In this document: positions 1 through 36,439 of the stretch, one piece after another
Layout: the number at the start of each line of letters is the position of its first letter
How positions within the stretch are numbered: position 1 is the first letter of the stretch
Virus record (IMG/VR): IMGVR_UViG_3300025082_000003
Source of the DNA: a virus
Length of the DNA stretch: 36,439 bases
Reading direction: 5' to 3' (one strand)
The notes under the pieces: model-generated
Told to the model about the DNA's origin: nothing
Databases searched by the model: none
The model's input: the letters and a program-made list of their open reading frames with translations, nothing else
Made by a program: the position numbers and the translations under genes

Positions 1-20
1 AATAACAAACTTTGAGAATT

Positions 21-155
21 ATGGCCGAACAAATTAAACACGCAGAAACTAAAGTAGAATTTTTTAAAGATGCCTTTGCTGAAACGGGTGATAAGTATTA
101 TTACGAACAGGCTAACAACTGGATTAACCACATAGCTGATTTGAAGAATAACTAA
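21..155 (+). CDS. 44-aa small protein carried inside the 186-bp repeat (MAEQIKHAETKVEFFKDAFAETGDKYYYEQANNWINHIADLKNN)
   Basis: ATG..TAA ORF below the 60-aa track cutoff. An identical copy lies at 29578..29712(-). A hairpin follows it. No family recognised. Confidence 0.4.
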   Translation: MAEQIKHAETKVEFFKDAFAETGDKYYYEQANNWINHIADLKNN

Positions 156-161
156 TTCTCA

Positions 162-186
162 AAGCACCGAAGGTGAGTAGGTGCTT
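162..186 (+). terminator. Stem-loop closing the repeat unit (AAGCACC - 11 nt - GGTGCTT)
   Basis: 7-bp stem 162-168/180-186 starts 7 nt after the 44-aa ORF stop and has an A/T-rich tail. An alternative inner CACC/GGTG pairing is possible. Confidence 0.4.
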
Positions 187-207
187 AATTTAAACAGAGG
201 AATGATT

Positions 208-417
208 ATGAAACACTTTGAAAATTACGAAAGAATAATAGCACACTCTGAAAGGTCTGCTGGAAATGAATCAGTTGGTGAAATGTGGGTGGAAACTAAA
301 TCATTTGATAAAAGTATTCCCGTTTCAGAAATAATTGAGTGGGGAAAAAGAACGAGTGGCAAATTACATTTAACGATTGATGAAGGAACGGTAAAAGATG
401 AGCCGTTATCATTTTAA
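208..417 (+). CDS. Hypothetical protein (track ORF 181..417; ATG at 202 or 208 is the likelier start)
   Basis: Open frame in the co-oriented gene block, with AGAGGA just upstream of the ATGs. Confidence 0.6.
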   Translation: MKHFENYERIIAHSERSAGNESVGEMWVETKSFDKSIPVSEIIEWGKRTSGKLHLTIDEGTVKDEPLSF

Positions 418-495
418 TTGTATGCAACGATTACGTGTAAGAATAGTTGCCGAATAAGAACGAAATTTAATTAATATATCTAAAAATAAAACCCG

Positions 496-714
496 ATGAA
501 TAAAGACGAAAAAGAATTTATGAAAGTGTGGGAATACCTCACTACAACAGCAATGGAAAAAATGAACATTACCAGAAGAACTGCTGAATTAAGAATAAAC
601 GCAATTAGAAAAAGCGGAATATTAACTGAATTAGGCGACCCAGACGGACAGCCTTTTCAAATAGGAATTGATGTGGCAATGAGAATACCTCAATTAGGTG
701 AAAAAGAAGATTAG
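496..714 (+). CDS. Hypothetical protein
   Basis: 72-aa ORF with K/E-rich composition like its neighbours. Confidence 0.6.
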   Translation: MNKDEKEFMKVWEYLTTTAMEKMNITRRTAELRINAIRKSGILTELGDPDGQPFQIGIDVAMRIPQLGEKED

Positions 715-788
715 GGTTTTATTTTTCTTTGAGTTAAGAAACTACTTAAATTAAAATACACGAACCTAGGGCAATTATTTTTACACGG

Positions 789-851
789 TGTTGTAAACTG
801 GTTGCCATCTTCACAACATTTGCGCAAAGATTGGGCAACTTGTTTACAACA
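789..851. other. Long interrupted hairpin (21 bp in three stacked helices)
   Basis: Pairs are 789-798/842-851 (10 bp), 801-806/834-839 (6 bp) and 807-811/827-831 (5 bp), with a 15-nt loop. The base sequence GTGTTGTA...TACAACATAG is shared with the hairpin at 3565..3610. Confidence 0.6.
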
Positions 852-885
852 TAGGATAACATGAATAATACTAACAAGGTAGTAA

Positions 886-1101
886 ATGACTAAATACAAC
901 CACCTAAGAAATTTCTTAAACAATTCAGAGATTATAAAACCTAGTTCATTAGCTAGGGTTGTCGGATGGGATAAATCTCTTATGTCTAAATGGCTAAACG
1001 AGAAAGAGGGTAGGAATATCCCTGAAAGAGTATATCAAAAGATATTGAAAGAGTTGGAAAAGATTAAATATGAACCTATTGGAGAACGTGATGGAAATTG
1101 A
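886..1101 (+). CDS. Hypothetical protein, possible HTH
   Basis: 71-aa ORF. The segment SSLARVVGWDKSLMSKWLN looks helix-turn-helix-like. Confidence 0.55.
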   Translation: MTKYNHLRNFLNNSEIIKPSSLARVVGWDKSLMSKWLNEKEGRNIPERVYQKILKELEKIKYEPIGERDGN

Positions 1102-1306
1102 GAAGGGGTTTATCTTTTATCACAATCAAGGCGGTACAGGTTATAAAAGCTATGTAGTTGATATTATCAAAGATGGTGAAAAATCCTTAGTTATTTGGAA
1201 GTGGTACGGTAAACATAAGCAATGGTGGCATTACAAAATTGAGAATTTATGGGGTTTCGAACACGCTTTTGAACTCGGATCATACAAACAAGAAAATAAC
1301 TTTTAA
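1070..1306 (+). CDS. Hypothetical protein (in-frame ATG at 1091 would cut the overlap with the upstream gene to 11 nt)
   Basis: 78-aa ORF in the operon. Confidence 0.6.
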   Translation: MNLLENVMEIEKGFIFYHNQGGTGYKSYVVDIIKDGEKSLVIWKWYGKHKQWWHYKIENLWGFEHAFELGSYKQENNF

Positions 1307-1316
1307 CGGAGAATGA

Positions 1317-1646
1317 ATGAATAAGCCAGAGATAACAAAAGGAAATTGGAAATGGGGAATGACGGGAAAAACAAAAGATGGATTTGTTTGTGCCTTAAAT
1401 TCTGACTATACAATTTTTGACACGGTAAGTCCAAACCCTATAAGGGAGCCTGATAAAAAAGCCATATCTGCTGTACCTGAACTGATAGACGCTTTGATTG
1501 AGACTGATAAAGACCTTTGCGTATTAGAAACAACAATGAGACAAATAGAAAAATCAGATTCAAGAGCAGAAGGAATGGTTGAGTTAGTTATAGAGTGGAG
1601 AAAAAGAAATAAACAAGCACTATTAAAAGCAGGTTGCTATGAGTGA
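1317..1646 (+). CDS. Hypothetical protein
   Basis: 109-aa ORF that overlaps the next gene by 8 nt. Confidence 0.65.
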   Translation: MNKPEITKGNWKWGMTGKTKDGFVCALNSDYTIFDTVSPNPIREPDKKAISAVPELIDALIETDKDLCVLETTMRQIEKSDSRAEGMVELVIEWRKRNKQALLKAGCYE

Positions 1647-1842
1647 GATAATACAAACGTTAATATTGATAATATGCTTAATGCCTGTTTATTTAGGTCT
1701 TGTAATAACAACTGTTCTTCATTGGACTTTAACCGCTCCCTTGTTGCTTACGGTTAGCATGTTTATAAGAGAGGTTCCGTTTAAAATATTTATTGAAAGG
1801 AATGTAGATATAACTAAAAGTTTATGGAGTGATTGGAAATGA
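1639..1842 (+). CDS. Small membrane protein (two hydrophobic segments)
   Basis: Hydrophobic segments LILIICLMPVYLGLVITTVL and APLLLTVSMF. Confidence 0.55.
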   Translation: MSEIIQTLILIICLMPVYLGLVITTVLHWTLTAPLLLTVSMFIREVPFKIFIERNVDITKSLWSDWK

Positions 1843-2144
1843 CTAAGGTAGAAGAATTAAAGGAAAAGGCTGAATATTCCCTAGTAAGAGATAACGGAGA
1901 AAAACAAAATGGCTATCATTTTGAGAATCCTGAAAAGTTAAACGCCTTTGTGCAAGCAGTACGTGAGGAGGAGAGGGATAGTGGCAGACCTTCTGAATCA
2001 GACATACGAAAAGCATCAAATACTAAATGCAATTACTTGCCCGACTACGAAAACAGCCCTGTGTCAGATATAGAAAGAAGAGGTTTTGTTGCCGGGTGTG
2101 AGTGGGTTGTTAGTTTTTTAACCCAACCAACTAAGGAGAAGTGA
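1833..2144 (+). CDS. Hypothetical protein
   Basis: 103-aa ORF. Confidence 0.6.
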   Translation: MEMTKVEELKEKAEYSLVRDNGEKQNGYHFENPEKLNAFVQAVREEERDSGRPSESDIRKASNTKCNYLPDYENSPVSDIERRGFVAGCEWVVSFLTQPTKEK

Positions 2145-2266
2145 TGGAATCAATTATTGAAATGATGGGTAATCCATATTGCGACCATTTAATGTATATG
2201 GAATTATTAGAAAGAAGAGATGATATTGATGATAAGATTAACGAAATAGAGGCATCCAATGAATAA
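2144..2266 (+). CDS. Small hypothetical protein, 40 aa (not in track)
   Basis: ATG shares one base with the preceding TGA stop (GTGATG, A at 2144) and follows AGGAG. Its stop overlaps the next ATG. Sequence MESIIEMMGNPYCDHLMYMELLERRDDIDDKINEIEASNE. Confidence 0.4.
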   Translation: MESIIEMMGNPYCDHLMYMELLERRDDIDDKINEIEASNE

Positions 2267-2624
2267 CCAACTAGAAATAGTTTGGAAAAAATACCCTCAG
2301 CTTTTAATTGGCTTTGAATTTAAAATAGATCTTAAAAGCGGAACCATTATAAAGAAGCTAACAGGTATTCCGTATAAAGGCGCTTTATCCTTCGATTTAA
2401 TTTCAGGCGCTGTTAATGCAGAGCAATGCACCCTACTAACCCGAAGCATTGATAGCTTGACGGATGAGGAGCTTCTTGAAGCTGAATCTACATTCAATAT
2501 CCCAAGTTATAAATCTGTAACAAAGTGGTTGATGGATAACAAAGAAAGATTAGATGTATTTATTTGGCTTCTTTCAAAAGGAATATGGACAGGCTCTAAA
2601 GAAGGCGTGGAGGTAGTGGAGTGA
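2259..2624 (+). CDS. Hypothetical protein
   Basis: 121-aa ORF. Confidence 0.6.
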   Translation: MNNQLEIVWKKYPQLLIGFEFKIDLKSGTIIKKLTGIPYKGALSFDLISGAVNAEQCTLLTRSIDSLTDEELLEAESTFNIPSYKSVTKWLMDNKERLDVFIWLLSKGIWTGSKEGVEVVE

Positions 2625-2830
2625 GTGAGATAATAGAAAAACCAAATCAACTAGATAAAACAGAAACGATAAATATATGCTCTGATTATGATTTAGGGTG
2701 TCGAGAAGATGAGAAAACAGATATTAAAATCTGCGAGAGGTGCTTCTATGGTATTGGGTTTGAAGATTGTGATTCATGGAACGGTGCAGATGGATATTGT
2801 CCGATTTTAAGACTAACCCCTAACAAGTAG
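2621..2830 (+). CDS. Small Cys-rich protein
   Basis: Multiple Cys residues, including the CERC motif. Confidence 0.55.
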   Translation: MSEIIEKPNQLDKTETINICSDYDLGCREDEKTDIKICERCFYGIGFEDCDSWNGADGYCPILRLTPNK

Positions 2831-2834
2831 AGAG

Positions 2835-3029
2835 ATGGAAGAAATATATTATTGGATTGGATTAATCATTTTTTGGTCAATAGCAACTGGTGGCATTCTT
2901 ATAATTATTGGTTTTTTGTTTGCCCAAATACTAAATGAAGCAGGAAGGCAATTTAAGGAGTTTTGGATAATTGTTGATTTTGCAAAGCATAGAAAAGAGT
3001 TTAAAAAATGGATGGAGGAAAGAGAATGA
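2835..3029 (+). CDS. Small membrane protein
   Basis: Hydrophobic stretch IGLIIFWSIATGGILIIIGFLFAQIL. Confidence 0.55.
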   Translation: MEEIYYWIGLIIFWSIATGGILIIIGFLFAQILNEAGRQFKEFWIIVDFAKHRKEFKKWMEERE

Positions 3030-3283
3030 AACCAATACAAGTAACAATTCAAAAGCCTGAAGCCGAAGATTGGGATAAACCATATACATCAAGTCATAAG
3101 TTTGATTTGTATCATTGGAATGCTTACATGATTATTGAAGAGGTTTCAAAGAGTAATTTCAATGCTTCTTTAGTAATGATAGATAGACCTGAAGATGTTG
3201 AATTAGGGGATTTCAAAACCCTACCCGAAGCCCAAGAAGCCTGCTTCCAACACTACCTTAAAGAGATAGGAGAAGAGATATGA
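3026..3283 (+). CDS. Hypothetical protein (track start 3008; ATG 3026 gives an ATGA overlap with the upstream stop)
   Basis: ORF with ATGA coupling. Confidence 0.6.
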   Translation: MKPIQVTIQKPEAEDWDKPYTSSHKFDLYHWNAYMIIEEVSKSNFNASLVMIDRPEDVELGDFKTLPEAQEACFQHYLKEIGEEI

Positions 3284-3338
3284 ACGGATTTGGGTATGGC
3301 ATAGTAAGCCTACGGATTTGAAACTAAAAATTATAACA

Positions 3339-3542
3339 ATGGCAATAAAAGACAGAACAGCAAAAGTGCAAGCACTTAGGACAGCAACAGCAAGCCTTTA
3401 CGCATCTCTCTCAATAGATTGGGAAGATGCAGATATGGATGATGTAGAAAAAATAAACAAGCACTTAAAAAGGCTTGCGGAATCAATGTATAAAAGGGCA
3501 GTAAAAATGGGTGGAGACTTTAACCCTTACACGGGATTTTAG
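3339..3542 (+). CDS. Hypothetical protein (track start TTG 3318; first ATG at 3339)
   Basis: ORF that ends immediately before the nested hairpin. Confidence 0.5.
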   Translation: MAIKDRTAKVQALRTATASLYASLSIDWEDADMDDVEKINKHLKRLAESMYKRAVKMGGDFNPYTGF

Positions 3543-3564
3543 TAGGCTTATTTGCTATACCCTG

Positions 3565-3610
3565 TGTTGTATGGCGAGGTACGAGCGTACCGTTTTAATG
3601 GCATACAACA
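3565..3610 (+). terminator. Nested hairpin with a terminator-like inner stem
   Basis: Outer stem TGTTGTATG 3565-3573 pairs with CATACAACA 3602-3610. Inner stem GGTAC-GAGC-GTACC at 3578-3591 is followed by GTTTTA. Confidence 0.5.
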
Positions 3611-3658
3611 TAGTATATGCTCAATACGCATATTCCTAAATATTCAGAATAAGATGAA
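3607..3658 (+). repeat. 52-nt element, copy 1 (51/52 identical to the reverse complement of 26133..26184)
   Basis: Direct comparison finds a single mismatch, at 3636. It lies 108 nt upstream of the XhlA-like gene in sense orientation and contains the ATATGC-7 nt-GCATAT palindrome. Confidence 0.9.
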
Positions 3659-3765
3659 CAAACTAGGCTACACAACATTAATAATTGTACCTATGCTAAA
3701 AAAACATTAAATTCAAGTGGTATTTCTAAATAAATAATTTAACAAACCACTCATATCTTTATCTT

Positions 3766-4053
3766 ATGTCAGAAGGACAAACTTACACAGAGCACATAAA
3801 GCGGTTCGAAAGCACGTTGGATAAATTTGAAGGGGTTTTAGAAAGACAGGCAAAAGACCTGAGCGATATAAAACAAGCTTTACTTGGCTCAAAGTTTGGA
3901 GAGAACGGTATCGTTAAGCGTTTAGAGATAGCAGAGAACGAGGTAAGGGACTTGAAAGGATTTAAAGACCGTATTGTATGGATTACAATAGGAGTAGGAT
4001 CGGGAAGCGGTGCTGGAGTGTTTGCAATTTTAAAACTAATATTTAATATTTGA
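3766..4053 (+). CDS. XhlA-like lysis-associated membrane protein (coiled coil plus C-terminal TM)
   Basis: Architecture only: an N-terminal heptad-like region and a C-terminal IVWITIGVGSGSGAGVFAILKLIF segment, as in the Bacillus PBSX XhlA family. Confidence 0.45.
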   Translation: MSEGQTYTEHIKRFESTLDKFEGVLERQAKDLSDIKQALLGSKFGENGIVKRLEIAENEVRDLKGFKDRIVWITIGVGSGSGAGVFAILKLIFNI

Positions 4054-4055
4054 TT

Positions 4056-4361
4056 ATGGGAAAGCCTTTAAGAGAAACAGCGTTATTCAGAACGATAACA
4101 GGAAAGAACAAAACAGGGAAGTTTATACACTCGGTTATTGACGTGTCTCCTTTACCTAACTTTCACGAAGTATTCAAAGCAAGGCTAAAGGACAACCCTA
4201 ATCTAAGCCTTCCAGAGCTTGCCAAAGAGAGCTTCAAGAGCATAGACTGGTTTAGAACGATTGCAGGTGTTGCGGTTGTTATAGCGTACCTTAAGGGATG
4301 GGTTAGTGCTGAACAGTTAGGCGATATTAAAGACTTTATACTCCAACTATTGCCACAGTAA
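4056..4361 (+). CDS. Membrane protein, holin candidate (track start TTG 4050)
   Basis: One clear TM segment (TIAGVAVVIAYL), placed directly after the XhlA-like gene. The holin role is inference. Confidence 0.5.
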   Translation: MGKPLRETALFRTITGKNKTGKFIHSVIDVSPLPNFHEVFKARLKDNPNLSLPELAKESFKSIDWFRTIAGVAVVIAYLKGWVSAEQLGDIKDFILQLLPQ

Positions 4362-4412
4362 AACCGCCCTTTCAGATACCATGAATACAACATTACACAC
4401 GGTGGATACAGA

Positions 4413-4598
4413 ATGAGTTATTATGGAATTTGGTGCAATAAGCACGAAGTATTTATAATAGGTGATGATGATAGGGTTATTTACTACCCATTAATGGAAA
4501 TAGCTAAAATTCATGCGGATAATTTAAACTATATTAATAACACTGACACTTACACATCAAAAGAGTTTAAATGTATAAACAAAACACATCCTTCTTAA
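4413..4598 (+). CDS. Hypothetical protein
   Basis: 61-aa ORF. Confidence 0.5.
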   Translation: MSYYGIWCNKHEVFIIGDDDRVIYYPLMEIAKIHADNLNYINNTDTYTSKEFKCINKTHPS

Positions 4599-4600
4599 AC

Positions 4601-4717
4601 ATGGAAAGAATCATTCAGGGATTGTTAATAATGGCTGTGAGTGATTTAAAAGAAGAACCCGATTCTAAAAAGAAAGATAAAGCACTGTATAATTTAAGTA
4701 GGTTGATTAATGGCTAA
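4601..4717 (+). CDS. Small hypothetical protein, 38 aa (not in track)
   Basis: ATG sits 3 nt after the previous stop, and the stop overlaps the terS ATG. Confidence 0.35.
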   Translation: MERIIQGLLIMAVSDLKEEPDSKKKDKALYNLSRLING

Positions 4718-5111
4718 AGTAGGAAGACCTTTAAAGTATAAGACAGTTGAAAAGCTAGATTCAGCAATAGATGAATACTTTGAGGAATCCCTAAAAACTA
4801 AAGACAAAGATAACGGGGATAGGATATTTATTGACCCACCAACCATAACGGGATTAGCTTATCATTTAGGGTTTGCGAGCCGTCAGAGCATGTATGACTA
4901 CGAAGAAAGAGAAGAATTTTCTTACAGTATAAAAAGAGCGTGCCTTAGAATTGAAATAGCTCACGAACAAAACTTATTCAGCACAGGCGCAACAGGTTCT
5001 ATATTTTGGCTTAAAAACAGAGGTTGGAAAGATAAGGTAGAAACAGATCTTAATGTTAATCAACTTCCATCATTGCTAGTTGAAGTAGTAAAGCCTAATG
5101 AAAGTAAATGA
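4710..5111 (+). CDS. terS: Terminase small subunit
   Basis: GRPLKY N-terminus, PPTITGLAYHLGFASRQSMYDY HTH and the IFWLKNRGWKD motif typical of small terminases. It lies directly upstream of terL. Confidence 0.8.
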   Translation: MAKVGRPLKYKTVEKLDSAIDEYFEESLKTKDKDNGDRIFIDPPTITGLAYHLGFASRQSMYDYEEREEFSYSIKRACLRIEIAHEQNLFSTGATGSIFWLKNRGWKDKVETDLNVNQLPSLLVEVVKPNESK

Positions 5112-6294
5112 AACTCTATATAGTTCACTAAAGAAACCAAAACCTATCAATGTTCAGCAGGGTGGAACTTCAAGCGGTAAAACATACGGTATCTTACAAC
5201 ACTTACTAGAAGAGGGTGCAAGGAATAACAATGAGATTATTACCGTTTATGCTGAGGATATTCCAGCTTTAAAAGCAGGGGCTTACCGAGACACTCAGCA
5301 TATACTAGAATCCGAACCTGATTTAAGAAAGTGGTATCCATTAGAAAAAGGGTATTGGAATAAATCAGATAGGATATTTAAATGCAAGTCAGGATCAATC
5401 ATAGAATTTAATTCGTACAGCTCTGAATTAGATGCAAGGCAAGGTAAGAGAGATAGATCATTTGGTAATGAAGCGAATGCTATTCCTTACGGTATATTTG
5501 AGCAAATCAATTTGAGAACTAAAAAGCAATCTATTATTGACTTTAACCCTTCCGCTCGATTTTGGGCGCACGATAAGTTATTTGGATTGAGCGAGGTTGA
5601 GTGGAATGTAACCACCTTTAGAGATAATGCCTTCATAGATGAAAAAACGATTGCTAAGATATTAAGCTACGAACCAACTCCAGAGAACATAGAAAGAGGT
5701 ACGGCAAACGAGTATAGATGGAAAGTATACGGGCTTGGAGAGGTTGGAAGATTGGAAGGGTTGATATTCCCTGATTTTATAGTAGACTCTTATTACCCGA
5801 AAGAATACAAATGGCGAGTGTTTGGTATGGACTTTGGCTTTACAAACGATCCTACAACATTGGTTGAGATTAGATATGCACACGGCAACTTATACTGGAA
5901 GGAGCATATTTACGAGACAGGATTAACTAACCCTGATATTTGTGATAAGTTAGAGCGATTAGGAATGGATAAGAGAGATTTAATAATAGCCGATAGCGCA
6001 GAACCTAAGTCAATCACAGAGATAAAACGCAAAGGATGGAATATAAAGGGCGCTGTAAAAGGTAAGGATTCAATCAATCAAGGGGTTGATGCAATTAAGC
6101 GGTATAAATCGTATATTCATAGTGGAAGTAAAAACTTAATTGAAGAATTTAGCTCGTATATTTGGGATAAAGATAAAGATGGAAACCCGACAAACAAGCC
6201 TATTGACAAGTTTAATCATGGTATTGATGCAGGAAGGTATGGATTAAGCATGAAATTACTTCACTCAAAGAAACTACAAATATTTAGCGTATGA
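5098..6294 (+). CDS. terL: Terminase large subunit (PBSX/Terminase_3-like)
   Basis: Walker A motif GGTSSGKT, a C-terminal nuclease-type acidic motif (IIADSAEP) and the expected position. Confidence 0.9.
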   Translation: MKVNETLYSSLKKPKPINVQQGGTSSGKTYGILQHLLEEGARNNNEIITVYAEDIPALKAGAYRDTQHILESEPDLRKWYPLEKGYWNKSDRIFKCKSGSIIEFNSYSSELDARQGKRDRSFGNEANAIPYGIFEQINLRTKKQSIIDFNPSARFWAHDKLFGLSEVEWNVTTFRDNAFIDEKTIAKILSYEPTPENIERGTANEYRWKVYGLGEVGRLEGLIFPDFIVDSYYPKEYKWRVFGMDFGFTNDPTTLVEIRYAHGNLYWKEHIYETGLTNPDICDKLERLGMDKRDLIIADSAEPKSITEIKRKGWNIKGAVKGKDSINQGVDAIKRYKSYIHSGSKNLIEEFSSYIWDKDKDGNPTNKPIDKFNHGIDAGRYGLSMKLLHSKKLQIFSV

Positions 6295-7751
6295 GCCTTT
6301 TAAATAGAATATTCAAAACTTCAGGAACTAAAGACCTGTTAAAAAAGCAAGCCGAAATGAATAGGATTAATAGGCAAATATTTAGGTACATGTCAGGGAA
6401 TACCCCTGTATGGATAGATGATAATCCAGAGGCTTATATTGACGATGCGTTTTCATTTAACCCCGATGTATATTCGATTGTATCACAGATGACAAAGGCA
6501 GCAAGTGCCGTTCCGTTTGTTGTTAATGAAGTTGTAGATGAAAAGAAAGCCCAAAAATACGACAGGTTATTAAAAAGCCAGTCTTACAAATCAGGCACTA
6601 AGTGGATTAATCAGGCTAAGAAATTAAAAGAAGAAGCATTCGAAGAAGTAAGCCCTGATAATGATTTATATAAGCTACTAGAAAGACCTAACCCCTTGCA
6701 AGCGTTTCCTGAGTTTATAGAGAACTTACTAGGGTTTAAGTTTATAACAGGTAACACGTACGCTCACGGTGTAGAATTAACAGATGGTCGATTTGGTGAA
6801 ATGTGGGTTATGCCTGCTCAGTATGTTAGGATATTGGCAGGGGCTGATATTGAAGGTTTAATTAGTGGGTATAATTTAGACTACATAGGATATAAAGAGC
6901 CTATCCCTGCTGAGTCGGTAATGCACTTAAAATACTGGAACCCAGATTATAGCTATGCAGGTTCTCACTTGTATGGGATGAGTCCTTTGAAGGCGTTTAG
7001 GAGAGCGATAAAAAACAGCAACGATGGAAGTACAGCGTTAAGTAAAGCGTTTCAGAATATGGGAGCAAGCGGAATGGTGTTTCCTGATGATCCTGATGTT
7101 GGAGAATTAACAGAAGAACAACGATCACAGATTGAGCGATTCTTTAAGCAGAAGGGTGGCAATCCCGATAACTACAAGTCAGTTCTTGCTACTTCAGCCA
7201 AGTTCGGATATACAGCTTTTGGAATGTCGCCTGTTGATTTAGAGATACTTTCTTCTATGCGTGAATCGAGAAGAATTATATGTAATGCATACGGCTTCCC
7301 TTCTATACTGCTGAATGATAGCGAGAAAACAACATATAACAACATGCAGGAAGCCAGAAAACAACTGTATATGGATGTATTGATACCTGAGCTTGTTAGG
7401 ACGTATTCAGAGTTGAATAGATGGTTAACACAGCCGTACAAAGTTGATGGTGTTCAGAAGCCTGCTAGGTTTAACGATAAAAATTACCGTATTGATTTCG
7501 ATGTAAGCGGCATCGAAGCCCTTGCAGATGACATGAAGGCTAAAGCAGAATGGTTAAATACGGCTTGGTGGGTTACGCCTAATGAAAAGCGTTCTGAGAT
7601 GGACTTTGAAGCAGATGAAAATCCTTTGTTTGATGAGCCGTGGATTGGAATGAGCCAACTGCCATTGTCAATGATTACAGGCGCACCCGAAATGACAGAA
7701 GAAGAGAAAAGTGTTGCATTGTTGGAGTACGCTAAAAACGGCACTAACTAA
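6291..7751 (+). CDS. Portal protein
   Basis: 486 aa, directly after terL, with a portal-like composition and conserved central region. Confidence 0.85.
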   Translation: MSLLNRIFKTSGTKDLLKKQAEMNRINRQIFRYMSGNTPVWIDDNPEAYIDDAFSFNPDVYSIVSQMTKAASAVPFVVNEVVDEKKAQKYDRLLKSQSYKSGTKWINQAKKLKEEAFEEVSPDNDLYKLLERPNPLQAFPEFIENLLGFKFITGNTYAHGVELTDGRFGEMWVMPAQYVRILAGADIEGLISGYNLDYIGYKEPIPAESVMHLKYWNPDYSYAGSHLYGMSPLKAFRRAIKNSNDGSTALSKAFQNMGASGMVFPDDPDVGELTEEQRSQIERFFKQKGGNPDNYKSVLATSAKFGYTAFGMSPVDLEILSSMRESRRIICNAYGFPSILLNDSEKTTYNNMQEARKQLYMDVLIPELVRTYSELNRWLTQPYKVDGVQKPARFNDKNYRIDFDVSGIEALADDMKAKAEWLNTAWWVTPNEKRSEMDFEADENPLFDEPWIGMSQLPLSMITGAPEMTEEEKSVALLEYAKNGTN

Positions 7752-8515
7752 TGAATCCAATTTGTATAACGGAATCGCAGAAATCTGTCTATTTTAAAAC
7801 CTTTGATAGAAAGCGTTGGCAGTTCTTAAACGCTTATACAGAGGTATTCAAGAACGCACTTATTAAACAGATTGACCCTGTGTTAAAAGAGCTAGATAAA
7901 GGGATAAGCGAAGCACTTAATCAGGTTGATATTATAAGCCCTGAGCCCATACGTCAAGCGTACAATCGTTTATACTCACAGGTTGGTAGCTACTACGCTA
8001 CCAATGTTTTTAACGGTCTTAAATCGGGAGAATCGTTTCAGACCAAAAACCAAGATGATATATTTTTGCGGTTTATGCAAAGCTGGGTTGAACTAGAGGG
8101 TGCTGAATTAGTGGTTAACATAACAGCTAACACAAAGGCGTATCTAAAACGAATACTAGAAAAGGGGATAGAAGACAACTTAACTACTGAAGAAATAGCC
8201 CGAAACATGCGAAATAGTGGAAGAATAGCGGGCATAACAAGGGGTAGGGTAATAGCGAGAACCGAAATTATAAGAGCCTCAAATATAGGCAGTTTACAAG
8301 GTGCTAAATCATCTAACCTGAATTTAAGAAAAGAATGGTTGGCAACTAGAGACGACAGAACGAGAGTAGATCATGGTGTTTTAGATGGTCAGATAATAGA
8401 TATAGATAATGAGTTTAATGTTGGAGGTGAGACAGCTAGATACCCTGGAGATATTAAACTAAGTGCCTCACAGAGTATTCAATGCAGATGTACTCTAGCT
8501 TATGTGCCTGTATGA
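7751..8515 (+). CDS. Minor head morphogenesis protein (Mu F / SPP1 gp7-like)
   Basis: Motifs RVIARTEIIRASN and DDRTRVDH..LDGQ, and its position after the portal gene. Confidence 0.85.
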   Translation: MNPICITESQKSVYFKTFDRKRWQFLNAYTEVFKNALIKQIDPVLKELDKGISEALNQVDIISPEPIRQAYNRLYSQVGSYYATNVFNGLKSGESFQTKNQDDIFLRFMQSWVELEGAELVVNITANTKAYLKRILEKGIEDNLTTEEIARNMRNSGRIAGITRGRVIARTEIIRASNIGSLQGAKSSNLNLRKEWLATRDDRTRVDHGVLDGQIIDIDNEFNVGGETARYPGDIKLSASQSIQCRCTLAYVPV

Positions 8516-9102
8516 TATTTATCACTTCATATGACAGACCTAAAATGTTGCTTCGATTACTAAAAGAGTTGCAAGGTGAAAAAGTGGTTGTTATAGATGA
8601 TGGCAGTTCGTATGACCCTGATGAGCATTTAGAATATTGCGAATATTACAGAGTGTCACACAAAGGGAAAAGTGGTTTCTGGGTTAATTGGAACTTCATG
8701 TTAGAACTCGCTAAAGAATCAAACGATAATGAGTTTATATTTTTACCCGATGATATTTATGATTTTGATATACAAAGGTTGAGGAAAGACTATACTGAAG
8801 GCGCTTTGAATGTGTTAGATGTAGGCGCTGACAGAGGGTGGGCGCCTAAAGGGTATGTAGATTGTGGATTCATATGTGATAGAAAAGTTTTAGAGGCTTT
8901 ACAGTGGAGATTAGAACCTGTACACATTAACAGGTTTGATAATCCTAATATTTCAAGTGGCGTAGGTCAACAAATGAGCTTTAGATTGTGGATGAAGGGA
9001 ATACCGATGTATCTTAATGGTAATTACGCTAAACACGGCACCCATGAGTCTAAGATGCATAAAGAAGAGCGCTTAAAGAATCCATTATGTACGACCCTGT
9101 AA
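8512..9102 (+). CDS. Glycosyltransferase, GT-A/GT2-like (track start 8482; ATG 8512 gives an ATGA overlap)
   Basis: N-terminal IFITSYDRP, then VIDDGSS and a later acidic PDD motif. Confidence 0.6.
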   Translation: MIFITSYDRPKMLLRLLKELQGEKVVVIDDGSSYDPDEHLEYCEYYRVSHKGKSGFWVNWNFMLELAKESNDNEFIFLPDDIYDFDIQRLRKDYTEGALNVLDVGADRGWAPKGYVDCGFICDRKVLEALQWRLEPVHINRFDNPNISSGVGQQMSFRLWMKGIPMYLNGNYAKHGTHESKMHKEERLKNPLCTTL

Positions 9103-9584
9103 AATATTGGAGTAAGAGAACTAACCCTAACAGATACGACACATTACAAACTTGGGATTTAAAAGTGTTAAAACCTTTATGCAATGAAGCTCAAACTATA
9201 CTAGACTATGGATCTGGAAACGGTAGGACATTCTCACTATACAAAGGTAAAGATGTAACCTGTTTTGATATAACAGATATTCATTTAGATGTATTAAAGT
9301 TAAAATCCGATATAAATACCCTATCATCATTCGTTTTTATAAAAGATAAGCCGTTAGAAGGGAAATTTGACATAGGTATATTAAATAAAGTACTATTACA
9401 TGAAGAAAACCCTGAATATATTATAGAAACGGTTAGTAATGTTTGTGATAAAGTGTTTATATCAACGGGTATAAATTGTGATTCAGGGCATTGTTTTGAC
9501 CACGACTATAAAAAACTATTAAAAGATTATGATATAATGGAATGGGATTTAACAGGTAATGATTTAACGATAGTGATATGTTAA
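9087..9584 (+). CDS. Class I SAM-dependent methyltransferase
   Basis: Motif I ILDYGSGNGR, acidic FD after beta-2 and post-I ILNKVLLH. Confidence 0.7.
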   Translation: MYDPVKYWSKRTNPNRYDTLQTWDLKVLKPLCNEAQTILDYGSGNGRTFSLYKGKDVTCFDITDIHLDVLKLKSDINTLSSFVFIKDKPLEGKFDIGILNKVLLHEENPEYIIETVSNVCDKVFISTGINCDSGHCFDHDYKKLLKDYDIMEWDLTGNDLTIVIC

Positions 9585-10225
9585 TTACAGCTAATTTCGC
9601 AACTTGGAGCGCTAGAAAGGGGTGGATAGATAAAGCCGTTAGCTCAATTATAGATCAGGTTGATATAGTTAGGGTGTATTATAACGACTACGCGCCTAAA
9701 AAAAGAAATGATATTATTCAATACACAGGCGAAGATTTAACCGATAGAGGTAAGTTTTACGGTATAGGAAAAGGAGAAATAGCGTTTACATGTGATGATG
9801 ATTTATTATATCCACCTGATTACGTGGAATCTACTTTAGAAAGAATGAAAGAATATCCTAATTGTGTTGTAAGCTATCACGGTCGTAAACTGAAAGGTAA
9901 AGGGCTTAATTATTACAGAGGTCATGAAACATATCACTGTTTACAGCCATTGTCATTCGATAAAACCATAGATGTGGGTGGTACGGGGGTAATGGCTTTC
10001 AATACCAATGATATATTACCCGATGTTTGTTCGTATAGTCAGCAAAAGATGTCAGATATACTAATGGGATTAGAGTGCAAAAAGAAAGGTATAAAATCCA
10101 TATGCCTTAAACATAATTTCGGATGGTTGCAAGTATTAACAAATGTAAAGTCTATTTATAACGACCAAGTCATGAATTGCGACGAGCAGAACAGGTTAGC
10201 TGACGAAATATTTTTATTTAATTGA
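9578..10225 (+). CDS. Glycosyltransferase-like protein (GT-A with DDD motif)
   Basis: IAFTCDDDLLYPPDY is DxD-type. The overall layout matches small phage glycosyltransferases. Confidence 0.55.
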   Translation: MLITANFATWSARKGWIDKAVSSIIDQVDIVRVYYNDYAPKKRNDIIQYTGEDLTDRGKFYGIGKGEIAFTCDDDLLYPPDYVESTLERMKEYPNCVVSYHGRKLKGKGLNYYRGHETYHCLQPLSFDKTIDVGGTGVMAFNTNDILPDVCSYSQQKMSDILMGLECKKKGIKSICLKHNFGWLQVLTNVKSIYNDQVMNCDEQNRLADEIFLFN

Positions 10226-10283
10226 TATATTGGTATATATCAGTTTCATTTCGTATTTTATAGCCGAAACTAAGATTAAAATC

Positions 10284-10979
10284 ATGTATAAACAGCTCTC
10301 GCACGAAATAAAAGATATTGATGAACAGGGAATAGTTACGGCTTACGCTAATGTATACAATGTTGAAGATTCAGATGGAGATATCTCAGCACAGGGTAGC
10401 TTTAGAAAGACAGCGACGGAGCAACGTAAAAGAATACGTGTTTTAAAAGACCACAATCCTACACAATCATTAGGAGTTCCGATTGAGATTAACCCCGATG
10501 ACCCGAAAGGATTATTAACCGTAACAAAGTTTAATCTTAAAAAAGATTTAGCAAAAGATATGTTTACGGATATTAAATTATACATGGAGCACGGTCTTAA
10601 TGCAGAGTTATCTATTGGATACAGCGTACAGAAAAGAAATACAGACGATCCGAGAATAATTGAGGAGTATAAACTCTTTGAGTATTCGTTTTTAACGGGA
10701 TGGGCTGCTAACGAACTTTCAACCGTTACAGGTATTAAAAACGATGTGCCTAACGGTATTAAATCCCATTACGCGATATTAGAACTTATTACTAAAGCTT
10801 ATGACATGGACTATTCAGATTCACGTCTAAAGCAGATTGAAACTTTATTGATTTCACTTACTCAGGAGCCAGAGCAAAGCCACTACTCTAAAAGTCAAGC
10901 CGAAAAAATATCAGAAGTATTCAATTCATTTAACAAAAAATCAAAAATTGAAGGAATTTTCAATGAGTACAGAGATTAA
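10284..10979 (+). CDS. Prohead protease (HK97 / S78 family)
   Basis: Segments AYANVYNVEDSDGDISAQGSF and VLKDHN..SLG, placed just before the capsid gene. The track start 10230 is probably too early. Confidence 0.85.
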   Translation: MYKQLSHEIKDIDEQGIVTAYANVYNVEDSDGDISAQGSFRKTATEQRKRIRVLKDHNPTQSLGVPIEINPDDPKGLLTVTKFNLKKDLAKDMFTDIKLYMEHGLNAELSIGYSVQKRNTDDPRIIEEYKLFEYSFLTGWAANELSTVTGIKNDVPNGIKSHYAILELITKAYDMDYSDSRLKQIETLLISLTQEPEQSHYSKSQAEKISEVFNSFNKKSKIEGIFNEYRD

Positions 10980-12234
10980 AGAACAAGATGTAGCTGAAGT
11001 TCTTGAAAAAGGACTTGACAGCGTAAAAGCAAAGATTGATACCGATATAAAACGAGTAGAATCGGATATTGAAAACTTGCAAGAAAAAATGAACGAGCAA
11101 GCTAAGAGTTCGGGAGATGTTGAATCTTCTCTAAAAACTCAACTAGCTAATGCTGAAAAAACTATCACAAGTTTAAAAGAGCGCCAAGATGCTTTTGAAA
11201 CTCAGAACGGGCGCTTAGGTGCTAAGGCAGAGCAAAAAGGATTCGGTGAATTGCTTAGAAAAGGACTAGAGGACAATGCTACTAAGCTAAAAGCCTTTAA
11301 AGACAATCGTTCGCCAATTTCTATGGAGCTAAAAACTCTTATGAATACTAAAGCGACTATGACTGAGGCTGATAACCTTACAGGAACCGTGATTGATCCA
11401 ACTAGAGTACCGGGCGTTAAGTATGATCCAGAACGAAGACAGCGTATTAGACAGTTCTTACCACAGGGCACTACTAACAGTAATGCAATTTGGTATGTTC
11501 AAGAAACGGCATTTACTGACAATACAAATGTTGTAGCTGAGGGAGCCTTAAAGCCAGAGAATGATTTGGATTTAGAGCAGAAATCAGCAGCGGTTACTAA
11601 GATTGCGGCTCACTTTGATGTATCTGAGGAAATGTTAGACGATATTTCTTATCTAGCTTCTCACATATCTCTAAGAGGTACTGATAAGTATTACAACAAA
11701 GAAGATCAGCAGTTACTTTATGGTACAGGGCTATCTAATCAGTTGGAAGGTCTTACTGTGAGTTCTACGGATTACGCTTTGGATGAGTACACAGGCGACT
11801 CAAACGCTCAGGAGTATGATATCCTACTTGAAGCACATAAGCAGTTGCGCAACCAAAACTACATGCCGACAGCTAACTTGGTTTCTATTGATAGATACTT
11901 TCAGTTATTGAGACGTAAAGATACCGATGGAAGATATATCCTTCCTCCGGGCGTAACATTTGATAACGGTGTTATCCGTGTGATGGGGACTCCTATCATT
12001 GCTAGTAATGCACTATCAGATGACGACTTCTTAGTTGCTGACTTCCCGATGTTAACTACACTGTTCGACAGATCGGGTGTTAATGTTAGGTTCTACGATC
12101 AGAACGAAGATAACGCTGTTAAAAACCTTGTAACGGTAGTGATTGAAGGTAGGCTTGCTTTACCTACTTACTTGCCGAATGCAGGTCGATATGGCGACTT
12201 TAGCACTGCGATTACGAACGCAGGAAACAGCTAG
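10963..12234 (+). CDS. Major capsid protein, HK97 fold, with N-terminal coiled-coil delta/scaffold domain
   Basis: About 100 aa of K/E coiled coil is followed by a capsid-like body. It is preceded by the protease and followed by a strong hairpin. Confidence 0.9.
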   Translation: MSTEIKEQDVAEVLEKGLDSVKAKIDTDIKRVESDIENLQEKMNEQAKSSGDVESSLKTQLANAEKTITSLKERQDAFETQNGRLGAKAEQKGFGELLRKGLEDNATKLKAFKDNRSPISMELKTLMNTKATMTEADNLTGTVIDPTRVPGVKYDPERRQRIRQFLPQGTTNSNAIWYVQETAFTDNTNVVAEGALKPENDLDLEQKSAAVTKIAAHFDVSEEMLDDISYLASHISLRGTDKYYNKEDQQLLYGTGLSNQLEGLTVSSTDYALDEYTGDSNAQEYDILLEAHKQLRNQNYMPTANLVSIDRYFQLLRRKDTDGRYILPPGVTFDNGVIRVMGTPIIASNALSDDDFLVADFPMLTTLFDRSGVNVRFYDQNEDNAVKNLVTVVIEGRLALPTYLPNAGRYGDFSTAITNAGNS

Positions 12235-12259
12235 AAATAGCTCAGGAAACTTGGAGTTT

Positions 12260-12282
12260 AAGAGAGGTTCGATTCCTCTCTT
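12260..12282 (+). terminator. Hairpin after the capsid gene (AAGAGAGG-TTCGATT-CCTCTCTT)
   Basis: A perfect 8-bp stem with a 7-nt loop, 26 nt after the capsid gene stop. Confidence 0.5.
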
Positions 12283-12306
12283 TCCTCAACACTTAAATAC
12301 AATGCT

Positions 12307-12528
12307 ATGAAAGTTAAATTTAACGAAATAACGTACTACAAAGGCAAACATTACAACGAAGGCGACTCTATAAACGTAGACAGCCGTATTGGTGGTGCGT
12401 GGATTCAAACAGGAAAAGCAAATGAAGTATCTAGCAAAAAGACCGTTCGCTCATCCAAGCGAAAACAGGCTGACTCAGATGGGGGAGAGATTAATATTCC
12501 CAGAGACGATAGCAAAAAAGATGATTGA
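12307..12528 (+). CDS. Small head-associated protein, paralog 1
   Basis: MKVKF...GDSINVDSRIGGAWIQTGKANEV. The C-terminal low-complexity tail overlaps the next gene in another frame. Confidence 0.45.
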   Translation: MKVKFNEITYYKGKHYNEGDSINVDSRIGGAWIQTGKANEVSSKKTVRSSKRKQADSDGGEINIPRDDSKKDD

Positions 12529-12697
12529 AAAAGGGCTTATAACAACGGCTTATAAGACTAAGGAAGATAAAGAAGCTACTAAGATTTTAAAAAAGTCAAA
12601 GGATTTATCTCTTAATCAAGTTGCAGAATGGGTTTCGGTAGGTAAAGAATTAGACTTTAAAGGCGATAACAGAAAAGGAGTTGAGCAATACAAATGA
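12422..12697 (+). CDS. Small head-associated protein, paralog 2 (track start GTG 12389)
   Basis: MKYLAKRPF...GERLIFPETIAKKMIEKGLITTAYK repeats the pattern of the preceding ORF. Confidence 0.5.
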   Translation: MKYLAKRPFAHPSENRLTQMGERLIFPETIAKKMIEKGLITTAYKTKEDKEATKILKKSKDLSLNQVAEWVSVGKELDFKGDNRKGVEQYK

Positions 12698-13251
12698 CAT
12701 CTTCCATGAAAAGTGTAAATCATGGTAATAACATCTTGGAAAAGATTACCTTTTCTGATAAGGGAGATATGCCTATTACTATTCTTGAAGCTAAAGAATG
12801 GTTGCGTAGGCAAGGTCAAGGTTGCGAAGATGATATCGTTGAAAGCCTGATTGAAGATGTTATTGATGAAATGGAAGTTATAACAAACAGCTCTTTAGTT
12901 TCTCAAACTATTACGGCTGTTTATGAGACGTACGGAGACACGATAAGCCTTCCGTATTCTCCTGTATCTGCCATTACAAGTGTTAAAACGCTATATAAAG
13001 GCGTTGAAACCACATTAACAGCCAGTACGGATTACTATTTACAGGGCGACACACTTTATATGTTGAATGTAGGATATACAGGATTAGAAGTTGTTTATAC
13101 TTCAGGTGGTTACTTTCCTAATGGATTAAGAAACGCTGTATATCAGGCAATACTTACTAATTATAATGATCGTGAAGATAATGTATTAGGTGGTGTTACT
13201 AAGGTGCCTAATAATTCCAGAAGAAAAGCGCTTAGATATAAGAGGTACTAA
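12694..13251 (+). CDS. Head-tail connector (gp6-like)
   Basis: ITILEAKEWLR...DDIVESLIEDVIDEMEVITNSSLVSQT is a typical N-terminal signature. Confidence 0.7.
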   Translation: MTSSMKSVNHGNNILEKITFSDKGDMPITILEAKEWLRRQGQGCEDDIVESLIEDVIDEMEVITNSSLVSQTITAVYETYGDTISLPYSPVSAITSVKTLYKGVETTLTASTDYYLQGDTLYMLNVGYTGLEVVYTSGGYFPNGLRNAVYQAILTNYNDREDNVLGGVTKVPNNSRRKALRYKRY

Positions 13252-13619
13252 TGATAACTAAGGCTAAAAAAAAGCACACGGGAGATTTTAAGCAATGGGT
13301 ATCGTTTGAATATGTTACCAATACTAGCGATAGCATGGGTGGTGGTACTGAATCTTGGACTCATTTAACCGAGGACTGGGTTAACATTATCCCTTTATCA
13401 GCCTCGCAACGGTTGCAGATGGGTGCTCAGGGCGTTGGTACTACGCATAGAATCCAATTAAGATACAGAGATGATTTAGATGCTTTGGGGTATGCTCGGG
13501 GAGAGTATGACAATTTACTCAGAATGATATATGGCACTCGTAATTTTAATATCCAGTATGTGATAAACGAATATGAAGAAGGGTATTATTTCGAAATGGC
13601 TGCGGAGGAATGGGTATGA
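13251..13619 (+). CDS. Head closure / head-tail joining protein
   Basis: W..VNIIPLSASQ...THRIQLRYRDD pattern and synteny. Confidence 0.7.
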   Translation: MITKAKKKHTGDFKQWVSFEYVTNTSDSMGGGTESWTHLTEDWVNIIPLSASQRLQMGAQGVGTTHRIQLRYRDDLDALGYARGEYDNLLRMIYGTRNFNIQYVINEYEEGYYFEMAAEEWV

Positions 13620-14125
13620 GTTTTACCGTAGAAATGAGAGGAATTAACGCAGTTGTAAGAGACTTAAAAAAACTCGGGCACGATGTAGGTGAAGAAACAG
13701 ACAAGGCTATGGGATATTCAGCTCGGGTTATAGAAAGAGATGCTAAAAAAAATGTAGATGTAGATACGGGAGATTTAAGGGCGTCTATACATTTGGTTGA
13801 TAAATTTTTGGAGAAAGAAGTAAAGACCGATAAAACACACGCGCCATTTGTAGAGTTTGGAACTAAATCAAAAGTAGATATACCTTCAGGGTTAGAGTCT
13901 TATGCAATGCAATTTAAATCAAGCGGTGGTAATTTTGCTGATTTATTAGAGTCTATAAAAGGGTGGTGTTCGAGAAAAGGAATAGATAAAGAGTTTGCTT
14001 ATCCGATAGCTTTAAAGATAGCACAAAACGGGGTAAGTGCGAGACCATTTTTATTCCCTGCGTATAGAAAAGAGATACCAAACCTTGAAAAGAAACTTGA
14101 AAGAATAGTGAGTAAAGCGAGATGA
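13610..14125 (+). CDS. HK97 gp10-like tail-attachment protein
   Basis: IERDAKKNVDVDTGDLRASIH motif. Confidence 0.75.
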   Translation: MGMSFTVEMRGINAVVRDLKKLGHDVGEETDKAMGYSARVIERDAKKNVDVDTGDLRASIHLVDKFLEKEVKTDKTHAPFVEFGTKSKVDIPSGLESYAMQFKSSGGNFADLLESIKGWCSRKGIDKEFAYPIALKIAQNGVSARPFLFPAYRKEIPNLEKKLERIVSKAR

Positions 14126-14553
14126 ACGATGTAAAACAATCTTTGCAAACAGCTTACTATGCTTTATTGAATGGTAATATAACTTATTCGAGTACGGCGG
14201 TGCCTGTTTATGATGTTATGAATGTTCCGCAGTCTCCTGATTATCCTCATATACTGATAACGGATTACACTCAGGTTGATGATAGCGATAAAAGCAGTTT
14301 CGGGGAAGAGATAACGGTTGATATTGAGATTATAGACAGAGCCGAACAAAGAGCAAGCAGGGCGGGATTGTTTTCAATAGTAAATCAGATTAAAAACATT
14401 ATACGAGTACGACCTGAGGCTTTTGATGTTTCGGGTTGGAACATATTCAATACAAACTTAGACACAGAAATTACAATCCCTAAAGAGTTCGATGGAAACT
14501 ACATTTATTTTGGGTCTCGAATTACCTTTAGACATTCAATAGAAGAACTTTAA
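14122..14553 (+). CDS. Tail terminator/completion protein (DUF3168-like)
   Basis: Synteny and N-terminal pattern L..ALLNGN....VPVYD..P....PHILI. Confidence 0.55.
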   Translation: MNDVKQSLQTAYYALLNGNITYSSTAVPVYDVMNVPQSPDYPHILITDYTQVDDSDKSSFGEEITVDIEIIDRAEQRASRAGLFSIVNQIKNIIRVRPEAFDVSGWNIFNTNLDTEITIPKEFDGNYIYFGSRITFRHSIEEL

Positions 14554-14571
14554 CCACTAAATAACACAATC

Positions 14572-15000
14572 ATGGCAAAATTTAACGGAACAGCAATCAT
14601 ACTAGATGCAGACGGCTCGGCTGTCGCTCATGTTGAAAATGCAACATTAACAATTAACAGAGAACTACCAGAAGCGAACGATAAAGACTCCGCTCCGTGG
14701 GCTGATCATTTAGATGAGGCAGGTTTAATGGATTGGGAAATTTCATTCGATGGTAATGCAGATTGGAGCCAAACAACTGGAAATGTGGAAACACTATTCG
14801 ATTTGTTGGTTGCTAGAACTGCGGTAACTACTATTTTCGGCATTGATCCTGCAGAAGTCACTGGATTAAGCGTTGGATTAGCTTTCTCGGGTAGTGCTTC
14901 ATACAATAGCGTAGAACTTGGCGCACCTGTTGAAGAAACGGCTCCAATTTCAGGTACAGCGGTAGGAAAAGGAATACTTAACAAAATAGCTAATTCATAA
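14572..15000 (+). CDS. Major tail protein (TP901-1/phi13-like)
   Basis: NDKDSAPWADHL..GLMDWEISFDGNADW pattern, and its position before the chaperones and tape measure. Confidence 0.75.
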   Translation: MAKFNGTAIILDADGSAVAHVENATLTINRELPEANDKDSAPWADHLDEAGLMDWEISFDGNADWSQTTGNVETLFDLLVARTAVTTIFGIDPAEVTGLSVGLAFSGSASYNSVELGAPVEETAPISGTAVGKGILNKIANS

Positions 15001-15308
15001 TGAAAGGCAAACAAACCGTACATCTTAAAGGAAAAGACATTGAGCTATCGTTTACCGTTGGAGCAATGGAAGATTTTCAAGAGTATCTAAAATCTGAAGG
15101 CGTTGAAGGTGGGCTTGATGATGCTATTTCTGAAATGAAATATTTCCGAAAGCTCATAGAGATACTTACTGATTATGCAGGGAATAAAGTAGATGCTTCA
15201 GAATTTAAGTATTTAGAGTTCTCTGAGATTAGTAAAGTTACTCAGTTAATGACTTCAGCGACAGAGAATATAACGGTGGGAAACGAACAAAAGGCAAAGG
15301 GGAAATAG
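15000..15308 (+). CDS. Tail assembly chaperone (G-like)
   Basis: Acidic 102-aa ORF between the tail tube and tape measure genes. Confidence 0.7.
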   Translation: MKGKQTVHLKGKDIELSFTVGAMEDFQEYLKSEGVEGGLDDAISEMKYFRKLIEILTDYAGNKVDASEFKYLEFSEISKVTQLMTSATENITVGNEQKAKGK

Positions 15309-15616
15309 ACCTTAACGAGGTTTATAAACTTTGTCTCGGTCGTTTTGGTCTTTCTTATAATGAGGCTCGTAATATCTCGATGTGGGAGTTTTACACTAAG
15401 TTAAATTACTATATAGAGTTAAAGCAGGAAAAGCTATTTGAATATCAGATACTAACTGCAATAGCTTTAAATCCTCATACTAAGAAGCCTTTAAATCCTG
15501 ATAAGTTAATACCTATAAAAGGGCAAGTTAAAAACGAGTTAACCCCTGAACAGCGAAAACAGAACATTGAAAACTTAATGAGGTTATATAGACGTGGCAA
15601 ACGCTCTGAATGTTAA
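15299..15616 (+). CDS. Tail assembly chaperone extension (T-like), reached by a -1 frameshift from 15000..15308
   Basis: The -1 frame is open from 15236 with no start codon until 15380. The G-rich slip site GGGGAAA at 15299-15305 abuts the TAG stop. The product carries the LGRFGLSYNEARNISMWEF motif. Confidence 0.6.
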   Translation, partial: GEIDLNEVYKLCLGRFGLSYNEARNISMWEFYTKLNYYIELKQEKLFEYQILTAIALNPHTKKPLNPDKLIPIKGQVKNELTPEQRKQNIENLMRLYRRGKRSEC

Positions 15617-17447
15617 AATAGGTGGAGATATAAGCGAGCTTGAAAAAGCCCTTAGTCAAGCCGTGTCTAAAATTAAGAATGCAGGTAAGCAGGTAACAAG
15701 TGTTGGTAAAACGCTTACAGCCTCGATAACGGCTCCGCTTACAGCTATCGGGGTTGCCTCACTTAAAACGGCTGCGGATTTTGAGACCCTTCAACAATCC
15801 ATGAACTCGTTAAACGGCTCGGTTGAAGAGGGTACTAGAAACTTTAGGAGACTAAAGGAATTTAGTGCAGGAACTCCGTTTCAATTACAGGATTTAGCCA
15901 AAGCCCAGAATATGCTTCAGGGTTTTGGGTTAAGCGCTGATGATGCTTTCGATTCTCTTTCCATGATTGGAGATATTGCGGCTATATCAGGCGGCTCGAT
16001 TGACGGCATCGGTATTGCTTTCGGTCAAGCTGCTGCGGAAGGTCGTTTAATGACTCAGGATATACGACAGCTTATCAATCAAGGCGTGCCTGCTATCAAG
16101 TTACTAGCTAGTACTATGAATGTAGCTGAGTCCGATGTACTGGATTTAGCTTCACAGGGTAAAATTAGCTTTGAAATACTTCAACAATCTTTCAGGGATG
16201 CCACTTCAGAAGGCGGTATGTTTGCTAACGGGATGGAGCAACAATCTAAGACGTTGAACGGATTATTTTCTACCTTAAAAGACAATGTATCTATTGCAAT
16301 GGCTGAAATAGGAAATTCTATTGCGGATGCTATGAATTTAAGAGAAGTAATACCTGCAATGATTGAAAGAATAAAGGGTGTTACGGAGTGGTTTAAGAGC
16401 TTGTCAAAAGAAGCTAAAACGACAATGGTTAATATAGTTCGGGCTATTGCTTTGGTTGGACCGTCTTTAGTTGCTTTGGGTGCTACAATTACAGGAATAG
16501 GTATTGCTATATCTTTGCTTACATCCCCTATTACATTAGTGGTTGGTGCAATCGCAGGATTGGTAACGGCTATCATTTACATGAGGGATAACTGGGAAGC
16601 TGTAACAGAGCGTATGAGTGATTGGGGTTGGTGGCGCAATATGTTGGTTGATATGGCGCAATTCTTAATTGAGTATTCTCCTATTTCATTACTAATTAAG
16701 CAGGTTAATATGTTGCTTAGGTTTCTTGATGTTACAGAGATACCTAACGTATTTGAAGGTATAGCGGATTCGCTTGAAGGGCTAAAAGTAGAAACGAAAG
16801 AGTACGAGAATGAATTTGGAAGCCTAAAAGATGCTTTCTTAAATACGTTCAAAGAATTTACGGGTATTGATTTAGGCAATATGTTCACCCCTGTAAAAGA
16901 AGGTGCTGAGATTGCTAAAGTAGCCGTTCAAACAGTAAGCGATAGTACAGGCGTGTTAGCTCTCAATCTTCAGGATTACTACGTCAAAACAAGAGATTCA
17001 GCTAGAAAAGCAAGCGAGGAAATAAGCAATGCCTCAATGTTTGCCATGAGTGTTGCTAATGAGTTTACTAATTCATTCGGTCAGGGAATGGCTAATGTAG
17101 TTGTTCAGGGCGAAAGATTGGTTGATGTGCTTAAAAACATAGGTAGATTGTTAGCGAGTTCAATTATTCAAAAAGCCTTATCCGTATTCCTCACGGGTGG
17201 CTTGGGTGGTGATGGATTCTTTGGCTCGGGTGGTGGATTGTTTGGTAAGATATTTGGTGTAAATGATGCTTTAATAACATCGGGCGGTGACGTGGTTAAA
17301 TTTCATCCTGATGATAACATATTAGCCATGAAAGACTTTTCAAACCTAAATACAGGCGGAATGCAAAGAGTTGAAGTGTTTGGATCGTTAAACGGTCAGG
17401 ATTTATTTATTAGCTCTAATCGTGGTTCTAAAACATACGAAAGATAA
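15594..17447 (+). CDS. Tape measure protein
   Basis: 617 aa, Ala/Gly/Ile-rich with central TM-like segments, in the canonical position. Confidence 0.85.
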   Translation: MANALNVKIGGDISELEKALSQAVSKIKNAGKQVTSVGKTLTASITAPLTAIGVASLKTAADFETLQQSMNSLNGSVEEGTRNFRRLKEFSAGTPFQLQDLAKAQNMLQGFGLSADDAFDSLSMIGDIAAISGGSIDGIGIAFGQAAAEGRLMTQDIRQLINQGVPAIKLLASTMNVAESDVLDLASQGKISFEILQQSFRDATSEGGMFANGMEQQSKTLNGLFSTLKDNVSIAMAEIGNSIADAMNLREVIPAMIERIKGVTEWFKSLSKEAKTTMVNIVRAIALVGPSLVALGATITGIGIAISLLTSPITLVVGAIAGLVTAIIYMRDNWEAVTERMSDWGWWRNMLVDMAQFLIEYSPISLLIKQVNMLLRFLDVTEIPNVFEGIADSLEGLKVETKEYENEFGSLKDAFLNTFKEFTGIDLGNMFTPVKEGAEIAKVAVQTVSDSTGVLALNLQDYYVKTRDSARKASEEISNASMFAMSVANEFTNSFGQGMANVVVQGERLVDVLKNIGRLLASSIIQKALSVFLTGGLGGDGFFGSGGGLFGKIFGVNDALITSGGDVVKFHPDDNILAMKDFSNLNTGGMQRVEVFGSLNGQDLFISSNRGSKTYER

Positions 17448-20400
17448 TGGCAGAAAGATTTTACGCTGACCATACAACCACAGAAACAGGCGAAGATATC
17501 CGTGTTGAGATTCACGATAGTGATTTTGTGGGTTCGGCTTCCAAGCTGAAAGGAACGGGTGCAGGATGGGCTTCACGATCCGTACAACAACTAGACCCGA
17601 GAAACCCGTTATCAAGTCCTGTTCAAAAATCTGAAGTATCAGTTTCATTGTGGGTTGAAAGCTCCTCATTAATTGATGATTTATTTTCAAGCGAAGAAGG
17701 CAGATTTACACTTATCTATGATAAAGATTCAACGGAATACTTTGAAGGAACTATACTTCCTGATTTATGTGATTATGATTACTTAGAAGATAGTGCTTTA
17801 TGGAAGCTAACTATAAAAGCTAAAGATTTATCCATATTAGAGGGTGAATATTATACCGATGATGGAACTATTTCAGGAGCGCTTGAAACAGGAAGAGTTA
17901 CGGTTATTGAGGCAATAGCCGATATACTGCCGTATTCTAAGACAATAAAAACGCATACATCGTGGATAGTTGATGGAACAACTACATCAAACGATTATTT
18001 AAGGCAAGTTTATATAGATAAATACGCACTTAGAACTTATGCACGAACGGGAGACGAGTCAGACGAGCCTATAACTAAGCTGACAGCTTTAGAATGGATT
18101 CTTAAATCTAATGGACTGATACTAAAACAAGAAAACGGATGGGTTTTAGATCATATAACAGCCATGTCAAACCCTGCATCGGTATTAGAGTCAAATTACG
18201 ACACTTCAGGTACGTTTAGTTCTGCATCGAATGTTGATTTAACAAATACAGCAACGATAGTTATAGGTAGTCCATACAATCATAACCCGGGTATTAAATC
18301 GGCTCGATTAAAATACGACCACAGAACAAAGATAAGCGGTATTGTTTATCCGAGTGTTATTGAGTTAGTTGATGCAGGAACAGATTCTTTTTCACAGTTA
18401 TTTATAAGTGACGGAAGCCAAACATTATCGCTTTCATTTACAGTGAATGCTGAGACTGATGAAACTGAGGCGTCAATGGATGCTAGGGTTCGTATTACAT
18501 CGGGAAGCTATTATTTACAGGACGACTTATCGTGGGATACAACGGTTAATAGTTATGTAGAGTTTTCACTAACAAAAGGAAAACCCTTGTCAGGTGGTGG
18601 TAATGTTTGGAGAGGCAGTTTTTCCATAACAACCGATGACATACCCGATGCAGCGGACGGAACTTTAACCGTTCAATTTGCAGGTGCTACGGGTGGTATA
18701 GATTTTGCGGACACTACGGAATATTACGATATTGGATTTTCAATAAATAACTCGGTAGCTCAAGAAAAATCAACATACATAGATTATCAACTGACCCAAA
18801 CGGGAACACAATCAGTTAGGGCTGGGTATGGAAGCGTTTACTTTGGTGATGGTCCTGTTGGGTATTCAAGAGGCGCAATAACCACCGATTCAGGTGGTAC
18901 GGCTTTCACGGCTGATGATTGGGCGAGAAGAGGTGAGGTTTCCTTTGTTAACCATGCTGAAATATTATTAAGAGAGCTGTTAGATGTTCAGAGAAAATCA
19001 AGAAACCGTATAAGTGCAACCGTAAAATCGGGTTTATCCTTTGGTGATATTATTTCTTATGATAGCACTAATTACTATGTGTTAGGTGGGTCTCAGGATG
19101 GCTATACAGGAGTCTCAAAAGTTGAATTACTAGAAGTTGATATACAAACAGGTACAGATACATTTGAAGATTTACCCAAGTTTGAAGAAGAGGCTGTTTC
19201 AGGTAGTGCAAGCACTTCAGGAGGAACAGGGCTAGATGTTACAACGGCTGATGCTAGGTATTTAAAACAAACTAGTAATTTATCTGATATAGATGATGCG
19301 TCTACGGGGAGAACTAATTTAGGTGTAGCAATAGGCTCAGATGTTCAAGGACATAGTGATGCTTTAGATGATATTTCTTTATTAGATGATTCTGACGGTA
19401 ATTTCATAGTAGGTAGCGCTACGGGATGGGTCGCAGAATCAGGAGCTACGGCAAGGGCTAGCTTAGGAGCTAACGATGCAAGTAATTTAACGACGGGCAC
19501 ACTACCAAGCGGAAGAGTGTCAGGTTCTTACACGGGAATTACAGGGGTTGGTGCTTTAAATGCAGGTTCTATTTCTTCTGGATTTGGAGCGATTGACATA
19601 GGCTCGAGCACGTTAACGGCAGGGGCGGCACAAATAATAGGCGATGCCTCTTTAGCTCAGATATTGGTTACCACAAACGCAAATAGTGGAGAGTCTCGAT
19701 TAAGATTAAGACCTGATAACGGTTTACAGGGTGGGTTAGATCTTATAGCCGATGAAACAAATAAAGAAGCTATAATACAAACAAATAACTCTGCTCTTTG
19801 GGATTTAATCTTCAAGATAAGGGGGAGTGATGGAACCAATGAGCGATTTAGGATAGCTAAAGACGTAATAACATCAACAGTAAACTTAAATATAGGAAGT
19901 AATGCATTAACGGCAGGGGCGGCACAAATAATAGGCGATGCCTCTTTAGCTCAGATATTGGTTACCACAAACGCAAATAGTGGAGAGTCTCGATTAAGAT
20001 TAAGACCTGATAACGGTTTACAGGGTGGGTTAGATCTTATAGCCGATGAAACAAATAAAGAAGCTATAATACAAACAAATAACTCTGCTCTTTGGGATTT
20101 AATCTTCAAGATAAGGGGGAGTGATGGAACCAATGAGCGATTTAGGATAGCTAAAGACGTAATAACATCAACAGTAAACTTAAATATAGGAAGTAATGCA
20201 TTAACGGCAGGAACGGGTACATTTGGTGGTACAGTATCCGTAGATAGGGCGGTTGTTATAAGAGATGCCGGAGATACACAGGCATCCTCATTGTCATTAT
20301 ACGAAAGTGGGTCTATTGACGTTTTATTAAGAAGCGACACGGGGACTTCTTATTTGTGTGCAACGGGTGGAGAGTTAGCGGTTGGTGGCGCTTCTCAGCT

Positions 20401-21790
20401 AGGTTCTGCTAAATTAAGCGTTCATGGTGCGTTAACTGCATCAGGGCTTGGTACTCTTAATTCGTTGGGTGTTACGACTACTTCAACATTTGGCGGTAAT
20501 GCTACTTTTGAAAGCAATCTATTTATTGAGGGTGGGCTTTTTGCTAGAGAGTTTATAGTAGATGTTACCAAAGTTCAGTTTGATAACTTAATGACTGTCG
20601 GTGGTGGTAAAGTTGCTAGTGTATCAGGAAGCGCAGGAAGTGAGACAATAACATTTGAAGATGAAAATGGAACCGAAATAGTACCTGTCGGATTAGATGA
20701 TATTGTTCACATTCAAGTAAGGTCGGGAACTACGTTTGGAACGATAGTAAAGAACATTTATAGAAGAGTTGATAACATAGCTACTAATGATATCGAACTA
20801 ACCACTTCAGGAATTACGTGGACAACGGGAGACGATGTTGGGAGTATAGAAGTTGGCGATGATATATTTGTACAGGGTAATCCGACAGATGCAGATAGAG
20901 ACCATTATATTAAATTCGATATCTCGGGTGTTACGGTTCCAAGAGTAAGCGTATTTGATAACGTGATTGATGTGGACGATGATGGCGACCTTCGTATGGT
21001 TTGGGGAGGTATGGACGGAGTATTTGGGGTTACAGGCGATGAAATTGGAATAGGCGTTGGAGATTCTACATTATCAGGAAACCATTTTTTACTTACTGAT
21101 TCACAGGCTAGTTTGAAGCTTGATAACTATGCACTTTCCGCAGGTACGGGTTCGGCAATTATAGGAATGCAATCAGGTAATGCAAGTGATGAGGCTTGGC
21201 TTTGGGGTGGTTCTAATCAAACCGATGGCGCAAGTGTTACGAATGCAAATACTAAGTTCTTTGTGCTTAACAACGGAAAGATTGTTTATAACGGAATGGG
21301 TAAAATTATTTACTCTCCTATGCAAGTTGCGGACTATGGTTCGGACACAGCGGAAGCCTCAGACCCACAGAATAGCGAATGGACTTGTTTAGCTCAAACA
21401 TCGGGCGTTGGAAACAGCGACTCAGACAGCAGAGTTGCAATCGTTAGTAGGTTTAGAAAGCAGTTTGGACTTGATAACATAAATGTGAATTTCTTTGCAG
21501 AATATGCGAGAACGAGTTCTTCAACGGCTTTATATACGAATGAAGTTCAGGTTGTAATTAAAACGGTTGCAGGGGTAACACAAAGTACTAGTACTTACAC
21601 GGTTACAGGCTCAACACATTCCGAGTTTGATGAAGATATAGACATAAGCGCTTTAACCGATGGCGACATTTATTCGATTGAAGTAATTAGATATGCAGAT
21701 GTAGAAATTAATTCAGGTGATGAATTTGACACAGCAACGAACAGAACCAATTTAAGAGGTGATGTTTACATAACAACTAGTCCAGAATAA
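17447..21790 (+). CDS. Giant tail fibre / distal tail protein (1447 aa)
   Basis: Follows the tape measure gene. It has fibre-type RTNLG / ARASLGA repeats and an internal duplicated 98-aa domain. Confidence 0.75.
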   Translation: MAERFYADHTTTETGEDIRVEIHDSDFVGSASKLKGTGAGWASRSVQQLDPRNPLSSPVQKSEVSVSLWVESSSLIDDLFSSEEGRFTLIYDKDSTEYFEGTILPDLCDYDYLEDSALWKLTIKAKDLSILEGEYYTDDGTISGALETGRVTVIEAIADILPYSKTIKTHTSWIVDGTTTSNDYLRQVYIDKYALRTYARTGDESDEPITKLTALEWILKSNGLILKQENGWVLDHITAMSNPASVLESNYDTSGTFSSASNVDLTNTATIVIGSPYNHNPGIKSARLKYDHRTKISGIVYPSVIELVDAGTDSFSQLFISDGSQTLSLSFTVNAETDETEASMDARVRITSGSYYLQDDLSWDTTVNSYVEFSLTKGKPLSGGGNVWRGSFSITTDDIPDAADGTLTVQFAGATGGIDFADTTEYYDIGFSINNSVAQEKSTYIDYQLTQTGTQSVRAGYGSVYFGDGPVGYSRGAITTDSGGTAFTADDWARRGEVSFVNHAEILLRELLDVQRKSRNRISATVKSGLSFGDIISYDSTNYYVLGGSQDGYTGVSKVELLEVDIQTGTDTFEDLPKFEEEAVSGSASTSGGTGLDVTTADARYLKQTSNLSDIDDASTGRTNLGVAIGSDVQGHSDALDDISLLDDSDGNFIVGSATGWVAESGATARASLGANDASNLTTGTLPSGRVSGSYTGITGVGALNAGSISSGFGAIDIGSSTLTAGAAQIIGDASLAQILVTTNANSGESRLRLRPDNGLQGGLDLIADETNKEAIIQTNNSALWDLIFKIRGSDGTNERFRIAKDVITSTVNLNIGSNALTAGAAQIIGDASLAQILVTTNANSGESRLRLRPDNGLQGGLDLIADETNKEAIIQTNNSALWDLIFKIRGSDGTNERFRIAKDVITSTVNLNIGSNALTAGTGTFGGTVSVDRAVVIRDAGDTQASSLSLYESGSIDVLLRSDTGTSYLCATGGELAVGGASQLGSAKLSVHGALTASGLGTLNSLGVTTTSTFGGNATFESNLFIEGGLFAREFIVDVTKVQFDNLMTVGGGKVASVSGSAGSETITFEDENGTEIVPVGLDDIVHIQVRSGTTFGTIVKNIYRRVDNIATNDIELTTSGITWTTGDDVGSIEVGDDIFVQGNPTDADRDHYIKFDISGVTVPRVSVFDNVIDVDDDGDLRMVWGGMDGVFGVTGDEIGIGVGDSTLSGNHFLLTDSQASLKLDNYALSAGTGSAIIGMQSGNASDEAWLWGGSNQTDGASVTNANTKFFVLNNGKIVYNGMGKIIYSPMQVADYGSDTAEASDPQNSEWTCLAQTSGVGNSDSDSRVAIVSRFRKQFGLDNINVNFFAEYARTSSSTALYTNEVQVVIKTVAGVTQSTSTYTVTGSTHSEFDEDIDISALTDGDIYSIEVIRYADVEINSGDEFDTATNRTNLRGDVYITTSPE
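19613..20200 (+). repeat. Perfect tandem duplication, 2 x 294 bp (98 aa), in frame within the tail fibre
   Basis: 19613-19906 equals 19907-20200, and the next 11 nt (20201-20211) start a third unit. Confidence 0.95.
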
Positions 21791-21793
21791 ACC

Positions 21794-21964
21794 ATGATAT
21801 CAGAAAAAGGGAAGGAACTAATTCAGAACGTAGATAAGCAAGGATTGCTTGAATTGCTATCACAGGATTTAGGCAGTCTTAAATTATCTGATCCTGAACA
21901 TAGGCAAATACAGAGCATTTTAAGAGCTTACAATCAATGCCTTTCAGAGAAGAAAGATAAATGA
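21794..21964 (+). CDS. Small hypothetical protein, 56 aa (not in track)
   Basis: ATG lies 4 nt after the fibre stop, and the stop overlaps the next ATG. Confidence 0.4.
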   Translation: MISEKGKELIQNVDKQGLLELLSQDLGSLKLSDPEHRQIQSILRAYNQCLSEKKDK

Positions 21965-22908
21965 TTAACTACGATAACCACAAAGAGTTAATCTTATCAT
22001 TGGATAGTAGAGGGCTGTCATCTTCTGAGATAGCTGAAGTATTAGGAATGAAAACGCCTGATAAAAACTTTCTACCACGATCAATAAGGCAAGCTTTACA
22101 AAGATGGGGAAGGGGTAAGGGTAGAACCGAGCCTGCAAAGATATTGGTTTTTGACATTGAATCTTCGCCAATGGTTACTTATTCATGGCAAGCAAAAACA
22201 AGATACATAACCCCTGATAAAGTTATATCAGATTGGTTTGTTATTTGTTGGAGTGCTAAGTGGTTATTTGATGATGAAATAATAAACTGTTCAGTTACAG
22301 AAGAAGAGGCTTTAGAGAAAGACGACAAAAGGGTTGTTGGCGAATTATGGAAGTTACTCAATGAAGCGGATATAGTAATAGCTCACAATGGAGACAATTT
22401 CGATATTCGTAAAATGAATGCGAGGTTTGCTAAACACAAAATGAACCTACCATCTCCATACTCTAGCATAGATACATACAAGAGCGCCCGTAAGCGGTTA
22501 AATTTAAGCTATTACAGGCTTTCTTATATAGCTGAATACTTTGGGTTAACTCAAAAGAAACAAGACACTAATTTTAAGATGTGGGTTGATTGCTTAAACG
22601 GTGATAAGTCCGCTTTGGATAAAATGCAAGGGTATTGCGACCAAGATATAAGAGTATTGGAAGATGTATATCTTTATTTAAGACCATACATTCAACCTCA
22701 TCCAAATTTAGGGCTTTACATTGAAGAAGAATCTAATATGTGCCCTTCGTGTGCTTCGACTGATTTAGATAAATGCGGAACGTATGCAACAACGGTTAAT
22801 TTGTATGAAGCGTATCGTTGTAAAAACTGCGGTTCTCTAACAAGGGCAAGAAAACATTGCCTAACAAAAGAAGATAAGGAAACGATAACGAGTTCTATAC
22901 CTAAGTAA
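21961..22908 (+). CDS. DnaQ-like 3'-5' exonuclease (RNase H fold) with N-terminal HTH and C-terminal zinc ribbon
   Basis: Exo I VFDIES, Exo II AHNGDNFD, Exo III YCDQDIRVLEDVY. N-terminal LSSSEIAEVLGM and C-terminal CPSC...CKNC. Confidence 0.7.
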   Translation: MINYDNHKELILSLDSRGLSSSEIAEVLGMKTPDKNFLPRSIRQALQRWGRGKGRTEPAKILVFDIESSPMVTYSWQAKTRYITPDKVISDWFVICWSAKWLFDDEIINCSVTEEEALEKDDKRVVGELWKLLNEADIVIAHNGDNFDIRKMNARFAKHKMNLPSPYSSIDTYKSARKRLNLSYYRLSYIAEYFGLTQKKQDTNFKMWVDCLNGDKSALDKMQGYCDQDIRVLEDVYLYLRPYIQPHPNLGLYIEEESNMCPSCASTDLDKCGTYATTVNLYEAYRCKNCGSLTRARKHCLTKEDKETITSSIPK

Positions 22909-22944
22909 TTTAGATAAAGTTATGAAAATTCATTATATTTAGTT

Positions 22945-23700
22945 ATGAGCAATTACAAACCATTTAGAGACGATGCTAGGTTTTGGCAAGGTGATACATT
23001 AGCGTACAGCTTCACGTTTACGGAAGATGATGTAGATTTAAACCTAACTACATTCGATGATATTGTCGTTGAATTTAAGAACAGAGATACGACTGTATTT
23101 GAACACTCTGTATCTGATGGAGACTTAACAATCTCGGGTGGTGGTAATAATAAGATTTCAGGGGTTGCAAGTGCTACGACAATGGATATAGCTGTCCGAA
23201 AGTATGATATGGTAGTTTACTTTACGAGTGGTACTGTAAAAAACACGTGGGTATCTTTAGACGTTCTGATTATCAACGAGAACAAAAGCGGAAGTAGTAC
23301 AGGCTCGGAGTTCACGGTAAACATTGATACGACAGCTACAACGGTTACAGGACAAGCGAGTGCGGTAGTAGTAGAGCCTAACGGTGTTATCTTAGTTGAT
23401 GGGCGTTACAGCGGAAATTCAGGTACTAAATACGATGATATAGACTTAGCCATTACCGCAGCTAGGGCAAGGATAGCCGATGATTGGAGTAAAGCGACTA
23501 TTAAGGCTTATTTAGATGCAAGCGGAGACCCTATCGGATTAGGAACGAGTGATATTTTAGCATTAAGAGCAGAAGGGATATTCTTTGAAAGCCCGTTCGA
23601 TGCTTGGGAAGATTTTGTATTTGTAGGCGGAAATTTAAACAATGACGATTTACTCTATAACATAGACAACGAAAATTTAAAAATAGACTTGGTGAATTAA
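22945..23700 (+). CDS. Tail/baseplate-associated protein (beta-sandwich-like N-terminus)
   Basis: 251-aa ORF in the distal tail block. The functional call is inferred from position only. Confidence 0.6.
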   Translation: MSNYKPFRDDARFWQGDTLAYSFTFTEDDVDLNLTTFDDIVVEFKNRDTTVFEHSVSDGDLTISGGGNNKISGVASATTMDIAVRKYDMVVYFTSGTVKNTWVSLDVLIINENKSGSSTGSEFTVNIDTTATTVTGQASAVVVEPNGVILVDGRYSGNSGTKYDDIDLAITAARARIADDWSKATIKAYLDASGDPIGLGTSDILALRAEGIFFESPFDAWEDFVFVGGNLNNDDLLYNIDNENLKIDLVN

Positions 23701-23701
23701 A

Positions 23702-24163
23702 ATGGGATTATCATATAAAAAAGATGCAGTACCTTCAACATTAAGAGAGGGAGAATTTGCCGTAGTTGACGGGGTTACTTATGTGGGTAATTCTAGTAAT
23801 GAGCCTGTTTTGGTTTCAGGAATTGAAACGGCTTTTATAGGGGTTGTAACATTTAATCCATCAACATCCATTTCTATATCCGAAATCAAAAACGGTATAG
23901 GAACTTATACGCTTTCGTACACGTCGGGACCTGATAGGTACAGAATTGATTTTGATGACGCTCTTTATAGCGATTTTTCAAATATATCTATCAGGTATGG
24001 AAATACAATAGCCAATGGATTATCTTTCCCTAATGGTCTTCCTATAATTCATTCTTCTACAAAATTAAGAATAGAGTTCACAGACCCTTCTAATCATGCA
24101 GGTACTGTCATATACGGTTCTCCAAAGGTTATTTACGTGTATATTGATGTAATCAGGTCATAA
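23702..24163 (+). CDS. Hypothetical structural protein
   Basis: 153-aa ORF, tightly coupled to its neighbours. Confidence 0.6.
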   Translation: MGLSYKKDAVPSTLREGEFAVVDGVTYVGNSSNEPVLVSGIETAFIGVVTFNPSTSISISEIKNGIGTYTLSYTSGPDRYRIDFDDALYSDFSNISIRYGNTIANGLSFPNGLPIIHSSTKLRIEFTDPSNHAGTVIYGSPKVIYVYIDVIRS

Positions 24164-25233
24164 TGCCTAACGCACTCATTATAGGGATATCAGACACTTT
24201 GAATCATGAATTAATAGTTCGTGATTCATTTCTTACCTACGCTCCTAGCGGATGGGATGCTGATATCATTATGGGTACGGAAAATCCTGATTTAATTGAC
24301 AATCAGTATGTAGTTGCTACTTTAGAAATGGGTGGTCAAATAACCTATACTGAATTAGATGGATTTAGAAACTACATATCCAACAACTCACAATACGACA
24401 TCATTATATGCTCTTACTACCTTGAAGGGATTGCATCTGTTTTAGAGGCAATAGTAAGTATTGAAGATAGAGTTTTGTTTATGCCTTTAGTTGGTGGTTC
24501 GGCTAGAAAAAAGAATAACATCATTTATTGTGGAGTAGGTGAAACATCAAACACGATATCAAGCGATAGCAGTAGAATTGAATGCTTCGATAAAGCTACT
24601 TTATTACAATCATCAAGACAATTAACTCCTTCTTATGTAGTGCCTTCAATCGCAGGGAAAGCTTGTTCACTAGTTGATGCAGGACTTACTAACACTCAGG
24701 TTCGCCAAGCCTTTAGAAGCAATTTAAACGACACTTGGACTCAAACAGATGGATTTGGTAAAGTACCATCTAGTTTAACCGTTCCCGAGAGCTACGACAT
24801 TGAGCCTGTAAACAACTTTAGTTTTATAGGTTATGCAAGTTCAACCTATTCAGAGTACACTTTATTTGAAGGGCAAACGATTGATAGTGTTCGTATTTAT
24901 ATGGACGACCAACTTTTATGGGATGGTAACGGAACCGAGAACACACTTTCAGCCACTACATACGCTCCATACGATACAAGGGTAACATACCGAGCTTTAT
25001 TTGAAGATTTTACTTACACATTTGACCAAGACGATGAAGGCGAACACGTATTCAAAGCCGTTGCAGTAGTTGATGATGTAGAATCAGATGCAGAGATTTT
25101 TAGTAAAGAAACGCTAACACTTACACAGGCTATTTTAGAAAACTATTTCGGTGTAAGTTATGACAATCCCGAACCAGCACCACCTGAACCCGTAGAGCCT
25201 GACCCCGAACCCGAAGACCCGAAGACCCGATAG
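24163..25233 (+). CDS. Distal structural protein ending in a Pro/Glu-rich linker
   Basis: 356-aa ORF whose C-terminus is PEPAPPEPVEPDPEPEDPKTR. Confidence 0.65.
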   Translation: MPNALIIGISDTLNHELIVRDSFLTYAPSGWDADIIMGTENPDLIDNQYVVATLEMGGQITYTELDGFRNYISNNSQYDIIICSYYLEGIASVLEAIVSIEDRVLFMPLVGGSARKKNNIIYCGVGETSNTISSDSSRIECFDKATLLQSSRQLTPSYVVPSIAGKACSLVDAGLTNTQVRQAFRSNLNDTWTQTDGFGKVPSSLTVPESYDIEPVNNFSFIGYASSTYSEYTLFEGQTIDSVRIYMDDQLLWDGNGTENTLSATTYAPYDTRVTYRALFEDFTYTFDQDDEGEHVFKAVAVVDDVESDAEIFSKETLTLTQAILENYFGVSYDNPEPAPPEPVEPDPEPEDPKTR

Positions 25234-25517
25234 TTCCCGACCCCACACAACCGACAGCCGTACGAGTTGGAACGACTGTAACAGTTACAGCTAATGAACT
25301 GGGAACTAGTCAAAAACTCTTCCGTAAGCTACGAACTAACGATGAATGGGTACAAGTAGCGACTGCAACCGATGGAGTACTTACAGATACCGTTGATGAA
25401 GCTAAGAACTACATATACGCTATTAAGATAGCTAACTCAACAGATGAATCCGATTACTCGGAACCTGTGTATGTAGCAGGGGTTAAATCAACTCCGATAG
25501 TTAGTCTTATATATTAG
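25203..25517 (+). CDS. Out-of-frame Fn3/Ig-like C-terminal domain of the preceding gene (no start codon of its own)
   Basis: The -1 frame is open for 104 codons. It reads VRVGTTVTVTANELGTSQKLFRKLRTNDEWVQVATATDGVLTDTVDEAKNYIYAIKIANSTDESDYSEPVYV, a typical Fn3 pattern. Confidence 0.55.
   Translation, partial: PRTRRPEDPIVPDPTQPTAVRVGTTVTVTANELGTSQKLFRKLRTNDEWVQVATATDGVLTDTVDEAKNYIYAIKIANSTDESDYSEPVYVAGVKSTPIVSLIY
25211..25226 (+). repeat. 8-bp tandem duplication CCGAAGAC x2 (plus a partial CCGA)
   Basis: Read directly from the sequence: 25211-25218 equals 25219-25226. Confidence 0.9.
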
Positions 25518-25968
25518 ATAAGAACTCTAATCCTTCATCAAAAGGACGATACACTCCGTTTATACGGCTCCAAGTTGCTTTTCTATTTCCTGTGTCAAGA
25601 TGAAACATAGTTCTACGCTTGAAGTTGTACGTGGTATCGGGGTAAATTCCAATTCCTGAGAAGTTTACCTTTTTTGCTATTGAGAAAAAGTCATAAGCAT
25701 TAGCATAGGCGTTAAGCGTATGAGCTTCAAAAAAAACATCTATTGCCTTCACTTCACCCCATTTATTTATGTTGTGTTGCGAGTTGCTATCATCTTCCCT
25801 ACCTATTGCATCTTTGTGTGGGCTTATTATAATCGGTGCGTTCCATATATTACGCAGGACATCCAATCTCACTAATAGTGAAGGGCACATATCATCGAAC
25901 CAATTCCTACCGTTACGATTAAACTCTGACTTCTTAAAGTGTGTTAATTTATCTTCCATTGGTTTCAT
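25507..25968 (-). CDS. Endolysin, peptidase M15 family (zinc D-Ala-D-Ala carboxypeptidase/L-Ala-D-Glu peptidase type)
   Basis: SQHNINKWGEVKAIDV fits the SxHxxGxAxD motif, and there is a distal FHLD. Confidence 0.8.
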   Translation of the reverse strand: MKPMEDKLTHFKKSEFNRNGRNWFDDMCPSLLVRLDVLRNIWNAPIIISPHKDAIGREDDSNSQHNINKWGEVKAIDVFFEAHTLNAYANAYDFFSIAKKVNFSGIGIYPDTTYNFKRRTMFHLDTGNRKATWSRINGVYRPFDEGLEFLSNI

Positions 25969-26132
25969 TTTTAGTTAATGGATAAGCACCCCTAACAGCT
26001 GGACTTTCACCGTGTTTTTCGGGGTTGCTGGTTTGAGTGCGGTACTATCAACCCTTTTTCCCTTCCATTGTTTCATTTTTATTGAATTTTCATCGTTAGT
26101 TCAGATTTTTTGATACTAATTAAATAGTATTA

Positions 26133-26184
26133 TTCATCTTATTCTGAATATTTAAGAATATGCGTATTGAGCATATACTATGTT
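26133..26184 (-). repeat. 52-nt element, copy 2
   Basis: Its reverse complement matches 3607..3658 at 51/52 positions. It lies 165 nt upstream of the endolysin ATG in sense orientation. Confidence 0.9.
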
Positions 26185-26650
26185 ATGTGCAAGCTATAAC
26201 GTCTTTTAAATATTGTCCTGTGCTTAATTCAATCTTTTTACAACCAATCTGATTTTGCAATTGTGTTATCCATTCAGTCCAGTTATCACTTACCAGTTTA
26301 ATAAAACTTTCATTGCTTCCTCGTTGTTTATACCTTTCTATAAACTCTTGTTTCAAGTCAATATTTGGGTAAACAAGAGTAAAGTGAAAACCTTCTTTAA
26401 CAAGTGCATCCCTTACAACTTCGTGGCTACTTATAAGTATAATATCTACTTTACCCAAATTTGCCTTAATATGGTCTATGTAATTTTTAGGAAAAAAAGC
26501 TTTATCAAACTTACTACTATCACTATCTAAAACTTTTAGCTTAGAATGGTTGTAAAGGTAACTTTTGCCAACTGCTGGAAAGCCTGCACATAACAACGTG
26601 GATAATTCATTGATATTTTCTGCATTTTTGGAATCTAATTGTTTACTCAT
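26183..26650 (-). CDS. P-loop NTPase / nucleotide-kinase-like protein
   Basis: Walker A motif GFPAVGKS close to the N-terminus, with size and layout of small kinases. Confidence 0.6.
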   Translation of the reverse strand: MSKQLDSKNAENINELSTLLCAGFPAVGKSYLYNHSKLKVLDSDSSKFDKAFFPKNYIDHIKANLGKVDIILISSHEVVRDALVKEGFHFTLVYPNIDLKQEFIERYKQRGSNESFIKLVSDNWTEWITQLQNQIGCKKIELSTGQYLKDVIACT

Positions 26651-26712
26651 AATTTATTGTTTATTAATTAATATTTATTCTTTTTGTCGCAACGAAATCA
26701 TACACACAACCG

Positions 26713-26796
26713 TTATAATACAACTAAAATCACTATTCCAGTCCCTATCGTTATAATCAATGCTATTGTTAGCTTAAAGGCTTTTATTCTGTTCAT
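26713..26796 (-). CDS. Possible 27-aa single-TM peptide (not in track)
   Basis: ATGA overlap with the upstream stop. Sequence MNRIKAFKLTIALIITIGTGIVILVVL. Confidence 0.3.
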   Translation of the reverse strand: MNRIKAFKLTIALIITIGTGIVILVVL

Positions 26797-27098
26797 TTCT
26801 TAATCTGAATTAACCCCTTTTCAATTAACTTAATTTGAGTTTCAAATATTGCTCGCATCCAATCCTGATAAGAAACCTTGCCCGAATCAGCGTGTTTGTG
26901 GCAATCATCACAGCCATAAGCGCCCCAAAAATCAGGGCTTTTAGTTCCCATTCCCTTTAAAGAGCTTGGAGCGTGGCAAAATACCGTACTTGCTTGCCTA
27001 TGGTTGCATACGTTTTCAATCCTGAATGCGCATAGCTCCCCGTGAGCGCTTCGAGTTATTGATTCTGATTTTATTACGGGTGGTTTAGGAAACATCAT
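26793..27098 (-). CDS. YbcO-like (DUF1364) putative nuclease
   Basis: The Cys/His pattern GELCAFRIENVCN...FCH...GTKSPDFWGAYGCDDCH resembles E. coli DLP12 YbcO. As in DLP12, it is adjacent to rusA. Confidence 0.6.
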   Translation of the reverse strand: MMFPKPPVIKSESITRSAHGELCAFRIENVCNHRQASTVFCHAPSSLKGMGTKSPDFWGAYGCDDCHKHADSGKVSYQDWMRAIFETQIKLIEKGLIQIKK

Positions 27099-27454
27099 TC
27101 TACATCCTCAATTTCAATTATAGTGTAAACTGATTTATTGTTTTTTGCTTTTTCCCATCGGGGTTTAAACTCAACTATTATAGAAGGCTTATCATCTTTT
27201 ATAACTCCTGAACTAACTAATCCGTCTCCCCAATGCTTGAAACTTGCACATAAATTATCCCAGTCAGGAGCTACCACGCTTGCCCGTGTATAAGTGATAA
27301 TAACCTTACCTTTATGCTTGTTGGGTTTCTCCGATATTATAGCCCATTTTATGGCTGTTTGTCGCTTTTTCTTAGCATGGAAGTGTTCACGGATCAATCC
27401 GTTTTTTCCATTTAAAGTTGGTGTTACAAAATCAAATTCAAGGCGTTGCTTCAT
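27095..27454 (-). CDS. rusA: RusA-family Holliday junction resolvase
   Basis: PDWDNLCASFKHWGDGLVSSGVIKDD carries the acidic residues typical of RusA. Size is 119 aa. Confidence 0.75.
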   Translation of the reverse strand: MKQRLEFDFVTPTLNGKNGLIREHFHAKKKRQTAIKWAIISEKPNKHKGKVIITYTRASVVAPDWDNLCASFKHWGDGLVSSGVIKDDKPSIIVEFKPRWEKAKNNKSVYTIIEIEDVE

Positions 27455-27675
27455 TTTAAATAGTATCTGTTATTCTTCTTTTCAATTTCTACACACGTTC
27501 GCATTTCTGCTAACCTTCTTAATCCTTGCCTTTCACAAATATCAAACTGATCTAATATATCCGACAACTTAAAACCTTTGTATTCAAACTTAGAATAAAG
27601 CCAAATATAAATTAGCTTTGATCCAAAACTCATATCAAGGTCGTTAATAGTCTCTATGAAATCAGATGTTATCAT
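27451..27675 (-). CDS. Hypothetical protein, possible winged helix
   Basis: 74-aa ORF with ATGA coupling. Confidence 0.55.
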   Translation of the reverse strand: MITSDFIETINDLDMSFGSKLIYIWLYSKFEYKGFKLSDILDQFDICERQGLRRLAEMRTCVEIEKKNNRYYLK

Positions 27676-27890
27676 ATTCTCTTTTTAGTCAGCTTGTAAG
27701 CCCCCTCCTTTTTTGTAAGATAACCTTTTTTAATTAGCGCTTTAATGTTCTGTGTTACGCTGTGAGGCGACCTAAAACCAAACGCTTCTTGTATTACAAT
27801 ATAAGTAGGAAAAACGCCCTTATCAGATTTATAATCTTTTATGTAGTTTAAAAACTCTAATTGCTTCAATGTAAGTTGTTTGCTATCCAT
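27672..27890 (-). CDS. LexA N-terminal DNA-binding-domain-like protein with no peptidase domain
   Basis: LTLKQLEFLNYIKDY..DKGVFPTYIVIQEAFGFRSPHSVTQNIKALIKKGYL matches the LexA_DNA_bind pattern. It is only 72 aa. Confidence 0.6.
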   Translation of the reverse strand: MDSKQLTLKQLEFLNYIKDYKSDKGVFPTYIVIQEAFGFRSPHSVTQNIKALIKKGYLTKKEGAYKLTKKRI

Positions 27891-28223
27891 CTTTATTTAA
27901 TATATGTATAATTAATATTGATTGCTACTTTAATATTATGTATTTTATATGTGCAAGCATGAGAAACAGCTTGGCACGTTCATAACAAAATTATGTTCGA
28001 TCAGGTAAAGAGCCGTGTATCTTAAAACGTATATGGCAGGAATATTCTTTTTTCATAGGGGCTTTTTTCTTTTGTTTCTTTACTTATGTTTACGGTGTTC
28101 TTTCCTTTGGTTTGTTTTCTTTTTAAGAAAGTGTTCACTTCTTCCTCTCCAATATAATAACCCCGATTATAATCAAAGCCAAATATGCTACAATCATTAA
28201 GTAGGATATAATTTGATGTTCGC

Positions 28224-28439
28224 TCACTTCATCCTCACTATTATTGGTGTTTTACCTTCGTAACTTATTACATTTTTATTTTCTCGTAACATCCTGATAA
28301 ACTGTTTCCTATTTGTAGAAATCAGAATAGTAAATCGCTTCACTCCGTGTATCTGATATTGATTCATCATTTCCATCAGGCAATCCAAAGGACTGCTTTC
28401 TGATATATCTCCTAGCGTTCGTGAAGTTCTTCCATCCAT
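28224..28439 (-). CDS. Hypothetical protein
   Basis: 71-aa ORF. Confidence 0.55.
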   Translation of the reverse strand: MDGRTSRTLGDISESSPLDCLMEMMNQYQIHGVKRFTILISTNRKQFIRMLRENKNVISYEGKTPIIVRMK

Positions 28440-28469
28440 ACAAAAGCATTAGTATTAATATTAAGTAAA

Positions 28470-28667
28470 TCATTCTATGCCTAATATAGATTTAGCTTGT
28501 TTCATAGCCTTATACTTCTGCATAGTGTCTAAGTCAATCGGGGTGTATGCTGTACCAATTTTAGCCATTGCGCCCATTACAAAGAGTTTATTACCCTGCC
28601 TGTCGAAATCTACTTTGCATTCTTTTTCCTTACCTGCAATCTCTAGTTTAATATCAAGAGTTTCCAT
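28470..28667 (-). CDS. Hypothetical protein
   Basis: 65-aa ORF. Confidence 0.55.
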   Translation of the reverse strand: METLDIKLEIAGKEKECKVDFDRQGNKLFVMGAMAKIGTAYTPIDLDTMQKYKAMKQAKSILGIE

Positions 28668-28732
28668 TATTCTTTTATCCTTAGATTTTTAATATCAACG
28701 CCAAACTTATCAGCTACTTTAAATTTACTCAT
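28667..28732 (-). CDS. Possible 21-aa peptide (not in track)
   Basis: ATGA overlap upstream and TAATG overlap downstream. Sequence MSKFKVADKFGVDIKNLRIKE. Confidence 0.25.
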   Translation of the reverse strand: MSKFKVADKFGVDIKNLRIKE

Positions 28733-28956
28733 TCCGAAACTCCTTTAAGTTTATTTATCTCTGTTACAAGCTCATTTATCTTTTCTATTAAAACGGCAAT
28801 GTTTTCAGATGTAGATTCGGGAACTGCTTTATATTCGTAACCATCAGGTTTTGAATACATGTTTGGCATATCCCATATTGAAATTTCTTTAATACTCATT
28901 ATTCTATATTTAGTTAAAATTAATTGAGCCGATTGAGGGATATGCTCCCCCTTCAT
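28729..28956 (-). CDS. Hypothetical protein (the alternative start at 28899 gives MSIKEISIWDM...)
   Basis: 75-aa ORF and the first gene after the ORF-free region. Confidence 0.5.
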   Translation of the reverse strand: MKGEHIPQSAQLILTKYRIMSIKEISIWDMPNMYSKPDGYEYKAVPESTSENIAVLIEKINELVTEINKLKGVSE

Positions 28957-29546
28957 CCATTGCAGAATCGGCTTCCAGAAACAACATAATTAACTGGTTT
29001 ATGTTTTACTGGATTATCCAGTTTAAAATAAGGCTCACTAACTGCTTCAGGGCTTAGTGAGTGGTGTGTTTCGTTACGTCTTTCAAAACCCGATACGCCT
29101 GAAGATCACCGCTTCCTTAAAATGTTGAGTGAGGACAGGATTCGATACCTGTAAGATGGTTTGTTGCTTCGATGCTTTAATCCATTTAGGAGTGTCCACA
29201 TGGGTCTTATCCATCTACCCGTTATAGCGTTTACTTATCGCATTGCCCGTAGTCTGGATTATTCGGTTAATAACCTATTTTTATGCGCTTTCGCCACCTC
29301 ACTCAGTTTCAAGGAACCCGAACTAAACACCGCTTTCATGTCTCTTTTGCTTCTAGGAAAGCAGGGCGTCCTAGAACATTCGGGTTCCAATTTCATTAAA
29401 TTCAAAGAACTGTTTAAAACCCGATTATGCTCTCACACACAATCGGATAATCTCATTTGCTTATTTTACTGATAAAATCGTCTTTCAGCGTTTCGTTTAT
29501 TTCGTTTACTATCTCGGAGGTTTTCATATCAATTCCTTTTAATTAA
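28957..29546 (-). ncRNA. Candidate large structured RNA / structured leader (class unknown)
   Basis: About 590 nt with no credible ORF in a tightly packed operon. Counted 60-nt lines are about 43-48% GC against about 27% in the flanking genes. There are many perfect helices: 29313-22/29379-88 (10 bp), 29351-58/29369-76 (8), 29034-41/29054-61 (8), 29126-34/29297-305 (9), 28983-89/28999-29005 (7), 29155-60/29211-16 (6) and 29421-26/29441-46 (6). Strand is assumed from context. Confidence 0.4.
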
Positions 29547-29571
29547 AAGCACCTACTCACCTTCGGTGCTT
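29547..29571 (-). terminator. Stem-loop of the inverted repeat copy, followed on the minus strand by TTAATTAAAA
   Basis: The same hairpin as 162..186. Confidence 0.4.
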
Positions 29572-29577
29572 TGAGAA

Positions 29578-29712
29578 TTAGTTATTCTTCAAATCAGCTA
29601 TGTGGTTAATCCAGTTGTTAGCCTGTTCGTAATAATACTTATCACCCGTTTCAGCAAAGGCATCTTTAAAAAATTCTACTTTAGTTTCTGCGTGTTTAAT
29701 TTGTTCGGCCAT
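29578..29712 (-). CDS. Second identical copy of the 44-aa small protein
   Basis: Identical nucleotide sequence to 21..155. Confidence 0.4.
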   Translation of the reverse strand: MAEQIKHAETKVEFFKDAFAETGDKYYYEQANNWINHIADLKNN

Positions 29713-29793
29713 AATTCTCAAAGTTTGTTATTAATTGCTTACACAAAGATAGTAAACTCTAAATTTAAAGTCAACTTTAGTTAACAATTATTT

Positions 29794-30084
29794 TCAATTA
29801 ATCATTTGCATAGTTCCGTACCCGTGTTTTAGTACGTGAGATTGATACCACCTGTCGTTAATTAGCTCATTATGTTTTTTCACGCTCTTATAAACTGTTA
29901 CTCTCGTTCTGTTTAGAAATTCAGATATTTTTTTAATCGGAATACTTTGAGATTTACAAAGCGCTATAAACCCATGTCGGTACATACAAAGCTCCTGCAA
30001 CTGGTTAGGGGATGTAAGGTCGCTTACTATTATCCCGTGTTGCTTACAATAGAATTTTGCTAGGTTTTGGATGGATGGTTTCAT
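29794..30084 (-). CDS. DnaA domain IV-like HTH protein
   Basis: LCMYRHGFIALCKSQSIPIKKISEFLNRTRVTVYKSVKKHNELI resembles the DnaA C-terminal DNA-binding domain. Confidence 0.45.
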   Translation of the reverse strand: MKPSIQNLAKFYCKQHGIIVSDLTSPNQLQELCMYRHGFIALCKSQSIPIKKISEFLNRTRVTVYKSVKKHNELINDRWYQSHVLKHGYGTMQMIN

Positions 30085-30335
30085 TTTATATCTTTTTTTG
30101 ATATAAGTTCAATTTCTTTATTTAATCTTTTGTTTTTATCGAAACCCCTTGATTCCTTTCTAAGCCTTTCCAATCTTTCAATGAGAACTTCTTTAGGCTC
30201 TTCAACTAATTCAATAGTAACCTTATATTTTCGATATTCTAAAAAATTTATATTGCATGGTTCTTCTTTTTTTAATTGATTAATCGTGTATGTATTTTCT
30301 AAATCTTTAAATGTTTCAAATTCAATTTTTTTCAT
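30081..30335 (-). CDS. Hypothetical coiled-coil protein
   Basis: 84-aa K/E-rich ORF. Confidence 0.55.
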   Translation of the reverse strand: MKKIEFETFKDLENTYTINQLKKEEPCNINFLEYRKYKVTIELVEEPKEVLIERLERLRKESRGFDKNKRLNKEIELISKKDIK

Positions 30336-30339
30336 AATC

Positions 30340-30717
30340 CTATCCTGTTATTTTTTTATTTGGTTGTGATGTTAAATGCCAAGCATCACATTTTTTACAA
30401 AAGTATCTTCTCGATTCCTTTCTTGATGAATTAAAACTAAGCAAGCACCTACTAAGCCATTTCCTTGACTCTTCATCAGTAAATGACCTTTTACCACACC
30501 CTAAAGGCTCACTAATGTTCATGTATTCAGCCGTAAACTCTTTAAAGTCCTTCATGTTTTCATTTATGTATTTAATTATTACTGGCATTTTTGGGGTTTG
30601 CTCAGGTCTTACCTTTTTGCCATAAAAATCAGTAGCTACGTTTGATCTGTGAATGTTGTATTTATCCTTTAGGTACTTCATTACATCATCGTAATTTTTA
30701 GTCTCTGAATATTTCAT
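30340..30717 (-). CDS. Hypothetical protein with C-terminal CxxC..WH motif
   Basis: 125-aa ORF ending in YFCKKCDAWHLTS. Confidence 0.55.
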   Translation of the reverse strand: MKYSETKNYDDVMKYLKDKYNIHRSNVATDFYGKKVRPEQTPKMPVIIKYINENMKDFKEFTAEYMNISEPLGCGKRSFTDEESRKWLSRCLLSFNSSRKESRRYFCKKCDAWHLTSQPNKKITG

Positions 30718-31475
30718 CCCGTTATTTTATTTAGTAATTGTTTTTGCCTTTTATCGGCTTCGTCTTGCCTGTGATCGTAATCTGGGAACTCAATCAAAAC
30801 TCCCATTTCCTCAACACGGCTTGCCACTCTAGGGTGGTAGGGTAAATCTTTAATATCTACATTAGAAGTAAATATTGTCGGTTTGCCTGATTGATACCTA
30901 GTGTCTATAATTTCCAAAACTTTATCGTGTCGCCAATCTGTTTTTTTAGCTTCGAATCCTATTTCATCCAATATCAACAAAGGAACACTTTTAATTACGT
31001 TCAATATTCTAAGAGAGCTTATATCTGAATTGCTAAACGATTCCTGAAACAAAGTAAATAAATCATTCATTGTATAAATTTGACTAGCTACCTTGTTACG
31101 GTTGTAAAGTTCGTTCGCTATTATACAAGCTAGTAAAGTCTTTCCACATCCGACAGAGTCCGAATAGAAGTACATTCCAATACCTTCTTTAGATAACCCT
31201 TCCCATTTGGTCAGATATGCCTCTGCTATTTTTTTAATCTTCGTATATCCTCTTTCTTTATCTGTGGTGAAGTCAACTAATAGTTTACCTTCGTACTTAT
31301 TCGCTTGCTCAGAGCCGTACGCATAGCACAAAGGCTTTAAACTATCCGCTTGGATGTCTTGCATCGAAAAAGTAATAGGGTCGCCTATACTCGATTTTTT
31401 AGTCGATTTGATCGAGTATGCTAATTCGCTCTCTTCCATTATTTCGCTTAGTTTTTGGGGTTGCCTTGTTTTCAT
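30714..31475 (-). CDS. DnaC/IstB-like AAA+ helicase loader (start uncertain: 31475, 31439 or 31364)
   Basis: Walker A motif SVGCGKT and Walker B motif LLILDEIGF. Confidence 0.8.
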   Translation of the reverse strand: MKTRQPQKLSEIMEESELAYSIKSTKKSSIGDPITFSMQDIQADSLKPLCYAYGSEQANKYEGKLLVDFTTDKERGYTKIKKIAEAYLTKWEGLSKEGIGMYFYSDSVGCGKTLLACIIANELYNRNKVASQIYTMNDLFTLFQESFSNSDISSLRILNVIKSVPLLILDEIGFEAKKTDWRHDKVLEIIDTRYQSGKPTIFTSNVDIKDLPYHPRVASRVEEMGVLIEFPDYDHRQDEADKRQKQLLNKITG

Positions 31476-32094
31476 CTTTAAACCACACTGATTGCATTTT
31501 TAATTTCCAGTTCTTAATTACGTTATCCCGTGAATCTCTCCAATACTTTCTTTTAGGATTATCTTCTACCGATGCGTTATACATATTGTAAGCTCTTTCA
31601 GCTACATCTAAACTATAACCGTTTTTATTGAAGTAATCTTTAACCTCTTCCAAAGTGGGAATGAAAGAAACTTTAGTTTCGCTATATTCTTCTTTATTAT
31701 TCTTACTTGTAGTATTAATACTTGTACTATTATCTTTTAGGTTTTCTGACCACCCCTCTTTAGATTTATTGACCACCCCCTTTCGATTTTCTGAATACCC
31801 CCTTTCGATTTTCTGAATAGGGTAAATGTTTCTTTGCTTCACTTCTTTTCCTTCATTTATGTACTCAACTATAACATGGTTATTCTCTTTTAAAGATTTA
31901 ACCCAAAGGCTTACAGTAGATGTGCTTACCCCGTACAATTCAGCGAAATAAGAGTTTGAAGCATAACAGTAACCGTGTTTATTACTTAATGCTGTTATCT
32001 CTCCGTAGAATAGCTTTTGAGAGCCTGAAAGGGAATTATCGTACCTAACACTAGATGGTATTATAGCATAATAGTTTGGTTTGTCTTTACTCAT
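31399..32094 (-). CDS. Replisome organiser / replication initiator (N-terminal winged HTH)
   Basis: YYAIIPSSVRYD..LSGSQKLFYGEITALSNKHGYCYASNSYFAELYGVSTSTVSLWVKSLKE. It contains iterons and lies upstream of the loader gene. Confidence 0.7.
   Translation of the reverse strand: MSKDKPNYYAIIPSSVRYDNSLSGSQKLFYGEITALSNKHGYCYASNSYFAELYGVSTSTVSLWVKSLKENNHVIVEYINEGKEVKQRNIYPIQKIERGYSENRKGVVNKSKEGWSENLKDNSTSINTTSKNNKEEYSETKVSFIPTLEEVKDYFNKNGYSLDVAERAYNMYNASVEDNPKRKYWRDSRDNVIKNWKLKMQSVWFKDENKATPKTKRNNGRERISILDQID
31741..31819. repeat. Iteron array (candidate origin) inside the initiator gene
   Basis: Two perfect 22-mers, CCCCCTTTCGATTTTCTGAATA, at 31776-31797 and 31798-31819. A degenerate 23-mer precedes them at 31753-31775, with a partial unit at 31741-31752. 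An AT-rich tract lies next to the array. Confidence 0.7.
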
Positions 32095-32149
32095 TTTGCT
32101 TGTAGTTTAAAATTAAAAAGCCCCTGAAAGAACCTACCGCTAATATTCT

Positions 32150-32229
32150 TTGGCGTGGCAGATGGAAACGTTCTGCTGAATACGATAGGCTCTCGCAAGA
32201 GCTTTACTTTCCGTGTTATCCGACGCCAA
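32150..32229 (-). ncRNA. 80-nt multi-helix element between ssb and the initiator gene (function unknown)
   Basis: Closing stem 32150-56/32223-29 (7 bp). Arms are 32158-62/32172-76 (5 bp), 32184-87/32217-20 (4 bp) and 32188-93/32198-203 (6 bp; tetraloop UGCG on the minus strand). Confidence 0.35.
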
Positions 32230-32308
32230 TCAGATTCAGTAATTACACTAAATATACCTATATGGTTGGTTTAATGCAATGGTTAAAAGTGTAAGGTTTA
32301 AAATATTC

Positions 32309-32337
32309 TGTCACAAATTTAGTGGATATTTGTGACA
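32309..32337 (-). terminator. Hairpin immediately after ssb (TGTCACAAAT-9 nt-ATTTGTGACA)
   Basis: Perfect 10-bp stem starting 2 nt after the ssb stop. Confidence 0.55.
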
Positions 32338-32339
32338 AG

Positions 32340-32771
32340 CTAGAAGGGAAGATCTTGACCATCATCAAAGTCTTTCCCTAATTCTACGGGTGAACTTTGC
32401 GAGTTGTTTTGCGGGTTCTTTGGAGCGCCACCTTGATAATTATCGCTTTTACTATCTAACATAGTCATTTGCAAAGCCTTTATCTCAGTTGAATATCGCT
32501 TCTCTCCGTCTTTCTCCCATGAACGGGTTTCGATTTTGCCTTCTACATAGACAAGTGATCCTTTTTTTAGGTAGTCTCTGCATACCTCAGCCAATCTACC
32601 CCAAGCTACGATGTTATGCCATTGAGTGTTTTCTACTTGCTCTCCGTTCTTATCTTTATACTTCTCGCTAGTTGCTATTGAGAAATTTGTAACGGTTGAA
32701 TTTCCTACTTGTTTTGATTCAGGGTCTTTTCCAATCCGACCTATTAATTGTGCTTTATTTAGTGAACTCAT
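32340..32771 (-). CDS. ssb: Single-stranded DNA-binding protein
   Basis: N-terminus MSSLNKAQLIGRIGKDPE, an OB-fold pattern (W..IVAWGRLAE, YVEGKIETRSWE) and the acidic tail DDGQDLPF. Confidence 0.9.
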   Translation of the reverse strand: MSSLNKAQLIGRIGKDPESKQVGNSTVTNFSIATSEKYKDKNGEQVENTQWHNIVAWGRLAEVCRDYLKKGSLVYVEGKIETRSWEKDGEKRYSTEIKALQMTMLDSKSDNYQGGAPKNPQNNSQSSPVELGKDFDDGQDLPF

Positions 32772-33012
32772 GTGTGTTTATTTTTATTTTTGGATAAATT
32801 GTAATTGTTGATTTAATATCTTTGTGCTTGCCTTCTGAATATACCTTCCCTTCATCTATGCAATATACCGTTGATACGGTTTTTAAGTCGCTAATTTGAT
32901 GCGTTGCTTTTACGTGGTTGTGAATGGGTTCTTGTACTAAGAATATTAAAGATGCCATAAACCCCACGCCTAGTATAATACTAAATAAAAGCACTAATAA
33001 ACTCTTCATCAC
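32755..33012 (-). CDS. Membrane-anchored small protein
   Basis: N-terminal TM segment LLVLLFSIILGVGFMASLIFLV. Confidence 0.5.
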   Translation of the reverse strand: MMKSLLVLLFSIILGVGFMASLIFLVQEPIHNHVKATHQISDLKTVSTVYCIDEGKVYSEGKHKDIKSTITIYPKIKINTHEFTK

Positions 33013-33169
33013 TCACCTCATCTGTATAAATTAAATGTTCGCAATCTCCGTTTTCATCGGGAGAAAATTCATCATAAGATTGCCTTTCTAAATCAGGTGG
33101 TGCGCAAAATCTCCAGCACATATCAGATAAATGGCAATCTTTATTAGTACACATTGTTATATCAGCCAT
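32981..33169 (-). CDS. Small Cys-rich protein
   Basis: CTNKDCHLSDMCWRFC motif. Confidence 0.55.
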   Translation of the reverse strand: MADITMCTNKDCHLSDMCWRFCAPPDLERQSYDEFSPDENGDCEHLIYTDEVSDEEFISAFI

Positions 33170-33390
33170 TATTTCACCTCTTTATAACTTCGTTTAGCTT
33201 TTACATCGTTTATAGCCCACTTACTAACTCCGTAAATCTTAGATAGCTCCTTAGTGCTTAAATTTGAAGCCCGTATTTCTCTTACATCTTCGTGAGTTAG
33301 TTTGTTAGGCTTAGTTTCTTCTTGAACAAAATTATATGGTAGCATGTCGCCTGACCATTCTTTATAGTTCGTTGCTCCGTTTCCTTTCAT
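33169..33390 (-). CDS. HTH protein, tandem paralog B (track start 33429; ATG 33390 gives ATGA coupling)
   Basis: LTHEDVREIRASNLSTKELSKIYGVSKWAINDVKAKRSYKEVK. Confidence 0.55.
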   Translation of the reverse strand: MKGNGATNYKEWSGDMLPYNFVQEETKPNKLTHEDVREIRASNLSTKELSKIYGVSKWAINDVKAKRSYKEVK

Positions 33391-33590
33391 TTCACTCCTT
33401 TGTATGTGTTGTAGTTTTTGACGTTGCAAATAACGCTTTCGCTTCGTTCGTAAATCTTTGCTAACTCTTTGCTAGGCTTATCTGATTTTCTAATTTCCCG
33501 AACTTCATCCCGGGTTAAAGCCCTTTTCTTAGTTGATTTCTTCTTACCAAAACCGTAAGGCATTGGATAGGTTTGATTAGTAAAACTCAT
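33387..33590 (-). CDS. HTH protein, tandem paralog A
   Basis: LTRDEVREIRKSDKPSKELAKIYERSESVICNVKNYNTYKGVK, the same pattern as the downstream gene. Confidence 0.55.
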   Translation of the reverse strand: MSFTNQTYPMPYGFGKKKSTKKRALTRDEVREIRKSDKPSKELAKIYERSESVICNVKNYNTYKGVK

Positions 33591-33769
33591 TTACTACACC
33601 TCATTAAAAATTTATGTTTAAGTACAAAATTCCATCCTTTATTAAACGCATTAGCCTGAGCGTTCCATCTTCCGAACCTGTTAAAGGTTCTCTCACAATT
33701 GCCTTTAGTCTCAATACAGGCTGTTAAGCCCTCGTTGTATGCCTCGTTTCTTCTTTTGGAGCTAATCAT
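33587..33769 (-). CDS. Hypothetical protein
   Basis: 60-aa ORF with ATGA coupling. Confidence 0.45.
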   Translation of the reverse strand: MISSKRRNEAYNEGLTACIETKGNCERTFNRFGRWNAQANAFNKGWNFVLKHKFLMRCSK

Positions 33770-34022
33770 TTTGAAATGTAATCTGATTTTCAGAAGAAGT
33801 AATAGATCCGCTTAATCCGTATTCCATAAACGGAAGATATTGAGAATTTTCACTTATACCATTCTTAGCTTTTTTTAGATACTTCCTTTCCATATCTTTT
33901 GGATTATCAAAATATTTACCCATCTCTTTAAACATTTGTGTTCGTGAAGTGAATACTATCTTTTGACAGCCTACACTTACAATCCATCCGTTTAATACAC
34001 CTTCAATTTTTATGTCTTTCAT
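33762..34022 (-). CDS. Hypothetical protein
   Basis: 86-aa ORF. Confidence 0.55.
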   Translation of the reverse strand: MKDIKIEGVLNGWIVSVGCQKIVFTSRTQMFKEMGKYFDNPKDMERKYLKKAKNGISENSQYLPFMEYGLSGSITSSENQITFQND

Positions 34023-34072
34023 TTTGTTTCCTGTATTTTGGCAATAAACCTAATCTATTGCCGATTTAAAGT

Positions 34073-34480
34073 TTATAAATACCTTTTATGACTTGATATA
34101 TGATCGTCAATCTGTCTTTTGTTTTGCCTGTATTCATCAGGAGTTGGAATATAACACCCTTGCATCCCTGAATAGTCTCTTATCCAATCTATGAAGTCGG
34201 TAAGCTCTTTAGAGTCCATCCCTCTAGTTCTCTTTAGAAACTTATCTCCGTTCTTTTCATAAACCATAAACGAGCAATTCCTTTTTAGAAGTGTTTTAGC
34301 TTCATCTAAAGTATAACCAAATTCAATGGCAAAGATTGATATGCAAACATGAAGGTAAGAGTTTTGTGTTAGCGTTCTTTTTTCCCTTATCTCTGTTAGT
34401 TCAACCTTTTTATCTTTTAGGGTTTTAAGCCTAGCCTTGAATTTGTTTGCATCGTATGGTTTAGAAAGATCGTAAATCAT
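34073..34480 (-). CDS. NinB/Orf-like recombination mediator
   Basis: KRTLTQNSYLH resembles the NinB RSLDQNRKLW motif. It lies adjacent to the annealase gene. Confidence 0.5.
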   Translation of the reverse strand: MIYDLSKPYDANKFKARLKTLKDKKVELTEIREKRTLTQNSYLHVCISIFAIEFGYTLDEAKTLLKRNCSFMVYEKNGDKFLKRTRGMDSKELTDFIDWIRDYSGMQGCYIPTPDEYRQNKRQIDDHISSHKRYL

Positions 34481-34483
34481 AGG

Positions 34484-35044
34484 TTATTTAATATGTCCAG
34501 CTTCTTTTGATATGTTAACAAAGTATTCCATGTTCAATTTATTAACAGCATATTTATCCCTAAGCTTGTATGGATTGCCACCATTTCGAACCCATTCTTC
34601 TGCTTTATCCCATTCCTCCATGCCCTCATTGAGCCACTCTTTATCATCTGATTTTTTCGATGGTTTACTATCTTTTGGTTTACTTGATCCTTTAGAAGCT
34701 AAATTTGCATCATCATCTTCTGCCTCAATTCCTAAAAGAGATTGGAGGGAATATCTTCTGTAATAAGTTATTGCAGAACCAATCTTTTGCGGATCGTTAA
34801 TTTCAGGTAGGGGTATAAAAGATTCGACAGTTTCACCCGATCCAAAATCCATTATAATGGTTCCAACCTCTCCGTTTTTTATAGGCTGTAAAAGCAACAA
34901 GTCATGTCTTATAAATTCAGGTCTTAATGTTTCAATCAGTTGGTTTACATCAAAATACCTAGACTTATAAAAAGGGTTTTCGCTATCCTTTTTCATCTTA
35001 TCCATTGTTGATGTTATTTCAAATAGTTTTTTATAGATGCTCAT
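34484..35044 (-). CDS. ERF-family single-strand annealing protein
   Basis: GSAITYYRRYSLQSLLGIEAEDDD is the characteristic ERF core, followed by a C-terminal acidic/basic tail. Confidence 0.75.
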   Translation of the reverse strand: MSIYKKLFEITSTMDKMKKDSENPFYKSRYFDVNQLIETLRPEFIRHDLLLLQPIKNGEVGTIIMDFGSGETVESFIPLPEINDPQKIGSAITYYRRYSLQSLLGIEAEDDDANLASKGSSKPKDSKPSKKSDDKEWLNEGMEEWDKAEEWVRNGGNPYKLRDKYAVNKLNMEYFVNISKEAGHIK

Positions 35045-35484
35045 TTCTTCACCATTTTTAAAGATGTTGTGTAACTTGATTCAGCAGGCGGTATAACCTC
35101 ACCATGAACTACAAGCTGTTTATTTTGCTCATTCATTTGTAAGGCTTTTTTCATCAGGTTTTCACGCTCTTTTTTAGAAGTCTCGATCCCTTGCCATTCT
35201 TCATCATGCTTGTAGGAATAGTTTGAACGCCCTGTTAATTGAACATCAAACCCATGATAAACCAACTCTTCTTTTTCTCCATACTTTTGCCGTTCATCAA
35301 TAGCAATATCTTTTATTCTATTTAATACTTGGCTTAGCAATTTGCTTTGACTGTATAACAAAGCATACGCTTCCATTGGATTCATTAACCCTTCATCAAC
35401 CCTTTCTTCGATTGATAAAAAGTCCTGATGTGCTATCTCTTGCAACCCTACTTCCTGTCCGTAGTTTCCTTGTACTTCACTCAT
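35041..35484 (-). CDS. Gp157-like protein (siphovirus Gp157 family, tentative)
   Basis: Size, coiled-coil character and position directly upstream of ERF, as in Sfi21-type modules. Confidence 0.4.
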   Translation of the reverse strand: MSEVQGNYGQEVGLQEIAHQDFLSIEERVDEGLMNPMEAYALLYSQSKLLSQVLNRIKDIAIDERQKYGEKEELVYHGFDVQLTGRSNYSYKHDEEWQGIETSKKERENLMKKALQMNEQNKQLVVHGEVIPPAESSYTTSLKMVKK

Positions 35485-35633
35485 TTATTTTCTCCTATTT
35501 TACCGTAAGGCGCTTCTGTTACTGAAACCACCTTAGCTTGATTGTCGTATTTGTCGTTAATTTCTTTAGCTATCTGATTAGCTTCTTCTTCGTTGTTGAC
35601 ATACATATCTATTGTTACAGCGTATCTTTTCAT
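35481..35633 (-). CDS. Small hypothetical protein, 50 aa (not in track)
   Basis: ATGA overlaps at both ends. Sequence MKRYAVTIDMYVNNEEEANQIAKEINDKYDNQAKVVSVTEAPYGKIGENK. Confidence 0.45.
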   Translation of the reverse strand: MKRYAVTIDMYVNNEEEANQIAKEINDKYDNQAKVVSVTEAPYGKIGENK

Positions 35634-35914
35634 AGTTCCTTTTGTATTTGTTCTTCAATAACTTCAAATAGTAATTCGTTAGTCTCAACATCAGGAGCGT
35701 ATTCTAAAGCCCATTCAGATTGAGTTACTTCCGTTATGTAGTCGTATTTGTCAATAGCTCCTTTTCCAATTAGGAATACAGCATCTTCAAAATCGAGTTC
35801 TTTTTCCATTGCTCCGAATCCAGTTTCAAATCGAGGCGAACCTGATAACGCACTATCGCAATGTCTTTGCTCGTACACTCCGTTATAGTTCATGTTTACT
35901 AGAGGTAAGTTCAT
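35630..35914 (-). CDS. Hypothetical protein
   Basis: 94-aa ORF. Confidence 0.55.
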   Translation of the reverse strand: MNLPLVNMNYNGVYEQRHCDSALSGSPRFETGFGAMEKELDFEDAVFLIGKGAIDKYDYITEVTQSEWALEYAPDVETNELLFEVIEEQIQKEL

Positions 35915-36120
35915 TTCTTTTCCACCAATTCAATATTAAGATTAAGTAAATCCATCAACTTTTTTATGTCCTCAGACTTTAAACATCTATTAGAAGATGA
36001 AAAGTTATATAAGGACTGTTTTGGTATCCCTGCATTTTCAGCAATTTGATACATTTTCAAACCCGTTCTTGATTTATACTCGTGTAACTTTCCGTTTAGT
36101 TTGTGGTCAAATTCATTCAT
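35911..36120 (-). CDS. XRE-family HTH regulator (Cro/CI-like); first gene of the early operon
   Basis: LKMYQIAENAGIPKQSLYNF is an HTH segment. The gene faces a divergent intergenic region. Confidence 0.7.
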   Translation of the reverse strand: MNEFDHKLNGKLHEYKSRTGLKMYQIAENAGIPKQSLYNFSSSNRCLKSEDIKKLMDLLNLNIELVEKK

Positions 36121-36253
36121 TTATTATTGGTCTATTTAAAATTGCTTTTCACATTATACGGATATTTATTAACCTAAACAAGAACTATTTTCTTTATTTT
36201 GTGAAAAAAGATTTGCATATATCAAAAAAGGGTTGTAGATTCTCTCAAGCAAC
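36121..36253. promoter_or_regulatory. Divergent control region between the early minus-strand operon and the plus-strand arm
   Basis: 133-bp AT-rich gap between divergent genes. I could not identify explicit -35/-10 or Bacteroidota-type motifs. Confidence 0.35.
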
Positions 36254-36439
36254 AATAACAAACTTTGAGAATTATGGCCGAACAAATTAAACACGCAGAA
36301 ACTAAAGTAGAATTTTTTAAAGATGCCTTTGCTGAAACGGGTGATAAGTATTATTACGAACAGGCTAACAACTGGATTAACCACATAGCTGATTTGAAGA
36401 ATAACTAATTCTCAAAGCACCGAAGGTGAGTAGGTGCTT
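36254..36439. repeat. 186-bp repeat, copy at window end (duplicate representation of 1..186, including the 44-aa ORF at 36274..36408 and the hairpin at 36415..36439)
   Basis: 186/186 identical to the window start. Confidence 0.95.

Follow-up and report, generated by a model that had tools for sequence, protein, structure and literature searches.

A probable tRNA-Leu-derived, anticodon-less RNA gene in an uncultivated marine phage and its relatives in other phage contigs

IMG/VR record IMGVR_UViG_3300025082_000003 is an essentially complete genome (~36.4 kb) of an uncultivated marine phage. The whole stretch analysed here (36,439 nt) is referred to as the window. Exact-protein look-ups found identical contigs of this phage in several JGI, ENA and Logan assemblies. 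The plus strand carries the structural genes (within 1-25.2 kb of the window); the minus strand encodes the early and replication functions, with ERF, SSB, HTH_36, a DnaC-like loader and a DnaA_C-like HTH protein. The region of interest, 28957-29546, is flanked by two minus-strand genes, one of 47 aa (29578-29721) and one of 75 aa (28729-28956). It had been described from the letters alone as an ORF-free, GC-enriched and helix-dense stretch of about 590 nt, a candidate for a large structured RNA of unknown class. The features that we assign are as follows.

29546..29572, minus strand: 8-bp hairpin with a U-rich tail, terminator-like, 5 nt past the stop of the 47-aa gene (read from the sequence)
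29453..29527, minus strand: candidate 24-codon ORF (MKTSEIVNEINETLKDDFISKISK) with AAGGA 8 nt upstream
29419..29448, minus strand: 12-bp hairpin followed by a U run, terminator-like, directly after the small ORF (fold)
29313..29388, minus strand: 76-nt branched hairpin closed by GGAACCCGAA/UUCGGGUUCC (fold)
29124..29303, minus strand: probable tRNA(Leu)-derived, anticodon-less tRNA-like RNA gene, 180 nt including a 4-nt trailer (match to covariance model R1)
29297..29303 / 29128-29134, minus strand: acceptor stem AGUGAGG / CCUCACU (the long-range helix of the original prediction)
29227..29294, minus strand: D arm, GCG (29292-29294) / CGC (29227-29229)
29239..29287, minus strand: D-loop insert, 49-nt hairpin closed by CGCAU/AUGCG (same-position inserts in relatives)
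29154..29216, minus strand: variable domain, 63 nt, closed by AGAUGG/CCAUCU, a helix already listed in the original prediction (fold)
29135..29152, minus strand: T arm, stem ACAGG/CCUGU with the 8-nt loop UAUCGAAU at 29140-29147 (family scans)
29034..29061, minus strand: 8-bp hairpin CUCACUAA/UUAGUGAG followed by CCUUAUUUUAAA (sequence and fold)

All helices listed in the original prediction, GGAACCCGAA/TTCGGGTTCC among them, were found at their given coordinates in the sequence and its folds. The two mutually exclusive pairings proposed around 29421-29452 turn out to be a single 12-bp hairpin with a U run behind it; a simple terminator scan did not call this hairpin (29419..29448). It was correctly noted that no long minus-strand ORF crosses 28957-29546, but the 24-codon ORF (29527..29453) shortens the untranslated stretch to ~495 nt. 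The plus-strand ORF 29161-29472 (103 aa) is without PHROG or Pfam match. Stops of all three kinds are present in every frame of the region, and recoding or a decayed gene was rejected as a candidate. The G+C content is above that of the adjacent early genes, but the enrichment is weaker than claimed: 0.393 for the region against 0.366 for the whole window, and 24% of all 590-nt windows in the genome reach or exceed the value of 28957-29546. Lines of 60 nt said to be 43-48% GC measured 0.40-0.47, and only between 29020 and 29379, and the neighboring genes, put at about 27%, measured 0.29-0.36. The whole 590 nt folds only modestly better than shuffled sequences (z = -2.38 for the minus strand, -2.06 for the plus strand). 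Among the minus-strand blocks, z is -4.07 for 29306-29460 (with the 76-nt hairpin), -2.40 for 29124-29305 and -0.55 for 28957-29123 (with the hairpin at 29034..29061), the last being no better than chance.

The whole window gave no match to Rfam 15 at the gathering score, and a search of 28700-29800 at E values up to 10 returned only chance-level matches to SCARNA7 and U12. BLAST searches against GenBank phages, with the region, 25 kb of the window and one family member as queries, found no relative. Use of the DnaC-like loader as a protein anchor in IMG/VR found nothing, and the exact-protein look-ups returned only 100% identical copies of the window phage, which carry no local covariation. 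Because all copies of this locus are identical, the inner helices specific to the window are without covariation support of their own.

The center of the region can be read as a tRNA-like RNA in the order AGUGAGG-UGGCGAAAG ... ACAGG-UAUCGAAU-CCUGU-CCUCACU. The predicted long-range helix TGAGTGAGG/CCTCACTCA is its closing (acceptor) stem, to which G29304:C29127 can add an eighth pair; pair 3:70 is U:A, and the discriminator position, right after the 7-bp stem, is C. The acceptor strand is followed by UGGCG(G/A)AAG and the T loop reads YAUCRAAY, so both family features are present. U8-G9, the 3-pair D stem, the D-loop flanks of tRNA-Leu and the 5-pair T stem are kept. The D loop consists of AAAG, the inserted hairpin and AUAAGUAAA. 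The variable domain (given as about 63-70 nt) ends 1 nt before the T stem and occupies the place of a tRNA variable arm; there is no anticodon arm. The fold with the D-loop insertion is 4.5 kcal/mol worse than the minimum free energy structure, in which GCG pairs with the adjacent CGC (GCG-AAAG-CGC). The comparative pattern described below nevertheless favors the insertion fold over the local hairpin, against the energy. ARAGORN did not find a tRNA or tmRNA in the window element, with or without introns allowed, and Rfam RF00005 gave no match on it.

Before the 3' strand of the long-range helix comes ACAGG-UAUCGAAU-CCUGU, which resembles a T arm with one extra loop base, and on this basis the pattern CAGGNATCGAATCCTGNCC was scanned against IMG/VR (the T-arm scan). 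It returned 53 stretches with 46 distinct sequences. In 37 of the 46, the 7 nt after the T arm are fully paired upstream (G-U allowed), at a distance of 94-216 nt in all but one of the 37, and the sequence of this acceptor partner varies from contig to contig. The partner is followed by UGGCGGAAG(AUAGA)CGC, a tRNA-Leu D arm, which was outside the search pattern. Nearly all of the retrieved sequences start with N7-UGGCGGAAG...GACGC, a consensus of the tRNA-Leu type. Covariance model R1 was built from 26 T-arm-scan sequences, with the window and its nearest relatives left out and with only the acceptor, D and T helices used. R1 matched the window at full length (29303..29124, minus strand, 51.5 bits, E = 1.7e-11, model positions 1-122 of 122), and this was its sole match within the window. 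Family members score 30-79 bits and the true tRNAs in the fetched loci ~25-29 bits; 53.5 bits were obtained for a canonical tRNA-Leu that is part of a tandem array (L060, 6610-6698). Judged by these matches, the window element belongs to a large family with members across many unrelated phage contigs and absent from Rfam 15, in which 31 family loci had no match over the elements.

A second IMG/VR scan, for the D arm alone (GTGGCGGAAGATAGACGC), yielded 78 stretches with 60 unique elements that have a closing acceptor. The 8-nt loop YAUCRAAY is found in 23 of the 60, on 11 different fully paired 5-bp stems, from which it follows that the T stem covaries. About 20 of the 60 (class B, a label of this analysis) carry a 7-bp arm with a UGNRAGY loop, and a canonical T loop is present in only three. 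Since a scan with the D arm alone yielded such loops, the GG-less D loop and the non-canonical T loop go together. Both IMG/VR scans were anchored on exact motifs, so the apparent invariance of the motifs is partly due to retrieval.

Sixty-three distinct sequences were aligned to R1, a fit that leans towards structure. Standard pairs occupy 98.9% of the pair cells compared to 71.6% in shuffles and 34-48% in slid-partner controls. Compensatory changes were detected at 12 of 15 pairs, among them all seven of the acceptor and four of the five in the T stem, with 256 compensatory cells observed versus 64 expected. The acceptor/D-arm and D-arm/T-arm cross-checks are free of the alignment-fitting bias. 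A protein gene that has decayed, one of the alternatives offered for the region, is unlikely, since the match is to an RNA model, is confined to one strand and comes with compensatory changes.

Scans of metagenomes and viral contigs for the subfamily pattern GGCGRAAGCG...CAGGTATCGAATCCTG found 13 and three loci, respectively. All of them have the form GGCGRAAG-CG[hairpin]CG-A(A/U)AAGUA(G/A)ACGC, and the D-loop insert of the window is followed by AUAAGUAAACGC, which fits the last part of this feature. Inserts of 19-76 nt were found at the same D-loop position, where G18-G19 would be, in 12 other distinct sequences. Their closing stems differ (CGUAUGGU/ACCAUGCG, CGUGAGAU/GUCUCACG, CGCACCUC/GAGGUGUG, CGAUGGUGU/ACAUCAUCG and others; CGCAU/AUGCG in the window). 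Among related phages sharing the acceptor GGAUGGG, identity is 58-99% over the 200-nt flanks and 83-100% over the cores, while the middle domains, of varying length, are unrelated (31-57%). Unrelated middle domains might also reflect a lack of constraint rather than a payload. A helix abuts the T stem in most relatives; as a family-wide feature it was rejected, the trend being barely above shifted controls. As far as these alignments reach, the acceptor/D/T core is conserved and covarying and the inserts differ even between related phages.

Several phage tRNA arrays include a member in the same orientation as the tRNAs (L016, L028, L029, L032 and L058), and two members adjoin a phage tmRNA (L096 and L061). 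L060/L063 carry a tandem array of five related units, one of which is a true tRNA-Leu; in L060 its acceptor and D arm are common to its anticodon-less neighbors. A pac site or replication origin, also suggested for the region, is unlikely given the tRNA clusters in which relatives are found. In 8 of 46 elements the discriminator is followed by CCA, compared to ~1.6% (1/64) by chance, and the most common discriminator in the family is A (20/46 and 17/36). The element occupies a different genomic position in a phage that shares 71% identity with the window in its large terminase. A genome of Petrimonas sulfuriphila DSM 16547 (locus L066) contains two copies, the only match of one genome-contig scan; with this single scan and its narrow pattern, the host distribution is poorly sampled. 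No protein family is consistently adjacent to the members beyond subgroup synteny, and no defense or toxin genes were seen in any member neighborhood. No antisense target of at least 13 nt was found within the window phage.

The flanks of the tRNA-like RNA appear to be of a different nature. The 76-nt hairpin (29313..29388) lies directly upstream and is lineage-specific; it may be part of the 5' leader of the tRNA-like RNA. No homologs of this hairpin were found, and the 66 pattern matches in viral contigs are mostly protein-coding coincidences. One match with matching flanks was rejected, as it falls inside a long open reading frame (portal-like by eye). Downstream of the tRNA-like RNA come the 8-bp hairpin at 29034..29061 and two small hairpins. 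The 8-bp hairpin, with its U-rich tail, is a candidate transcript end as read from the sequence. This hairpin re-uses the acceptor hexamers.

Taken together, the center of the region (29303..29124) is probably a ~176-nt RNA gene descended from tRNA-Leu and a member of a widespread phage family in which the core would act as a handle and the inserts as payload. This reading is favored because a conserved core is combined with exchangeable structured inserts, which follows the logic of engineered tRNA scaffolds. The element would be transcribed along with the early genes, which are on the same minus strand. RNase P and the 3' tRNA-processing enzymes might then excise it, and a CCA end might be added, as for its neighbors in phage tRNA clusters. 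The tRNA core would provide a handle for processing and stability, and the variable inserted domains would be the functional payload. Its likely role, as we infer it, is that of a non-decoding tRNA mimic. It is conceivable, and we put it forward tentatively, that phages widely encode an as yet uncatalogued class of non-decoding tRNA-Leu derivatives, whose remodeled core would hijack the tRNA maturation of the host and so display rapidly exchanged RNA modules, placed in the D loop and at the site of the anticodon arm, against targets in the host or in rival phages. If true, nature would have its own "tRNA scaffold" system, and RNA warfare between phage and host a new layer.

In a second explanation, the main rival as to function, which we regard as rather unlikely, the RNA is a decoy: the acceptor/CCA end and the core would soak up a tRNA-directed defense enzyme, a toxin or a tRNA-binding factor of the host, with the inserts being incidental and the missing anticodon and remodeled elbow keeping the RNA off the ribosome. 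The conserved core with no decoding capacity, the CCA encoded in 8/46 elements, the multiple tandem copies in some phages and the lack of a fixed protein partner would all fit. A decoy needs the core alone, yet large and stably folded inserts persist, one of them always at the same place in the D loop with its closing stems kept, and no neighborhood links the family to defense or toxin genes.

It is very improbable that the region encodes a single ornate structured RNA of ~590 nt of a new class, as first proposed with GOLLD and ROOL named as known examples from phages. Several strong hairpins stand side by side, with the best-folding block at the 5' end, and the G+C content is locally raised. 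Only 180 nt of it, however, are conserved, covarying and matched by the family model. The closest relatives, L014 (with the same acceptor) and L025, have nothing in common with the window outside these 180 nt, the 3' block folds no better than chance, and the stretch is interrupted by the small ORF and two terminator-like hairpins. There is no Rfam 15 match to GOLLD, ROOL or other large ornate RNAs in the window at the gathering score, and we saw no sign that the flanking pieces and the tRNA-like RNA make one large RNA. A structured RNA absent from Rfam is therefore what survives of the prediction, reduced in size and tRNA-derived; the remainder of the 590 nt consists of ordinary intergenic parts.

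A dead tRNA-Leu pseudogene, or a host tRNA gene surviving only as an attachment-site remnant, in neither case functional as RNA, could account for a tRNA-derived sequence that has no anticodon and C instead of A as discriminator. We give this reading very little weight: dozens of unrelated contigs show the GG-less D loop and the 8-nt T loop again, together with compensatory changes in the acceptor and T stem, and both tRNA halves are present and paired with each other. No integrase was found among the window proteins scanned, and the relatives are inside tRNA arrays, not at genome ends. Finally, a decoding tRNA-Leu from which two small introns are spliced, one located in the D loop and one in the anticodon region, is hardly credible, even though the inserts are at discrete positions and the cores resemble tRNA-Leu, as removal of the inserts restores no anticodon arm, the T loop is non-canonical in the unspliced core, ARAGORN in intron mode called no tRNA in the window element or 34 of 35 relatives (one of the 36 was called, as a doubtful tRNA-Phe), and no Rfam group I or II intron was found in the window.

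Few accessory genes are as common in phages as tRNA genes, and the results suggest that a sizeable set of tRNA-derived phage genes is invisible to the tools tried (ARAGORN and Rfam); the two exact-motif scans alone returned 53 and 78 stretches. Because these RNAs cannot decode, they must put the tRNA shape to some other use. If the core is a handle for variable modules, or a decoy, the family would offer a new and tractable case of tRNA mimicry in phage-host conflict. For annotation, the family also accounts for a recurrent "ORF-free GC-rich gap" in AT-rich phage genomes.

Compared to a canonical class II tRNA-Leu, the window element has the same 7-bp acceptor, U8-G9, 3-bp D stem (GGCGGAA...GACGC), helix ending just before the T stem and 5-bp T stem. 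The canonical T loop has 7 nt (UUCRANY) and forms the elbow with the D loop. The window element differs in the missing anticodon arm, a hairpin in place of G18-G19, the 8-nt T loop and the C discriminator; by the first three of these it cannot decode and its elbow is remodeled. A 5-bp/7-nt hairpin with U33 and R37 is present in 4 of 44 members, with unrelated triplets, and the window element is not among them. Leucylation in E. coli needs the tertiary pairs between G18-G19 and the T loop (G18:U55, G19:C56 and U54:A58), and A73 is the major LeuRS determinant; E. coli tRNA-Leu without the anticodon and variable arms is still chargeable, given A73 and intact elbow contacts (PMC9976931). By these E. 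coli rules, charging of the window element by LeuRS is unlikely because of C73, the absence of G18-G19 and the altered T loop.

In tmRNA, as in the window element, an acceptor stem and a T arm close a large non-tRNA insert and there is no anticodon. The window element has no G3:U70, tag frame or tmRNA pseudoknot set, and its D arm is well formed. A tmRNA was rejected, as neither ARAGORN nor Rfam gave a tmRNA match in the window. The ends of YrlA RNA form a Ro-binding stem and not an acceptor stem, whereas those of the window element form an acceptor stem. Bacterial YrlA (RF02553), a tRNA mimic, is a non-decoding, Y-RNA-like RNA with a tRNA-like module that is found in phages too (PMC4201824). 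It was rejected here, since the RF02553 model had no match in the window or on the family elements. The tRNA-miRNA TMERs of murine gammaherpesvirus 68 are natural tRNA-scaffolded RNAs. An engineered tRNA scaffold is used for recombinant RNA, as outlined in PMC3753655. In tRNA-scaffolded RNAs, a tRNA core serves processing and stability and an unrelated module replaces or follows the anticodon arm. This resembles the core/insert pattern of the family as an analogy of design only, with no homology.

No description of the family or its T-loop motif was found in full-text searches of the open (non-subscription) literature. A 2023 catalog of viral candidate RNAs mentions unspecified "tRNA-like" candidates (PMC10690425). 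The T4 species 1 and 2 RNAs (rnaC and rnaD), located at the end of the T4 tRNA cluster (locus L065), are similar in being non-decoding stable RNAs encoded beside phage tRNAs. T4 rnaC ends in a T-arm-like CCGGGUUCGAAUCCCGG followed by an acceptor-like strand, with the upstream pairing read by eye. In contrast to the family, its T loop is a canonical one of 7 nt and a tRNA-Leu D arm is absent; R1 gave no match on the T4 locus at E <= 0.01, and there is no sequence similarity. We know of no function for the species 1 and 2 RNAs, and the family may shed light on them. The family sits among the tRNA mimics and tRNA-derived stable RNAs, yet it is uncatalogued in Rfam 15.

The tRNA-like element of the window (29303 to 29124, minus strand) is followed on the same strand by a trailer hairpin. 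The hexamers CUCACU and AGUGAG of the acceptor stem (strands 29128-29134 and 29297-29303) recur in this hairpin, CUCACUAA/UUAGUGAG (29034-29061). The trailer hairpin could be a competitor of the acceptor stem or the remnant of a duplication.

The neighboring 47-aa gene (29578-29721, minus strand) is bracketed by a perfect 12-bp inverted repeat, CTTTGAGAATTA at 29569-29580 and TAATTCTCAAAG at 29712-29723. In at least eight independent assemblies a contig ends or starts between 29573 and 29732, and these contigs are otherwise 100% identical to the window. The inverted repeat and the breakpoints together suggest a cassette that is either invertible or polymorphic and at which assemblies break off. 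A separate feature, at 25140-25500, involves a 356-aa ORF (24163-25233, plus strand), which ends in a Pro/Glu-rich repeat. With a GC of 0.52, this repeat is the GC peak of the window. Beyond the TAG stop of the ORF, approximately 90 codons are open in another frame that has no start codon (VPDPTQPTAVRVGTTVTVTANELG...SLIY*). The open frame may be a C-terminal extension reached by frameshift or readthrough.

Among relatives of the element on other phage contigs, five loci from related phages (L015, L033, L048, L049, and L061) share 58 to 99% identity in the flanks and 83 to 100% in the RNA cores, while their RNA middle domains are unrelated in sequence and differ in length. For example, L015 and L048 are 99% identical across the 200-nt downstream flank, and their middle domains are 50% identical. 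The tRNA-like element adjoins a tmRNA and tRNAs in the phage RNA gene clusters of L096 (1370-2037; standard tmRNA) and L061 (1468-2546; permuted tmRNA). In L016 the element likewise adjoins a tRNA, one whose UUA anticodon reads the stop codon UAA. One contig, L025/L073 (1822-2988 and 4027-4212), encodes a large terminase 71% identical to that of the window and also carries a member of the subfamily with a hairpin inserted in the D loop. Roughly 1 kb separates this member from the terminase gene, whereas the window's element is located in the replication module.

Other relatives, referred to as class B, keep the acceptor and tRNA-Leu D arm of the family, but the T arm is replaced by a 7-bp arm with a UGNRAGY loop (e.g., GCAAGGG-UGAAAGU-CCCUUGC). 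Class B is about as frequent as the class whose T arm bears the 8-nt loop YAUCRAAY. Its members are found at the following loci:

Class B: L081, L082, L106, L126, L127, L130, L132, L133, L147, and others

Five tRNA-Leu-related units are arranged in tandem in L060 (6518-7854), and L063 has the same array. One of the five units in L060 is a true tRNA-Leu, which ARAGORN calls; its acceptor GUCAGGG and its D arm are common to two anticodon-less neighbors.

What the first reader, a model, noticed from the sequence alone, without database searches (positions are those of the whole stretch)
29547..29732. Perfect 186-bp inverted repeat (small gene plus hairpin) brackets the 6.5-kb early module and heads both outward transcription arms
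The unit at the window ends recurs as an exact reverse complement at 29547-29732. On the circle the two copies flank 29733-36253, which holds the regulator, ERF, NinB, SSB, initiator and DnaC genes. Each copy points away from that module. One leads into the plus-strand arm (208 onward). The other leads into the minus-strand arm (structured region, LexA-like, RusA, endolysin). Each unit is a self-contained 44-aa ORF followed 7 nt later by a 7-bp hairpin. I see two non-exclusive readings.
- A duplicated cis-regulatory cassette, analogous in logic to lambda nutL/nutR or HK022 put, or to the short terminated pR' transcript. The same leader plus terminator would gate both delayed transcription units.
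- A substrate for homologous inversion by the phage's own ERF/NinB/RusA system, giving two genome isomers. Either isomer keeps a cassette at the head of each arm, so inversion would be tolerated.

100% identity over 186 bp in an AT-rich phage argues for gene conversion or strong selection.
Basis: partly seen in the sequence, partly recalled or inferred. Interest (0 to 1): 0.75.

Follow-up and report, generated by a model that had tools for sequence, protein, structure and literature searches.

The report
Mirrored small-gene cassette flanking phage replication module
A 36-kb uncultured phage carries two identical, oppositely oriented copies of a complete small-gene unit on either side of its replication module, and a second, shorter mirrored element has inverted most of the genome in one natural sample.

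Summary
R (1-186, the same as 36254-36439, which is only the circular-closure overlap) and R' (29547-29732) are 186/186 reverse complements. The repeat is real: at least ten independent assemblies from three assemblers break at it or run through it, and contigs anchored in each of the four unique flanks give each copy's sequence separately.

R is a complete mini transcription unit: predicted transcription start, a 44-aa gene, then a hairpin. The gene encodes a confidently predicted alpha-helical hairpin protein from a tiny phage family. In distant relatives it is single-copy, and it is always preceded by a Bacteroidota-type promoter, as are both copies here.

The copies flank the 6.5-kb early module, which contains the iteron origin. 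No recombinase gene was found.

A second mirrored pair, E/E' (3601-3661 / 26130-26190), marks the border to the late genes on each arm. One sample carries a clean E/E' recombinant whose contig length indicates inversion of the 22.5-kb late segment.

Inversion across R/R' was not seen: four R-spanning contigs, covering both junction types, all show the window orientation.

The cassette does head both arms and inversion is plausible. The nut/put-like mechanism and actual R flipping are unproven.

The parts
1..186 (+). R: cassette copy at the Breg/Astart junction. The same bases appear as 36254-36439, which is the circular-closure overlap.
   Evidence: It lies inside the sibling contig.
29547..29732 (-). 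R': exact reverse-complement copy at the BdnaA/Aend junction.
   Evidence: Flank-anchored unitigs.
21..155 (+). 44-aa gene (MAEQIKHAETKVEFFKDAFAETGDKYYYEQANNWINHIADLKNN). The second copy is 29578-29712 on the minus strand.
   Evidence: Homologues at 45-52% identity in alignment A2, with 10 invariant residues. AlphaFold two-helix hairpin, pLDDT 97. No Pfam, PHROG or PDB family.
162..186 (+). Hairpin AAGCACC-N11-GGTGCTT that ends exactly at the end of the repeat. The second copy is 29547-29571 on the minus strand.
   Evidence: -9.2 kcal/mol. Not called as a terminator.
10..164 (+). Internal 12-bp perfect inverted repeat CTTTGAGAATTA (10-21) / TAATTCTCAAAG (153-164) that brackets the start and stop codons. 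A near copy lies at 216-227.
   Evidence: Only 3 of 2000 shuffles reach 12 bp. Absent from distant homologues.
36213..36243 (+). Promoter-like site upstream of R: TTG-N20-TAGATTCT, then 3 nt, then AAGCAA.
29744..29774 (-). Promoter-like site upstream of R': TTG-N20-TATCTTTG (perfect Bacteroidota -7 box), then 3 nt, then AAGCAA.
   Evidence: It is the only full match in the window that lies in an intergenic region in sense orientation.
187..213 (+). Imperfect continuation of the repeat into the translation start of the next ORF. Its counterpart is 29546-29522 on the minus strand.
29733..36253 (-). Bracketed early module B: HTH regulator, ERF, NinB, SSB, initiator, DnaC-like and DnaA_C-like genes, all on the minus strand.
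31736..31820 (.). Four iterons of about 22 nt inside the initiator gene. This is the presumed origin, 2.0 kb from R' and 4.4 kb from R.
   Evidence: One iteron is deleted in another sample.
3601..3661 (+). E: second mirrored element, at the border between the small genes and the packaging/structural genes. A terminator-like hairpin at 3578-3591 precedes it.
26130..26190 (-). E': mirrored partner of E (93% identical), just upstream of the endolysin gene. It is the crossover site of the natural recombinant contig.
29416..29527 (-). 24-codon ORF (29527->29453) and a terminator-like hairpin (29446->29416) directly downstream of R'.

Best explanation
R/R' is a real inverted duplication, specific to this lineage, of a complete promoter-proximal small-gene cassette. 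The cassette runs from the transcript start through a 44-aa helical-hairpin protein gene to a hairpin.

It is one of two mirrored cassette pairs that organise a two-armed circular phage genome:
- R marks the start of the post-early unit on each arm.
- E marks the border to the late genes on each arm.

The duplication makes the same small protein the first product of both outward units and gives both units an identical 5' leader and 3' hairpin. The two copies have different promoters.

The 186/186 identity, set against unrelated promoter sequences and degenerate flanks, is best explained by recurrent recombination or gene conversion between the copies. The alternative is a very recent duplication.

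The same kind of recombination can invert genome segments without separating any arm from its cassette. That outcome is inferred for E/E' and expected but not seen for R/R', where one orientation dominates.

Shown: the repeat, its reality, its anatomy, that the protein family is real, the promoter geometry, and the E/E' recombinant. Inferred: promoter activity, coordinate control, gene conversion, and R/R' inversion.
For: Reality of the repeat:
-. SPAdes, MEGAHIT and Logan contigs stop k-1 nt into R from all four flanks (30, 123, 127 or 140-141 nt).
- Contig lengths fit a dumbbell-shaped assembly graph: 29392 = 186 + 29066 + 140, 29673 = 186 + 29360 + 127, and 6767 = 6521 + 2 x 123.

Cassette anatomy.

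Real protein.

Promoter-proximal position:
- All five instances (two copies here plus three distant homologues) have TTG-N19-21-TAnnTT ending 24-36 nt before the ATG.
- The background rate is 4.7% of 110-nt windows.
- R' has the only perfect intergenic, sense-oriented TTG-N20-TAnnTTTG in the window.
- A Bacteroidota host is supported by the rarity of Shine-Dalgarno sequences and by portal similarity to Cellulophaga and Flavobacterium phages.

Mirrored architecture: R/R' and E/E' are the only dispersed repeats, and both keep the same orientation relative to transcription on the two arms.

Recombination between mirrored cassettes occurs in nature:
- ENA ERZ27249216 contig k141_474811 joins window 29687->26125 to 3601->4062.
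- The crossover lies inside the ~30-nt identical core of E.
- The contig length (29348) is what an inversion predicts, not a deletion.

The phage encodes ERF, NinB and RusA. No invertase or integrase was found.
Against: - No transcript data exist. The promoters are consensus matches, and the R promoter has an imperfect -7 box.
- The hairpin is a poor intrinsic terminator and the RNA fold is not unusual (z = -0.97).
- All recovered genomes are essentially clonal, so concerted evolution cannot be separated from a recent duplication.
- Distant homologues are single-copy, and related phages are unidirectional without such repeats. Duplication is therefore not required for the gene to work.
- No R/R'-inverted contig was found.
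- Only one junction of the E/E' recombinant was retrieved.
Confidence: 0.6

Rival explanations
1. Neutral by-product. R' arose as a recent inverted duplication during the rearrangement that produced the two-armed layout. It has not had time to diverge and does nothing beyond doubling the dose of the small gene.
For: - The population is clonal, so there is no time depth.
- Relatives have one copy.
- Related phages are unidirectional.
- The phage population shows rearrangement at another repeat.
Against: - The repeat boundaries coincide with the functional boundaries, from predicted +1 to the end of the hairpin.
- Both copies keep a promoter of the same geometry but unrelated sequence.
- The degenerate flanking similarity suggests an older event whose core has been homogenised.
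- A second mirrored pair exists at the equivalent late border.
Confidence: 0.2
2. RNA-level control element in the manner of lambda nutL/nutR, HK022 put or the pR'-tR' 6S transcript. The shared leader and hairpin would load or modify RNA polymerase, or terminate it until an antiterminator acts, and so gate both arms.
For: - Position at the 5' end of both units.
- Identical leader and hairpin.
- Size (about 190 nt) similar to the lambda pR' transcript (from my own knowledge).
- The 12-bp 5'/3' bracket is non-random.
Against: - No Rfam match.
- The fold is not more stable than shuffles.
- Weak hairpin and weak U-tail.
- No Q/N-like or other antiterminator was detected.
- The sequence is constrained as a protein in distant homologues, two of which lack any downstream hairpin.
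Confidence: 0.12
3. Programmed flip-flop of the origin-bearing 6.5-kb segment by homologous recombination. This would give coexisting isomers with a functional role, either swapping which promoter drives which arm or reversing one replication fork to make concatemers.
For: - 186 bp of perfect homology.
- ERF, NinB and RusA are encoded.
- The iteron origin lies asymmetrically between the copies.
- Both arm promoters lie inside the segment, so each isomer keeps a promoter plus cassette on each arm.
- The E/E' recombinant indicates that an inverted genome can dominate a sample.
- One SPAdes assembly left the junction unresolved (29673-nt contig).
Against: All four R-spanning contigs, from at least four samples and covering both junction types, show the same orientation. 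No flipped junction appears among the contigs that carry the intact small ORF.
Confidence: 0.1
4. Assembly artefact: a collapsed or chimeric repeat, or a mis-closed contig.
For: The window's ends coincide exactly with the repeat, which is typical of a path through a repeat edge in the assembly graph.
Against: - The same topology appears in SPAdes, MEGAHIT and Logan assemblies of many samples.
- A sibling circular contig is cut elsewhere.
- Short contigs span Breg-R-Astart (L005) and BdnaA-R'-Aend (L007).
- Each copy was sequenced independently from its unique flanks.
Confidence: 0.02

Closest known systems
PeSL (promoter-early stem-loop) regulatory cassettes of T4-type phages RB49/phi1 (PMC2839356)
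   Same: Repeated promoter plus stem-loop units sit next to small orphan genes. They act both as expression signals and as sites of homologous recombination that reshuffle the genome.
   Different: PeSLs are about 100 nt, roughly 50 per genome, mostly direct repeats, and exclude the ORF. Here there are two copies, inverted and perfect. The repeat is the transcribed ORF plus hairpin, while the promoters differ. The expected outcome is inversion, not mini-circle excision.
Lambda nutL/nutR and HK022 putL/putR (my own knowledge)
   Same: Near-identical cis elements lie in mirror orientation near the 5' ends of two divergent phage transcription units on either side of a control region.
   Different: Those are short non-coding RNA sites (boxA/boxB, or two stem-loops) that flank the immunity region. 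R is 186 bp, encodes a conserved protein, flanks the whole replication module, and R' lies 6.5 kb downstream of the early promoter. No antitermination factor was found.
Inverted-repeat genome isomerisation: plastid IR flip-flop, herpes simplex virus L/S inversion (four isomers), yeast 2-micron plasmid, Halobacterium phage PhiH L-segment between ISH1.8 copies (my own knowledge; plastid and HSV papers listed)
   Same: Inverted repeats flank unique segments of a replicon. Recombination gives isomers that all keep their genes intact. Two pairs of repeats would allow four isomers, as in HSV. As in the 2-micron plasmid, an origin lies asymmetrically between the repeats.
   Different: Those repeats are 0.6-25 kb, and the isomers are equimolar or driven by a dedicated recombinase (FLP). 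Here the repeats are 186 and about 60 bp, no recombinase is present, one R orientation dominates, and the E isomers differ between samples rather than being shown to coexist.
Site-specific invertible segments of phages (Mu G/Gin, P1 C/Cin) (my own knowledge)
   Same: A phage DNA segment is flanked by inverted repeats.
   Different: Those have 26-34-bp crossover sites, an adjacent serine invertase gene and a tail-fibre payload. None of this applies to R/R'.

Membership tests
Site-specific invertible segment (Gin/Cin/Hin type) | Adjacent serine invertase (resolvase-family) gene | tested here: not met
   No recombinase, resolvase or integrase family appears in the precomputed Pfam hits for all called genes or in the PHROG/Pfam scans of both arms.
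Site-specific invertible segment (Gin/Cin/Hin type) | Short (about 26-34 bp) imperfect crossover sites; payload is a host-range or tail-fibre gene | tested here: not met
   The repeat is 186 bp and perfect. The payload is the recombination/replication module.
nut/put-type antitermination sites | Conserved RNA motif (boxA/boxB, or the put double stem-loop) recognisable by a covariance model | tested here: inconclusive
   No Rfam match at gathering score or at E <= 10. I did not verify which nut/put models Rfam holds, and a novel motif would be missed.
nut/put-type antitermination sites | Read-through of downstream terminators depends on the element | not testable with these tools
   Needs Term-seq or reporter assays.
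PeSL-like mobile regulatory cassette | Repeated unit contains a consensus promoter and a stem-loop next to a small orphan gene | tested here: inconclusive
   A promoter-like site, an orphan gene and a stem-loop are all present. However, the promoter lies outside the identical repeat and there are only two copies.
PeSL-like mobile regulatory cassette | Recombination between cassettes rearranges the genome | tested here: inconclusive
   Shown for the other mirrored element E/E'. Not seen for R/R'.
Flip-flop inverted-repeat replicon (plastid / HSV / 2-micron type) | Two identical inverted repeats separating unique segments of a circular replicon | tested here: met
Flip-flop inverted-repeat replicon (plastid / HSV / 2-micron type) | Both orientations of the bracketed segment coexist | tested here: inconclusive
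   Only assembled contigs were available. Four R-spanning contigs, covering both junction types, all show one orientation. Minor isomers would be invisible without reads.
Small helical-hairpin phage protein family (unnamed; P0028-P0030) | Sequence homology with conserved Q-I-x2-A-E ... W-x2-H-x-A-D motif | tested here: met
   phmmer E = 1.5e-5 to 2.6e-5 against 1.8 billion representatives. Ten invariant columns.

The most novel reading that the evidence does not exclude
The phage genome is a four-isomer system, like herpes simplex virus but in a tailed phage. It would be built from two pairs of mirrored expression cassettes.

In this reading, recombination at R/R' during replication reverses the origin-bearing segment. 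The iteron origin lies 2.0 kb from R' and 4.4 kb from R. A crossover after the nearer copy has replicated would turn the two converging forks into forks that follow each other. This is the double rolling-circle mechanism proposed for the yeast 2-micron plasmid.

That would yield the concatemers a headful-packaging terminase needs, catalysed by the phage's own ERF, NinB and RusA instead of a dedicated recombinase.
Probability: 0.07. Interest if true: 0.85.

Novelty: new variant of a known kind. Interest (0 to 1): 0.5.

Why it matters
If the mirrored-cassette reading is right, it shows a simple design rule for a phage genome. Placing identical expression cassettes in mirror positions lets large inversions happen without breaking any transcription unit. 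That would explain how two-armed and one-armed phage genome layouts interconvert.

There is also a practical point. The window's 186-bp 'terminal repeat' is not a physical end. Assemblers split this genome into contigs of about 29.4 kb and 6.7 kb in most samples, so genome-completeness tools and module-orientation calls for such phages can be misleading.

The E/E' recombinant gives a concrete natural isomer to test. The R/R' pair around an iteron origin makes the idea of recombination-driven concatemer formation directly testable.

Tried and rejected
- **Near-identical DNA search.** Querying 29000-36439 against GenBank phages gave no match.
- **Pattern search for the small gene.** A degenerate back-translated pattern found nothing in IMG/VR or the JGI metagenome collection. 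Those collections evidently lack this phage.
- **Alignment-based locus search for the small protein.** Nothing was confirmed in viral or GTDB genome contigs. The 44-aa protein alone was too short for the search for related loci.
- **Relatives found by other proteins.** DnaC gave none in IMG/VR. Terminase relatives are only 32-64% identical. None has an inverted repeat of 40 nt or more in the DNA held, so they were no help for testing concerted evolution.
- **L007 as a divergent strain.** I rejected this. The contig starts with an Illumina adapter and its eight mismatches inside R include a stop codon in the ORF, so they are probably read errors. It is used only as junction evidence.
- **Rfam and tRNA scans.** Nothing found.
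- **Sigma-70 promoter and terminator scans.** Counts were at or below the shuffle expectation, so they were uninformative. I replaced them with a Bacteroidota-type motif scan.
- **Structure searches with the helical-hairpin model.** Only generic two-helix matches, E > 0.6. The PDB sequence search gave nothing.
- **5'/3' bracket as a family feature.** Rejected, because it is absent from the homologues.
- **Literature searches for phage inversions between regulatory repeats.** These returned only the PeSL paper as relevant.

Full report
**1. Observation**

Window 1-186 is identical to 36254-36439, and 29547-29732 is its exact reverse complement, 186/186. A self-comparison of the circle finds only three repeat families: a 294-bp tandem duplication inside the 1447-aa tail gene, this pair (R/R'), and a second inverted pair of about 60 nt (E/E').

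The direct copy at the window ends is a closure overlap. A sibling contig from JGI 3300037585 is 36380 nt, which is 36253 + 127. It is cut inside the tail-gene tandem repeat and runs uninterrupted through Breg-R-Astart and BdnaA-R'-Aend at 100% identity. The genome is therefore a 36253-bp circle with two copies.

The copies separate:
- segment A, 187-29546 (29360 nt);
- segment B, 29733-36253 (6521 nt).

**2. Is the repeat real?**

An inverted repeat longer than the assembler's k-mer gives a dumbbell-shaped assembly graph: an A loop, then R, then a B loop. The public assemblies behave exactly as that predicts.

- MEGAHIT contigs:
  - 29392 nt = 186 + 29066 + 140, i.e. A with one copy of the tandem repeat;
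  - 29348 nt = 141 + 29066 + 141.
- A SPAdes contig of 29673 nt = 186 + 29360 + 127.
- B-only contigs of 6684, 6767 and 6781 nt.
- Logan contigs that stop 29-30 nt into R from the three flanks sampled (Astart, Breg, BdnaA).

Two short contigs span the whole repeat with unique DNA on both sides. L005 covers Breg-R-Astart. L007 covers BdnaA-R'-Aend but is noisy and starts with an adapter.

A unitig is unique until it is k-1 nt inside a repeat, so these contigs read each copy independently. All are identical:

| Copy | Positions read | Anchoring flank |
|---|---|---|
| R | 1-123 | Breg |
| R | 36-186 | Astart |
| R' | 1-141 | BdnaA |
| R' | 46-186 | Aend |

The perfect identity is therefore not a collapse artefact.

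**3. Anatomy**

- **Gene.** R holds a 44-codon ORF at 21-155.
- **Hairpin.** It is followed by AAGCACC-N11-GGTGCTT at 162-186, whose last base is the last base of the repeat. Its free energy is -9.2 kcal/mol and the U-tails are weak (UUAAUUUA / UUUUAAUU).
- **Internal bracket.** A 12-bp perfect internal inverted repeat (10-21 / 153-164) brackets the start and stop codons. Only 3 of 2000 shuffles reach this length. A near copy lies at 216-227.
- **RNA fold.** The fold as a whole is unremarkable, z = -0.97.
- **Flanks.** Beyond the perfect core, similarity decays into AAGCAA on the B side. On the A side it decays into about 27 nt ending at the ATGAAA of the next ORF.

**4. The ORF is a gene**

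- A word-indexed search of 5.8 billion proteins found only the protein itself and P0002. P0002 is an 88%-identical 51-aa sequence whose look-up returned the noisy contig L007.
- An exhaustive phmmer search of 1.8 billion representatives found three more small proteins of 48-55 aa (E about 2e-5). They are 45-52% identical to the query in alignment A2, which has ten invariant residues.
- AlphaFold gives a two-helix hairpin at pLDDT 97.
- No Pfam, PHROG, PDB or fold match says what it does.
- In the homologues' contigs the gene is single-copy. Logan k=31 contigs run through it, and no inverted repeat involving the gene is present.
- Its gene neighbourhood differs between those contigs.

**5. Promoters**

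Shine-Dalgarno sequences are rare in this phage. The portal's nearest cultured relatives are Cellulophaga and Flavobacterium phages. I therefore scanned for the Bacteroidota promoter form, TTG, about 20 nt, then TAnnTTTG. That consensus is from my own knowledge.

- The only full match in the window that is intergenic and in sense orientation is at 29774->29744, directly upstream of R'.
- R has TTG-N20-TAGATTCT at 36213-36243 with the same spacing to AAGCAA.
- All three distant homologues carry the same motif ending 24-36 nt before their ATG.
- The background rate is 4.7% of 110-nt windows.

The small gene is therefore consistently the first gene behind a promoter. The identical repeat begins close to the predicted transcript start, while the two promoters share geometry but not sequence. 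R is a whole mini transcription unit.

**6. Context**

B encodes an HTH regulator, ERF, NinB, SSB, an initiator, a DnaC-like loader and a DnaA_C-like protein, all on the minus strand. Four iterons of about 22 nt at 31736-31820 inside the initiator gene mark the likely origin. It lies 2.0 kb from R' and 4.4 kb from R.

R' is followed, in order, by:
- a 24-codon ORF;
- a terminator-like hairpin;
- a structured ORF-free stretch of about 480 nt (z = -2.8);
- a LexA-like winged helix gene, RusA, a YbcO/HNH-like gene and phrog_4182;
- E', and then the endolysin.

R is followed, in order, by:
- about 14 small genes;
- a terminator-like hairpin at 3578-3591, and then E;
- the terminase, portal, head and tail genes.

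The two arms are thus mirror images in their signals: R at the start of the post-early genes and E at the start of the late genes.

No invertase, integrase or antiterminator was detected.

**7. Recombination between mirrored cassettes**

MEGAHIT contig k141_474811 (ENA ERZ27249216, 29348 nt) follows the minus arm from R' to 26125 without a single difference outside E. It then continues into 3601-4062 of the plus arm. The switch lies inside the ~30-nt identical core of E.

- The core is far shorter than k = 141, so reads must carry this junction.
- The contig length equals that of the parental A unitig, which fits an inversion of the 22.5-kb late segment and not a deletion.
- Five other assemblies have the parental arrangement.
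- I cannot tell homologous recombination from site-specific recombination here. The core is a dyad, ATATGC-N7-GCATAT.

In the recombinant layout, early genes, middle genes and structural genes all run in one direction. That matches phage 11b and the two closest DnaC relatives.

**8. R/R' inversion**

Both promoters lie inside B. A flip would therefore keep a promoter plus cassette on each arm but would swap which promoter, and which read-through from the early operon, feeds which arm.

All four R-spanning contigs show the window orientation, and together they cover both junction types. No contig carrying the intact small ORF shows a flipped junction. One orientation therefore dominates. Minor isomers cannot be excluded without reads.

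**9. Interpretation**

The best reading is a real duplication, specific to this lineage, of a promoter-proximal small-gene cassette. It is one of two mirrored cassette pairs.

- The 186/186 identity next to unrelated promoters and degenerate flanks points to homogenisation by recombination. A very recent duplication cannot be excluded, because all recovered genomes are clonal.
- The nut/put-like RNA reading has positional support only.
- The programmed flip-flop reading is plausible in mechanism but unobserved.
- An assembly artefact is essentially excluded.

**10. Comparison with known systems**

- **T4-type PeSL cassettes** are the closest functional analogue. They are promoter plus stem-loop repeats that also serve as recombination sites (PMC2839356). 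They differ in number, orientation and content.
- **Lambda nutL/nutR** share the mirror logic but not the substance.
- **Plastid, HSV and 2-micron inverted repeats** share the topology, but they involve far longer repeats, and coexisting isomers or a dedicated recombinase.
- **Gin/Cin-type segments** fail on every defining feature tested.

**11. Verdict**

The feature is real and unusual for a small tailed phage, and its function is unproven. It is a new variant of known kinds. Interest is moderate (0.5). The score is raised by the natural E/E' isomer and by the origin-between-repeats geometry, and lowered by the lack of any evidence for R flipping or for a regulatory effect.

Noticed in passing
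window 3601-3661 (+) and 26130-26190 (-); locus L049 3458-3620: A second mirrored element E/E' (about 58 nt, 93% identical, dyad core ATATGC-N7-GCATAT) lies at the border to the late genes on both arms. MEGAHIT contig k141_474811 (ERZ27249216) is a clean recombinant across it, and its length fits inversion of the 22.5-kb late segment. A third partial copy of its 3' part lies at 853-884.
   Followed up: partly
window 28957-29415, minus strand: A GC-richer stretch of about 460-480 nt with no ORF over 50 aa lies between R' (plus its 24-codon ORF and terminator-like hairpin) and the 75-aa gene. The RNA fold has z = -2.8 and 0 of 100 shuffles are as stable. Rfam gives no match. It is a candidate new phage non-coding RNA.
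   Followed up: partly
window 19613-20200: A perfect 294-bp tandem duplication lies inside the 1447-aa tail gene. The lengths of two MEGAHIT contigs fit a single copy, so this is either copy-number variation or assembler collapse. The sibling SPAdes contig is cut here.
   Followed up: partly
window 31775-31796; locus L031: In sample ERZ27249216 the B contig lacks 22 nt, exactly one iteron of the array inside the initiator gene. This splits the initiator ORF into 111-aa and 125-aa calls. The same sample carries the E/E' recombinant.
   Followed up: no
whole window; loci L001-L006, L019-L035, L047-L052: Contigs from many samples are about 99.4-100% identical to the window. The samples include JGI 3300006736, 3300006922, 3300010153, 3300037585 and 3300037631, several ENA ERZ2724xxxx assemblies, and four SRA runs. 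The phage is either clonal and widely sampled or the datasets share a source. Most assemblies split it into an A contig of about 29.4-29.7 kb and a B contig of about 6.7 kb.
   Followed up: partly
window 10-21, 153-164, 216-227 (and the same positions in R'): The 12-bp motif CTTTGAGAATTA brackets the small ORF as a perfect inverted repeat and recurs with one mismatch just inside the next gene. It is non-random and absent from distant homologues. It could be an operator or an RNA panhandle. Unexplained.
   Followed up: partly
locus L007 1-62: The 521-nt ENA contig k141_103960 begins with an Illumina adapter/index sequence, and its eight mismatches to R (including a stop codon in the small ORF) sit inside the repeat. 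The '51-aa, 88% identical' protein P0002 is therefore probably a sequencing-error product.
   Followed up: yes
locus L041 5726-5757 and 11963-11994: The phage contig that carries the distant homologue P0028 has its own perfect 32-nt inverted pair, each arm a terminator-like palindrome, 6.2 kb apart. It is unrelated in sequence to R.
   Followed up: no
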